Shown in pieces: positions 1 to 64,000 of a stretch of DNA of 64,000 nt (within the stretch, counting starts at the first letter, position 1; the number at the start of each line of letters is the position of its first letter). The notes under the pieces were generated by a model. The model was not told where the DNA came from, ran no database searches, and saw only the letters and a list, made by a program, of their open reading frames with translations. Source of the DNA: Octopus vulgaris (lineage: Eukaryota). The stretch covers positions 83,700,001-83,764,000 of the forward strand of contig OX597821.1 in assembly GCA_951406725.2 (NCBI GenBank), given 5' to 3'. The position numbers and the translations under genes were made by a program.

Positions 1-142
1 ACTAAAAATCGAAGATACCCGTCTGGTATGAATAATCCCAGACAAACCATATTCGACCGGCAGTACCAACGAATTCAAAAATACAAGTGAGGCCTCGCAT
101 TCATCCCCTTCCTCCCACGTGAGTTACAATATATATATATTG

Positions 143-185
<43 letters not shown>

Positions 186-186
<1 letters not shown>

Positions 187-378
187 GTGAGAATATGCAA
201 AACAAAAAAAGATGAAGATGGGTGTGTAAACAACAAACAGATATATTAGTTTAACATTCGGGAAGTGAGAAAGTCTTTTACATTTCGAGCCTATGCTCTT
301 CGTCAGAAAGGAGCACAGAAATAAACAGGGAGAGAAAATAGAAAGAGGTTTCGTGGCTAATGATCTATCATGGCGAAT
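186..378 (-). mobile_element. ~190-bp hammerhead-bearing non-autonomous element (family H1, Penelope pLTR/retrozyme-like)
   Basis: Flanked by (TA)n; homologous to 7704-7897, 51580-51760, 61572-61693, 63266-63478 and more distantly 35520-35716 and 16535-16720; contains the HHR at 275-310. Confidence 0.8.
275..310 (-). ncRNA. Minimal type I hammerhead ribozyme (canonical core)
   Basis: Minus strand CTTT-CTGACGA-A-GAGC atag GCTC-GAA-ATGT-A-AAAG: stem I CTTT/AAAG, 4-bp stem II, stem III ACGT palindrome decayed to ATGT. Confidence 0.8.
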
Positions 379-379
379 G

Positions 380-418
<39 letters not shown>

Positions 419-489
419 TACATCAGGTCATTAAGAATGAAATGTCTAATTTTCTTATGTACCAAGTTTGACAGTCGTTAACTTTAATG

Positions 490-660
490 GGACCTGGGAA
501 GCCAAGAGGCTGCACCAGGCCCCAATCTGATCTGGCAGTGTTTGTACAGCTGGATGCCCTTCCTAATGCCAACCACTCCGAGAGTGTAGTGGGTGCTTTT
601 TACATGCCACCGGCACAAGGAGCCAGAGGAGCTGGCATCGACCACGATTGGATGGTGCTT
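490..660 (-). mobile_element. SINE family D fragment ((GAT)n-tailed family)
   Basis: Matches 4205-4591, 7400-7612 and 17898-18222 in reverse orientation. Confidence 0.8.
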
Positions 661-979
661 TGTTCATGCTCTAGATATATAATGCACTTCAAGTCGGTTT
701 GTTGACATGGTTGACACCTCATACATGCACTTTCTTTTTGCATTCTGCCATTGAAAATAACCACTTCACTTCACTAAAAGAAAAAAAAACACCACCAATA
801 TTGTCACCTGACTGATCCAGCATCGCTCATTCACTGCAACATCTTCCATTTTGGGGACCAGTTGATTCATCTTTCAAAAGAGTCTCTGTGTGGTTTTTCC
901 AAGAATCAACAGTCAAATCTCTTGCAAATCACATTCTAACATTTTAAACAATGGAAAGTTATATACTATAATGTTGTCC

Positions 980-1150
980 TGTGGAGGTGTGTGGTTAAGT
1001 GGTTTGGGTGTTTCACTCATGATTGTAAGATTGTGGTTTCGATTCCTGGACCAGTCCATGCGTTGTGTTCCTGAGTAAAACACTTTATTTCACATTATTC
1101 CAGTCCACTCCACTGGTAAAGATGAGTAATTCAGTGACTGACCAGTGTTC
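980..1150 (+). mobile_element. tRNA-derived SINE family C
   Basis: A-box-like TGGTTAAGTGG and B-box-like GGTTTCGATTCC; homologous to 6085-6588, 14950-15182, 46068-46413, 61812-62105. Confidence 0.75.
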
Positions 1151-1234
1151 CATGCAGAGAGGAATTTATATGCCAGAGAAACTCCTTACTGAGTAATGTG
1201 AACTTAGCCCTTATAATGTTGTCCTAGATATATT

Positions 1235-1620
1235 CATCATCATCATCATTGTTTAATGTCCGCTTTCCATGCTAGCATGGGTTGAATGATTTGACTGAGG
1301 GCTGGCAAACCAGATGGCTGCACTAGGCTCCAATCTTGATCTGGCACAGTTTCTACAGCTGGATGTCCTTCCTAACGCCAACCACTCTGAGAGTGTAGTG
1401 GGTGCTTTTTACGTGCCAGTCAAGTGGTACTGGCAACGACCTTGCTCGAATCTTTTTACACATGTCACCAGCACAGGTGCTAGTAAGGCGACGCTGGTAA
1501 CGATCACGCTCGAATGGTGCCTTTTATGTGCCACTGGCATGGAAGCCAGTTAGCCACTCTGGCAACGATCATGCTTGGATGGTGCTCTTGGCACCCTACT
1601 AGCACGGGCACAAGTGCCTC
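1235..1620 (-). mobile_element. SINE family D
   Basis: (CAT)n tail plus conserved ccgctttccatgctagcatgggtt end and internal repeated ggtgc...tttta(c/t)gtgcca units. Confidence 0.8.
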
Positions 1621-2354
1621 AGAAAAACATGGGGTGGTCATACTAGAATATTTTTTATCATAGTTCTGTTTGATAATTGCTTAGGGCTGACCTGGGGCTA
1701 AAAACACAGTGACATGTAGCTTTCTAACTCATAGCAGATTATAACTTATCATCAACCTCTCTGTGTAGAATATAATTGTGTTTGGTCTAATTACAACCAA
1801 ATCTATCGACCCAAGTCTTTGGTGTTGTCTTTCCTCAAAATATTTATTGCAGTATTGTATTATGATATTGCATATATTGCAGTATTGCACTGCAATATTA
1901 CATGCATTGCACCGAAATCAATAGCATATTACAAAGATGCAATGTAAAGAAAGGCCTGGAGAGGAATTAATTATAGGCTGGAATGCAGTATGTGGCACTG
2001 GTGAATTCAAAACCTAATCTTCAACAACATGCTTCTGCTAATAATAATTGTTTTAGTTGTAGTAAAGTATAAAGATCTTGTACAGAAAATTAGAATTAAA
2101 TACGTGTTTTGTTGTCTTACACATTCAATATCTCTACATCTTAGACCGAATTTTGGCACCAGAAAAAAAAAATCCTTTAAAAAAATCTATGTGTATAATT
2201 AAATATAGGTTTGTTGCTTCTTGGAAATATTAATTTGAGTTACCTCTTATTATGAATATATTTGTTCATGTCTGAGTTGAAATTAAAGTAGAATCTTGAG
2301 ATAGATTTGGGTAAATGTTCTAAATTTTCAGAAGAGAAGAAGCAATCTTTTATT

Positions 2355-2722
2355 ATCATTCATCATCGTCGTCGTCGTCATCATCATCATCATCATCATC
2401 ATCATCACTGCCACTGCCACCACAGCTGCTGCTGCCATTGCCGCTGCTGTCCCCACTGTCATTGCCACTGCTGCTCCTGCTGCCACTGCCCGTACCACCA
2501 CCACCACCACCACCACCACCACCACCATCACCGCCGCCACCACCACCACCACCACCACCACCACCACCACCACCACCACCACCACCACCACCACCACCAC
2601 CACCACCACCACCAGCACCACCACCACCACCAGAACCACCACCATCACCATCACCACAACCACCACAGCCACCACCATTGCAGTTGCTGCAGACTCTGCC
2701 ACTGCCAACACCATCATCATTG
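2355..2722. repeat. Compound (CAT)n/(CAC)n trinucleotide microsatellite
   Basis: Directly visible; source of the poly-H/P/V/G ORFs. Confidence 0.95.
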
Positions 2723-3596
2723 TTATTATTTGATATCCACTTTCCCATATTTTCATGGGTCAGATGGAATTTGTTGAGTCAAATTTCTTATTGCCTGATA
2801 TCCATCCTGTCACCAGATGTCCTTTCTGATGCCAGATGTCCTTTCTGGTGCCAGATGTCCTTCCTGATGACAGATGTCCTTCTTGTGGTCGAACCTCACT
2901 TGTTTCTTCCAAGCAAGTTTGCATTTCCCCACAACCAGAAATGCTTTCCACAGAAGATTAGAAATTAACAACCTTGCTTATATGACACTAATGTTTATTT
3001 ACAGCCATCAAGTCATGTCCACAGAAGGGTATACGCACACACATGCATGCGAGTGCATGCATGCACACAGTACCCGTGTGGTGCCATGTAACCATGCCTG
3101 TGCTGTGTCATGTAAAAGCACCCATATGGCGTCACATAAAAGCGCTTGTTTGGTGCCACGTAAAAGCACCCAGCACACTCTGTAAAGTTGTTGGCGTTAG
3201 GAAGGGCATGCAGCTGTAGAAACCCTGCCAAATCAGACTGGCATCTGGTGCAACTCCCCAGCTTGCCAGCTCTGGTCAAACCGTCCAACCCATCCTGGCA
3301 TGGACGACAGGCATTAAATCATGATGATGATGATGATGATGATGATGATACACACACACACACGCGCGTGCACGCTAAAATTGAAAAGTGAGATTGAATG
3401 CTCAACACAGCATTGCTGGAAAAGTTGGTGGTGTTCTTATTGAAAATGGAGATTGGAGATGAGTACTAACATTTTGGTATGGCAAGCTTGATGATTGTTA
3501 AGAGATTCTCCTTCTCATGAAACCATTGGTAGCCTTGTGAACCCACAAAGTATATCAATGTTGTGTTGGGATAATGACGATGACTACGGACATACC

Positions 3597-3597
<1 letters not shown>

Positions 3598-3639
<42 letters not shown>

Positions 3640-3681
3640 CTATTTATCTATCTATCTATCTATCTATCCATCCATCCATCC

Positions 3682-3753
<72 letters not shown>
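3598..3753. repeat. (TATC)n microsatellite
   Basis: Directly visible. Confidence 0.95.
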
Positions 3754-3755
<2 letters not shown>

Positions 3756-3838
3756 ATACATATATAGTTTAAATAAAATGAGACAACAAAGCCAAAGCAG
3801 TGTGAGATTTCTAGGACATTTTATAAAGAGAAGGGGTA

Positions 3839-3886
3839 GTCTTACAGCTATTTCAAAGAAATAAAAGATATCCCATCATCAGAAAC
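3839..3886 (-). ncRNA. Type I hammerhead ribozyme motif (partly decayed)
   Basis: Minus strand GTTT-CTGATGA-TGGGATA tcttt TATTTCTTT-GAA-ATAGCTGT-A-AGAC; stem III is one change from the palindrome ACAGCTGT. Confidence 0.65.
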
Positions 3887-4204
3887 GATATGAGAGAGTT
3901 AAATAGAAGGAAATAGTAGGGTCCAATATAAGAAGTTATTTTGGAAAGGGAGAGATATAGGAAGTATAAAGGGAAGTATAAGAACAAAAATAAAGATATA
4001 TTTTGGATGTTAAACTTGCTGTTCCATTATCCAAGGAATGTGTTGTGTAGAATCGGCAAAAAGGCTTCTTGTCCATGTTATGTAAGTTCCGATCGGAGTT
4101 CAAATTTTGTTGTTGCAAATGGATAGTGTGCAGGTATTAATTCCATGTGATGTTCATTCAAAGGGATCTTGTAGTGTAAAAAGATCATATATATATATAT
4201 TATA

Positions 4205-4591
4205 TATGACCGAACGTGGCCGTTGCCCCAAACATGGCCATTGCCAGCGCTGCCCCGACTGGCCTCGTGCCGGTGGCACATAAAAAGCACCATCCAATCG
4301 TGGCCATTGCCAGCCTCGCCTGGCCCCCATGCCGGTGGCACGTAAAAAGCACCATCCGATCGAGGCCGATGCCAGACCCCCCCTGGCACCTGTGCCGGTG
4401 GCACGTAAAAAGCACCCACTACACTCACGGAGTGGTTGGCGTTAGGAAGGGCATCCAGCCGTAGAAACACTGCCAGATCAGACTGGGCCTGATGCAGCCT
4501 TCTGGCTGCACAGACCCCAGTTGAACCGTCCAACCCATGCTAGCATGGAAAACGGACGCTAAACGATGATGATGATGATGATGATGATGAT
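4205..4591 (+). mobile_element. SINE family D with internal tandem units and (GAT)n tail
   Basis: Three ggcac(a/g)taaaaagcacc units, conserved 3' end ccgtccaacccatgctagcatggaaaacggacg plus (GAT)n. Confidence 0.85.
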
Positions 4592-4888
4592 GGGCTTCTT
4601 TTAGTTTCTATTTACCAAATCCACTCAAGATTTTGGTTGGCGTGAGGCTTTAGTAGAGGATACTTGCTTAAGGTCCCATGCAGTGGGACTGAACCCAAAC
4701 CACTTGGCTGGAATTCAAAGCTTCTTAACAACACAACCACACCTTCACCATGCGTTCGTTCATGTGATATTAGGTTTCTATGAGGCCCTTTTTTAGCAGC
4801 TAGGATCGAAGGATCAAACTGGTTGGCTTCATTATTCTTGTGATGTATTGGGGTTCACTTATCTTGTGAATAGCATGATGCTTTACAT

Positions 4889-5881
4889 CAGGGGTCCTCA
4901 ACCATTTTTTTTTATCTATGGGTCTGTTTGACTACTGTCACATTAACTTGTGTAGGTTGAACTATGTAAAATGTTAGAGAAAAAAACCTAACTGTTTCAT
5001 GTAATATATATTTCTTTATCCACAAGGGGCTAAACATAGAGGGGACAAACAAAGATAGACAAAGGGATTAAGTCGATTACATCGACCCCCAGTGCAAAAC
5101 TGGTACTTTATTTATCGACCCCAAAAGGATGAAAGGCAAAGTCGACCTCATATACCAATACATACATCTAAAGCAGGGGTTCTCAACATTTTTTTATCTA
5201 TGAATCCCTTGGATTACTATTTCATTCTGGTGGACCCCAACAAACTAGTTTTATAGAAACTTCTTTCAAAATTCCTATTTTCTTTTCCTCACATTAACTT
5301 GTGTAGGTTGAAATCTTTTACTCTTTTACATATTTCAGTCATTTGACTGCAGCCATGCTGGAGCACCACCTTCAGTTGAGCAAATCGACCTCAGGACTTA
5401 TTCTTTGTAAGCCTAGTACTTATTCTATTGGTCTCTTTTGCTGAACCACTAAGTGACAGGGACACAAACACACCACCATCAGTTGTCAAGTGATGTTTGG
5501 TAGAAAGAGGGGGACAAACACAGACACGCATACATATATATGACAGGCTTCTTTCATTTTCTGTCTACCAAATCTACTCACAAGGCTTTGGTCAGCCCGA
5601 GGCTCTAGTTGAAGACATTTGCCCAAGGTGCCACGCAGTGGGAATGAACCTTGAACCATGTGGTTGGTAAGCAAGCTACATACCACACAGCCACTCCTGC
5701 GCCTATTAAACTATGTAAAATGTTAGTGAAAAAATCTTAGCTGTTTCTTGTAATACATACCAATACATGCATCTAAAGCAAAATTCTTTCAGGGCCCTTG
5801 GAATACTATTGTGGATCCCCAATTTGCTATTTTGTTACAGGACAGCCAAAATCTTATATGGAACTCTGTTGAGAACCACTG
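4889..5881. mobile_element. Probable hAT-type MITE with internal duplication and nested SINEs
   Basis: Ends CAGGGGTCCTCAAC / GTTGAGAACCACTG; imperfect 8-bp flanks CTTTACAT/ATTAACAT; left end repeated at 5174; SINE B (~5010-5150) and SINE A (5315-5706) inserted. Confidence 0.55.
5315..5706 (-). mobile_element. tRNA-derived SINE family A
   Basis: Head ggcgcaggagtggctgtgtggta and CR1/L2-like tail ccagcatggctgcagtcaaatgactgaaa; many full or partial copies in the window. Confidence 0.85.
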
Positions 5882-6084
5882 ATTAACATAATGGTACAAG
5901 GTTGACAACCTGACATAGATAATTAGAGCAATATGTGTGTGAGCATGTGTATATTTGTGACTCCTTATCTTGACTTTGCTTGATAGTAATAAATATGTGT
6001 CACTGTCTTCATTCAAGCGGTGTCATTCATTTTCAATATTCTGCAAAGAGATAAAAAAGAACATGTTGTTTTAAAAAAATAATA

Positions 6085-6588
6085 AATGTGCCCTTTTAAA
6101 GCCTAGCCAGGCTCATGGGCCCAGTTTCCTGGTTTCAATGGCATATGCATTCCCCAGCTGGACGGGACGCCAGTCCATCGCAGTGTTACCCATTTTTGTC
6201 AGCTGAGTGGACTGGAGCAATGTGAAATGAAGTGTTTTGCTCACAAACACAACGCATCACCCGGTCCAGGAATCGAAACCACAATCTTACGATCATGATA
6301 CTCACACCCTAACCACTTAGCCACACACCTCCACAAATAAATGCACCCTTTTTAAAGCCTAGCCAGGCTTATGGGCCCAGTTTTCTCGTTTCAAAGGTGT
6401 ATGTGTTCTTCAGTTGGACGGGACACCAGTCCATCACAGCATTACTCATTTTTGCCAACTGAGTAGACTTGAGCATCGTGAAATGAAGTGGTTTGCTCAA
6501 GAACACGTGTTGCCTGGTCAAGGAATCGAACCCACAATCTTACGATCATGATGCTGACACCCTAACCCCTAAGCCACGCGCCTCCACA
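6085..6588 (-). mobile_element. Tandem dimer of SINE family C
   Basis: Two consecutive ~255-bp homologous copies (6085-6335, 6345-6588). Confidence 0.8.
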
Positions 6589-7302
6589 GATGTTGTTTTA
6601 TATTATATTGCTTGGAAACAGGTTAGGGTTTGGCAACAGCCTTAAGAAACTCACACTGACCCATGGAAATGTAGAAAATAATGATGATGATGATGGTGGT
6701 GGTAGTGGTGACAATGATGATGATGATGATGATGATGACGATGATGGACATAGTTATATGTCTTTAATTTAGCTGTGAAAGTAAGTAATTTGGCCTGATT
6801 ACAGTGTTTTATGGCAGTGTTTGAAAGATATTGAGGAAGTGACGTGCAATGCAGTAGGATTGTATTCAGGGTGAGGTTTATCTCTTATTCCCTAATGGTC
6901 ACTGAATGCAGGCTTACACTCTGGCCCACACATTCCTATGAAAGCATTTGAAAATATTACCTATTCAGATCCTCTAATTGCTGTTAGGATTTCTCATTAA
7001 TTGCTGCAAATTGTGACCCACAGGAAAGACATGAGCAGAGAATGATGCCCAGAGGGTGATGTTGTAGAGAAGAAGGAGTGGAACAGAGAAGTTAGTGGTG
7101 GGGTCTGGGGGACATGACAAGGGTGATGGGACGAGGAGAGATGAATGAGTTAGGAGCGCCTGTGTGGGGGTGGCATGAGATGTGCCAACTGTGAGCAGAG
7201 GTCAATATAGTAGCAGAGGGAGGAGACAGTACAACCACTATGGGAAAGAGGCTGGAGTATATCTGGGAGTGGTTTTAGGCCAATCAATTCAATAGCTTAG
7301 AG

Positions 7303-7671
7303 CAGTTTTTTCGACCATTTTACCCTCGTGTAACCCTTAAAATAAATTACATGTCTCAAGGAACCCCTGCGCAAAAAAGAAATTATATATCATATCTTGC
7401 CCCGCCTGGCACCTGTGCAGGTGGCACGTAAAAAGCACCCACTACACTCATGGAGTGGTTGGCGTTAGGAAGGGCATCCAGCTGTAGAAACATTGCCAGA
7501 TTAGACTGGAGCCTGGTGCAGCCTTCTGGCTTCCCAGAACCCCGGTCGAACCGTCCAACCCATGCTAGCATGGAGAACGGACGTTAAACGACGATGATGA
7601 TGATGATGATGATCTTTCTCATATTTTTTTCATCGTGGTTAACATGGTAAATATCATAAATAAATAAATAA

Positions 7672-7708
<37 letters not shown>

Positions 7709-8146
7709 GAATCTACAATAAAATAAAAGACGAAGACAGGTGTGTAAACAACAAACAGATGTATTAATTTAATGCTCAGGAAGTGAGAAAGTCTTTTACA
7801 TTTCGAGCCTATGCTCTTTGACAGAAAGGAACACAGAAATAAACAGGGAGAGAAAATAGAAAAAGGTTTAGTGGCTAGCGATCTAGCACAGTGAATATCT
7901 ACATATATATAGGGTGTCCATAAATTATAGACATTGCTAAATATATCCCCAATGGTTGTTATATTTTTTGATAACATAATCGGTTAGATAGGATGATGTC
8001 TGTATTACAATATCACAATAACCAGTAATACGTTGTGAATGTATAGTAATGTTACGATCATGAAATTAGCATTAGCTTATCTCACTCTTTCTCACAGAAA
8101 CCCTAGGAACCTTAGGGTTCCAGGGAACCCCAGTTGTGAAACACTG
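7303..8146. mobile_element. hAT (Buster/Charlie-type) MITE with three nested insertions
   Basis: Perfect 8-bp TSD GCTTAGAG (7295-7302, 8147-8154) with central TA; CAG...CTG termini; contains SINE D, an H1 element and a Tc1/mariner-like end. Confidence 0.8.
7704..7897 (-). mobile_element. H1 hammerhead element (degenerate core CTGTCAA, motif 7793-7828)
   Basis: Near-identical to 186-378; TA flanks. Confidence 0.75.
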
Positions 8147-9177
8147 GCTTAGAGGGATTATAAAGGAATTTAAGATAAATTGGTATGGTAATGTTCTCTC
8201 TTAGCTGTGTAACTTGTAAGTGCACACACATCTTTTACAACTAACATGCCAATGGGGGAAGAAATGGTAACATACGTGGTTTCCAAAATGAAATCAAATT
8301 TTGTAATTGAAGGAATTAACTGTAGGCATGGCTATGTGGTAAGAGCCAACCAATGCCTTGTGAGTGACTTTGCTAGATGGAAATTGTGTAGAAGCCTATC
8401 ATGTGTGTGTGTGTGTGTGTTTGTGTTTGTCTTTCTCCTATTTGGCAATCAATGTCAGTTTTGTTTACATCCCATAACTTAGTGGTTCAGCAAAAAGAAC
8501 TGATAGAATAAGTAGCAGACTTAACAATATTTACTGGGGTCGATTTGTTCAACTAGAACCTTACAAGGCAATGCTCCAGCAAGGCAGCAGTCCAATAACT
8601 GAAATACAAAAAACACGAGATAAAAGGTAAAGATAATACACACTTAAAAATGGTGTGCATTTGCAAAGGTGCTCAACATGGCTTTTGATCAATGGTTACT
8701 TGCAAAGATATGCACATATTTTGCAAAGTAAGACAAAATTTGTGCAAACACAAATTTCTGCACACATCCACGATCAAAAATTAGTGGGAACTTTGAGTGA
8801 AAGTTAGGTTTAACTTTGATGCTACAAGGATATATAAAGTGTAACCAAATGCAGATATATTTGAGTTGGGCTGGTATTGGACAGATTGTGTTCGCCTAAG
8901 GTAGAAAAAGAAAAAGAGAAAATCAAAATTTATATTGATTTTTATCATAATTGATTTATATATGATCTATGTAAAAATCAATTCTGAAACAGTTAATGGT
9001 GGATAAAAGTTTTTTTTTTTTCAATATTTTATTTTAAATTTAAGATTGGACACAAGAAGTGTAAGCTGAGTACTTATTCTGTTGGTCTCTTTTGCTGAAC
9101 CACTAAGTTACAGGGACATAAACACACCAACATCAGTTACAAAGCAATGGTGGTGGGGAAAAACATAAACACAAAAC

Positions 9178-9223
<46 letters not shown>

Positions 9224-9594
9224 TGATCATGATCATGATCATCGTCATTTAACATCCGCTATATATTTATATATATTTATGTATATATATAATGAGCTTC
9301 TTTCAGTCTCTGTTGATCAAATCCACTCACAAGGCTTTGGTTGACCCAAGGCTACAGTAGAAAACACTTGCCCAAGGTGCCATGCAGTGGGACTGATCCC
9401 AGAACCGTGCGGCTGGTAAGCAAACTACTTACCACACAGCTGCTCCTGCACCTATAAATATATAGTAATAATAACAATAGTCCTTGAATGGAATTTATAA
9501 ACATTTAAGGCATCACTACACGTGTTTCCACAAACCACGTTGTCTCTTAAGATCACTGTCCGTATTCCTGGGATGATTACAGTGTAGTCTGTAG

Positions 9595-9645
<51 letters not shown>

Positions 9646-9646
9646 G

Positions 9647-9692
<46 letters not shown>

Positions 9693-10433
9693 CATGTATA
9701 TAAGGACCGTTTCACCGAAGTCGTGTCTCGCCTTTACCTTCCAAACGCGGAGTAGACGAAACAGGGACAACTGAAGAAGGGGATTTTTCCTTGTGTTGTA
9801 TGTCTTGTACCCTGTTTTTTCGATATTTAAAAAGATGTCTGTTTCCATAGTTCTGTTTTTATGTTTTCACTTCTCATTGTATTCAACGTTCTTTTGGTGT
9901 CCTGTACCTATATATGTATGTATATATATATATAGATGTAGGTACGTACATATATGTATGTATATATGCATATGTTTTATTTATTATTTTGTTATATATA
10001 TATATATATGTATGTAGGTATTTGTGTGTCTGTGTTTGTCCCCCCACCATCGCTTGATGCTGATGTTGATGTTGGTATGTTTACATCCCTGTAACTTTGC
10101 GGTTTGGCAAAAGAGACCAATTGAATAAGTACTACGGTTACAAAGAATAATTCCTGGGGTCGATTTGTTCGACTAAAGGTGGTGCTCCATCATGGCTGTA
10201 GTCAAATGACTGAAACAAGTAAAAGAATATATATATATACAACAGGCTTTCAGTTTCTCTCTACCAAATCAACTCACAAGGCTTTGGCTAGTCCGAGGTT
10301 ATAGCAGAAGGCACTTGCCCAAGGTGCCACACAATAGGACTGAACCCGGAGCCATGTGTTTGGGAAGCAAACTTCTTACCACACAACCATGTTGACTAAA
10401 GACACATATAACATACTTGGTCTTCCCTTCAAC

Positions 10434-10495
<62 letters not shown>

Positions 10496-10498
<3 letters not shown>

Positions 10499-10934
10499 TA
10501 GTTTTATTTTTATAGCGTGCTTTCACTTCACTACCGAGCGCAGCTCTGTGTGCCTTGGGTATGTGCTGTGATTTGTTGTGATGCTCTGATGGTTATTGTA
10601 TGGAAAGTGTTCTGCGTAGGATGTGTGCAGTGCCTAGTAGTGCAATTTTCTGTATGTTATATGTGTTTGTAAGTCCTGGTGTTTTTGTTATGTATTTGTC
10701 TGAATATTTTTTTATCATGCCTAATGCACCTACTATGATAGGAATTGTTTCTGTTTTTAGATTCCACATTCTGGTTACCTCTATTTCCAGGTCTTTGTAT
10801 TTTGAAAGTTTCTCCATTTCTTTTAGAGACACGTTGTCATCTGCCGGTATTGATACATCAATTAGAAAGCATTTTTTTCTTCATGATCTCTGACAACTAT
10901 ATCTGATCTGTTGGCCTTAATTTCTCTATCTCTG

Positions 10935-10937
<3 letters not shown>
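10496..10937 (-). mobile_element. 3' end of R4/Dong-clade non-LTR retrotransposon (RLE endonuclease) in a (TAA)n array
   Basis: IKANRSDIVV..KCFLIDVSIPADDNVSLKEMEKLSKYKDL..IPIIVGALG..IQKIALLGTAHILRR (PD-(D/E)xK-type RLE); (TTA)n on both sides. Confidence 0.85.
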
Positions 10938-10997
<60 letters not shown>

Positions 10998-11025
10998 CAT
11001 TATTATTATTATTATTATTATTATT

Positions 11026-11430
11026 TCAGTTTCTTTGTGAAAGGTCTTTTCTCCCACATCCTGTGACCTCTTAAGAAACTCTTTGTGTCACGTGCCTCCT
11101 CTTGTTCAGCTTATTTCGTAAGCAGAACAAGTGCTTGTGTTTAATCGGCAAAATATGACCATCCTCAAGTATAACAACATCTGTTTCAACACACAACTCC
11201 TCATCAAGAATCTTGCAATTATTATTATTATTATTTTAGTTTTTTTGTGAAAGCTCTTTTCTCCCACATCCTGTGATCTTAAGAAACTCTTTGTGTCACG
11301 TGCCTCCTCTTGTTCAGCTTATTCCGTAAGCAGAACAAGTGCTTGTGTTTAATCGGCAAAATATGACCATCCTCAAGTATAACAACATCTGTTTCAACAC
11401 ACAACTTCTCATCAAGAATCTTGCAAAATG
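11026..11430 (-). mobile_element. Tandemly duplicated probable R4-like 3' tail separated by (TTA)n
   Basis: ~190-bp direct repeat (11026-11218, 11237-11426), each abutting (TTA)n; weak RLE C-terminus-like translation. Confidence 0.5.
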
Positions 11431-11972
11431 AATACATAAACTTATATGTTTTATTCTACCAAATTCCACTTGCATTAGAAGAGGATTACCAAAGGTCCAA
11501 AGTACCAAGCAGTAAATCTAACCTAGAACTAAACTATTGCAAGACAAACTTCTTAACCACACAGCCATGCCTACCTTTCATCATAGGTCAACCTGGTCAG
11601 GACCAACCTGGGGCTAAACAATAAGAAGTATGTATGGAAATGTCTTTACATAAAAATAAAAATAAAAACTGCAGGAAAAATAAAAAGGAAAAATAAAAGG
11701 AAAAATAAAAACGAAAAATACTGATGATGATGATGATGATCATCATCATCATCATTATCATCATTTTCATTATCATCATTATGATATAGGTGGTGGTGGT
11801 GGTGGAGATGGTGTTTTTGCATCTGTATTATTGTTTGTATATCTTCAAAACAATCTAATTTAACCGAAGTACATCAGTATTCCTAGCCTTAAACTTCTCT
11901 ATCTATGATCAGCATTCGTGTTTTGGCGGGGGGTGAAATCTGTTCATTATCATTCTATCTGATACTAAACAG

Positions 11973-12005
<33 letters not shown>

Positions 12006-12325
12006 TATATTCAAAATCTCACACACACACACACATATATATATATATTCAAAAACTCACACACACGCACACACATACACCATGCACAACACATACACAC
12101 TTACATATATTTAAACATATACACACTTACACACATTATAACAAACATACACATTCCCATATGCATTCATACATTTTAAAATACAGAAAAATTAATTTGC
12201 TTACATGTACACACATGTTGATATACACCTGCATACCATATACTCACTCAAAGTATATTTTCGACAAATTTAGCCATCATATATATATGTATGTAAATGT
12301 ATGTATGTATGTATATATATATATG

Positions 12326-12405
<80 letters not shown>

Positions 12406-12416
12406 TATATACATAC

Positions 12417-12482
<66 letters not shown>

Positions 12483-12618
12483 GTATATATGTAGGTATGT
12501 ATGTATATAAACAATGTATATGCATTTTTATGTACACCTGCAAGCTTACAAATATAAACATTTGATCATGAAACACATGCACATGCACCTGCATGTATGC
12601 ATACACACGCACACGCGT

Positions 12619-12662
<44 letters not shown>

Positions 12663-12779
12663 CCCATAGCAGAGTATCTACACACCTCAACTTCAAAAAC
12701 TTATATTAACTCTAAATGGAAACACCATATGTATTTATAAATAAGCATCCTTAAACACACACACACTCACACACACACA

Positions 12780-12822
<43 letters not shown>

Positions 12823-13267
12823 ACACTCACACACTTACACTCACACACTTACACTCACATACTTACACACACACACACACACACAAAGATATATAATATT
12901 TTACATATCATCATCAACAGTATCCCCATTTAACGTCTGTTTTCCATGCTGGCATGGGTTGGACGTATGTTCACTAGAAATGCACCTGCAATCTACGAGC
13001 AAGCAGATACACCTTCCTTCATAAGTATATGCACACACGTCTATCTAGAAAAATATGCAGAAACTCACTCTGCTAAAAACTGCAAGCGAATTTCCCTTAA
13101 GCCACACCTTATTGTCATACTAAAAAGATGGACGTGTTAGATAATGTCCTCTTTGCTACATTGTGGCTAAATAAAAGACAAGGTCGTTATGCCTAGAATG
13201 ATTTCGTTCATAGGTGGACTAAATAAGAACTGAAATGGGGCTAAACGACATTTTCATTTATATCAGC

Positions 13268-13282
13268 ATCATCATCATCATC

Positions 13283-13314
<32 letters not shown>

Positions 13315-13333
13315 CATCATCATCACCACCATC

Positions 13334-13389
<56 letters not shown>

Positions 13390-13412
13390 TATCATCATCA
13401 TCGTTATCATCG

Positions 13413-13469
<57 letters not shown>

Positions 13470-13474
13470 CCACC

Positions 13475-13508
<34 letters not shown>

Positions 13509-13590
13509 TCACCACCATCATCATCATCATCATCATCATCGTCGTCGTCGTCGTCGTCGTCGTCGTCAATGTCGTTGTCATTGTTGTTTA
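13268..13590. repeat. (CAT)n/(CAC)n/(CGT)n microsatellite, expanded tail of a SINE D-like end
   Basis: Directly visible; followed by tttaatgtccgctttccatgctgg. Confidence 0.9.
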
Positions 13591-13721
13591 ATGTCCGCTT
13601 TCCATGCTGGTATGGATTGGATGGTTTGACATGGAGCTGGCTAGCAAAGAGCTATCCAGACTCCAACTGTCTGTTGTGGCATGGTTTCTATATATATTTT
13701 ATATATATATATTCTTATATT

Positions 13722-14112
13722 TTTTTTATTTTATCTAGTTTCAGCTCACGAGCTGTGGCCATGCTGGGGTACCGCCATTCAGTGTTGCTACATGATTTTA
13801 CTTCACGAATACTTTTTAGCATTTGCCATTTGGTGCACCTCCTGCCGTGAAGTTGGTTCATCTGGGACACCTGACAGGAAGAGATCCAGTTTCATTTTAA
13901 AGACATCTGCATCCACCCCATGCAGGTTTCTCAGGTCCTTCGGGAGGATATTGAAGAGCTGTGGACCTCTGAAGCCCAGGCTATCACAGTATCTTGTCCT
14001 ACATCTTGATGGCAAATTTGGAGCCCTTGGCACTATGCAGTGGCACCCAGTTCTGGTATTTGTGTAACTCTCGATGCCAAAGTTTGGGACAAGTCCTTCC
14101 AAGATCTTCCAG
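13722..14112 (-). mobile_element. CR1/L2-like LINE 3' end (ORF2 C-terminus plus 3' UTR)
   Basis: WKILEGLVPNFG..GPQLFNILPKDLRNLHGVDADVFKMKLDLFLSGVPDEP; terminal stem-loop shared with SINE A. Confidence 0.8.
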
Positions 14113-14290
14113 AGATTAATTTAATTAATATTAAATACAAGAAGGACATTTGAGCTGGGACATTTATACACAAAAGAGGTTACCCTTAACAAGACACCTT
14201 CAATGCTAAAAGCAACAGTCAAAATCCAGACCACAGTTAAGAGCAAATTTCAAAGGGGATGAAAAATAAAATCATTTTCAAGGGTTATCA

Positions 14291-14360
14291 CTCGTACCTA
14301 GGTTTCGGACATTAGTGAACAAATAAAATAATCTGTTTATCTGTGTCCTTCATCAACAAG
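14291..14360 (-). ncRNA. Type I hammerhead ribozyme with 8-nt palindromic stem III
   Basis: Minus strand CTTG-TTGATGA-A-GGACA...TGTCC-GAA-ACCTAGGT-A-CGAG; position 3 is U opposite G8. Confidence 0.75.
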
Positions 14361-14511
14361 GGCCACTAGATTACATATAATTATGGGGCAAGAAGAGAGC
14401 ACATGCACCATCTTTATACATTATAATTTTTCAAATCCACTGCACAAGTGCAGTTATCGTCGGCAGCAAATAAAAAACTTTATGTGCCAACTTTCTTCGA
14501 AATTACTAAAA

Positions 14512-14554
<43 letters not shown>

Positions 14555-15280
14555 TATGCTTAGGTATAGCTTAGGTATGGCAATATATATATATTGAGCT
14601 CTAACCAATTAAAAGTTTGTATACTTATGTCCTGGAGTAAAGTGTTACCAGGTGCATACAGATCAGTTTCAACAACAATAAGTGCAGTACTCAGAGCTGA
14701 GTGGCCATGTGATATAGCATCCTCAGAGTCATTTAGATGAAGTGTAAGCTTTCCACAATAAACAGATACTTCATTTTAATGTCTACCAGATTTTCACTTG
14801 CATTCAGCCTCAAGTGCACTGCTTCCTGTAATGGAAACAGCTGTAAACTTATGAAAGTCATAATGCAAATACTATTTTGCATTTAGTCATTTACTGATAT
14901 AAGATCAACGACATACATATAGATATACATACATATCAAATGTTGTTACACATCGCTGGTCACAATGCGCTTTGCATTGTTTCAGCCTTCAAATGATGCC
15001 ACCCCGAGAGAAAGTTGAGGCGAAAGAGTACAGCAGGGATCGTCACCATCCCCTGCTGGAGCCTCGTGGAGCTTTAGGTGTTTTTGCTCAATAAACACTC
15101 ACAACGTCCGGTCTGAGAATCGAAATCGCGATCCTGCGACCGCGAGTCCACTGCCCTAACCACTGGGCCAATGCGCCTCCACACACACATATATATATAT
15201 ATATTTATATATATATATATATTTATATAAGAAATATTGAATTTCTAAATCTCTCGTAGAGACCTGTACGGTGGTGGGGC

Positions 15281-15884
15281 TATAGAATGGTTGTATACTG
15301 TCAATCTAACAAGAACGTGACAGTAGGGGGTACACCACTGTTGTATAGCCCTAGGAGGCATCGAACGCCTCCTGACAGCTTCGACACATTTTTTCCCTGT
15401 GTCCTTATATACATATATGAAGGGGAGACAAACACCCCCAATTGCCAGAACTACATCTAGGGACACCATGTTTCAGAATCCTGAAACACGGTGTTTTTTC
15501 CCTGTGTCCTTATATACATATATGAAGGGGAGACAAACACCCCCAACCGCCAGAACTGCATCTAGGGACACCATGTTTCAGAATCCTGAAACACGGTGTT
15601 TTTTCCCTGTGTCCTTATATACATATATGAAGGGGAGACAAACACCCCCAACCGCCAGAACTGCATCTAGGGACACCGTGTTTCAGGATCCTGAAACACG
15701 GTGTCCCTAGATGCAGTTCTGGCGGTTGGGGGTGTTTGTCTCCCCTTCGTATATGTATATAAGGACACAGGGAAAAAATGTGTCGAAGCTGTCAGGAGGC
15801 GTTCGATGCCTCCTAGGGCTATACAACAGTGGTGTACCCCCTACTGTCACGTTCTTGTTAGATTGACAGTATACAACCATTCTA

Positions 15885-15886
<2 letters not shown>
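15281..15886. repeat. Spacerless foldback element with 3 x 105-bp internal tandem repeat
   Basis: Near-perfect palindrome centred on GGATCC (15688/15689); outer arms 15281-15388 and 15779-15886; repeat units start near 15390, 15495, 15600. Confidence 0.9.
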
Positions 15887-15916
<30 letters not shown>

Positions 15917-15965
15917 GATATATATACAGACACATATATATATACATATATACATGTGCATATAT

Positions 15966-15998
<33 letters not shown>

Positions 15999-16342
15999 TG
16001 CACATATATATATGTGTGTGTGTAACGACCCTCCATGTTTGTTTATGTTCGGTTTCCTTGTATGTCTCCACTGTCATGTTTTTGTTCCCAACTTTGACCC
16101 TCCTTAAATCTTAAATTCTGTTTTAGAATTTATGGGAGCAACTGTCTTTGAAGGCTCGTATTGTCGTTGAATGCTCGAAATGAGGAGTAGATAGACAGCA
16201 AACAACTGATGAAAGGTGTTTTCTCTGTGTTTACTTGTCCTGTTTTCCATTTTTGTCTTGTTGCTTACGTATTTAACTCATTTGTTTACGTATTTTATGT
16301 TATTTGCAATGTTGGTGATGTCCTGTACCCATATATGCATGT

Positions 16343-16383
<41 letters not shown>

Positions 16384-16888
16384 CAAAATAAACAAATTAT
16401 AATCATGCCATTTGATTTATATGAATAATACCATACAAAATTCTGGCGCCTTTAACTTAAGTACCATATTCATCTGCATCTAAATTTTGCTGAACTTGTA
16501 TATATATATATATATTTATTATGTATAGATATTTCTCCTTCCTTCTTTCCCTTTGGATTTCCTGCTTTTCCCGCTTCCAGCTATGCTTGAAACATATCAA
16601 GAGCTATGCTTGAAACATAAAACAACAACTCTCTTCTTTCTCCGAGCATTATATTAATACATTACTTGTTTTGTGTCCTCATGTTTGTTTGTTTTCTCAT
16701 TTTTTTTTTTGAATTGACTATTTACTGCACGCTCACATAGACTCCCATCCTTCTGTCAGTTTTGGAGCATCTTATTTATGGATCTCTCTCTCTACCATTG
16801 GATTACATCACCTTATTCATTCGGAGTACACCAGTTCTGCACCTTTGATTGTGAATCATTTTAATATATATATATACATACATACACA

Positions 16889-16942
<54 letters not shown>

Positions 16943-17300
16943 CATGGTGTGGTGGGTAAATTGTCGCCATTTTTAATTTTTAATTTTGCACATGCACATT
17001 GTTTGTTTTTGATTTTGTCAACTACACAGTATAGTAGGGTCAGTTGGGCACCGTCTGTGAGAAAAACACCACCATGACACAATTCACTCTGCTAGAAATT
17101 TGGAATCAACATTCTATACTGCCTGGCATTCATGCTGGAAGCTCCAGCACAAACATTTCAGAGTGTTTGGATGCAGTCTGAGGACATGTACCGAGAGTAA
17201 TAAAAATCAAACATCCAGTCAACATCATGGTATATGGAGTGATCACTAGTGATGGTGATGTTATTCCTCCATTCATCTTCCCACATGGCCTCAGACTCAA
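16943..17300 (+). mobile_element. Internally deleted Tc1/mariner (maT/DD37D-like) fragment
   Basis: Starts after (TA)n; translation IKHPVNIMVYGVITSDGDVIPPFIFPHGLRL resembles the KHPxxVMVWG motif. Confidence 0.6.
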
Positions 17301-17493
17301 AATAATAGAATTTTTCACTCTCTTATAACAAACCACAGTTCTCTTTCTGCGGTGCTATTTTTGTAACACACATGGTAATTTTGGAGGGAAAATGCAAATT
17401 CATTCATCTATATGGATTTGGTTTGTGCTGATTATCTCCTGTTATCTCCGATGGCGCGGGATTGGGATGCAAGAGGTAGGTAAATAATGGAAT

Positions 17494-17552
17494 GTTGTGC
17501 TGAAGACGGGAATTAGTTCTTTATAATTGTAACCCAGAAACGCATCCACAAC
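17494..17552 (+). ncRNA. Type I hammerhead ribozyme (canonical core)
   Basis: GTTGTG-CTGAAGA-CGGG aatta..taatt.. CCCA-GAA-ACGCAT-C-CACAAC: perfect 6-bp stem I; stem III is one CpG-type change from ACGCGT. Confidence 0.8.
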
Positions 17553-17715
17553 TAACCGAAGACTGTTTGTTTTTGTTATTTTTCCTTCTTTTTGCATATG
17601 TGAGTTGCAAGTAAATGTTATATGTGGAGCTATATTTGTAGAAAATAGGAATAAGTGGTCTTTGACTGCTATTTCTAAATTTTCAGTATGTGGCTAAGCA
17701 ACTTGTTGCTTAACC

Positions 17716-17781
<66 letters not shown>

Positions 17782-17897
17782 AACTTTTTGCAAAAGTTCC
17801 TACCGATAATGGTTATATTTCCATACCGAAACTACTCGGTAATAATTGTTCATTTTTAAAATTAATAATTATTTACCCTTATATTATATATATATAT

Positions 17898-18222
17898 CTC
17901 GTCTGGCACCGGTGTTGGTGGCACATAAAAAACACCATCCGAGCGTGGCTGTTCGCCAGCCTCGTCTGGCACCTGTGTCGGTGGCACATAAAAAACACCA
18001 TCCGAGCGTGGCCGTTCGCCAGCCTCGTCTGGCACCTGTGTCGGTGGCACATAAAAAGCACCCACTACACTCATGGAGTGGTTGGCATTAAGAAGGGCAT
18101 CCAGCTGTAGAAACACTGCCAGATCTGACTGGGCCTGATGAAGCCTTCCAGCTTCACAGACCCCAATTGAACCATCCAACCCATGCTAGCATGGAAAGCG
18201 GACGTTAAACGATGATGATGAT
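17898..18222 (+). mobile_element. SINE family D with 63-bp internal tandem repeats
   Basis: Three ctcgtctggcacc..ggcacataaaaa units, (GAT)n tail. Confidence 0.85.
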
Positions 18223-18309
18223 ATATATATATATACATGTGTGTGTGTGTGCATGTGTGTGTGCATGTGTGTGTGTGTGAGTGTATAAATATATATATGT
18301 TTATATATA

Positions 18310-18494
18310 TTTTTTATTATTAAAGTTGCAAGAACATCACAAAAAACTGCTACTCAGGGTTTCATGTTTGTGTTCGTCGGACATTTGTGATCAAGAACTT
18401 TGATCACAACTGCCTGACGAATGGGAACATGAAACCCCGAGGAGTATTTTTTGTTTTTTTTTGTGATGTTGTTGCAGCTTTAATAATAAAAAAA
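18310..18494. mobile_element. Foldback element carrying two divergent hammerhead motifs
   Basis: ~90-bp imperfect inverted arms; HHR on the minus strand at 18345-18386 and on the plus strand at 18408-18446. Confidence 0.7.
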
Positions 18495-18582
18495 GGCATA
18501 TTACTCTACCTCCAGTATTCAAGTTCTACTTTTTTTCCCACCTTGTTTCACATTTATGTGATTACTTGTGTATATTTTTACA

Positions 18583-18690
<108 letters not shown>

Positions 18691-19783
18691 TATATTTACA
18701 GGGTATTTCAAAAGTGTCTGCAGCATTTTAATACTGTTTAATCCCATTATTAAAAAATGTACCATGAAATTGTATATCCTTTGAATAAACAGCAAATATC
18801 ATTCTATTCAGCATTAAGGTGGTGAGCTGACACAATCAATAACATGCCTAGTAAAGAGCTTAGAGGCATTTCTTCCGACTTCATGTTCTGACTCCATATT
18901 TTGCCGAGGTCAGCTTTATTTTTTGGCCTTTTGGGGATGATAAAATAAATACTAGTTTAGCACTGAACTTGAGGTAACTGACTTCACCCCTACCTCACCA
19001 AAAATTTCAGGCCTTGTGCCTATTCTTTTATTTTTTTTACTTGTTTCAGTAATCTGACTGCAGCCATGCTGCAGCACTGCCTTTTAGTCGAACAAATTGA
19101 CCCTAAGTGTGAAAAACCAGATCTGACTCGTGTGTGTGTGTGTGCATGTGCACGTGTGTGTTAGTCTGTCTGTGTTTGTCTTCCACCACTGCTTGTCAAC
19201 CGGTGTTGGTGTGTTTACACCCTTGTAACTTAGCGAAAACACATTTAAATAAAAGGGGTCCTTGATAGTGAAAAGGCTAGGAACCACTGCTGTAGGACAT
19301 TGGTAAAAAAAAAGGCCCTTTGAATCATGCTGTATTGAACTGAGTGGAGTTTTATGAAAATGGATGGTAACAGATGGCTGTGTCTCACTGAGCATGTTTG
19401 ATCTTCTTGATCCAGGTCAATCTTCCAATAAGATTTGTCATCATCATCATTGTTTAACGTCCGCTTTCCATGCTGGCATGGGCTGGATGGTTCGACTGAG
19501 GATTGGCAAGCCAGGAGACTGCACTAGGCTCCAATCTGATCTGGCATTAGGATGCTCTTCCTAATGCCAACCACTCCGAGAATGTAGTGGGTGCTTTTTA
19601 CATGCCACTGGCATGGGAGTCAGTCAGGACACACTGGCATCAACCATGCTTGAATGGTGCTTTTTATGAGCCAATGGCATGGGAGCCAATCAGGCAGCAC
19701 TGGCATTGGTCATGCTCGAATGGTGCTTTTTATGTGCCATCAGCGTAGCTTCAAAATTCCTTGGAATTTTCACAGATGGTAAC

Positions 19784-20200
19784 ATAGGTGCAGGAATGGC
19801 TGTATGGTAAGAAGCTTGCTTCCCAACCACATGATTCTAGGTTCAGTCCCACTGACTAGCACCTTGGGCAAGAGTCTTCTACTATAGCCTTGGGCCAACC
19901 AAAGGTTTTTGTGTGGATTTGGTAGATGGAAACTGAATGAAGCCTGTTGTGTATGTATATGTATGTGTGTGCATGTGTGTCTCTGTTTTTGTTCCCTACC
20001 ATAGCTTGACAACCAGTGTTGGTGTGTTTACATCCCCTATAACTTAGCGGCAAAATTGTCCGATAGAATAAGTACCAAGCTTAAAAAATGAAAAAAAAAT
20101 ACTGGGGTAAATTTATTCACACAAAAGTTCTTCAGAATGGCGTCCCAGGATTGCCACAGTCTAATGACTGAAGCAAGTAAGAGAATAAAAGAATGAAAGA
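19784..20200 (+). mobile_element. SINE family A
   Basis: Homology to the other family A copies. Confidence 0.8.
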
Positions 20201-20410
20201 ATAGCTAGAAAAGTTCCAATGCATTTCTTGTTTCTGTTCTGTTTGGACTTGGACTGTTGATTTGGTTGATATTCTGTGCCATTTTTATGGCAAAGAACAC
20301 ATTATCATGTTTTGATAATGGTATTTTCCTTTCTAAATGCAACGGAAAATAGATAAATATTTAAAAGGGAAATTTTAATAAAAAAGAAAAACTAAAATTT
20401 TTTATATGTC

Positions 20411-20572
20411 ATAGGAGTGGCTGTGTGGTAAGTAGCTTGCTTATGAATCACATGGTTCCGGGTTCAGTCCCACTGTGTGGCACCTTGGGCAAGGGTATTC
20501 AACTATAGCCTCGGGCCGACCAAAGCCTTGTGAGTGGATTTGGTAGACGGAAACTGAAAGAAGCCCGTCGTA

Positions 20573-20627
<55 letters not shown>

Positions 20628-20842
20628 GTGTGTGTAAATGTTTGTGTCTGAGGTTGTCCCCCGAACATTGCTTGACAACTGATGCTGGTGTGTTTATGTC
20701 CCCGTAATTTAGCGCTTCAGCAAAAGAGACCAATAGAATAAGTACTAGGCTTACAAAGAATAAGTCCTGGGGTTGATTTGCTCGACTAAAGGCCATGCTC
20801 CAGCATGGCCACAGTCAAATGACTGAAACAAGTAAAAGAGTA
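20411..20842 (+). mobile_element. SINE family A (near full length, internal (TA)n)
   Basis: tRNA-like head, central microsatellite, LINE-like tail. Confidence 0.85.
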
Positions 20843-20948
20843 ACAGAGATCATTAAAATGCTTAAAAGAATTTGAATTACCCAATCTCCCTCCCTACCTC
20901 TCCCCCTCCCTCCCTGCCTTTCTCTCTCTCTCTTCTCTATGAATATTA

Positions 20949-21002
<54 letters not shown>

Positions 21003-21489
21003 TCAGTAAGTATAGATGTATGTATGAACATTGACATGGACAAAGATATGTATGGAAAGCTGTTACAGTTTGCTTTTGGATTCATATGCATCAGCAGATA
21101 TGTAAATACTCACCCAAAGTATATAGGTAGACACACACACAAAGACACACAGAGACACACATACATATATATATATACTCTGTGTGTGTGTGTGTGTGTG
21201 TATGTGTGTGTATGTCTCTTTATCTTGATATTGCATGACAGTCGTTGGGAAACAACATGCTCATACTAGCAATGTTATTAATTTGCCATCTCTTGTGATA
21301 CCATGTCCAGGCAGTGTGTTGCTCATGTTTGAAGAACCTTGGAGAAATATTACCATTGCTTGGAAACAGGTGAGGTTTGGTGACAGGAAGTGCATCCAGC
21401 TGTAGAAAGTCTGCCTCAACAAGATTCTATCAGACTCAAGGAAACAAGGAAATGGTGGCATTAAAAAGAGAATGATGATGATGAACAGT

Positions 21490-22163
21490 AGCATACATAT
21501 ATGTATATATGTATGCATGTATGTATGTATGTGTGTATGTATGTATGTATGTATGTATGAATGTATGTATATATGCATGTATGTATGTATATATGTATGC
21601 ATGTATGTATGTATGTGTGTATGTATGTATGTATGTATGTATGTATGTGTGATGTATGTATGTATGCATGAATGTATGTATGTATGCATGTATGTATGTA
21701 TGTATATATGTATGTATGTGTGATGTATGTATGTATGCATGAATGTATGCACGTATGTATGTATGTGTGAGTATATATATGAACACACACACATATATAA
21801 GTATATACATACACACAGACATAGATATGTATATATATATGTGTGTATATATATATAAACACACACACAGACATACATGCACATACATATACTTACACAT
21901 GCACACATATATACATGCATTCACAAATATATATATACATGTGTGTGTGTATGTGTGTCTGTCTGTCTGTGTGTGTGTGCGCGCACGTGTATATATACAT
22001 ACATGCTCGCATTTACACATTCAGATATTCATATATAAACATAAATGTAAATATATGCCTGCAACGTTTCATAGATCCTTATATACATCTATATAAAAAA
22101 TACAAACAGGCATTATCTCTCTCTCTATATATATATATATATATGTGTGTGTGTATATGTATG

Positions 22164-22217
<54 letters not shown>

Positions 22218-22526
22218 CACATTCCTACATACCTACATACATACATGCGTACATACACACACACATACATGCATGCATATGTGACATATGCAGATGCATA
22301 TGGCTGCACCAGAAGCTGTTACAGTTTGTTTTCTCGCTGTCAGAATCATCTCCTGTCTCTTCTTCAATGAATAACAAACAGCTGTGAACACACATACATA
22401 TCTCCAGATGTTCACACACACACACACACACACTCATACGCAAACATGGACACACATTCATGCACACGCTCCATATATGCAAAAATTTCCCCATGTTCGC
22501 ACACATCTTTGCATAGACACACACAG

Positions 22527-22563
<37 letters not shown>

Positions 22564-22859
22564 CGTGTGCAAACATCCTCATGTGTTTATACACACACAT
22601 ACATCCTCATATGTTTATACATAGACACACACATTTCAAACATTCACACACTCGTACACACACTCACACACACATAAAACACATGCAGAGCAAATAAATT
22701 TACACATGTGTTTTCAATTTAAAGAAATTATCAGGAAGATCTGGGTTTTTATCCTTTCTAATATTTTCCAAGGTTCAGATGGTTCCAGAATATATTTATT
22801 TTACTTCCCTATTATTATCATTATTATTATTATTATTATTATTTTTCTTGTTGTTGTCA

Positions 22860-22923
<64 letters not shown>

Positions 22924-22970
22924 CATTATTATTATTATTATTAGTATCATCATCATCATAATCATCATCA

Positions 22971-23046
<76 letters not shown>

Positions 23047-23102
23047 CATTATTATCATTTTTCTTCTTGTTGTCATTGTTATTATTATTATTATTATTGT
23101 TG

Positions 23103-23155
<53 letters not shown>

Positions 23156-23458
23156 GCTGTTGTTGTTGTTGTTGTTGTCTATCAAGAAGACATTTTAGTT
23201 GTTGCAATTCAAGAAAGATGTTTGAAAAGAACAGCTATGCATTTATTCCTGCATCCGGAAATCCATGCATGCATACACACGAACACTTACATACCTACAT
23301 ACACACAGACACACGAGTGCATATATGTATGCATATACACACACACACGCACATGAGTTACATAGCAAGATAGTTGGATCAAGATATAATTATATAGTTA
23401 TAGATATATAGATATGCTTTTATGTATTTCTAAATATATATATATATATATATGCATT

Positions 23459-23501
<43 letters not shown>

Positions 23502-23645
23502 GTATAAATATATGTGTTTATGCATCTATATATGTGTGTGTATTTTATGTGTGTATACGTATATATATATATATATATACGTATATATATACATACACAC
23601 ACACATATATGTATGTATGTATGTGCATATGTGTGTTTGTGTATA
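21490..23645. repeat. Microsatellite field ((TATG)n, (TA)n, (CA)n, (ATT)n)
   Basis: Directly visible. Confidence 0.9.
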
Positions 23646-26120
23646 TGAGAATTCCCCTCCACCTCTCTACTGCTGTAACTTACCTTAACTTAATGATGAT
23701 GGTCATGAAGGTATGAAACTGTACAGATTTCATCTATTTCTTAAGATCTCTTATCTATGACTGTCTGCTTCACTACTTAAAAGACATTGCACTAAAGCAC
23801 TAAAGCTGCTAGCCACCCCCACCCCCGCCCCTCCACCCTACTACCAACACCACATTATATTATGGAATTAGTTAAACAAAGACACTATAATTTAAAACAG
23901 AAATCTGTTATTGTCTTCATTTTAATTTGCTCTGTTTGTGTTATCTTAAGAGCTACTTTATGAAATAATATGTTAGTTTCACTATGAAAACACTTTTTGT
24001 CTTCTTCTTTATCATCATCATTATCACCGCCACCACCACCATCACCACCACCATGATCATCATGATCATCATTATTACCACCACCATCACCATCACCACC
24101 ACCACCACCACCATCATGATTATCATCATTACCACCATCTTAAGGATCATCATGATCACCACTACCACCCACCACCACCACCACCACCACCACCACCACC
24201 ACCACCACCACCACCACCACCACCACTACCACTGCTATCATCGTCATTGTCGTCATTGTCATCATCATCATTGTTTTAATGTCCTCTTTTCTGTGTTTGT
24301 AAGGGGCAGGTTTTCTGAGCTAGATTTTCTACAGCCTGATGCCTTTCCTGTTGCCAACTATTACCTGTTTCCATGCGGGGTTAATATTACCTCATGGCTT
24401 TGATATATTTTTGCAGTTTATTGGAAATAAATGGATGCTGATTGGATGATAGTGGCATTCATTTTCAACTATTATGTGATGTAAGACCAGAACCCCCTCC
24501 ACACACACACATTGTAGAAGACCAAAATACTCACTGGTTTATCCTGACTTCATCAGCAAAGCATAAATGGATCTCTGTTAGTTTTGACATGAGGAGTCAG
24601 TTGTTAGATCAATGGAGTTATCTGCTCATTGAATTAGTAAGTGGCTGTGTATTCCACAGGCATGTTTAATGTAATTCTCTGGTAGAGTCAGTGTGGTGCA
24701 ATTTATGATCTGGACCTTTAAATTGCAAGACACAGAACATCCAATAGGCTTCCCCAAAGGCAAATTCGCTCACAACATTTGGATTGACCTTAGCCAAGGA
24801 TAAAATACATTTGTCTTAGATGTCATGCAATGGGATTGAATTTGGGAACTCATGGTTGCAAAGCATATTTCTCAAACATTTGGCCATGCTGTGTCCATCA
24901 GCAATACAAAGCTTTCATCACGCCAGCTGAGTTAACGATGACAGAGTCATCATCATCATCATCATCACCATCATTTACTTTGACAAGCTTGCATGTTGGG
25001 GAAGATTTTCTATGGTTGGACGCCCTTCCTGTCACCTGTTTTCAAGCAAGGTAATATTTTTTCCATTGCAAGGCAGTGAGCTGGTAGAATCATTAATACA
25101 TTGGACAAAATGCTAAGCAGCATTTCATCTGTCCTCGTGTTCTGAGTTCAAATTCTGCTGAGGTCAACTTTGTCTTTTGTCCTTTCAGGGTCAATAAAAT
25201 AAGTAGCAGTTGAACACTGGGGTTAATGTAATCAACTCCCACCAAGTCGTTAGCCTTGTGCCAAAATTAGAAACCAATATTTTCCCATTGCTTAACATGA
25301 GCTGAGTGGGTGACAATATGGGTAATGGAAGGAGCAGAGCCAAGTGTATAAGATGGGGACCTGAGTGGAGGTTGTAAGAGACCAGGTAGCTTTTAAGAGT
25401 AGATGCTGCTGTAATAGTGGCAGAAGAGGAAAAGTATGGAGACAGAATGTCTATGGACTAGAGACTGAAGCATTATGGTGAGTAACTTTATCCCAATCAG
25501 TGGAGTGAACTTTTCTGCAGAGTTTATGATTCTGTCTAGGATGCTTGTATACACAGCAGCAGCAGCACTGTCCCAAATGTGAACAAAGGCATCTGGGCCA
25601 CTCTTCTAACAGTTCTGCTAATTCATCATCCTGGATTCATAATCTTTTTCATCGACATTCGTGTTTGATTTGAGGGAGATTCAGTTGCTATTTCTACCAG
25701 GTTGAGTGACTATAGAGATGATCCCTTGTTGGTTTATAAACAGTTTACTTATAATAGATGGTTACAAAGTCTATAAAACTACAATAAATCTCTGACAATT
25801 ACTTCTCAATTATATATTAGAGAATGTGTATATTATCAGTTGCCCAGCTTTCTGTGACTAACACTATATTGTTTCTGATTTATTATCCCCATAATGATTC
25901 GTTTCTCAACTTCAGTATTGATTTCCTTACATAGGCACAAAGCTACAAATTTACAAGGGAAGAGGAATATGATTGTGCAATAACATTCATGTCTTTTTCA
26001 TTAGCACTCGTGTAACTGAAATGAAATAGCTATAACTATGAATTTGAAACTAGGCTACAGGCAAAGCTCATTAGGACCTTATCTCTTCCTTACATCATTT
26101 ATCACATCTGAACTTTTATT

Positions 26121-26212
<92 letters not shown>

Positions 26213-26485
26213 TATGATTATTATTATTATTATTATTATTGTATTGTTCCCCTCATCTATTGGCCTTGTGGCAAATAAAAGAAATCCCCCCTCCTCCTCC
26301 TCCTCCTCCTCATCATCATCATCATCATCATCGTCATCATTGTTGATTGTTATTGTTGTTGTTGAGGTCAACTTTGCTTTCCATCCTTTCAGGGTTGATA
26401 AAACAGATACCACTCCAGCAGTGGGATTGATATAACCAACCTATCCCCTCCCTCGAATTGCTGGCTTTGTGCTAAAATTTGAAAC

Positions 26486-26587
<102 letters not shown>

Positions 26588-26589
26588 TA

Positions 26590-26910
26590 CACTAGTACAT
26601 GTTAATTTAGTTAGCAGGTATTCTATCTTGATGTTTGGTGACAACATGTCTCCTCAAATCTCAAGAATCCTCCTTAGAATTCTTGCAGAATGTAGGATGG
26701 TACTTTCCTGCAGATTCACAATATGAGTTTCAGTTCCAATTTCTTTCAGTCTTTTAGTAAGCATTTTGGGTTTTGTGCAAAAAGCACCAATTACTACAGG
26801 AACAATTGTTGTTTTGGTCTTCCATTGTTTCCTCAGTTCTATGGCTAGATCCTGATATTCCTCAATTTTAAAAAATTTCTTTGGTATCAACTCTGCTTTG
26901 TGTACCACTC
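26590..26910 (-). mobile_element. R4/Dong-clade LINE 3' end abutting (TAA)n
   Basis: KIEEYQDLAIELRKQWKTKTTIVPVVIGAF..LQESTILHSARILRRILEI; (TTA)n at 26487-26590. Confidence 0.8.
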
Positions 26911-27834
26911 AGGAATTTCCATAGGCCATAGTTTACTCTTTACTCTACTGGCATACAAGGTCCTTTATGTTGCTTCTAACTCCACTAGCCCTCTTACTTC
27001 ATTGGAGATTGAGTTTCTTATTCCATTGTAACATGTTTACCAGGAAGAAGATCCAGAGATGCACAGATTTAGACAGGAAGGATTTTATAAAATTCTTTAG
27101 AATGGAAGTCTACTAGGATATACATTGCAACATGGTGTGGAGTTCGAGAGAAAGAGAGAAGGGTGTGACAAGCATATATATCTAAGTGTGGGGTGGTGTT
27201 GGCTTAAATAAACTAGGTTTAGAGAAGCAGAAATTGTAGGTTATGGGAGGCAGTGGAACACAGCTAGAAGGGAAGATGGAAGGCAGTTGTGATGTAGAAT
27301 TTGCATCTCTGAAGAGAAACTAGCAGGAGATTCTGATCAGGAGATGGTATCTCGACCATGTTTATTTTGCCCCAGATATTCACGTTGCTCCCTTTATGTT
27401 ATTATTCCTCCCTCATCTGTTAACACCTCAACATCATAATGTCTGGCTTCACTCCTTTTTCCTAATTAAAGGTGTTAGGTAAGGAATTGAAAAGCAAACT
27501 TAAAAAAGAAATTTCAGGATTACCATTGCTTACACATGTAGTTGTTTGTTAATGAAGTTTTCATGCCACAAAAACTTTCAACGTGCACCTGGGAACTAGA
27601 ACCAAGCAAGCTTGAAATGTATAGCAGGGGTCACCTAATATAAATATTACTTATGTCTAACTGATTCAATCAGTGAAATACACAAAAAACACAATAAGGG
27701 CCTTTAAACTTTTATTAGTTTTACATGTAAGTCTGTGCTTTGGGTGGTGTAGTGTTTTCAGGGTGATGGTTATATTTATGGTTAGGGTTAAAGGTAGTAA
27801 AGTTTAGGGTTGAAGTTGATATTAGAGTTCAGAG

Positions 27835-28370
27835 AAGGCACATGGCTAAGTGGTTAGTGTATTTGGCTCATATTCCTAAGGTTGTGAGTTTGATCCCAGC
27901 GATACATTGTGTCCTTGAGCAAGGTATTTTATTTCACTTTGCTTCAGACCACTCAACTAGCAAAAGTGACTTGTACCTGTAATTCAATGAGCCAGCCTTG
28001 TCATATTCTGTGTGTCACGCTGAGTCTCCCTGAGAACTACATTAACCCTTTTGTTACTGTATTTCTGTTGAGATGCTCTGTGTTTCTTTCAATTACTTTA
28101 AATATACCAAAGAATTTAGTAAAATAACTCAGTTATCATTCAGCTAGTGTTAGGAACATAAATTGTGACTAAGGTTTGGTGGAAGATTTTAATTCAAAAC
28201 TTATGAAAACAAGGCATTTGTACTCAGAACGAGAGCTGGTTTCAGTCAGGCTGGTAATGAAACGGTTAAGGATATGTGTGTCTGTGGAGTGCTCAGCCAC
28301 TTGCCCGTAAATTTTGCTAGTGGATTATTTCATTGACCAAATCTGCTGGAATATTCATTGTCATAATGCT
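27835..28370 (+). mobile_element. SINE family C-like element interrupted by a piggyBac MITE
   Basis: tRNA-like head ggcacatggctaagtggttag; sits inside a degenerate TTAGGG-like tract. Confidence 0.6.
28046..28265. mobile_element. piggyBac-type MITE
   Basis: TTAA on both sides (28042-45, 28266-69); termini CCCTTTTGTTAC / GTAATGAAACGG; related copy begins near 30154. Confidence 0.7.
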
Positions 28371-28916
28371 CGCAGAGAGTTCAGAGTTTGGATTATGATT
28401 AGGATTACATTTAGAAATAGGGTTGTTTTAGGGCCTGGAATGGTGTTAAACTTAAAATTTGGTATGAAGACTGAACTAAAGTTTAAGGTTAGATTCTCTC
28501 TCATTAGTATCCATTTAAAATGCAGAAAATTAAGGACTATTTGAGAAGATAACATAGTTTATATGAAAGGAACATTCAGGATTTGTTGTATCCAGTGTAG
28601 ATAATTATTTTTTATCCTTTTATCTTATACTTGTTTCAGTCATTGGATTAAAGCTATTTAGGGACCACTACCTTGAGGGGTTTAGTTGGACAAGCAATCC
28701 CAGTACTTATTTTTAAGTCTGGTACTTACCTTATTCTATTGGTCTCTTTTTGCTGAATCACTAAGTTACAGTGAAGGTCACTGTATGGGACATTGGGCAA
28801 ATGTCTTTTTCCATAGCCTTGGGCCAACCAAAGCCATGTGAGTGGATTTAGTAAACAGGAACTGAAAGAAGCCCGTTGTATACATACATACATACATACA
28901 TACATACATACATACA

Positions 28917-28948
<32 letters not shown>

Positions 28949-29823
28949 AATAGTTGTTTGTGTGCCTGTGTTTTCCCCTCCACCATCGCTTGACAACCGA
29001 TGTTGGTGTGTTTATGTCCCTATAACTTAGCAGTCCAGCAAAAGTGACTGATAGAATAAGTACTAGGCTTACAAAGAATAAGTACTGGCATCAATGTGTT
29101 CGATTAAAGGCGGTGCTCCAGCATGGCCACAGTCAAAATGACTGAAGCAAGTAAAAGAATAAACTAACACTGGTTGTCAAGAGGTGGTGGGGGTACATTT
29201 TTCATTCATTAAATCCACTCACAAGGAATTGTTTGGCCTGGGGCTGCAGTGGGATGGAACCCAAGATCACATGGCTGGGAAGCAAGCTTCTTGCCACACA
29301 GCCATGTCTATGCCTATGCAAGGTATTTTCTATTTAATTTCACCACATATATCTCACATTTATTAAACTTTATCACTGGAAACTAATTTCTCCCTGTGTA
29401 AACTTATGCATTGATTTATAAATATATTTGTCAAATGTCTTAACAAATACGTCAACATTTGTATAACTTTTTATACGTCAATATACAAAAAAATATGTAT
29501 TCATGCAATTTCTTTATTCAACAAACACAAGAACAGATATACAATATATGTAAGGCATAAGATGTTTGGATCATTCAACCACAATGTATAAATGGGAGTA
29601 ATTTTATCTTTCTTGGAAAGCTGAAGTTGAAATCCTTTGGAAATTGAAAACAGTATAGAGAAGAGGCAGCGAGCCATTAAACATTTTGTACATTTTACTA
29701 CCATCTAAATCATCTTCTCAGCAGTTTTCACAATAAACTCGGATGTCAATAAAAAGATTTTCATCTGAAATATGTAAACCCAAGTTTTAATAAGTAAACT
29801 GAGCTGTTAATAAACCCCTAATA

Positions 29824-29890
<67 letters not shown>

Positions 29891-30558
29891 TGTCTGTGTC
29901 AATTTGAACTTTATTGATATGAGACATTATAACACATGGTGCTGCCACAAACTATGAAATACCTCTAATGCAAGAACCATGAACGTCTGCTAAAATTGCA
30001 ATGTAGAGTTAAGATGCAGAGAAGCAAAATTTGGTTTGAAGTGAAGTGAATTTGAAGTGGAAAAGCACTGACGTGAGACAGAAAATAAAAATAAATTAAA
30101 ATAAAATAACCAAAAAACTCAACACTACCGTTGTTTAGTTTTTTCTGTCTTAACCCTGTTGTTATTATATTTTTTATTTGAAATACATTGTTTGTTTCAG
30201 TTAATTTTGGGAAAACAAAAGAATTTAGTAAAATAATTTTGTTGTTATTAAGCTGGTGTTTGGAACATTTTGATGGAAATTTTGATGGAAGGTTTTTAAT
30301 TTACATCAATTTAAAACATTGTTTCTATCACAGAACCAAAGATAGTTCCAAGCAAGTTGGCAAAATTGTTAGCACGCTGGGTGAAATGCTTAGCGGTATT
30401 TCATGTGTCTTCATGTTCTAGGTTCAAATTCCTCCAAGGTTGACATTGCCTTTCATCCTTTTGGGGTTAATAAATTAAGTGCAAGTGAAACACTGAGGCC
30501 GATGTAATCAGCTATCCCCTCCCTTCAAATTTTAGCCCTTGTGCCTCTAGTAGAAAGG

Positions 30559-30620
<62 letters not shown>

Positions 30621-30837
30621 GGAAGTGAGCTGGCAGAATCATTAGCACACTGGGCAAAATGCTTAGTGGCATTTCGTTTATCTTTATGTTCTGAGTTCAA
30701 ATTTCACTGAGGTCAACTTTGCCTTTCATTCTTTTGGGAGTCAATAAATTAAGTACCAGTTGTGTACTGGGGTTGATATAATCAACTTACCCCTTACCCC
30801 AAAATTTCAGGCCTTGTACTTTTAGCAGAAAGGCCTA

Positions 30838-31240
30838 CTATGTTCTCTTTATCACAGGTTTTGTTGGAGCTCCTGGAGTCTTGCATGCATAGCGGGCTTA
30901 CTACCTGCAGCATATGGTAGCATGCTATCCATTCTTTACAGCTATCTAATACTTTCCTGTTTATTCTGGCCATGCCAAGGAGGTAAACCTTTTGTAACAA
31001 CAGTTCTACTGGGCACTCTATTCCAATTTCCTTTATATTCCTCTTGATGCCTTCTGATACTGTTCCCAAGGAACCAACAATAATTGGCACAATCTTCACC
31101 TTCTTCATTCTCCATAGCCAGGCAATTTTGTACCCAAGAGGGTTGTCTCTATCAATCTTTTTGCCTTCCTTCTTAACTATTCATGGGCCAAAGGGGCATG
31201 CAACATCAACTATATAGCATATGTGGTGTACCTTGCCCAC
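30838..31240 (-). mobile_element. R4/Dong-clade LINE 3' fragment
   Basis: MKKVKIVPIIVGSLGTVSEGIKRNIKEIGIECPVELL..KVYLLGMARINRKVLD. Confidence 0.75.
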
Positions 31241-32402
31241 CACCACTAGGTCTGGTCTGTTATGCTCTAGCACCTGATCTGTTTGGATTGGGAAATCTCA
31301 GCTGTCTTCTTCTTCTTCTTCTTCTTCTTCTTCTTCTTCTTCTTCTTCTTCTTCTTCTTCTTCTTCTTCTTCTTCTTCTTCTTCTTCTTCTTCTTCTCCT
31401 CCACCCCTCCTCCTCCTCCTCCTCCTCCTCCTCCTCATCATCATCATCATCATCATCAATCAATCAATCAATCAATCAATCAAGTAAAGGCAGAGTGTCA
31501 GGACCATTAGCATGCTAGATAAAATGTTTAGTGGCATTTGGTATTTCATCTGTCTTTACAGTGTGAGTTCAAATTTCACCAAGGTGGACTTAGCCTTTCA
31601 TCCTTTTAAAACAAGTACCAGGATTGATGTAATCGATTTCCCCTCAACTCAAAAACTACTGGCCCTGTGCTGAAAATTTGAAATCATTCTTATTAATCAG
31701 TTAATATTTAACCAATTAACTGAAATTAATACCTTTATTTTACAGACAATGCATACCAATGTAATTTTAACAAAATATTAAATGAAACAAAAACGTTTTT
31801 AGAGGGAAAATTTATTCACATAAAAATCAGAAAATAACTCATAATTTTGAAAATAATGAACACAATGTTTCTTTTAAAATATTTATTAAATTTTATTAGA
31901 AGACACCTAATCTCATGGAATAATGGCAAGGTTTTTGTTTTTATACAGAATCAGTTTAAGAAACTCTGCATTAGGGTAGAGTTATTTTAGTGAGATTTAG
32001 CTGCTATTTCTAGTTTATTGAATATCCATGTAAAGGTTCCTTCATTTGATAACGTAGCTGAAAGTAGCCACAGATGCTAGAGTTATACAAGTGATGACTC
32101 TAAAGCAGGGGTGGCAGTGTTGTGTGAGTCCATTGTCTTTTGAGGCTAAGTTCATATCGTCCCATTGGAAAGCCATTTCTAAAAGACCTCTGACCTATCC
32201 AGGGGCTGATCTGGTTTTTAATGGTGCTCTAGAAACAGAAGTCAATTACCGAATTCAGCAAAACCATGCCAGAAAAGGAAAAAGGAAACTTGGATATTAA
32301 TTCATGAAACAAATATCTCATGTTAAATTGACAGTGTATTTATTAGGATATATATATATATACTCACACATACATAACATACATATGTATATACATACAT
32401 AT

Positions 32403-32450
<48 letters not shown>

Positions 32451-32694
32451 CATGGAGAACGGACGTTAAACGTATATACAACATATATACATACATATAT
32501 ATATATATAATATATATATATATATATAATAGCATGACGTAATACATTACATAATATATATATATATATAAATATATATATATTGATATATATATATATA
32601 TATATATATTGTACGATAAAATTTTTTCGAAAAATTTTTTATCAATGGCCAGCATTTAAAGGTATTTTTTTTTCGTTTGCCCTTATTTATAAGT

Positions 32695-32738
<44 letters not shown>

Positions 32739-32974
32739 CATACATACATACATACATACATACATACATACATACATACATACATACAGATATGTATATA
32801 TATATACATATATACACACACATACATATATATATATATAAGAGTTAGATGGTAAATGTTTTTATTTTTCATTCCCTTCGAAATTTTATCCTTAATAATG
32901 GTTTGGAATTTAACTGTTCTCTCTAGCGTGCAAGGAGTCCTATGATGGATGCTTCTTATATGTTTCAATGTACA

Positions 32975-33033
<59 letters not shown>

Positions 33034-33597
33034 CTTTTATTCTTTTACTTGTTTCAGTCATTTGACTGCGGCCATGCTGGAGTACCGCTTTTAGTCAAAC
33101 AAACCAACCCCAGGACTTATTCATTGTAAGCCTAGTACTTATTCTATTGGTCTCTTTCACCGAGTCACAAAGTATGGGGATGTAAACACACCAACATCGG
33201 TTATCAAGTGACAGTGGTGGTGGGGGACAAACACAGACACACAAATATGTACATACGACAGGCTTCTTTTTGTTCCTGTTTACTAAATCCACTCACAAGG
33301 GCTTTGGTCAACCCAAAGCTGTAAGAGAAGACATTTGCCCAAGGTGCCATGCAATGGGACTGAACTCAGAACCATGTGATTGGGAAGCAAGCTTCTTACC
33401 ACACTATCCCCCACACAAATTATTGTTTTCCCTTGTGATGTCCTGCCTTATCCATATCCCTGTGGCTAATAAAAAGAAATTATTATTATTGAAAGGCAAA
33501 ATCGACCCTGACGGAATTTGAACTCAGAATGTAAGGACAGGCGAAATGCTGCTAAGCATTTTGCCCAGCGTGCTAACGATTCTGCCAGCTTGCCGCC

Positions 33598-33644
<47 letters not shown>

Positions 33645-33730
33645 TTGCTGTTTACACATTTAAACCCACTGTTCCATGTCTGTGTATCATCCTTTATGTT
33701 TTGTGTTCGGCCCTGGCAGCCAATAAAGAG

Positions 33731-33800
<70 letters not shown>

Positions 33801-33898
33801 GCTTGACTTTTGCTTTGTATTTGTGCAAGCTGGCGCCAAGTCTTACCCAGAGACCTCAAGAGAAAGTTAGAAGCTCATTATTATTATTATTATTATTA

Positions 33899-33940
<42 letters not shown>

Positions 33941-33942
<2 letters not shown>

Positions 33943-34530
33943 CTTTTACAAGAAATTATTATAAATCTTCTACTGAGGAGGGAGCCGGTTTCCAACAAAG
34001 ATACAAGGCTCCATCTTTGGGATGTAATTAACACAGACAAATTCACATTAATAAAAGTCTTACATGTTTTTACTGTTCCACTCACAGATTATACTTGTAA
34101 TGTACGAATTAACTGGTTGATTTCTCTTTCTGAAAAATCCCAGTTTATGCAAATTCCCCTTTAAGCATTTACTAACAAAATCTAGTGCTCAATTATTACT
34201 GGTATGAATATGAATTCATTGTCTGAATATAGAAGCTGGAGGTTTCGAAGCAGTTGTTCATAGATATTCTAATTTTCTTTGATTTTCAAAGAGATATTTA
34301 CATCTTCAGGGCAGCTAACCTCTATGACAGTACATACCTTTGCCCCTCTGTCCCAAACAACAATATCTGGTATGTTATGTTTACATTTGACAGAAGTTTT
34401 GATGGGAATATTCCACCAAAATTCCTTGAGTTGGTGTTTATGAATGTATTCCATAACAGAGGGATTTTCTAAGTTTATTTAAAGACATTCTTTTTTGCGG
34501 ATGGCATTGTATATTGTTTTAGCGACATGT
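33941..34530 (-). mobile_element. RLE-type (R4-like) LINE 3' end abutting (TAA)n
   Basis: FWWNIPIKTSVKCKHNIPDIVVWDR..VIEVSCPEDVNISLKIKE (PD..E..K); (TTA)n at 33877-33940. Confidence 0.8.
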
Positions 34531-35378
34531 ATGTATGTATGTATGTATGTATGTATTAAAGAAATAGGGATGCAAATTGGGAGAGTGCAAAAATGTGTTA
34601 GAGACAAACGGTAGCATATGCATTTGGATTGTTGTAATTTATCTACATATTAAAGGTAGTACAGCCTGTGACCTTACCATTCCATCTTATTTTCAGACAT
34701 AGTATACCAAGGACTACATTATCCAATGCTACCTACATTTTTAAAACTCTAAGGTGAGATTTGAGAGAGATGCAACTGCTATTTCTAGCAGATCGTGCAA
34801 ATACTCTCACATAGTTTACGTAACTATAAATAAATGTTCCAGGCAGATGCAATTTACTGGTGAACATACGATATGTAGCATAACTTTTGGTTGACATGCG
34901 TTTCCTTCGTTCACAGAACAGTAACCAAATCCTTCGATGGGTTTTGGAAAGGCAACAGGAAACCCTTTCACTGAGTCTGGTGCATTTTTAATGTTTTATG
35001 CTCTGTGATTAAATGTTTGCTACTTTTTATCTCAAGCAAAAATTGCTTCCAATCTATACTCACAAAGACACATACATACACACATAAATACATACATACA
35101 TACATACATACATACATACATACATACATACATTCATTTATACATATGTATGTACGTAATGCATACTTGTCTGCATACATATGTGCATATATACATACAT
35201 GCTAGCACACATACATACGTACATTCATACATACAAGCATACATACATCCGTACGTACGTATATACCTACCTACCTACCTACCTACCTACCCACCTACTT
35301 AACTACATACATACATACGTACGTACATACATACATACATACATACATACATACATACATACATACATACATACATAC

Positions 35379-35409
<31 letters not shown>

Positions 35410-35470
35410 CATACATACATACATACATACATACATACATACGTACGTACATACATACATACATACATAC

Positions 35471-35501
<31 letters not shown>

Positions 35502-35617
35502 CATACATACATAATCAATCTAAACATGAACAAGCAAAAAATAAACAACAACAATGCGAGGACGTGGTACAAGTACAGTGTTATTGGACGCTCAGGAAAG
35601 TGAAAAAAATAAAGAGG

Positions 35618-35652
35618 ATTTAACGTTTCGTACGGAGCTCTTCATCAGAAAT
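35618..35652 (-). ncRNA. Minimal hammerhead motif in an H1-related element (35520-35716)
   Basis: Minus strand ATTT-CTGATGA-A-GAGC tcc GTAC-GAA-ACGT-T-AAAT; stem I ATTT/AAAT covaries with CTTT/AAAG of H1; stem II mutated. Confidence 0.7.
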
Positions 35653-35904
35653 ATAGAAAATGTCCAAAAAAGGGAAGACGGAGAAAGAAAATCGTCAACG
35701 ATACACACGCGGTCGTAGAGTGGTGTGAAAAGCCAATTTCAACAGACGTAGTGAAAGACATGTTGCGCCGCTGCACGATAGACAAATCTTCAAAAAATAG
35801 GATATTAATCACTACGAAGTCTATCGTAGCATACAAAACTTGTCTGCTGATACCTTAGCAGATATCTACAGCAGCTAGCAGCAGACTGGAAGCGTTCCCA
35901 TTTA

Positions 35905-36325
35905 TACCTATTCTTTACTACCCACAAGGGGCTAAACACAGAGAAGACAAACAAGGACAGTCAAACGGATTAAGTCGATTATATCGACCCCAGTGCATAA
36001 CTGGTACTTATTTAATCGACCCCGAAAGGATGAATGGCAAAGCCGACCTCGGCGGAATTTGAACTCAGAACGTAACGGCAGACGAAATACCTATTTCTTT
36101 ACTACCCACAAAGGGCTAAACACAGAGAGGACAAACAAGGACAGACATAGGTATTAAATCGATTATATCGATCCCAGTGCGTAACTGGTACTTATTTAAT
36201 CGACCCCGAAAGGATGAAAGGCAAAGTCGACCTCGGTGGAATTTGAACTCAGAACGTAATGGCAGACGAAATACCGCTTAGCACTTCGCCCGGCGTGCTA
36301 ACGTTTCTGCCAGCTCGCCGCCTTA
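35905..36325 (-). mobile_element. SINE family B with 184-bp tandem duplication of body and tail
   Basis: Head ggcggcgagctggcagaaacgttagcacgccgg; repeated unit at 35913 and 36097. Confidence 0.85.
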
Positions 36326-36559
36326 TTCCCAGTTATACCGTTCCAGGAACGGTGATTCTGGTGACAAAGGATCTAAACAGGAGTGGACATGTGATGGGCA
36401 ACTTCAAACCCATAACTGTAAAACGTAGAGTTGAAGATTTTTCCCACGGTAGTCATGAAGAGGTTGGTACTTGCCATCACTAGTGTATCGGAAACGCGCA
36501 AACTTGTGATACTTAGCAGATCTGTCTACTAGAACTGTTGCCTCGAGCAACACAACGCC

Positions 36560-37990
36560 AAATGGGACTGAAGAATGACGATAAATTTGAATCAATCTAA
36601 AGCTTGCGATAGGGTCAACCGTCACTATCCGGTAGCCGTCCTTAGAGCAGCCAGTTTCGGCTCTTCTTGAGAAACTAAATTCCTACGGTGTATAGTTCCA
36701 TCTGGTCTGTGATCAAACCTAACGGCCACCGCTCGAAACCTTTTCACTCAGTGTGTTCGGTCTATCAAGGTTACAACGTCTCTCTTCTTTTGTATGTTGT
36801 GTCACTGGAACCATTACTACATGTTTGTGAGTTTGAGGAGAATCGTGTTGGAGCGGAGATACAGGAGACTCAAAGTCTGCTTACGTGGACGAACATTACC
36901 GTCATGTGGTGAACACTTCAGATATCGAGGCAGTCGGTACCATCATGGAAGACAACCAAAAGGTTCTATGCACCAACCGAGACTTGGTGGGTTTGCCTCT
37001 CGGCATCTAGAGAGTCAAGTCCCTGTTGGCCTGCGGCAATTTCTGCAGTCGGACAAAGAGTACAGTTAAAATGCTTACGTTCTGATTCGAGCTGGGCTTG
37101 TAAAGTACAGGAACGATGTTACGAAGATGGTTTTTAATCTCAGCCAGAAATTGTCGAGAGGGAACTTTTCATAGGAGGGGAGGCAGAAGTAACTCACATT
37201 ACTTCGGAGGTGCGTTACCGTCTGACCGTATTACTTCGTTCTAGGAAACACCTAACCAGACCGGAACGTATTCCCTTTCGTTTCTTAATGGACATGTTTT
37301 ACTGGTCAGTGACCCATCTGCTGCCAACACCCACTTAAGTGGAGTTTCAAGATGCTGTGGATGATGTTGCGTATGAATGTGTCGACGCTGACGCACGAGC
37401 AAAGATCATAGGTTCATTGCAAAAACGATGACAGTCTCGGTGCGCATGACACGTCTTTTCGAAACTTTTCTCTTTGAGAGATTTATTATCTTAAGCGAAG
37501 CGAGAGTCAAGATTGGGGATGTAACATCTGGAATTGGACAGGTGCTCACTACACTCTGCCTCTTAGAGAATTCAGTTTATTGTTGATTTCACTTAGAGGA
37601 TAAGTGGAGGATATGCATGAATACGGCTGAGAACGAACGAATGGGCACTTCTGGAGGACTTTTATGTAAAGTCCTTAACCTAGTATTGTGACAAGGACTA
37701 TTCTATTCAGGAAATGCATTACAGAAGCTGAAGTGTCAATAGCCAAACCTCGAAATCATTCTGCATAACACTTGTCTAGTATCTATGATTTGACAATGCG
37801 TAGGCTGGTGTCGAACATCCGTGGAAATGGATAAGACAGATCCGGTTATCAGTCGACTCTACTGTGAGAATTAGCTAATCGACTTCCTTTTGCAATAAAT
37901 GGCTGGTCTTTTTTTACTTGATGGTTATGGCTTAGCTTGGGTGTGTTGTTTTGAACAGCGTAGACTGCCGTAACCATCTCTGAGAAATAA
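36560..37990 (+). pseudogene. Highly degraded L1/Tx1-like LINE ORF2 remnant
   Basis: VYSSIWSVIKPNGHRSKPF..SVYQG..SLLLYVVSLEPLL followed by an AYVD(E) motif; many stops and frameshifts. Confidence 0.6.
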
Positions 37991-38511
37991 TCTTCTGTAG
38001 ACGTTAGGTGCTACAAAATGTACAGATTATATCCGTTGACGAAATTTCGTCCCCCACCTGCAGACGACACCGTTGTATCAGGCGATTTCACCATAAATTG
38101 CGAATTGCGAATCATCAACAGGCAGAAAACACCGAATACCAGATCAAAAATCCATCGAAACAATATAGTTTAATACTGAATAAACAGTCACGAACATCTA
38201 TACGAGATAATTTCTCAGATTGATCACCGCAGTCTATGGCATTCAAAACCACACAGCCAAGTTAAATTGGGTGTGCTGGTTAATATTCTTTGTAAAGGCT
38301 GATTACGTCACTAATGGCTAATACATCACACACACACACATTTGAGTGTGTGTAGGCGTGGTTGCGTGGTAAGAAGCTCGCTTCTCTACCACATGGTTTC
38401 GGTTTCACTCCCGCTGCGTGACACCCAGAGCAAATGTCTTCTAATATAACCTCAGGCAGACCAAAGCCTTGTGAGTGGATTTCGTAGGCGGAAACTGAAA
38501 GAAGCCCATCG

Positions 38512-38584
<73 letters not shown>

Positions 38585-38781
38585 CTGTCTATCTGTCCCC
38601 CCACCATCGCTTGACAACAGATGTTTGTGTGTTTACGTCCTCGTAACCTAGCAGTTCGGCAAAAGAGACCGATTGAATAAGTTCTGGGGTAGATTTGTTC
38701 GACTAAAAGAATACAAGAATAAAAGAACAAATACAGACTTGTGTGTGTGTGTGTAAATAAATACATGCATGTATGTATGTT

Positions 38782-38876
<95 letters not shown>

Positions 38877-38894
38877 GGAGATAGATAGATATAT

Positions 38895-38970
<76 letters not shown>

Positions 38971-39607
38971 TAGGTGCCAACATGACTGTATGATTAAGAA
39001 TCTCGTTTTGCAATCACGCGGTTTCGGATTCAACCCTACTGCGCGGCACTGTCTTCTGCTATTACCTCGAGCCGACGTATGCCTCGTACGGAAACTGTAT
39101 GGAAGCCCGTCGTATATGTGTGTTCGTGTGTGTGTTTATGTCTGTACACGTGCACATGTATGCCTTTGTGTCTTTGTTTGTCCCCCCACCCACCATTTGA
39201 CAATCAATCTTGGTTTGTTTCGACCCCGTAAATTCGTGGATCGTCAAAAGATAGCAATTACAACAAGTACCAGACTTTAAAAATAAGTTTGGGGGTTGAT
39301 TTGTTCGACTAAAGCCCTTCGTTGTGGTGTTCTAGCATGGTAAAAAAAAAAAATATTAAATGGGACATAATTTCGTCGTACCTCTGCGGCCTAGTATTTG
39401 AAAGACTAGACTGTGTTAGGCATAAAGCAATATAAGCCAAGTATTAAATACTCCGAGGAAAGGACGGCTGAGGGCGCCACAGGATTTATTCCAGTGTCGT
39501 AAACGATGCAGCTCAAGGCTCCATTTTAAATAGTGGTGGTGGTAGTGTAGGAGGGACATATATGTGTGTGTGTGTGTGTATGTGTGTGTGTGTGTGTGTG
39601 TGTATGT

Positions 39608-39650
<43 letters not shown>

Positions 39651-39667
39651 TGCATATATATGTATGT

Positions 39668-40145
39668 GTGGTAAGCAGGCGCAGGAGTGGCTGTGTGGTA
39701 AGTAGGCGCAGGAGTGGCTGTGTGGTAAGTAGGTGCAGGAGTGGCTGTGTGGCAAGTAGCTTGCTTACAAACCACATGGTTCCGGGTTCAGTCCCACTGC
39801 GTGACACCCAGGGCAAGTGTCTTCTACTATAGCCTCGGGCCGACAAAAGCCTTGTGAGTGAATTTGGTAGACGGAAACTGAAAGAAGCCCGTCGTATATA
39901 TGTATATATATATGTGTGTGTGTGTGTGTTAGTGTGTCTGTGTTTGTCCCCCCAACATCGCTTGACAATCGATGCTGGTGTGTTTACGTCCTCGCAACTT
40001 CGCGGTTCGGCAAAAAGGGACCGATAGAATAAGAACTAGGCTTACAAAGAATAAGTCCTGGGGTCGATGTCCTTGACTAAAGGCGGTGCTCCAGCATGGC
40101 CGTAGTCAAATGACTGAAACAAGTAAAAGAGTAAGAGTAAAAGAG
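39668..40145 (+). mobile_element. SINE family A with triplicated head
   Basis: aggcgcaggagtggctgtgtggtaagt x3, then a complete body. Confidence 0.85.
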
Positions 40146-40249
40146 AGTATATATATATGAACTCTCATCCACATATCAGCACTCCATCCCGATCACCATT
40201 GTATCTGCTGACTCTACCTTCAAGGAGTTTTCGTTGATGTAAATCGCTC

Positions 40250-40553
40250 CATCATCATCATTGTTCGACCGTGGTCGAGACAATGGAATTTACCATGCTA
40301 CGCCAGACTTCACGGTCCATCATGGCATTACGGAGGTCCTGTTGCTGGATGCCTGTATCTCTGGAGATTACATCAGGGTAGGAGAGTGTGTGCCCTCTGG
40401 TATCGCGAGTAGATGGCTTCCAGAGGAGAAGAGTAGAAATTACCTCTTTTTCAGCTCTACAACAATGTCCAGCAAACTGGACTCTCTTACCTTTCACAAG
40501 AGATGACACAGGTGGTAGTTTCCCATATATTTGCATTTTGGTTGGATGGCGCT
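40250..40553 (-). mobile_element. RTE-clade LINE 3' end with (GAT)n tail
   Basis: RVQFAGHCCRAEKEVISTLLLWKP..DVISRDTG..LRNAMMDREVWR; stop immediately followed by gatgatgat. Confidence 0.8.
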
Positions 40554-40599
40554 CCAGTCTACCACAACTTTTGAACTTCTTGAAATTTCTGAACTATTA

Positions 40600-41182
40600 T
40601 ACTATTATAAATTTTGGGAAGGGGTATAGTCGATTACATCCACCCCAGAACTTGACTGCTACTTATTTTATCGACCTCGAAAGGGTGAAAGGCAAAGTCA
40701 ACCTCGGCGGATATTGAACTCAAATGGTGAAGACAGACGAAATACCTTTTTTTTTTTTACTACCCACAAGGGACTAATCACAGAGAGGACAAACAAGGAC
40801 AGACAAACGGATTAAGCCGATTATATCGACCCCAGTGCGTAACTGGTACTTATTTAATCGACCCCGAAAGGATGAAGAGCAAAGTCGACCACGGCGAAAT
40901 TTGAACTCAGAACGTAGCGGCAGACGAAATACCTATTTCTTTACTACCCACAAGGGGCTAAACACAGAAAGGACAAACAAGGACAGACAAACGGATTAAG
41001 TCGATTATATCGACCCCAGTGTGTAACTGGTACTTATTTAATCGACCCCGAAAGGATGAAGAGCAAAGTCGACCACGGCGGAATTTGAACTCAGAACGTA
41101 GCGGCAGACGAAATACCGCTAAGCATTTCTTTCACCCGGCCTGCTAATGATTCCGCTAGCTCACCGTCTTACTCGCCGCCTT
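40600..41182 (-). mobile_element. SINE family B multimer (~185-bp units)
   Basis: Three consecutive atcgacccc..ggatgaa..aaagtcgacc..gaactca units. Confidence 0.85.
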
Positions 41183-41913
41183 AATAATAATAATGATTCT
41201 TTTTAATATAGGCACAAAGTTTGAAATTTTGTGGGGAAGGGTGTAAGTCGATTACATCGACCCCCTGTACTCAACTGGTACTTATTTTATCGATCCTGAA
41301 AGGATGAAAGGCAAAGTCGATCTCGGAGGCATTTGAACGCATGACATAAAGACAAGACGAAATACCGCTAAGCATTTTGCACACAACAGGTCAAATCGAC
41401 AACTTTGAAGACTTTGTGTGTTTACCACCTCTAACCATTAGGACACCGACTCGATTATGTTGCTTTCTGATGTTTACTATTAAATAAATAAAACTTAAAA
41501 TACAAAACAAAAAAAAACCCGGAAGAAAAAGATAACAAAACAAATAGGTTATATTTACCATAAAAATAGAGTTTGGTATGGAAAATAATTTAATTTTCTT
41601 TGGGTAGGGGCATTATTTCACATAAGCGCATTTATGTTACAAAGTTTTATAAACAACGGAAGATATGAGGGGGAAACTCATGTTTGGGATGTGTACGGGT
41701 CATCATTTGACCTTAATCTGGACTAGCGACGATAGAAAGCATGTCAGTGACACCGATTAGAGGTTACTGACACAGCTACAACAAAATAGTTCTGTCCAGT
41801 GACCAGGTCGTCGACACATTGCGAAATAATTTAACTCTTTCATAATGCCATTGTTTCTGTTACAAACACATGATCTCTAAACTAATAAATTGCTAAACAT
41901 GTACAGCTGCTAA

Positions 41914-41987
<74 letters not shown>

Positions 41988-42115
41988 TTATCTAAGCATT
42001 TCTTCGGTATTGGTACACGACGTCAATCACCCACAGCATTTCCTCTTGACATAGATAAAAAGGCAAGGCTGAATGAAGTGTCGTCTCCTCATGCTGACAC
42101 TGCAGACCAATATCA

Positions 42116-42184
<69 letters not shown>

Positions 42185-42185
<1 letters not shown>

Positions 42186-43479
42186 GAGGGGCGTTCAATA
42201 AGTAATGCCCCTGATCCACTTGAAGTTTTTTGATCTAGCTGAAATTTTGCATGTGCAATTACTTATATCTCTATAGATTAAGTAGCAAATTACAGCTCTA
42301 AACTAATTGTGGTTTCTGATTTACAGGTGTTTGAACTGAGTCAAGTGGGAAATGGAGTCTGTTGAATGTCGAGCAGTGATCCGGTTTTTGTATTTGAAAG
42401 GACGCACACCACGGGAGACGTTTGATGAAATGAAAGTAACTTATGGTGATGATGCCCCATCATATGACCTTGTAAAACGCTGGCATCGTGAATTCAAACA
42501 TGGTTGGAACTCTGTGGAATCAGCTCCCAGATGTGGTCGCCCCCTTCTGCCATTGATGAGGCATCTGTCCGTCAAGTTGAGGCTGCCATTTTGGAAGATC
42601 GACGCATAACTATTCCCGAAATAAATAGCCCATGAGGTCAAGATTAGTACCGGGTCTGTGGTAACTATCATTCATGACCATTTGCATATGCAAAAGGTGT
42701 CTGCCAGATGGATTCCCAGGTTGCTCACATCTTTCCAGAAGCAAGAACGCGTCGATTGCTTGAGGATGAATTTGGAGATGTGCCAAGAAGATGAGTCAAA
42801 ATTTTTCAAAAGACTGATTACACAGGATGAAACCTGGGTCCATCACTATGATCCTGAGACCAAAGCCCATTCAATGCAGTGGAAGCACCGTGACTACCCT
42901 CCTCCAAAGAAGGCAAGGGTGCAGCCCTCCGCTGGCAAGGTCATGCTCACAGTCTTCTGGGACCAGGACGGAGTAGTGATGACAGATTTCCTGGCAAATG
43001 GTGCCACAATTACAGGAGCCTATTATGCTTCACTTTTGAGGAAATTAAGAGAAGCTATCAAAATCAAGAGGCGGGGCAAGATCAGCAAAGGCATCCTCCT
43101 CCTGCAGGACAACGCTCTGGTCCACAACTCGCGTGTCGCCAGATCAGGAGCACAGGCGTGCGGCTATGAACTCCTCCCCCATCCCCCTACTCTTCTGACC
43201 TTGCACCCTCTGATTTTCACCTCTTCCCAGCCATGAAGTTGTTTTTGAAAGGAAAGCGTTTGCCAGATGATGCAGCCTTGATTTCTGAACTCACGTCGTG
43301 GCTGGAGGACCAAGCTGGTGTCTTCTACAGAAACGGTCTTCAGAGCTGCATCAAACGATGGGAGAAATGCGTAACTCTGAGTGGTTCCTATGTAGAAAAA
43401 GACTAATAACTGTGCCAAGTTTCGTTGCTCTACTGCTATGGGAAGTGGGTCAGGGGCATTACTTATTGAACGCCCCTCG
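42185..43479 (+). mobile_element. Full-length mariner transposon (irritans-like) in (TA)n
   Basis: ~37-bp TIR CGAGGGGCGTTCAATAAGTAATGCCCCTGAYCCACTT; TA TSD; ~1295 bp. Confidence 0.95.
42352..43406 (+). pseudogene. Frameshifted mariner DD34D transposase
   Basis: MESVECRAVIRFLYLKG.. WIPRLL, TQDETW, QDNA, PHPPY(S)SDLAPSDF spread over several frames. Confidence 0.92.
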
Positions 43480-43666
43480 TATATATATATTCTTTTATTC
43501 TTGTTTCAAACATTGGACTGCGGCTATGCTGGAGCACCGCCTTTAGTCGAACTATAGTTGAAGACACTTGCTTTGGGTGTCATGCAGTAGCACTGAACCC
43601 GGAACCATGCGGTAAGCAAACCACACAGCCACTCCTGCGCTTATAGCTACTTACCACACAGCCACT

Positions 43667-43721
<55 letters not shown>

Positions 43722-43743
43722 TATTATTATTATATGTAGAAAA

Positions 43744-44189
43744 ATGCAAACTGGGACAAGAACGTAAAACACTTAGAAGACGATACAAAAAACACGGACG
43801 GGACATTCGAAGCCTTCAATCTTCAGTCAAGAACCGGATCATCGTAGCAATTTCGTCTATATATATATATATACACATATATACACACATATATATATAT
43901 ACATATATACACATATATACACATATATACACATATATACACATAACCAATACTGAAACACATTCCAAGTATGCAAACTGGGACAAGAACGTAAAACACT
44001 TAGAAGACGATACAAAAAACACGGACGGGACATTCGAAGCCTTCAATCTTCAGTCAAGAACCGGATCATCGTAGCAATTTCGTCTATATATATATATACA
44101 CATATATACACATATATACATATATACACATATATACACATATATACACATATATACACATAACCAATACTGAAACACATTCCAAGTAT
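43744..44189. repeat. Tandem duplication (first unit 227 bp) spanning the Penelope 5' junction
   Basis: atgcaaactgggac..tttcgtc-(TA/CA)n-taaccaatactgaaacacattccaagtat present twice (43744, 43971). Confidence 0.9.
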
Positions 44190-45641
44190 TGTAAGAGATG
44201 ACCTGGACCTATTAAATCATCTCCCCAAACATACCGATAAAGACACTTTATTCGTTTCCTTTGATGTAATTAATCTTTACACCACAATCCCACATGAATA
44301 TGGACTGGAAGCCATTAAATTCTGGCTGGATAAATATCCCAATGAGATCCCGGAAAGAATTAAAAAAGAATTCATCATTGAGGGCCTCAAATTTATTCTG
44401 CAAAACAACTTCATGTATTTCAATAACAACACTTACAGACAGGTTTCAGGAACTGCAATGGGTACGAAAGTTGCACCTACCTATGCAAACCTGGTGATGG
44501 CCTACCTGGAATCACATATCTATGAAAAATCCAAATATAAGTACGGCCAGTCTTTCCACAAATACCTGTTGGAGAACTGGAAACGCTACTTAGATGATTG
44601 CCTCATCCTATGGTCCCACACACTCGACCAACTTATAGACCTCAAAAACCTTATCAACAGTGTAAATAACAACATTCAATTCACAATGGAATATAGTCAG
44701 GACCAACTCCCTTTTCTTGACATTCTAATCATTAAAAAAGGCGTCAACATTGAAACTGACATCCATTACAAACCCACTGACTCTAAACAATACCTTCTAT
44801 TCACCTCCAATCACCCAAAACACACAAAGACAAATATCCCCTTCAACCTAGCGAGAAGAATCTGCACAATTGTCTCAAATGACACAACACGAAATAGAAG
44901 ACTCCGGGAACTAAGGGCAATTCTTCTCGAAAGACATTACCCGGCATCACTAGTAGACAACGGAATAGAACGGGCCAAATCAATCAACACTTAAGACCTA
45001 CGAAAACCTAAACACATCCACATTACAGTAAATAGCCTCCCCTATCTCTCAACACACAACCCAAGGAATGCAGAAGCTTACACTATTATATACAACAACA
45101 TTCCACAACTAAATCAAGACCCACGCCTGAAAAAATTACTGGCAGCTCATAAAATAATAAAAAGTAAGAGACAACCTAAATCCCTAAAAAACCTCCTCAC
45201 CAACGCAAAATTACACAACACAAACCCACCGCCCACCATCAAAAAATGTGGTCGCCCCAACTGCAGGACTTGCATCCACCTCATTGAGGAATCGACGTAC
45301 AAGTTCCGCTCGGGACACACATTCATCATAAAAAATAATTTCACGTGCGCATCAAAAAATTTACTCTACGTAATAAGGTGTGAAGGATGCCACGAAGACT
45401 ACATAGGGCAAACGAGCCTTACCCTCAGAGAAAGAATGACAGTTCACCGACAACAACTGAGGGACCCCTCCACAAGACAGATACCACTAAGTGGACACTT
45501 AGACCTTTGTGCACACAATAAGTCCCCCAAATTCTTAGTCTTCCCACTATACCAATGCTCGGACAACACCACAGACCAACACGAATAAATAGGGAAAGTA
45601 ATCTTATTCAAAAATACAGACCACAACTAAACATACTCTAA
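44164..45641 (+). pseudogene. Penelope RT-GIY-YIG polyprotein (stop at 44992, frameshift near 45580)
   Basis: SFDVINLYTTIP, GTAMGTKVAPTYANL, RYLDD, LPFLD, HYKPT; CGRPNCRTC linker; TCASKNLLYVIRCEGCHEDYIGQT..RERMTVH. Confidence 0.93.
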
Positions 45642-46067
45642 CATACCCACTAGGCACACATCCAGAGCAAGCACACAGGGACACGCGCACACTCGCAACA
45701 TATCATGCAGGCGGACACATGCACGCATCGGCACACATAGGGCACACTAGCGGGCATTGACCACACACATACGCGGCACGCACACGCATGCATTATATAT
45801 ATGTATGTTATGTATGTGTGTGAGTGTTGTGTGGGTTGTGTGTGTGTGTGTGCGCGTTGTGTGTGTGTTTGTGTGCGTGTGTGTGTGTGTGTGCATTGTG
45901 TGTGTGTATGTATTTATATGTGTATATGTTTTATATATATGTTTATATATGTGTGTGTTGTGTGTGTGTATGCATTGTATATGTGTATATGTGAGTACAT
46001 TGTTTGTGTGTGTGTGTGCAGTATATATATATGTATGTGTATATGTGTGAATATATATATATATATA

Positions 46068-46413
46068 AAGACCCCCTTCGGTCAGGCACTGACCATGGGT
46101 TTGCACCTAGAGAGATACCCTCTGAGGCACAAGTCTGGGCAAGGTTGTTTTATGGAAGACCAGCAGTCGCCCATGCATACCGGCCTCCCCTCTCCACGTC
46201 ACCGATGTTGTCCAAAGGAAAGGCAAGGGCTGATACAGCTTGGCACCTGTGACGTCGCAACTCATTTCTACAGCTGAGTGAACTGGAGCAACGTGAAATA
46301 AAGTGAAATAAAGTGCCTTGCTCAAGAACACAACACGCAGCCCCGTCCGGGATTCGAGCTCACAACCTCACGATCGTAAGCTCGACGCTCTAACCACTGA
46401 GCCATGCGCCTTC
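46068..46413 (-). mobile_element. SINE family C inserted in (TA)n
   Basis: Head ggcgcatggctcagtggttagagcg..gagctcgaatccc; close homologue at 61812-62105. Confidence 0.85.
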
Positions 46414-47995
46414 ATATATATATATGTGTGTATATATATGTGCATTATATGCATGTGCATTGTGTATATGTATATTATATGTATGTGTACATTATGTATA
46501 TATTTATGTGTATATATGCATTGTATATATGTATATTGTATGTGTGTTATATATGCATGAATACATGTATATACATTGCATGTATATATATGTATGCATT
46601 GTGTATGTGTATGTTATGTATATATATGTTATATGTATGCGTATGTGTATATGTATACATTGTATGTATGTATATTGTGTGTATATGTGGTATATTTATG
46701 TATGTGTATGTAAACACTATATATATGTATATATGTATATATGTATATGCATTGTCTATATATATATATTATATGTATGTATTGTGTATGTATGTTATAT
46801 GTATATATTGTGTATGTGTATTATATATATGCTGTGTATGTGTATTGTATGTATATATGTGTTAGGTGTATTTGTGTTGTATTTATATTATGTATGTATG
46901 TGTGCGTGTGTTGTGTGTGTGTGTGTTGTGTGTGTGTGTTATATGTGTGTATATTATATATAAATATATGTTATATTTGTGTGTTGTGTGTGTGTATTAT
47001 ATGTGTGTGCGTTGTGTGTGTGTGTGTTCTGTATGTGTGTGTGTTGTGTGTGTGTGTGTTGTGTGTGTGTATATTATGTGTGTGTGTGTGTGTTGTGTGT
47101 GTGGGGGGTGAGATATGTGTGTGTGTGTGGTGTGTGTGTGTATGATGTGTGTGTGTATATATGTATATGTAGTGTGTGTGTATGGCCCGCACGCACGCGT
47201 AGACGCGTACGCGCACGCACGCGCGCGCACGGGCGGGCACGCATATATACACACACCATCCTACCCCAAAAAATTCTTTAAACAACACACATCTATTTTC
47301 GCCACCCTGGAACCATTCAAAAACAGCCCCCCACACACGCAGACGCTTGTATACGTGTGTGTGCACGCACACAGGGACACGCACACTCACACCAGTCTCA
47401 CCTCCATACAGGCACATATATACACACGCAGCACCATGTCAAATGCCATCCACACTCATGCATGCGTACACACGCACGCACACGCACACGCGCGCGCGCA
47501 CACACACGCACACGCGCGCGCGCGCACACACACGCACACACAACACCATGACAACCACACACACTTGACAAACAGACGCCATCTGACCAAATACTACAGA
47601 CACACAGACACATCTATTCACACCACATGTATGTGTATGCACGCACACATATACGCAGAGACACACATATTCACCTCATCCTAACCCCAAAATCATTGAT
47701 GCTTGAAGGAAAGCCAAAAAAAGAAAAAAACGGGTACATCTTTTTCAATTCTACATTTTTGCTAAAACGGACAGGTCAGTAAACAACCTCGCCTTGAATT
47801 CATAATATTCTGTACTGACCCTGAGATGTATAATATATTTGTTTTAATCTTTTCTGCCCATTTTTTCAAATATTCTCATCATACTGTTGTACTTTTTTAT
47901 GTCCTTAACATGTCCCTGTTACCAAAGACTGTATATATACATGTAATGTGGCAATTTGCAACAGCCAATAATTAACGCAGCCAAACTTCCATATG

Positions 47996-48040
47996 TTACT
48001 TTTGACAATCTTTTTCCAAAGAGTGAAACCGGTTAAGTAA
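47996..48040 (+). ncRNA. Hammerhead ribozyme with compensatory U3-A8 core
   Basis: TTACTT-TTGACAA-TCTTT ttcc AAAGAGT-GAA-ACCGGT-T-AAGTAA: perfect 6-bp stem I, palindromic stem III. Confidence 0.78.
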
Positions 48041-48093
48041 ATAAACATCTTTTAAATTGCATTTTCAAACCTTCTTTCGTATATATATATAAT

Positions 48094-48322
48094 CAATTAC
48101 AAATAAGGGCAAAATAAATTCCTATGGCAATATGCTGAAAAATAGACCTTAGAATGTCTAACCACGTACAATATTTGGTTAATGTTCCCAAAACCACCCG
48201 GAAACGAAAAAAAAAAAAAGAAAAAAGAAATTAACCAAATATTGTACGTGGTTAGACGTTCTAAGGTCTACTTTTCAGCATATTGCCATAGAATTTTTTT
48301 TCTTTTGCTCTTATTTATAATT
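48094..48322. repeat. Long inverted repeat (~90-bp arms, A-rich spacer)
   Basis: ctatggcaatatgctgaaaa..aatatttggttaat versus ttaaccaaatatt..ttttcagcatattgccatag. Confidence 0.85.
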
Positions 48323-48889
48323 ATTTATATTTTCACCTTGAAAGGTATTTTAATAATATGCTGGCCACTGATAAATTATTTTTTGAAAATTTTATCCTTA
48401 TATTAGAAATATATATATATTTGTATATGGATATATATATATATATATATATATTCTTTTATTCTTTTATACGTTTCAGTCTGAAGGCTGTGACCATGCT
48501 AGGGCACCGAAGTTCATTTATTTATTTTAATTTGTCCGAGTTCTCATCTGATCTGCTGTCAGGTAAAAGATATGGGGACGTTCTGTGTTTCTCGTTCAAA
48601 GTACAGTACACGTCAGTGAAATCTTTTCATAAGAGAGTATCACGAAGTTGTCGACAGAGACCCTGCAAACATTGACATACATCCAGCTTCCATGTCGCCC
48701 CCACCGCCACAACTGAATTATTAAAGAAGTTTTCATATATTTATTATTTATTTCCTATATCAGGCTGTGTTCTATTTCAATACGCAAGGTTATCTGTAAA
48801 ACAGATAGACTATGTTTAAAATTACATTTAGTTCATTCAACTTTCAGCATGTATGTATGTATGTATGTGTGAGTGTGTGTATGTGTGTG

Positions 48890-48922
<33 letters not shown>

Positions 48923-49342
48923 TTACATAGACATACGTGTTCTCAGACACTGTCGTTCACGTGCTTATACACATACACCCATGCTTCTGCACACGCGCAC
49001 ACATATTTCGTTCTCGAATTTGTCCTGTGTAGTAGTGTGAAGACAAAATTAGTTAACAATAAAACTAAAACTGAAGTTATTTGCCATCGTTGCGTATGTG
49101 TTTATTGGTTATATGACCTTCTCGAAAGTATAACAAGTATATATGTATTCACACACAGACTCACACACACACACACTCAGACACACACACACTCACACAT
49201 TCACCCCCCCACACACACTCACATACAGTTGAACAACAAATTTTTGTCAGAAAAAATCTAGACACATGTACATTAAATAATAGAGAGTAGTTTATTATAC
49301 ATATTGTTTTGAGATACACATACACACATACATACATACATT

Positions 49343-49388
<46 letters not shown>

Positions 49389-49584
49389 TCACACACGCAT
49401 TCTTTTACCTTTATTCTTTTACTTGTTACAGTCATTTGACTCCATACTGGAGCACTGTTTTAAAGGGTTTGACTCCAAGAAATTGACTCCAGGACTTATT
49501 CTTTTCTAATCCTAGTACTTATTCTATCGGTCTCTTTTACCGAACTGCTAAGTTACAGGAACTGTATATGTAAAGGCGCCTACC

Positions 49585-49653
<69 letters not shown>

Positions 49654-50028
49654 TGGCTATTTGCCACTAGCACCGCCAAAAGTGAACAATATCAACGTTA
49701 AAGGCGCAAAACTGTAAAGATCTTTTGGTCATTGACTGAGGAGTAGGCTACGAATTTTGTTCTGCTTTTGTAATATTGTTATGTTCTGTTTGTTGTGTAT
49801 TTGTTCAATTTTTGATATGTAAATGTGTGTGTGTGTGTGTGCTAGACGTCTTTCAGTTCCTGTCGACCAAACCCACTCGTAAGGCTTTGGTTGGCTTGGA
49901 GGTATAGTGGGAGACACATGCTCAATGTACTACACGGCGGGACTGAACTCTGAACCATTTGGCTGGGAATCAGACTTCTTACCACAAAGTCATGCTTATC
50001 CGAAATATATAGTCATATATATATACAA

Positions 50029-50142
50029 CACGGCTGATTTTATCAATCGGTTTCGCGCAAGGAATACAATGGAGTGTTAGGTAACAATCCGATTATATAA
50101 TCTTACGATCATCAGAGTTAGCCGATGGTAAGATCAGCCATG
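50029..50142 (-). ncRNA. Hammerhead-like motif, type III topology, almost no stem I
   Basis: Minus strand CATGGCTGATcTTACCATCGG cta act CTGATGA tCGTAAG..CTTGCGc GAA ACCGAtTGATAAaATCAGCCGTG. Confidence 0.45.
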
Positions 50143-50159
50143 ATGGATATATAATACTA

Positions 50160-51434
50160 TCAGGTCATCCCAAAAGTTGTGTCCAATTTTACCTTTTTTA
50201 AAATTGAATGAAATGTAATAGTATTTTAGAATGTCTAATGGAATTAAAAATTATTCTTATGCATTTGTGTACACCTAAACTAATTAAATATTATTTTACA
50301 GAATAAGAGAATTAAAATTTCTTTGATTAAAACCCTCTCTAACATGGAAGTATCCAAAGAGCATTTAAGGCACATAATGCTTTATGAGTACAAAAACGTA
50401 AACTCTGCAGCTGAAGCGACTCGAAACATACACTCAGTTTATGGGAAAGAATGCTTGAATGAAAGAATTTGCAGAAGATGGTTTGCAAAATTCAGAAGTG
50501 GAGATTTCAGCCTTGAAGATGAAGATCGAACAGGACGTCCAGTTGAGTTTGATGATAAGCTCCTTGAGGCATTACTTGAAGAAAATCCTGCATTATCAGT
50601 TAAAGAACTGGCAATAAAGCTTAGTTCAAACCATACAACTGTTCATCGTCATCTTCAACAACTTAGAAAGGTTCCTAAACTTAGAAAATGGGTGCCTCAT
50701 GAATTGTCCAAAAGCAACCGCAAATCCCGAGTTGACATCTGCTCTTCTCTCCATTCTTGCGAACTCATTTCACCCTTTTTGGATAGAATTGTGACTGGTG
50801 AAGAAAAATAGATCTTCTGTCAAGATGTTAAACGTCGTAAACAGTGACTTGGTAAAATGGAAAAAGCTCAACCATAACCGAGAAGGAACCTTCATGGAAA
50901 AAAGGCTCTTCTCTCTACCTGGTGGGATTGCAAAGGGGTAATTCACTTTGAATTGTTACCACCTAATGCAGCAATCAATGCTCAAGTCTACTGCCAGCAA
51001 TTAGAGCGTTTGAACCAAGCTTTGAAGAAAAAAAGACCCGCTTTAGGGAATCGGAAAGGAGTGATGTTTCATCAGGACAATGCGCGACCTCACACTGCAA
51101 AGATCACATCACAGAAGATCGAAGAGCTTGGCTGGGGAAAAATTCCTCATCCACCTTATATTCCCGACCTTGCTCTTTCAGACTATCATTTACAGAATCA
51201 TTTGGGGACATAACTTTCGCAAGCCAGGAGGAGGTCGAAACTGACATTTCAGTGTTCTTCGCTTTGAAACCAAAAGAGTTATACATCGATGGAATTAAAA
51301 TGCTTGTAAATAAATGGAAGGAAGTCATAGATAATCAGGGAAAGTACATTGATGATTAAATTTCAATTAAATATAACATCTGATCACTTGTTTTCTTTAT
51401 TCAAAATTCGGACAGAACTTATGGGATGACCTGT
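50160..51434 (+). mobile_element. Full-length mariner (cecropia/Hsmar1-like), decayed
   Basis: TIR CAGGTCATCCCAWAAGTTSTGTCC / GGACAGAACTTATGGGATGACCTG; TA TSD. Confidence 0.92.
50344..51359 (+). pseudogene. Mariner transposase with multiple stops
   Basis: MEVSKEHLRHIMLYEY.. WVPHEL, TGEEK, HQDNARPH, PHPPYIPDLALSDYHL. Confidence 0.92.
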
Positions 51435-51523
51435 TATATATTTCGGATAATGTAGCCATTCTATTGACAGATATACAAGTGCATCTTTTCACTGATTTAT
51501 GGTCTCTTAGATGACTCACCCAC

Positions 51524-51581
<58 letters not shown>

Positions 51582-51632
51582 CCGCTAAATCCACAAGTTT
51601 TCTTTTCATTCTTTGTTTATTTTCTCTTATTC

Positions 51633-51668
51633 CTTTCTGTTGAAGAACGTAGGCTCGAAACGTAAAAG
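51633..51668 (+). ncRNA. H1 hammerhead motif with U6 core (element 51580-51760)
   Basis: CTTT-CTGTTGA-A-GAAC gtag GCTC-GAA-ACGT-A-AAAG. Confidence 0.65.
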
Positions 51669-51998
51669 ACTTTCTCATTTTCCCGAGCGTGAAACAAATA
51701 CACCTATTTGTTGTTTATACAGCTGTCTTCGTCTTTTGTTTTTCTGTAAATTTCAGCAATATATGTATACACGTATATATATTTATATATAATCAATGGG
51801 GCATGGTGATTATTGTCACAAAATGTATTAGCGTGCAAAACCTACAACTCTTGCAATAGATACACCTAAAACGAAAACGGTATGTATTTCACAATGGTTT
51901 CTGATCAGGATACTCATATATTAATTTTTACGTGTTTATTTTCAAAAACATGTCAACGAAAGCAGTTAGAGTCAATGAAGTTTCAAAGCATTTAAATA

Positions 51999-52564
51999 TT
52001 GGTTTGTACGGAAAGTTCGTGCCGATTTATAGTAGCTTACCTTTCGACTTATTTTAGAACATGGTTGAGTTCATGAAATAGGATTTGACTACACCCCCAT
52101 TTAGAGCGCAGTTTAAGCTATCTTTTCGTGGAAGAAGGTTTATGTTCCTATAACCTGTGTTAATTCTGTAACACTTTAAAATGGAAGATAAGAAAGTTCA
52201 TTTTCGGCACTTGATGCTTTGGGAACCAGACAAAAATTGCTGCAGCTCGGCTGGGATGTGTTACTCCACCTTCCATATTCACCAGATATTGCTCCCTCGG
52301 ATTTCCACTTATTCGGGTCTCTGCAGAATAGTGTTAATGGTAAAAATTTCAATTCCTTGGATGACGTAAAAAGATAGCTTGAAGAATTCTTTGCCATGAA
52401 ACCACCTCAATTCTGGGAGGAGAGTATTTTCAAGTTAAAGGAAAGATGGAGACGCATTGTGCAACAAAATGGTTCATATTTGGTTGATTAAAAATGTAAT
52501 GGCAAGTATTTATTGACCTTTTTCTTTCCTTTAAAAATCGGCACGAACTTTCCGGACAACCCAA
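51999..52564 (+). mobile_element. Internally deleted mariner (mellifera-like), 566 bp
   Basis: TIR TTGGKTTGTMCGGAAAGTTCGTGCCGATTT at both ends, TA TSD; MEDKKVHFRHLMLW joined to the LGWDVLLHLPYSPDIAPSDFHLF segment. Confidence 0.9.
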
Positions 52565-53427
52565 TATATATGTACGAGAGTGAGATATTGCTCAACCTTC
52601 AATTCTTATGTGTGTGTGTGTGTGTGTGTGTGTAATGGATTGGATTTGAATGATAATTATCTGTTCGTTCTTAATACATTTTAGCATCTTTCATTTATGT
52701 ATGTCAACGAAGTGCATAAACATCGGCAAGCAAGATCAAACACCTGTATGCTCTGTACGGTGAAGTCCTCTACGATATTTGTTCTGTACCGAGTTACATA
52801 AAACTTCGTCGTCCTTCTCGTCGCCTGAAGTACAATGAACCATTTACCGGCCGGTTATAAGTTTGCACCCGACGTTATATGTCAAAGATCATTAATTGCG
52901 ATAGAAAATAAGTGAACATATTACAACGAAACCATAAAAAAAGCATGAATGATATTATATTTATACAAAAGATGGTAAATACGCGAATTTGCAAAATTGT
53001 ATATTTGCATTTGCACACATATGCATACAGACACGCAGTCTCATTTACATGCATATACATACACACACACAACACACACTCTCTCTCGCCCTCTCTCTCT
53101 CTCTCTCCCTCTGTTTCCCCCTCTCGCTCTCACAAAAATATTCATTATGATTATTCTATATATTCACATAAAATATAATGTCCCAAAGGCATTGCTTTGC
53201 TTGTTTACCCTAAAGGGCAGGTTCCCGACATACATACGTACACACATACATACACAAGCATGTATACTTATTTACAGCTATATGTGTGTGTGTGCATGTG
53301 CGTGCGTGTGTGTATGTATGTGCGTATGTGTACAAACATATATTACAAAGAAATTAATGTTTGACTGTTTATATATATAAATAAATAAATATAAATACAT
53401 ATATATGACTAACAATAAAGAATAATA

Positions 53428-53477
<50 letters not shown>

Positions 53478-53675
53478 GTATATATATATGTATATATATG
53501 TATATATATGTATATATATATACACATATGTATATATATATATATGTATATATATATGTATGTATATATATGTATATATATGTATATATATATACACATA
53601 TGTATATATATATATTTATATATATATGTATGTATATATGTATATATATATGTATATATATATATGTATATATAC

Positions 53676-53706
<31 letters not shown>

Positions 53707-54417
53707 CACATATATATACACGCATATACATGCTGTTGCATAATGTCTTTAAATGTTGTGCACTTTGTCCTTTGCAATACATATTGATATTCGCATCGAG
53801 ATAACTTTGAGTTGTCTTGAAAAGTATTCCATATAACACATGCAAACATGCACACACACACATACACAAACGCTCACACACATACACACACGCCCACACA
53901 TGCTCATGCACATACATGCGCACACATTCATGCATACATATATATGAACACATCCAAATGTTTCATATATATATATATATGCATACATATACTATATTCA
54001 CTGATGTAAGTACTATAAATGTATCTGCGTGCGCGCGTGTGTGTGTGTGTGTGTGTGTGTGCATGTGTGTGTGGGTGGGTGTGAGTGCGCGCGCGCACAA
54101 AGGTACTTAGGGAAGCGTAACACTTGCTTTTTATACACTTCTGTTCATTCATGTCTACACATATATGTAGAAAAATATATATACACACGCACACATATGT
54201 CAATGCATATTTACATGGATATACGCCTCTGCGCTACAAAATTACATAGGGAAATATGCATATATATATATATATATATATACGAACGTATGAACATGAA
54301 CATATACATACATATATACATACGTACGTATATATATATGTGTATATATATATATATATGTACATAGTAGCTACATTAGTTTTCCTTCATCCATTCATTC
54401 TTTTTATCTTTCTTTCT

Positions 54418-54648
<231 letters not shown>

Positions 54649-55312
54649 CATACAAACATACATACATACATACAAACATATATATATATATACGCAGACA
54701 CACGCACTCACAATACACGTACAATCACAAACTAACGCATACATATCTGCACGCTTGCACTTGTATACAAACACTCCCAAACACTCATACATACGCATTA
54801 ACAAGCATGATTGTACACACACACACACGCACACACACACATCACATCACATCAAATCACATCACATCACATCACATCACATCACATCACATTACATATA
54901 CACGCACATTCATAAATCCACACAAACTTGCATTCATACGCTTATATTTACCTCACGCATATTTACATAGGTGAACACACTAATAAAACGTGTTATATAT
55001 AGACTCACGTAAACAAAAAGATAAAAAACGGAATGGAAATACAAACATTCGAATGCACATGTTCGTAAATACGCATATTCTTTTATTCTTTGTTCGTTTA
55101 TTCTCTTTAAGGTTTCAGTCATTGGACTGTGGCCATGCTGGTGCACCGCCTTCAAGGGTTTTAAGCCTATTACATCAACCCTGATAATTATTTTATCGAC
55201 CCCAAAAGGATGAAAGGCAAAGGGGATCTGCACACATACACATATATACTGTGTGTGTGTGTGTGTGTGTGGGGGTTATGTGTGTGTATATGCGTGCTCA
55301 TGTGTTTATCAT

Positions 55313-55362
<50 letters not shown>

Positions 55363-55669
55363 TTTGTATTCGTATTTTTTTTCATATTTTTGTGTTTATG
55401 TCTATGGATGTGAATGCACACATACACACAAACACACGCGCATACGTGTACACGCTCTCTCTCACACACACACACACACACACAAACACACACCACACAT
55501 ACACACACGTGTGGTTGCATACATGCATACATACACGCAACCATACACTTTTACACACCATACTCATTTAAACATGTATGCATATAAATGAGAATTAGCA
55601 AGCAGATGTATATATGTATTATACACGTGTGTGTGTGTGTGTATACATACGTATATTCGTACACACACA

Positions 55670-55905
55670 CACACACTTGCACGAGCACACACACAACCAT
55701 ACACACACACACACAACCATATACACACAGTCACATTCACATGGTCTTACACACACACACACACTTGCACGAGCACACACACAACCATATACACACACAT
55801 ACATATACACACAGTGACATTCACATGGTCTTACACACACACACACTTGCACGAGCACACACACATACATATACACACAGTCACATTCACATGGTCATAC
55901 ACACA
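55670..55905. repeat. Three ~80-90-bp CA-rich minisatellite units
   Basis: cacttgcacgagcacac..cagt(c/g)acattcacatggtc repeated three times. Confidence 0.8.
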
Positions 55906-56154
55906 CACACTGACATACGCGCACGCGCTCACACATGCATACATACACACGCGCGCGTTGTCACATATACCCACACAACGTGCGCGCGCACGCGTCCACA
56001 TGGTCTTTCGTTATACTTTTGCTATCGTCTGCTTCATCGAATCTCTCCAAAGCTTTATATTTATTGTTGGAGGTGGAGGTGGGGGACAGTCAGAGGTGAA
56101 AGCCAAGAGAAGGTAGGAGGAAGGTACCGCGGTGGGAGATTGATACAAAGGGAT

Positions 56155-57465
56155 AAGTAAAACAAAAGGAAGAGAATAAGTGGAGGGGAGTGGTAGGTTG
56201 AGGCAGGCTGAAGGAGGAAGAGTGAGAGGAAGAAAGAGAGAGAGAGAAGCAGGAAGAGAGAGTAAGAGAGAAGAAAAGAGAGAGTAAGAGAGGAGAAAGA
56301 AAGAGAAAGAGAAAGAAAAAAGGGAGAAAAGAAAGGGAATGAAAAAGAGAGAAAAGAAGAAAGAGAAAGAGAAAGAAAAAGAAAGAGAAAGAAAGAGAAT
56401 GAAAAAGAGAGAAAAGAAAGAAAGAAAGAGAAAGAAAAAGGGAGAAAAGAAAGAGAGAGAAAGAGAATGAAAAAGAGAGAAAAGAAAGAAAGAGAAAGAG
56501 AAAGAAAAAGGGAGAAAAGAAAGAGAGAGAAAGAGAGGGTAGGTGACATATAAGTAGAGGGGTAAATTAGGCAAAAAGGCGGGTGGAGTGTGATAGAGGA
56601 AGTAAGATGGAGGTTGTGGAAACTGAAAGAAAGGCAGAGGGTGGTGAGGGAGAGATGAAAAGAGAGAGTAAGAGAAAAAGAAGGGGAATTAGGTGCAGGA
56701 GTGATAGACTGAAAGAGATCTAGAGAGAGGGAGAGGGAGAAAGCTGTGGAGGATGTAGATATAAAAAGTAGGAGAAAGAGAGAATGTATGACGTAGAGAG
56801 AGAAAGAGAGGAAGAAAGAGGAAAATAGGGAAAAGGGAAGGTGAGAGCTTAACGTGAAAAGTAGATAGAAGTGGGGGGTGAGGGGGGAGTATGGAGTTTA
56901 GGGAGAAGGAAGAGAAAAACAATGGAAAGAGGCAGAGTAATTAGTAGGAAAATGAGAGAGAAAGAGAGGGAGAGTGGCATGGGGGGAGAAAAAGATGGAG
57001 CAGATTGATGAAGGGGGAGATTGCGAGTAAAATACACACGGAAATACGTACGCGCATACGCACAGATAGATAGATAGATAGATAGATAGATAGTGAAAGA
57101 AATACAGATTGATATTTATAACATACATCCACAGAGAGAGAGAGAGGAAGGAGAAAAAGAAGCTGAAAGAGGGTGATCCAAATCAGTTAGAAAGAAAGAG
57201 AGAGCGAGAGAGAAGCAGTGTGAGAGAGAAAGAGAGACAGAGAGTAAGAAAGAGAGAAACAGATAAATGATAGAGAAATAGCGCGCGTGTGTGTGAGTGA
57301 GAGAGAGAGTGTGAGAGAGAAAGAGAGAAAGAAGAGAGAGAGAGAAGAGAGAGAGAGAGAAGAGAGAGACGGAGACTGGCAGACAGAGCAAGAGAGAGAG
57401 AGAGAGAGAAACAAAGAAATAGAGAAAAAGTGTGCGTTCGTGCGCGCGCGTGAGAGAGAGAGTAA
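56155..57465. repeat. Polypurine (GA-rich) tract with internal tandem units
   Basis: Strong purine bias on the plus strand; gaatgaaaaagagagaaaag recurs at ~60-70 bp spacing. Confidence 0.85.
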
Positions 57466-57544
57466 ATTCTGTAAAAATTTGTGTATATATAAAAACATCT
57501 GTTCATATATGAATTTTTCCAACTTAGATTCTATCAGTTTAGAT

Positions 57545-57610
<66 letters not shown>

Positions 57611-57897
57611 TTTGTATGCATTTGTATGCTTTTTTTTTCTCATCTTCCCTTTAGATATAACATTTTGTTTATAAATATGTAATTTGTATCCTTCACCCTC
57701 TCTGCCGAAAAAATGGAAATTCTTGCAAAATCATTAAAAATATAAAGTGCATTTGGTTTTGTTCTTTACATACATATTACATATCTGTGCGTGTTTGTGT
57801 GTGTGTGTATACATACATACATACATACATACATACATACATACATACATGTATATATAAACCATATGATATGTGTGTATGTAAGCATTACATACGA

Positions 57898-57952
<55 letters not shown>

Positions 57953-58707
57953 AGTATATATATATATATTTATATGTACGTATGTATGTATTAGAAAAAT
58001 GCATTGGAAATAGAGTGTATATGTGTATATATACATATATATATATATACATATATACATTTATATGCATACACACACACGCTCACATGTATGTATGTAT
58101 GTATGTATGTATGTATGTATGTATGTATTTCCAATGCATTTTTCTTTCGTAAATGCTCTGATCTTTAAATATTTCCCTCTTTTATTATTCTTATTGCCCC
58201 TTTTATATATTACTGTTATTTTTTTTTCTCCCTCTCTCAGAATGAATATAATAATGTTTGTTGGTTATATATCTAAACGTGGAAAATATGAAAATATTTA
58301 ATGGAAAGTTCAGCGAAAATATTTCATTGAAAAACTGTTCTCGAATCATTTCTCGTTATTTCATTGTAGGTTGAATGCTAAAGATTTTTGTGACTTCTAG
58401 AATACTGGGTACACTTCCATTTTGGGGGTTTGTTCGAGATAATTGGCAATAATTGATATGTTCCATTCCTTAGTAAGGCTTTAAATTAAATTTTACGTGG
58501 CTTAGTTTAGTGAACTGGGGCATCATTGATAACATACTATCTGATGGGAGGTTAGTTATCTGCAATATACACGCAATGTATCTTCGGTATGCAAATTGGG
58601 TGGGTCGTTGGAATGAAATGGTTCACGGTATTTGATCCACTCGAATTCGTCGCGATATGGGTTCAAATCCTGCGAAGTTCAACCTCCTATTTCATTCTTT
58701 CCGTATT

Positions 58708-58761
<54 letters not shown>

Positions 58762-58972
58762 CTCTCTTTTACTTGTTTCAGTCATTTGACTGCGGCCATG
58801 CTGGAGTACCGCCTTTTAGTAGAGCAACTCGACCCCGGGACTTATTCTTTGTAAGCGCAGTACTTATTCTATCGGTCTCTTTTGCCGAACCGTTAAGTGA
58901 CGGGGACGTAAACACACCAGCATCGGTTGTCAAGCAATGCTAGGGAGACAAACACAGACACACAAACACACA

Positions 58973-59056
<84 letters not shown>

Positions 59057-59231
59057 TATATACATATATACGACAGGCTTCTTTCAGTTTCCGTCTACTA
59101 AATCCACTCACAAGGCATTGGTCGGCCCGGGGCTATAGCAGAAGACACTTGCCCAAGATGCCACGCGGTGGGACTGAACCCGGAACCATGTGGTTGGTTA
59201 GCAAGCTACTTACCAGACAGCCACTCCTGCG

Positions 59232-59234
<3 letters not shown>
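58762..59234 (-). mobile_element. SINE family A (young-looking, full length)
   Basis: Complete head and tail, CpGs retained, TA flanks. Confidence 0.9.
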
Positions 59235-59274
<40 letters not shown>

Positions 59275-59277
<3 letters not shown>

Positions 59278-59990
59278 AAATAAACAAGTTAGAGTGTCGA
59301 ATATTACGCTATTTATCTTGAGATGGCTTCTCATATGGATGCATGGTGCATAAAAGCACGCATATTTATATCGTAGGCAGACGAGAATCTTCTGCCACGG
59401 GTGCCGGAACTGGCACATTCCGTTATTTCGACGTGCTCCGTCTCTTCAGTGGAAGACGTCTTGTAGCCACACACCAGCCAAATCTCACTACCAGCGATAT
59501 ATGGAAATTCAGTGTCTTTTAAGGCACTGTTATTGCAAATAGCCAGCAGACTTATTTAAAACAAATCATTAGCGACAGAAGCAGTATTAATAACAAAAAG
59601 AAATCTTTATACTGAACTTAATATTGTATCATTTACTTTGAGAGGACCTCTCATATGGACGCATGGCGCATAAAATCTGAAATTCCATGTATCACTGGCA
59701 TGAAATTTGACTGGTATACAGTTACCGGATCTCTGCTACTGAAGAGAAGACACACGTCGAAATTGCGTGATCTGGCAGTTCCAGTACCCGCAGCAGACGA
59801 TTCTCGTCTTCCAATGTGAAATAAATATGTGTGATTTTATGCTCCATGTATCAAAATGAGAAGTCTTCGCGGGGTAAATAACGCAGAATTCTGTGCTCTA
59901 ACAATGCATCCACGTTACGTTGGATTTAAATATTGTCTTTTAGTATTAATATTGCTTCTACCACTAGTAATTAGTTTTTAAAAATAAACA
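59275..59990. mobile_element. Tandem plus inverted ~320-bp pLTR-like element with two divergent hammerheads
   Basis: Direct repeat 59310 versus 59630; inverted copy 59677-59990; HHR on the minus strand at 59410-59455 and on the plus strand at 59733-59778. Confidence 0.75.
59733..59778 (+). ncRNA. Type I hammerhead ribozyme (canonical core, AUC cleavage triplet)
   Basis: CTGCTA-CTGAAGA-GAAG acaca CGTC-GAA-ATTGCGTGAT-C-TGGCAG; the sister copy has a perfect stem II GACG/CGTC. Confidence 0.8.
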
Positions 59991-60619
59991 AGTACAAAGC
60001 TAGGGCGAAGTGTTAAAGGGCTAGATTAGATACCTTGTGGCATCTGTCTCAGCTCCTGAAAGCAATACCTGTGACGACAGTGACGCCAAGCTGCTTCGGC
60101 CCAAGCCAGCAGCATTTCCTTTGAATAAACAAATAACTTTGGTATAGAGAAAGAAGACAGGTGTGAGATTTTTGGCACAACCATTTTGGTGTCACTGATT
60201 CGACGCTGACTTGTTTGACATCAGACTTCTTTGATGTTTTCTTCTTTCTTCTTCTCGCCACTCTCTCTTTCTGTTTATGTGTACGAGTATCTAAATACGT
60301 CTGTATGTGTATAATATCTCTATCTAGCTCTCCCCCTTCTCTCTTCTCTCTTCCATTCTCCCTATCTGCATGTGTATACTTTTGTGCATGTGCGCATGCG
60401 TATGTCTGTGTGCGTTTGTATGAGTTTTTGTGCTTCATGTGAGTTTTTGTTTTGCGTGCGTGCGCGTATTTGCCTCCAGCGCCAAAATGTATTGTCACCT
60501 GAACAGGTTGAATATCCAGTCAACCGTGCCGAATCGTTTGCACCCAGACAGCCACTAACCGTCGTGTTGTCCTAATAGAAGATGTGCATGCATGGGCACC
60601 TGTCAGTCTTCCTCAAACA

Positions 60620-60764
60620 AGTAGCTTGCTTACGAACCACATGGTTCTGGGTTCAGTCCCACTGCGTGGCACCTTGGGCAAGTGTCTTCTACTATAGCCT
60701 CGGGCTGACCAAAGCCTTGTGAGTGAAAGAAGCCCGTCGTATATATGTATATGTATTTATATGT

Positions 60765-60813
<49 letters not shown>

Positions 60814-61020
60814 TGTGTCTGTGTTTGTCCCTCCCAACATCGCTTGACAACCGATGCTGGTGTGTTTACGTCCCCGTAACTTCGCGGTTCTGCAAAGAGA
60901 CCCATAGAATAAGTACTAGGCTTACAAAGAATAAGTCCTGGGGTCGATTTGCTCGACTAAAGGCGGTGATCCAGCTTGGCCACAGTCAGATGACTGAAAC
61001 AAGTAAAAGAGTAAAAGAGT
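60620..61020 (+). mobile_element. SINE family A (5'-clipped)
   Basis: Homology to the other family A copies. Confidence 0.85.
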
Positions 61021-61080
61021 AAGATCTTGCGCTTATATTAGCAGATGTACAGTCAATATTGTATTAAAAATCGATACCAC

Positions 61081-61329
61081 TTTAGCGTGCGGTCTACCTG
61101 GTCATTTGTACTTTAGCGTACTTTAACCATGATCTAAACTTTAACTCTAAACATAACCTTAACCATAACATTAAGCCATAACCCTAACCCTAATCCAATA
61201 CTTTGACCCTAAACCCTAAGCCTAAGCCTTAACCTTAACCGTAAACCCTAGACCTTAACTCTAATCCTAACCCAAACCAAGTTATTTCACAGCCTTGACT
61301 GTGGATACTGCGGTAGACTACACACTGAA
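61081..61329. mobile_element. Small TIR element enclosing degenerate (TAACCC)n
   Basis: 18-bp imperfect inverted ends TTYAGYGTGYRGTCTACC; telomere-like hexamers at 61130-61280. Confidence 0.6.
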
Positions 61330-61533
61330 GCAGCACAAAGAAATCCATGTTTATTGATCATCATCTATTAATTAAATAAAGTGATTAAAGAGAGCCATCT
61401 GGCAGGCTGGTAGGAACGTTAGCACGCCGGTCGAAATGCTTAGCGGTATTTCGTCTGCCGCTACGTTCTGAGTTCAAATTTCACCGAGGTCGACTTTACC
61501 TTTCATCCTTTCGTGGTCGATTAAATAAGTACA

Positions 61534-61573
<40 letters not shown>

Positions 61574-61690
61574 TCGGGAAAATGAAAAAAAGTATTTTAC
61601 ATTTTAAACCTACGCTCTTCAACAGAAAGGAATAAGAGAAAATAAACAGAGAGAATGAAAAAAAAAAGACTTGTGGATTTCAGCGGTCCA

Positions 61691-61779
<89 letters not shown>

Positions 61780-61811
61780 CACACAAATATATACACACAC
61801 ACACACACATA

Positions 61812-62104
61812 AAGGCACATGGCTCAGTAGTTAGAGCGTCGGACTCAATCCTGATGTAGTGAGTTCGATTCCCACCCGGGGTATGTGTATGTGTTTTTGA
61901 GCAAGACACTTTATTTCACGTTCGTCCAGCTGCAGAAATGAGTTGCGACGCTGTATCGGCCCCTTTGCCTTTCCCTTGGATAACACTGGTGGCGTGGGAA
62001 GCCGGTATGCATGGGCGACTGCTGGTCTTCCACAAACAACCTTGCCCGGACTTGTGCCTCGGAGGGAAACTTTTTAGATGCAATCCCATAATCATTCATG
62101 ACTG

Positions 62105-62105
<1 letters not shown>
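61812..62105 (+). mobile_element. SINE family C
   Basis: tRNA-like A box TGGCTCAGTAG and B box GAGTTCGATTCC. Confidence 0.85.
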
Positions 62106-62147
<42 letters not shown>

Positions 62148-62234
62148 TAATCTTTCAGTTTAGGGTGTTTAAAAGAAAAAATAAAAATGAAGTCTAAATG
62201 ACGGCATCTACACTCACCAAGTGATTGTGCACCA

Positions 62235-62289
<55 letters not shown>

Positions 62290-63150
62290 TGTGTGTCTTG
62301 ACAACTGGTGTTGGTGTGTTTACGTCACCGTAACTTAGCGGTTCGGCGAAAGAGCCCGATAGAATAAGTACTAGGCTTAACAAGAATGTCCTGGAGTCGA
62401 TTTGTTCGATTAAACCCATCTAAGGCAGTGCCCCAGCATGACCGCAGTCAAATGACTGAAGTGAAAAGTGAAAAGAAAAAGGAAAGAAGATGTTACTACA
62501 GTAGTGATGATGATGATGATGAAGATGGTGGTGATGGTGCTGTTGGTGGTGGAGGCGGTGATGGTGGTCGTAGCAGTAGTCATGGTGGTTGTGGATACAG
62601 AGGGAGTAGTTGTGAGATCGTGGTCGTAAGATCGTACTGTTGTGATGTCTATAATTGTGTGACGAGCAGAGACATACAAAGACGGTGGAGTTAACTTCAA
62701 CTCCGCACAAGATGCTGAAAAAATGGAATGTCGGTTGTACTTTGACATTGAAATCTTCTTCCATCAAATTCACTGATCGACTGACTAACTGTAATAGCTA
62801 TCGTTTCTCTAGGGTGTCTTGGCTCAATCCCAACTCTATCTTCAGCGATAGATAGACTATTCTGATCAATATACTTTAAGAACATAGCTTCTTTTAAGGC
62901 ATAAAGTGAAGTATACGATTGATAGTGCGTCTATAGTTCTTTTACTCCTTTACTTATTTCAATCATTGGAATATAGCCAAACTGGGCTACCGCTTTGAAG
63001 GGTTTAACGAAACGAATTGACATCACTACGTCTTCTTTTTTTAAAGTCTGACACTTCTTCAATCGTTTTCTTTTGTTGAACTGCTAAGTTAAGGGAACAT
63101 AAACGAACCAAAACTGACCTTCAAGTGGTGGTTTAGAAACCAAACACACA

Positions 63151-63266
<116 letters not shown>

Positions 63267-63342
63267 TCGCCATGTTGATTCGCTAGCCTCTGCACGCTTT
63301 TTTTTTCTCTCCTTCTTTCTCTCCTTGTTTCCTTTCTGTGTA

Positions 63343-63380
63343 TCTTTCTGTCGAAGAGCGTAGGCTCGAAACGTAAAAGA
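63343..63380 (+). ncRNA. H1 hammerhead motif with U6 core, all stems intact (element 63266-63478)
   Basis: TCTTT-CTGTCGA-A-GAGC gtag GCTC-GAA-ACGT-A-AAAGA. Confidence 0.7.
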
Positions 63381-63745
63381 CTTGTTTTATTTCTATTCCT
63401 GAGCGCCATACTAATACAATTGTTTGTTTGTACTCCACCTGCCTTCGTCTTTTGTTTATTTTCATAAAGCTTTCCGTTATATATATATATATATGTTGTT
63501 CTTTTATTCTTTTACTTGTTTCAGTCATTTTGATTGTGGCCATGCTGGAGCATTGCATTTTTGTCGAAGAAATCGACCTCTGGACTAATCTTTTGTAAAC
63601 CTGGTACTTATTTTATCGGTCCCTTTTGACGAACCGGTGCATTACGGGAACGTAAACACACCAACATCGGATGTGAAGCGATGGTGGAGGAACAAACACA
63701 GATACAAATACACGAATATATATATATATGGAAAAAAAGTCAAGA

Positions 63746-64000
63746 TAGAAAATGCTAAAATAATTTTATAAAAAACATTTCAGTATCGGTTTCAGCCATT
63801 GAGACTTTTTCAACTGTAAGTATGGAAAAAACTAAATTTTGGAAAAATTTTTTAAAAGTTTTTTAAAAGAATATTTGCAAAAAATCTTTTCTTTTAATTT
63901 TTCCAAAGTTTAATTGTTTTCCATACTTACATTTGAAAAAGTATCAATGACTAAAACCGGTACTGAAATGTTTTTTATAAAATTATTTTAGCATTTTCTA
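63746..64000. mobile_element. Foldback element with two divergent U3-A8 hammerheads (runs off the window end)
   Basis: ~105-bp inverted arms; HHR on the minus strand at 63781-63816 and on the plus strand at 63930-63965; arm consensus CAG-TTGAAAA-AGTC tcaat GACT-GAA-ACCGGT-A-CTG. Confidence 0.75.

Follow-up and report, generated by a model that had tools for sequence, protein, structure and literature searches.

The locus at positions 47,996 to 48,040 of this window (the whole 64,000-nucleotide stretch of Octopus vulgaris DNA that was analysed) raises the question of whether a hammerhead ribozyme with a changed catalytic core is present, whether it belongs to the Penelope-like reverse transcriptase (RT) gene upstream of it, and whether it cuts. 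On the plus strand these 45 bases are built like a minimal type I hammerhead, and the letters are exactly those of the initial annotation (TTACTT-TTGACAA-stem II-GAA-ACCGGT-T-AAGTAA). Helix I consists of six Watson-Crick pairs between TTACTT (47996-48001) and AAGTAA (48035-48040), core positions 3 to 9 are UUGACAA (48002-48008, with U3 at 48002 and A8 at 48007), and the sequence GAA at 48025-48027 supplies G12, A13 and A14. The helix II region is 16 nt long (48009-48024) and has a U at either end (U10.1 and U11.1), five pairs inside (C-G first, then U-A, U.G, U-A, and U-A), and a loop of 4. Helix III is represented by the 6-nt palindrome ACCGGU (48028-48033), for which a self-duplex is predicted at -8.3 kcal/mol; N17 is U48034, and cleavage is predicted between 48034 and 48035. 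A (TA)6 tract at 48080-48091, the 3' boundary of this copy, begins 39 bases after the hammerhead, in agreement with the distance of about 40 bp given earlier. Sequence and structural features of such a hammerhead are present: a core with a 3-8 pair, GAAA and U16.1-H17 (here UUGACAA, GAAA, and UU), helices I and II around that core, and a short palindromic helix III. The published Penelope consensus (PMC4209133) adds a trait that is not universal, an extra base after A9 together with a G10.1-C11.1 pair, whereas the octopus motif has U.U closure with C-G next.

Two results are those expected of a chance look-alike in AT-rich DNA. A search of 42-52 kb against Rfam at E values up to 10 gave 112 matches, none at the hammerhead and none at a family's gathering score, and the isolated strand of 47996-48040 folds no better than its shuffles (z +0.36). 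Against this, a covariance model made from 15 related hammerheads, with the 64-kb window left out, places 47996-48040 at the top of both strands of the window (38.0 bits, rough E 8e-6), while the next match outside a sister family scores 16.9 bits. When the window was searched with patterns for six core types, six rows at five places were returned, and the helices at 47996-48040 are the most complete. The repeat-end position of the motif, a build identical to that of related elements, and the covariance-model score refute the chance explanation for practical purposes, and its probability is close to nil.

The comparison covers 123 loci surrounding related ORFs, of which 44 are from genome bins and 79 from metagenomes (from the best 80 of 616). 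The ten proteins closest to the window ORF come without DNA, their hammerheads being unseen, and "nearest relatives" here refers to scored loci with DNA. A strict scan of the 123 loci, with all four combinations at positions 3 and 8 allowed, gave 28 matches, of which 23 are C3-G8, five are U3-A8, and none is mixed; 26 of the 28 are on the ORF strand. In 2.0 Mb of shuffled related loci the same scan found no C3-G8 or U3-A8 match and one match for each of the two mixed combinations. Under relaxed settings, the ORF strand yielded 26 C3-G8, nine U3-A8, and no mixed matches, with some doubtful rows. Most of the 123 loci have no match; in many of them the 3' flank is too short, and 30, all of one bin, represent a distant family. 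The initial annotation held that positions 3 and 8 pair and that U3-A8 is a compensatory change, and the pair does covary in the relatives: among 24 aligned hammerheads, chosen by a pattern permitting all four combinations, it is C-G in 21, U-A in three, and unpaired in none. The hammerhead structure covaries in sets of 15 and 29 related rows, in which the rows were chosen for or fitted to the structure. Judged from these sequences, U3-A8 has replaced, in a lineage-specific manner, the C3-G8 pair found in the nearest relatives.

The U.U closure of stem II at 10.1/11.1, which had been offered as a possibility, is real and common to the nearest scored relatives of the ORF. Five loci (L051, L059, L061, L075, and L077) have U..U closing helix II, C-G next, and GAA ACCGGU U, but carry C3-G8. 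The U..U and C-G start also occurs in L001, and L052 has U..U with U-A, so that seven related loci share U..U; the palindrome ACCGGU is present in eight (L045, L047, L051, L059, L061, L070, L075, and L077). In a quick tree of 70 rows, with no named reference included, the window ORF falls in a 24-row clade with the same five loci at an SH-aLRT of only 80. This clade also includes L048, L056, and L070, whose helix II builds differ, and ACCGGU (L045, L047) and U..U (L001, L052) are found outside it too, so the clade joining the window ORF to the U.U/ACCGGU loci is weakly supported. U3-A8 occurs in at least four separate places in the tree: the window, L050, L065/L066, and L100 and L107, each near C3-G8 rows. 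In L100 a U3-A8 hammerhead is present in both of the 375-nt direct repeats around the RT-endonuclease (RT-EN) ORF. L068 was rejected as a firm U3-A8 switch, its label coming from a relaxed match and a C3-G8 match lying on the other strand of the locus.

Several relatives depart further from the usual build. L054 has, by eye, a possible U3.G8 motif with an extra base that both the strict and the relaxed scans missed. In the U3-A8 hammerhead at L050:2657-2725 the helix II region reaches an unusual length of 45 nt and the palindrome has 8 nt, and the near-identical L049 has lost the hammerhead motif. At L098:1862-1893 a hammerhead-like sequence has three bases replacing helix II, yet keeps a 6-bp helix I and a 6-nt palindrome. 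The 44 loci in bacterial genome bins (L001-L044) encode Penelope-like RTs, and these are probably animal host DNA carried into the bins.

Placement of contigs shows that the hammerhead lies at the 3' end (pLTR-like) of a many-copy repeat family, at 47540-48079 on the plus strand, as expected from the earlier view of it as the 3' end of an element. Contigs of four of the 24 listed runs, under three organism labels, were placed on 47540-48860 and gave 1816, 1832, 804, and 261 records per run, most of them 80-99% alike. The flank beyond 48530 is covered by one contig in each of two runs, and the hundreds of records on 47540-48085 set against this single-contig flank indicate the end of a large repeat family. 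Summed contig depth climbs toward 48079 and drops after it, which is a hint only, since such depth is not a copy number and does not allow the parts to be ranked. Among the 40 of 108 variant rows that were listed, none falls in 48002-48008 or 48025-48033 in any of the four runs, in keeping with the expectation that U3 and A8 would be conserved among copies. The sole core change among those 40 rows is U17 to A, which the consensus permits and which is carried by 32, 47, 13, and 5 contigs in the four runs. Rows at 47990 and 47992 were listed, so a majority of C3-G8 copies would likely have been listed as well; a minority of C3-G8 or mixed copies may exist in the family, given 40 listed rows of 108. 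By BLAST there is no second copy of 47660-48085 in the 64-kb window, and the same segment has no DNA-level match to the related loci beyond simple repeats.

Some copies continue differently at either end. Four contigs of run X13 have non-repetitive letters in place of (TA)6 past the boundary (48085), and this continuation resembles, by eye, the sequence after the hammerhead in L051 and L077, the pattern expected of a pLTR followed directly by another unit. When 20 bases of the X13 loose end were compared with the 64-kb window, allowing up to three mismatches, nothing matched. Upstream, loose contig ends before 47993 show that some contigs share the hammerhead but differ in the sequence preceding it. 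In each of the four runs there are contigs whose sequence returns from about 47956-47989 to 47794-47833 (within 47794-47989), which suggests that some copies have a tandem repeat of about 155 bp just 5' of the hammerhead. Directly 3' of (TA)6, at 48087-48400, is a hairpin-shaped, MITE-like repeat that is multi-copy in the runs, with arms at 48112-48183 and 48230-48301 that are 93% complementary.

The ORF upstream (44164-45641, plus strand) encodes an RT followed by a C-terminal GIY-YIG domain (RVT_1 E 1.6e-8; GIY-YIG E 0.0013, under the Pfam cut-off) and is both 5'-truncated and broken. It shares 75% identity with residues 280-752 of P0001, a protein of 772 residues, and starts in the middle of the RT with the first ~279 residues missing; it has an in-frame stop at 44992-44994, a frameshift near 45579, and the family stop at 45639-45641. 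The protein clusters that contain P0001-P0004 have no assigned names. Most of the named relatives among the best 120 of 644 matches are proteins of bivalves or belong to bins of mollusc symbionts. The linker CGRPNCRTC (45247-45273, plus strand) has the form C-x4-C-x2-C, within the CX2-5CxxC pattern, and lies 24 residues from the Cys before the GIY motif, while the CCHH residues are C129, C132, H151, and H168 of the 44995 frame. In the account of the Neptune clade in PMC8557442, the spacer from the linker to GIY is long in Neptune and short in Nematis, and by eye the spacer of the window ORF resembles that of Neptune, unlike the Nematis rows of Fig. S2 of that paper. The likeness to Neptune elements as described there extends to GIY-YIG with CCHH, the linker spacing, the RT motifs of fish and frog Neptune sequences (Fig. 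S1), and a boundary (TA)n. Short motifs from the window were not found in the supplement of that paper. The description of the ORF as Neptune-like stands by the linker, CCHH, and RT motifs compared by eye. The hammerhead is downstream of this ORF in the same sense, as had been stated, but the element had also been called autonomous, and this fails for the present copy: the RT begins at P0001 residue 280, carries one in-frame stop and one frameshift, and is without an upstream pLTR.

Whether the hammerhead and the ORF belong to one element is less direct, as the two are separated by 2.36 kb of mostly microsatellite sequence, compared with 55-730 nt in most relatives, and contigs were placed on 47540-48860 only. 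The intervening stretch (45642-47539, plus strand), a putative 3' UTR by its composition, contains an insert of about 345 bp that is not microsatellite (about 46068-46412), flanked by (TA)n runs, which may be SINE-like. The link is favoured by the shared strand, the lack of an intervening hammerhead between the ORF and 48002 in pattern and covariance-model scans, the build shared with relatives of the ORF, and a CA-rich unit behind the ORF stop (45660-45700) that recurs at 47356-47394. The match between the two CA-rich units is modest, but it is the best among about 2,550 window tiles (score 42, against 33). On this evidence the hammerhead and the ORF at 44.2-45.6 kb are likely to be parts of one element.

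The competing explanation accepts the hammerhead as real but derives it from another Penelope family, or a non-coding derivative, of which the 3' end alone inserted into the microsatellite 2 kb behind the ORF, the ORF's own 3' end having been lost or lying elsewhere. The gap, three to ten times as long as usual, consists mostly of microsatellite, a common target. The records placed, on 47540-48860, do not bridge it, and the loose ends before 47993 belong to contigs that have the hammerhead in common and not the sequence before it. Solitary 3' ends are common in the window (an inverted pair at 63.7-64.0 kb and a piece at 43.7-44.1 kb), and the minimal hammerheads of animal genomes are reported in PMC4209133 to be mostly solitary. 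A separate insertion would leave unexplained a build that matches the nearest scored relatives of this very ORF, the recurrence of the CA-rich unit, and the fact that the ORF is trailed by no other hammerhead; in addition, near-identical contigs extend the repeat upstream to 47540 and beyond. Such an insertion is considered unlikely, and the hammerhead, minimal type I with U3-A8 and U.U closure, is probably the pLTR ribozyme of the Neptune-like ORF family.

On its own, the 48-kb hammerhead would be unable to form a stable helix III. If transcripts are tandem, two copies could pair through the palindrome ACCGGU to form a double hammerhead, which would cut slowly after 48034 and set free element RNA of unit length; with U3-A8, the geometry of the active site is predicted to be preserved. 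Cleavage as dimers and low rates have been reported for the class (PMC4209133), and the class model is also given in a review (PMC6765202). The predicted monomer energy is -1.9 kcal/mol for the hammerhead fold and -4.3 kcal/mol for the minimum. For the dimer, the double hammerhead is predicted at -10.7 to -12.5 kcal/mol and the minimum at -20.7 kcal/mol, a gap of 8-10 kcal/mol, compared with 0-8 kcal/mol in nine relatives; another helix II register lies 1.8 kcal/mol lower in the dimer. A competing 8-bp helix is predicted between 47996-48003 and the GAA side (48019-48026). The active fold of this copy is thus predicted to be disfavoured, which speaks against brisk activity, and dimer cleavage and a role in the element cycle are attributed to it by analogy with the class. 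Insertion of a Poseidon element in vitro did not depend on hammerhead cleavage, and the cut site was not an end point of any reads (PMC11167929), which makes any role in the cycle putative for the class as a whole.

These results bear on the proposal that the sequence descends from a hammerhead, no longer cuts usefully, and is kept only as a promoter or 3'-end signal. On that proposal U3 would let helix I and the core pair with 48019-48026 in an 8-bp off-state helix, and the predicted minimum does contain this pairing, with the active dimer 8-10 kcal/mol above it. Two weak features, U3-A8 and U.U, occur together, minimal hammerheads of animals are reported to cut poorly even as dimers (PMC4209133), and insertion in one in vitro system did without cleavage (PMC11167929). 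Loss of cutting does not account for the pattern of variation, however: N17 varies only within bases that permit cleavage, the rest of the core has no change among the 40 listed of 108 variant rows, and a sister family retains the core while its helices differ. Moreover, activity in vitro has been reported for U3-A8 ribozymes, and among mismatches at 10.1/11.1 U.U is tolerated best (PMC3088659); secondary-structure energies omit tertiary contacts and proteins. A hammerhead that has ceased to cut is accordingly judged improbable, and slow cleavage by a paired hammerhead is the preferred reading.

Most of these features have precedents. U3-A8 Penelope hammerheads have been known since 2014 and are an accepted variant, with about 1,300 hits in Schistosoma mansoni, a species to which two rows of Fig. 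S3 belong (Cervera and De la Pena, PMC4209133). The S. mansoni Cercyon hammerheads of that study are likewise type I with a short palindromic helix III, lie near the 3' end of a Penelope-like ORF, and have U3-A8; the octopus hammerhead differs in its palindrome of 6 nt, its Neptune-like host element, and a far longer distance from ORF to ribozyme. Covariation of C3-G8 to U3-A8 and a stem II starting with U10.1.U11.1 are both natural (Perreault et al. 2011, PMC3088659), but the text section of that paper compared here, apart from its figures, does not report them together in the same ribozyme, nor in a Penelope element. The hammerheads of non-LTR retrozymes (bioRxiv 10.64898/2026.07.22.740005) are also type I and related to those of Penelope pLTRs; retrozymes, however, form tandem arrays with a hammerhead in each unit, whereas the 48-kb motif is present as a single copy in the window. 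In the literature searched, which covered text and not figures, no report was found of U3-A8 and U10.1.U11.1 together in a Neptune-like element, and Lunse et al. may describe the build. The 48-kb hammerhead is a new example of a published kind, as both core variants and the Penelope association are already in print, and the novelty initially ascribed to the variant core was overrated. The related point that standard searches miss UUGANAA cores holds more broadly, since CUGANGA/G10.1-C11.1 descriptors and Rfam overlook whole families of Penelope hammerheads. The locus is a naturally occurring double variant, and its nearest relatives depart from it at the 3-8 pair alone, which offers a ready pair for testing core tolerance; the same pair could show whether cleavage is under selection in Penelope elements.

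The relatives' coding arrangement may outweigh the ribozyme in importance. Six loci (L045, L050, L051, L053, L055, and L070) have a long ORF1 between the hammerhead and the RT-EN ORF, and homologues of ORF1 are present in 15 loci. Behind the hammerhead of these related elements, ORF1 has 430-570 codons (L045:71-1372, L051:3088-4113 and 1-585, L053:238-1956, L055:306-2003, and L070:347-1783). In all five loci examined the RT-EN ORF is in the -1 frame and overlaps ORF1 by 43-130 nt, and in each the overlap holds U_UUU_UUA (U_UUU_UUG in L070) in the ORF1 register. This arrangement predicts that RT-EN of these relatives is made by programmed -1 ribosomal frameshifting from ORF1. ORF1 has no Pfam family above the cut-off and no Atlas hit over 0.77, and there is no match to the relatives' ORF1 in the 64-kb window. 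Proteins P0001-P0005 start with methionine close to the conserved start and the window copy is truncated, so ORF1 is seen in relatives only. In the abstract of Craig et al. 2021 (PMC8557442), canonical elements have a single ORF, unlike these close relatives of the octopus ORF with ORF1 in a -1 arrangement. The literature search found no report of an ORF1 frameshift in Neptune elements, although Fig. 1 of PMC8557442, seen through its legend, may itself show one, as the legend gives an optional frameshifted ORF1 for a clade that it leaves unnamed. A tentative and, taken as a whole, doubtful account would combine these observations: an abundant Penelope family has fixed U3-A8 with U10.1.U11.1 and still cuts, the U3 off-state helix silences lone copies until they pair, Penelope lineages have repeatedly switched the 3-8 pair, and RT-EN of the Neptune-like group to which the family belongs is produced by -1 frameshifting from an ORF1 just behind the ribozyme.

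The window contains other traces of related elements. The sister family is represented by an inverted pair of 3' ends at 63717-64000. The minus-strand hammerhead (63778-63819; 28.5 bits, E 8e-4) has U3-A8, one palindrome change, and an AT-rich tail ending at (TA)n, and the second, inverted one (63927-63968, plus strand; 19.8 bits) keeps U3-A8 but has G12 changed to A. Helices I and II of both are unlike those of the 48-kb hammerhead, and each copy carries one damaging change. A 227-bp tandem duplication at 43744-44197 spans a repeat piece of about 115 bp, a TA/CA microsatellite, and the truncated start of the ORF. The ~115-bp piece (43.7-44.1 kb) has no match to 47.5-48.1 kb, and on the minus strand it starts with a possible 3' half of another minimal hammerhead. 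From their translations, the segments at 42625-43480 and 50284-51359 are presumably two decayed mariner-type transposase remnants.

Follow-up and report, generated by a model that had tools for sequence, protein, structure and literature searches.

The window analysed here, which is the whole stretch of 64,000 nucleotides, is animal DNA with many microsatellites and dispersed repeats, a landscape reminiscent of octopus genomes. It contains an element made of two arms in inverted orientation (Table 1). Read in the sense of its hammerhead motif, the left arm lies on the minus strand (59676 down to 59290) and the right arm on the plus strand (59677 to 59981). Their 5'-truncated ends abut head to head, with the 3' ends pointing outward. 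The repeat unit has a period of approximately 346 nt. On that scale the left arm, once 413 nt long, amounts to 1.19 units, and the 305 nt of the right arm to 0.88 unit.

Table 1. Features of the element and its immediate flanks, in window coordinates
Feature	Position	Strand	Remarks
(TA)20 microsatellite	59234..59273		4 nt outside the left 12-mer; putative AT-rich target region
Left 12-bp flanking direct repeat, candidate target-site duplication	59278..59289	+	Final 2 nt match the unit too
Left arm, outer near-complete unit, 330 of ~346 nt	59290..59619	-	3' end leftward
Left hammerhead, type I, decayed	59402..59465	-	Intact core, stem II 4/4, stems I and III broken, AUG triplet
26-nt deletion site	59619..59620		Gap against the right arm and against other contigs bearing the locus
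Left arm, inner 5'-truncated partial unit, pLTR-like partial tandem	59620..59676	-	Without hammerhead
Head-to-head inversion junction	59676..59677		Self-comparison; bridged by X3, X4 and X11 contigs
Right arm, 0.88 unit	59677..59981	+	3' end rightward; ends at the phase where many family copies appear to end
Right hammerhead, type I, less decayed	59723..59786	+	6-bp stem I and outer helix, core, AUC
Right 12-bp flanking direct repeat	59982..59993	+	Single-contig depth past the repeat

Self-comparison of the window aligned 59311-59355 directly with 59631-59675, with 38 of 45 positions identical, and over a wider span (59300-59356 and 59620-59676) 44 of 57 are identical. The tandem overlap within the left arm is 77-84% identical. 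The arms align in inverted orientation in two blocks, 59288-59512 with 59902-59677 (74% over 227 nt, E 4e-36) and 59552-59609 with 59984-59927 (78% over 59 nt), and the substitutions between them comprise 35 transitions and 21 transversions. An initial annotation of this DNA had described the direct repeat, as 59310-59355 and 59630-59676, with a period of about 320 bp, and had taken 59677-59990 for an inverted monomer. The repeat and the inversion are real. The period is not, the unit being about 346 nt and shortened here by a 26-nt deletion, and the right arm falls short of a full monomer, since it ends at 59981 and what follows belongs to the flanking repeat.

The flanking 12-mer is present at 59278 and 59982 only, in the entire 64 kb. 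Similarity to the unit runs out within 2 nt of the left 12-mer and where the right one begins. Of the 12 letters, 10 are A or T. Of 20,000 pairs of positions drawn at random with this spacing, 24 have a 12-mer in common no more than 10 nt from each point, in a test run post hoc, after the repeat had been noticed. Judged from its placement on both junctions, this direct repeat is a candidate target-site duplication; no empty site was seen. If all were identical at insertion, a perfect 12-mer next to units only 72-84% alike would have a probability of 3-12%; one possible reason is that the template itself held units that already differed. The nearby (TA)20 run is a weak pointer to the target, 2.4% of the window being within 20 nt of such a run. 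The left arm does not continue past the microsatellite and the flanking repeats, where alignment scores are at the level of shuffled sequence. Further out, the locus is flanked in opposite orientation by short dispersed repeats (58765-59232 and 60600-61000) with 14-21 matches each in the window; the pair shares 107 nt at 92% and represents ordinary SINE-like copies beside microsatellites. At 60185-60230 the summed contig depth rises to ~25,000, where another high-copy repeat, present once in the window, ends.

The inversion was considered as a possible assembly artefact and this was rejected. The centre junction is spanned by single contigs in three public runs (X3 record 22, X4 record 25 and X11 record 6), and the layout must therefore be genuine. 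The X4 contig covers the entire stretch in one piece with 20 differences in ~960 letters, and places the inverted layout under a second organism label as well. Run X11 has 43 related contigs and its RNA origin is only guessed. Because contigs can switch between similar arms, opposite-strand joints were left out of the tally of inverted copies.

Alignment of the right arm with the inner partial unit shows that ~26 nt are absent from the latter. Three contigs that are the locus itself or its likely orthologue bear on this: X11 record 6 has 26 extra letters behind 59619, and 26 gap letters are present in each of X4 record 25 and X15 record 13. The deletion is lacking in the X11 contig, which has the same organism label as the best-matching runs, and it may thus be polymorphic. 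Twelve of 13 joints in other copies were listed, and the informative ones are those running from near the deletion back to the left end; four of these five put the period at 346-347 and the fifth at 320. The spacing of 320 at this locus is due to the deletion behind 59619, and a 320-nt monomer is rejected.

The unit belongs to a dispersed, multicopy repeat family. At 80% likeness there are 947, 1,034 and 1,037 related contigs in the three DNA runs, approximately two thirds of them less than 90% alike. No second family copy is present within the 64-kb window. The peak summed depth is ~11,000-11,800, against ~47 for the single spanning contig in X4, and past 59988 the summed depth drops to one spanning contig. 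This suggests hundreds of family copies, with the proviso that depth is no copy number. Approximately 55 in 100 related contigs extend into unlike sequence.

Permuted or tandem copies elsewhere had been named as a check on the initial annotation. Other copies do run through the phases at which the left and right arms end, with 5 of the 32 pieces listed crossing the family end into the unit head, and therefore the unit map closes on itself. Dimers or long arrays were not seen in the contigs, which are short. A scan for the unit motif gave 0 and 0 matches in viral contigs and 0 and 2 in metagenome contigs. Both metagenome matches share only ~22 nt with the element and the upstream core is absent from their examined flanks, and so they are read as chance. 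Contig L002 has a 165-nt terminal direct repeat (1-165 and 1374-1538, 99%), is probably a circular contig or an assembly overlap, and is unrelated to the element.

The right arm appears to stop where the family does. Among the 24 of 1,176 loose-end rows listed, 32 contigs in X4 and 34 in X15 have loose ends before 59564, with unlike, AT-rich sequence, and the rows at phase 59564-59570 have 30-34 contigs each. Agreement among these loose ends is 0.44 and 0.47, compared with 0.6-0.72 where a row has many contigs with a common continuation. Three of the 24 rows carry the evidence for the family end. Summed depth falls 2- to 4-fold there in all three DNA runs, across the same bin border, from 10,976 to 5,683 in X3, 11,845 to 4,721 in X4 and 3,664 to 998 in X15; depth dips elsewhere too, where this copy has decayed locally. 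Taken together, this is a good hint that many copies stop near phase 59555-59570, as does the right arm.

Both arms contain the CTGAAGA...CGTC-GAAA core of a hammerhead (59739 on the plus strand and 59449 on the minus strand), as had been annotated. The motifs were scored against a model of 21 pairs (outer helix 7, stem I 6, stem II 4, stem III 4), the last of which is possible only in a dimer. The right hammerhead forms 19 of 21 pairs and keeps AUC, with an A-G mismatch in stem II, a short stem III and a predicted cut after 59772. Its stem I has the 6 bp claimed for it, one of them G-U. The left hammerhead forms 14 of 21 pairs and has AUG instead of AUC. A type I descriptor matched once in the window, at 59739 on the plus strand, and in none of 40 dinucleotide shuffles.

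When letters common in other copies are used (ten alternatives, among 40 of 189 rows listed), the left hammerhead rises from 14 to 19 of 21 pairs, AUC is restored, and both stem III regions become the same 10-nt palindrome. The letter at 59424 is the majority in one of the three DNA runs and its counterpart at 59764 is the majority in all three. By its letters the family form is a canonical type I hammerhead, with a helix I of 6 bp, a helix II of 4 bp, a palindromic stem III and AUC. Canonical metazoan type I motifs have these helix lengths and a palindromic helix III, and are thought to cleave as dimers (PMC4209133). The family hammerhead would likewise cleave as a dimer in multimeric RNA. 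The label of canonical hammerheads thus applies to the family and not to these two copies, which are both decayed and probably inactive. Intact ribozymes at this locus are rejected on the AUG and broken stems of the left motif and the stem II mismatch of the right.

Rfam searches do not recover the motifs. The whole window gave 0 matches at the gathering score. With the limit relaxed to E 10, the region had 18 matches, all below the gathering score and none of them a hammerhead. The lowest-energy fold of either arm is not a hammerhead, and single units, in these decayed copies, show no better folding than shuffled sequence, with z-scores of -1.5 (left unit as a circle) and -0.5 (right arm). 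In a squid genome, 235 Rfam hammerheads have been counted (PMC6962438).

The element is non-coding. The longest stop-to-stop frame overlapping it is 83 aa, Pfam searches of 8 of its 9 frames gave nothing better than E 0.05, and no RT or GIY-YIG ORF lies between the pLTR-like repeats. A tRNA-derived unit was rejected, as no tRNA was found in the element. A bacterial promoter scan was at chance level and is not relevant here.

Other mobile DNA is present in the window. A 5'-truncated Penelope-like element (PLE) remnant at 43744-45630 has an RT followed, past one stop codon, by a Cys-rich linker and a weak GIY-YIG match; within it, 44164-45588 matches RVT_1 of Pfam (E 1.6e-8) and a GIY-YIG-like remnant (E 8e-4, below the cut-off). 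It resembles Neptune as described in PMC8557442, and a PDB search with it gave 0 matches. Upstream of the remnant, a unit of 227 bp that includes a microsatellite occurs twice in tandem, with a degenerate CTGAAGA motif on the minus strand; this unit was not found after the ORF. The ends of the remnant are unrelated to those of the element and the two have no similarity, hence it shows that the enzyme class is present in the genome and does not identify a partner. Broken mariner-type transposase fragments are present at 42625-43236 and 50284-51359 (Pfam Transposase_1 and HTH_48). Short tandem duplications at 35904-36275, 40628-41117, 11008-11426 and 15389-15704 have periods of 184, 184, 208 and 105; the two 184-bp arrays have a common unit, and the hammerhead descriptor has no match in any of the four.

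The comparison with the non-LTR retrozymes of animals, as defined by Cervera and de la Pena (2020, PMC7229834), is close. Those have non-coding units of 150-450 nt (350-390 in the mussel, ~346 here), a GC content under 45-50% (39% here), a single canonical type I hammerhead in each unit, units organised in tandem, a duplication longer than 4 bp (12 bp here) and many dispersed, decayed copies. The description of the locus as retrozyme-like therefore holds, in that its unit is of retrozyme size and comes from a non-coding family with hammerheads and dispersed copies. It differs in having just 1.19 tandem units, with one hammerhead in the tandem arm, and in its head-to-head inverted arm; the word 'inverted' is absent from the main text of PMC7229834, and a search of the review PMC11722881 gave nothing on inverted retrozyme copies. 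The sequence of the locus has no Rfam match. Li, Clavereau and Pollet (2026, bioRxiv 10.64898/2026.07.22.740005) have argued that vertebrate retrozymes are non-autonomous PLEs, and place other animals and the mobilisation mechanism outside their tests. Their 'active retrozyme' has two consecutive units, each with a complete hammerhead. Here, the inner partial unit 59620-59676 has no hammerhead and the second hammerhead is on the other strand, which concerns the locus and not the family. A full-text literature search of partial coverage turned up no account of cephalopod retrozymes or of the 346-nt family, which may already have an entry in a catalogue such as Repbase or Dfam or in a paper supplement.

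PLE insertions are described as partial tandems, often with an adjacent inverted, 5'-truncated copy at the 5' end and a bias toward microsatellites, and non-autonomous forms exist (Craig et al. 2021, PMC8557442). Such inserts, mostly head to head, lie within duplications of 8-10 bp round the whole insert (Arkhipova et al. 2013, PMC3846280). On AT-rich DNA, a purified PLE protein both cleaves and extends the two strands; it starts inside the RNA, and its main substrate is uncleaved RNA (Frangieh et al. 2024, PMC11167929). The layout of the locus (partial tandem, inverted 5'-truncated copy, short duplication) is the one published for PLEs. Shared with endonuclease-bearing PLE insertions are also the head-to-head junction and an AT-rich or (TA)n target; a preferred internal start downstream of the hammerhead may be shared too. 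The locus is unlike them in its lack of an ORF, in its canonical rather than minimal hammerhead, and in having no palindrome at the inversion junction. The outer ends are offset by ~80 nt rather than by a PLE tail of 30-40 nt, and this counts against the comparison. Twin or dual priming of L1 (Meyer et al. 2010, PMC2837659) similarly gives two inverted fragments inside a target duplication, with 3' ends outward and short homology at the second priming site. Unlike L1, the locus has no poly(A) tail or L1 sequence, and its two fragments overlap in sequence, the template being a short unit in tandem or circular form.

It is likely, at a probability of approximately 0.72, that a dispersed 346-nt hammerhead family of the animal non-LTR retrozyme type is represented at 59290-59981 by an old, decayed copy, introduced in one insertion by the RT and endonuclease of a PLE acting in trans. 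The repeats, the junctions, the multicopy family, the 346-nt period, the motif anatomy and the decay are observed; the enzyme, the order of priming, the template and cleavage are inferred. The proposed steps are as follows. The endonuclease would make nicks in the two strands, 10-12 nt from each other, in the AT-rich DNA next to (TA)n. One of them would prime a cDNA at the usual internal start, ~209 nt 3' of the hammerhead cut site, giving the right arm of 305 nt. The other, with 2 nt of homology, would prime at a point of the unit ~80 nt farther upstream, giving the left arm of 413 nt. The two cDNAs would then join head to head, and gap filling would yield the 12-bp duplication. The inversion, this duplication and the shared family end are marks described for target-primed insertion of the PLE type. 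No autonomous partner with the same ends was found in the window, where the PLE remnant has unrelated ends.

The template was longer than one unit. Since both cDNAs cross the cut site, it was an uncleaved multimer or a religated circle. A circle would serve, as would two RNA molecules or a linear tandem transcript covering 2.4 units or more; a single linear template would need 841 nt (2.4 units), of which 123 nt are skipped. The initial annotation had proposed that reverse transcription ran more than once round a circular or multimeric template of ~320 nt, and in this it was right about the passage beyond one unit and wrong about the size. A circular monomer RNA, produced by hammerhead cleavage and ligation and recorded as such by the insertion, is possible but doubtful as the origin of the locus. 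The length of the left arm, the crossing of the cut site by both arms and the closed unit map in other copies are all in keeping with it; circles have been shown for the retrozymes of coral, mussel and axolotl (PMC7229834) and have been proposed for PLE tandems (PMC4209133). It is also compatible with PLE insertion, as the template for that insertion. However, rolling round a circle gives tandem copies and does not explain the inversion, nor by itself does it give a fixed start, and a linear tandem transcript explains the same lengths. The circle reading of the initial annotation took no account of the inversion, nor of the 12-bp duplication or the family end that the right arm shares. Cleavage is not needed for PLE insertion in vitro (PMC11167929), and the imperfect tandem overlap beside a perfect 12-mer is a weak hint that the units differed at insertion. 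The combined version, in which the locus is a fossil of two-ended PLE priming on a circular retrozyme RNA, with one cDNA from a fixed site and the other from ~80 nt upstream over 1.2 rounds, is unlikely.

It is improbable that the unit is a pLTR, the terminal repeat of an autonomous PLE, which would make the locus a very short remnant of such an element, left by truncation, and not an independent retrozyme. The layout would be identical, hammerhead pairs on opposite strands 100-700 bp apart have been described as truncated PLEs (PMC4209133), and the extension of many related contigs into unlike sequence would agree. Yet the head and tail of the unit are joined at the 346-nt period with no ORF between them, and the hammerhead is not of the minimal PLE type, which has a helix II of 7-8 bp. 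Separate insertion of two copies, or rearrangement of a short array by a later local inversion or duplication, with the 12-mer arising by chance, would account for arms that are only 74% alike in a window dense in dispersed repeats, and the 12-mer is indeed AT-rich and was spotted post hoc. The arms nevertheless meet 5' end to 5' end with no spacer, and the 12-mer is at both outer borders, at the chance rate given above, which makes such origins distinctly improbable. Retention of a long inverted repeat for a host function, as a double-stranded RNA hairpin, is extremely improbable. The 731-nt transcript folds as a long rod (z -16.7), as expected of any inverted insertion, and the locus is found under more than one organism label; against this, the arms have drifted to their present divergence and the 26-nt deletion has been tolerated.

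The significance of a trans-mobilised origin for this locus is modest, as retrozymes and the tandem and inverted layout of PLEs are both already in print. What the family adds is evidence at the level of junctions (the inverted arm, the duplication and the shared end) for a unit with a canonical hammerhead. One decayed copy is insufficient, and the multicopy family is usable material on the origin of PLE tandems and on the question of circles versus linear multimers. If the circular-template reading is true, there would be canonical-hammerhead retrozymes in an invertebrate that move with the full marks of PLE insertion, and the tandem units of young copies could separate circular from linear templates.
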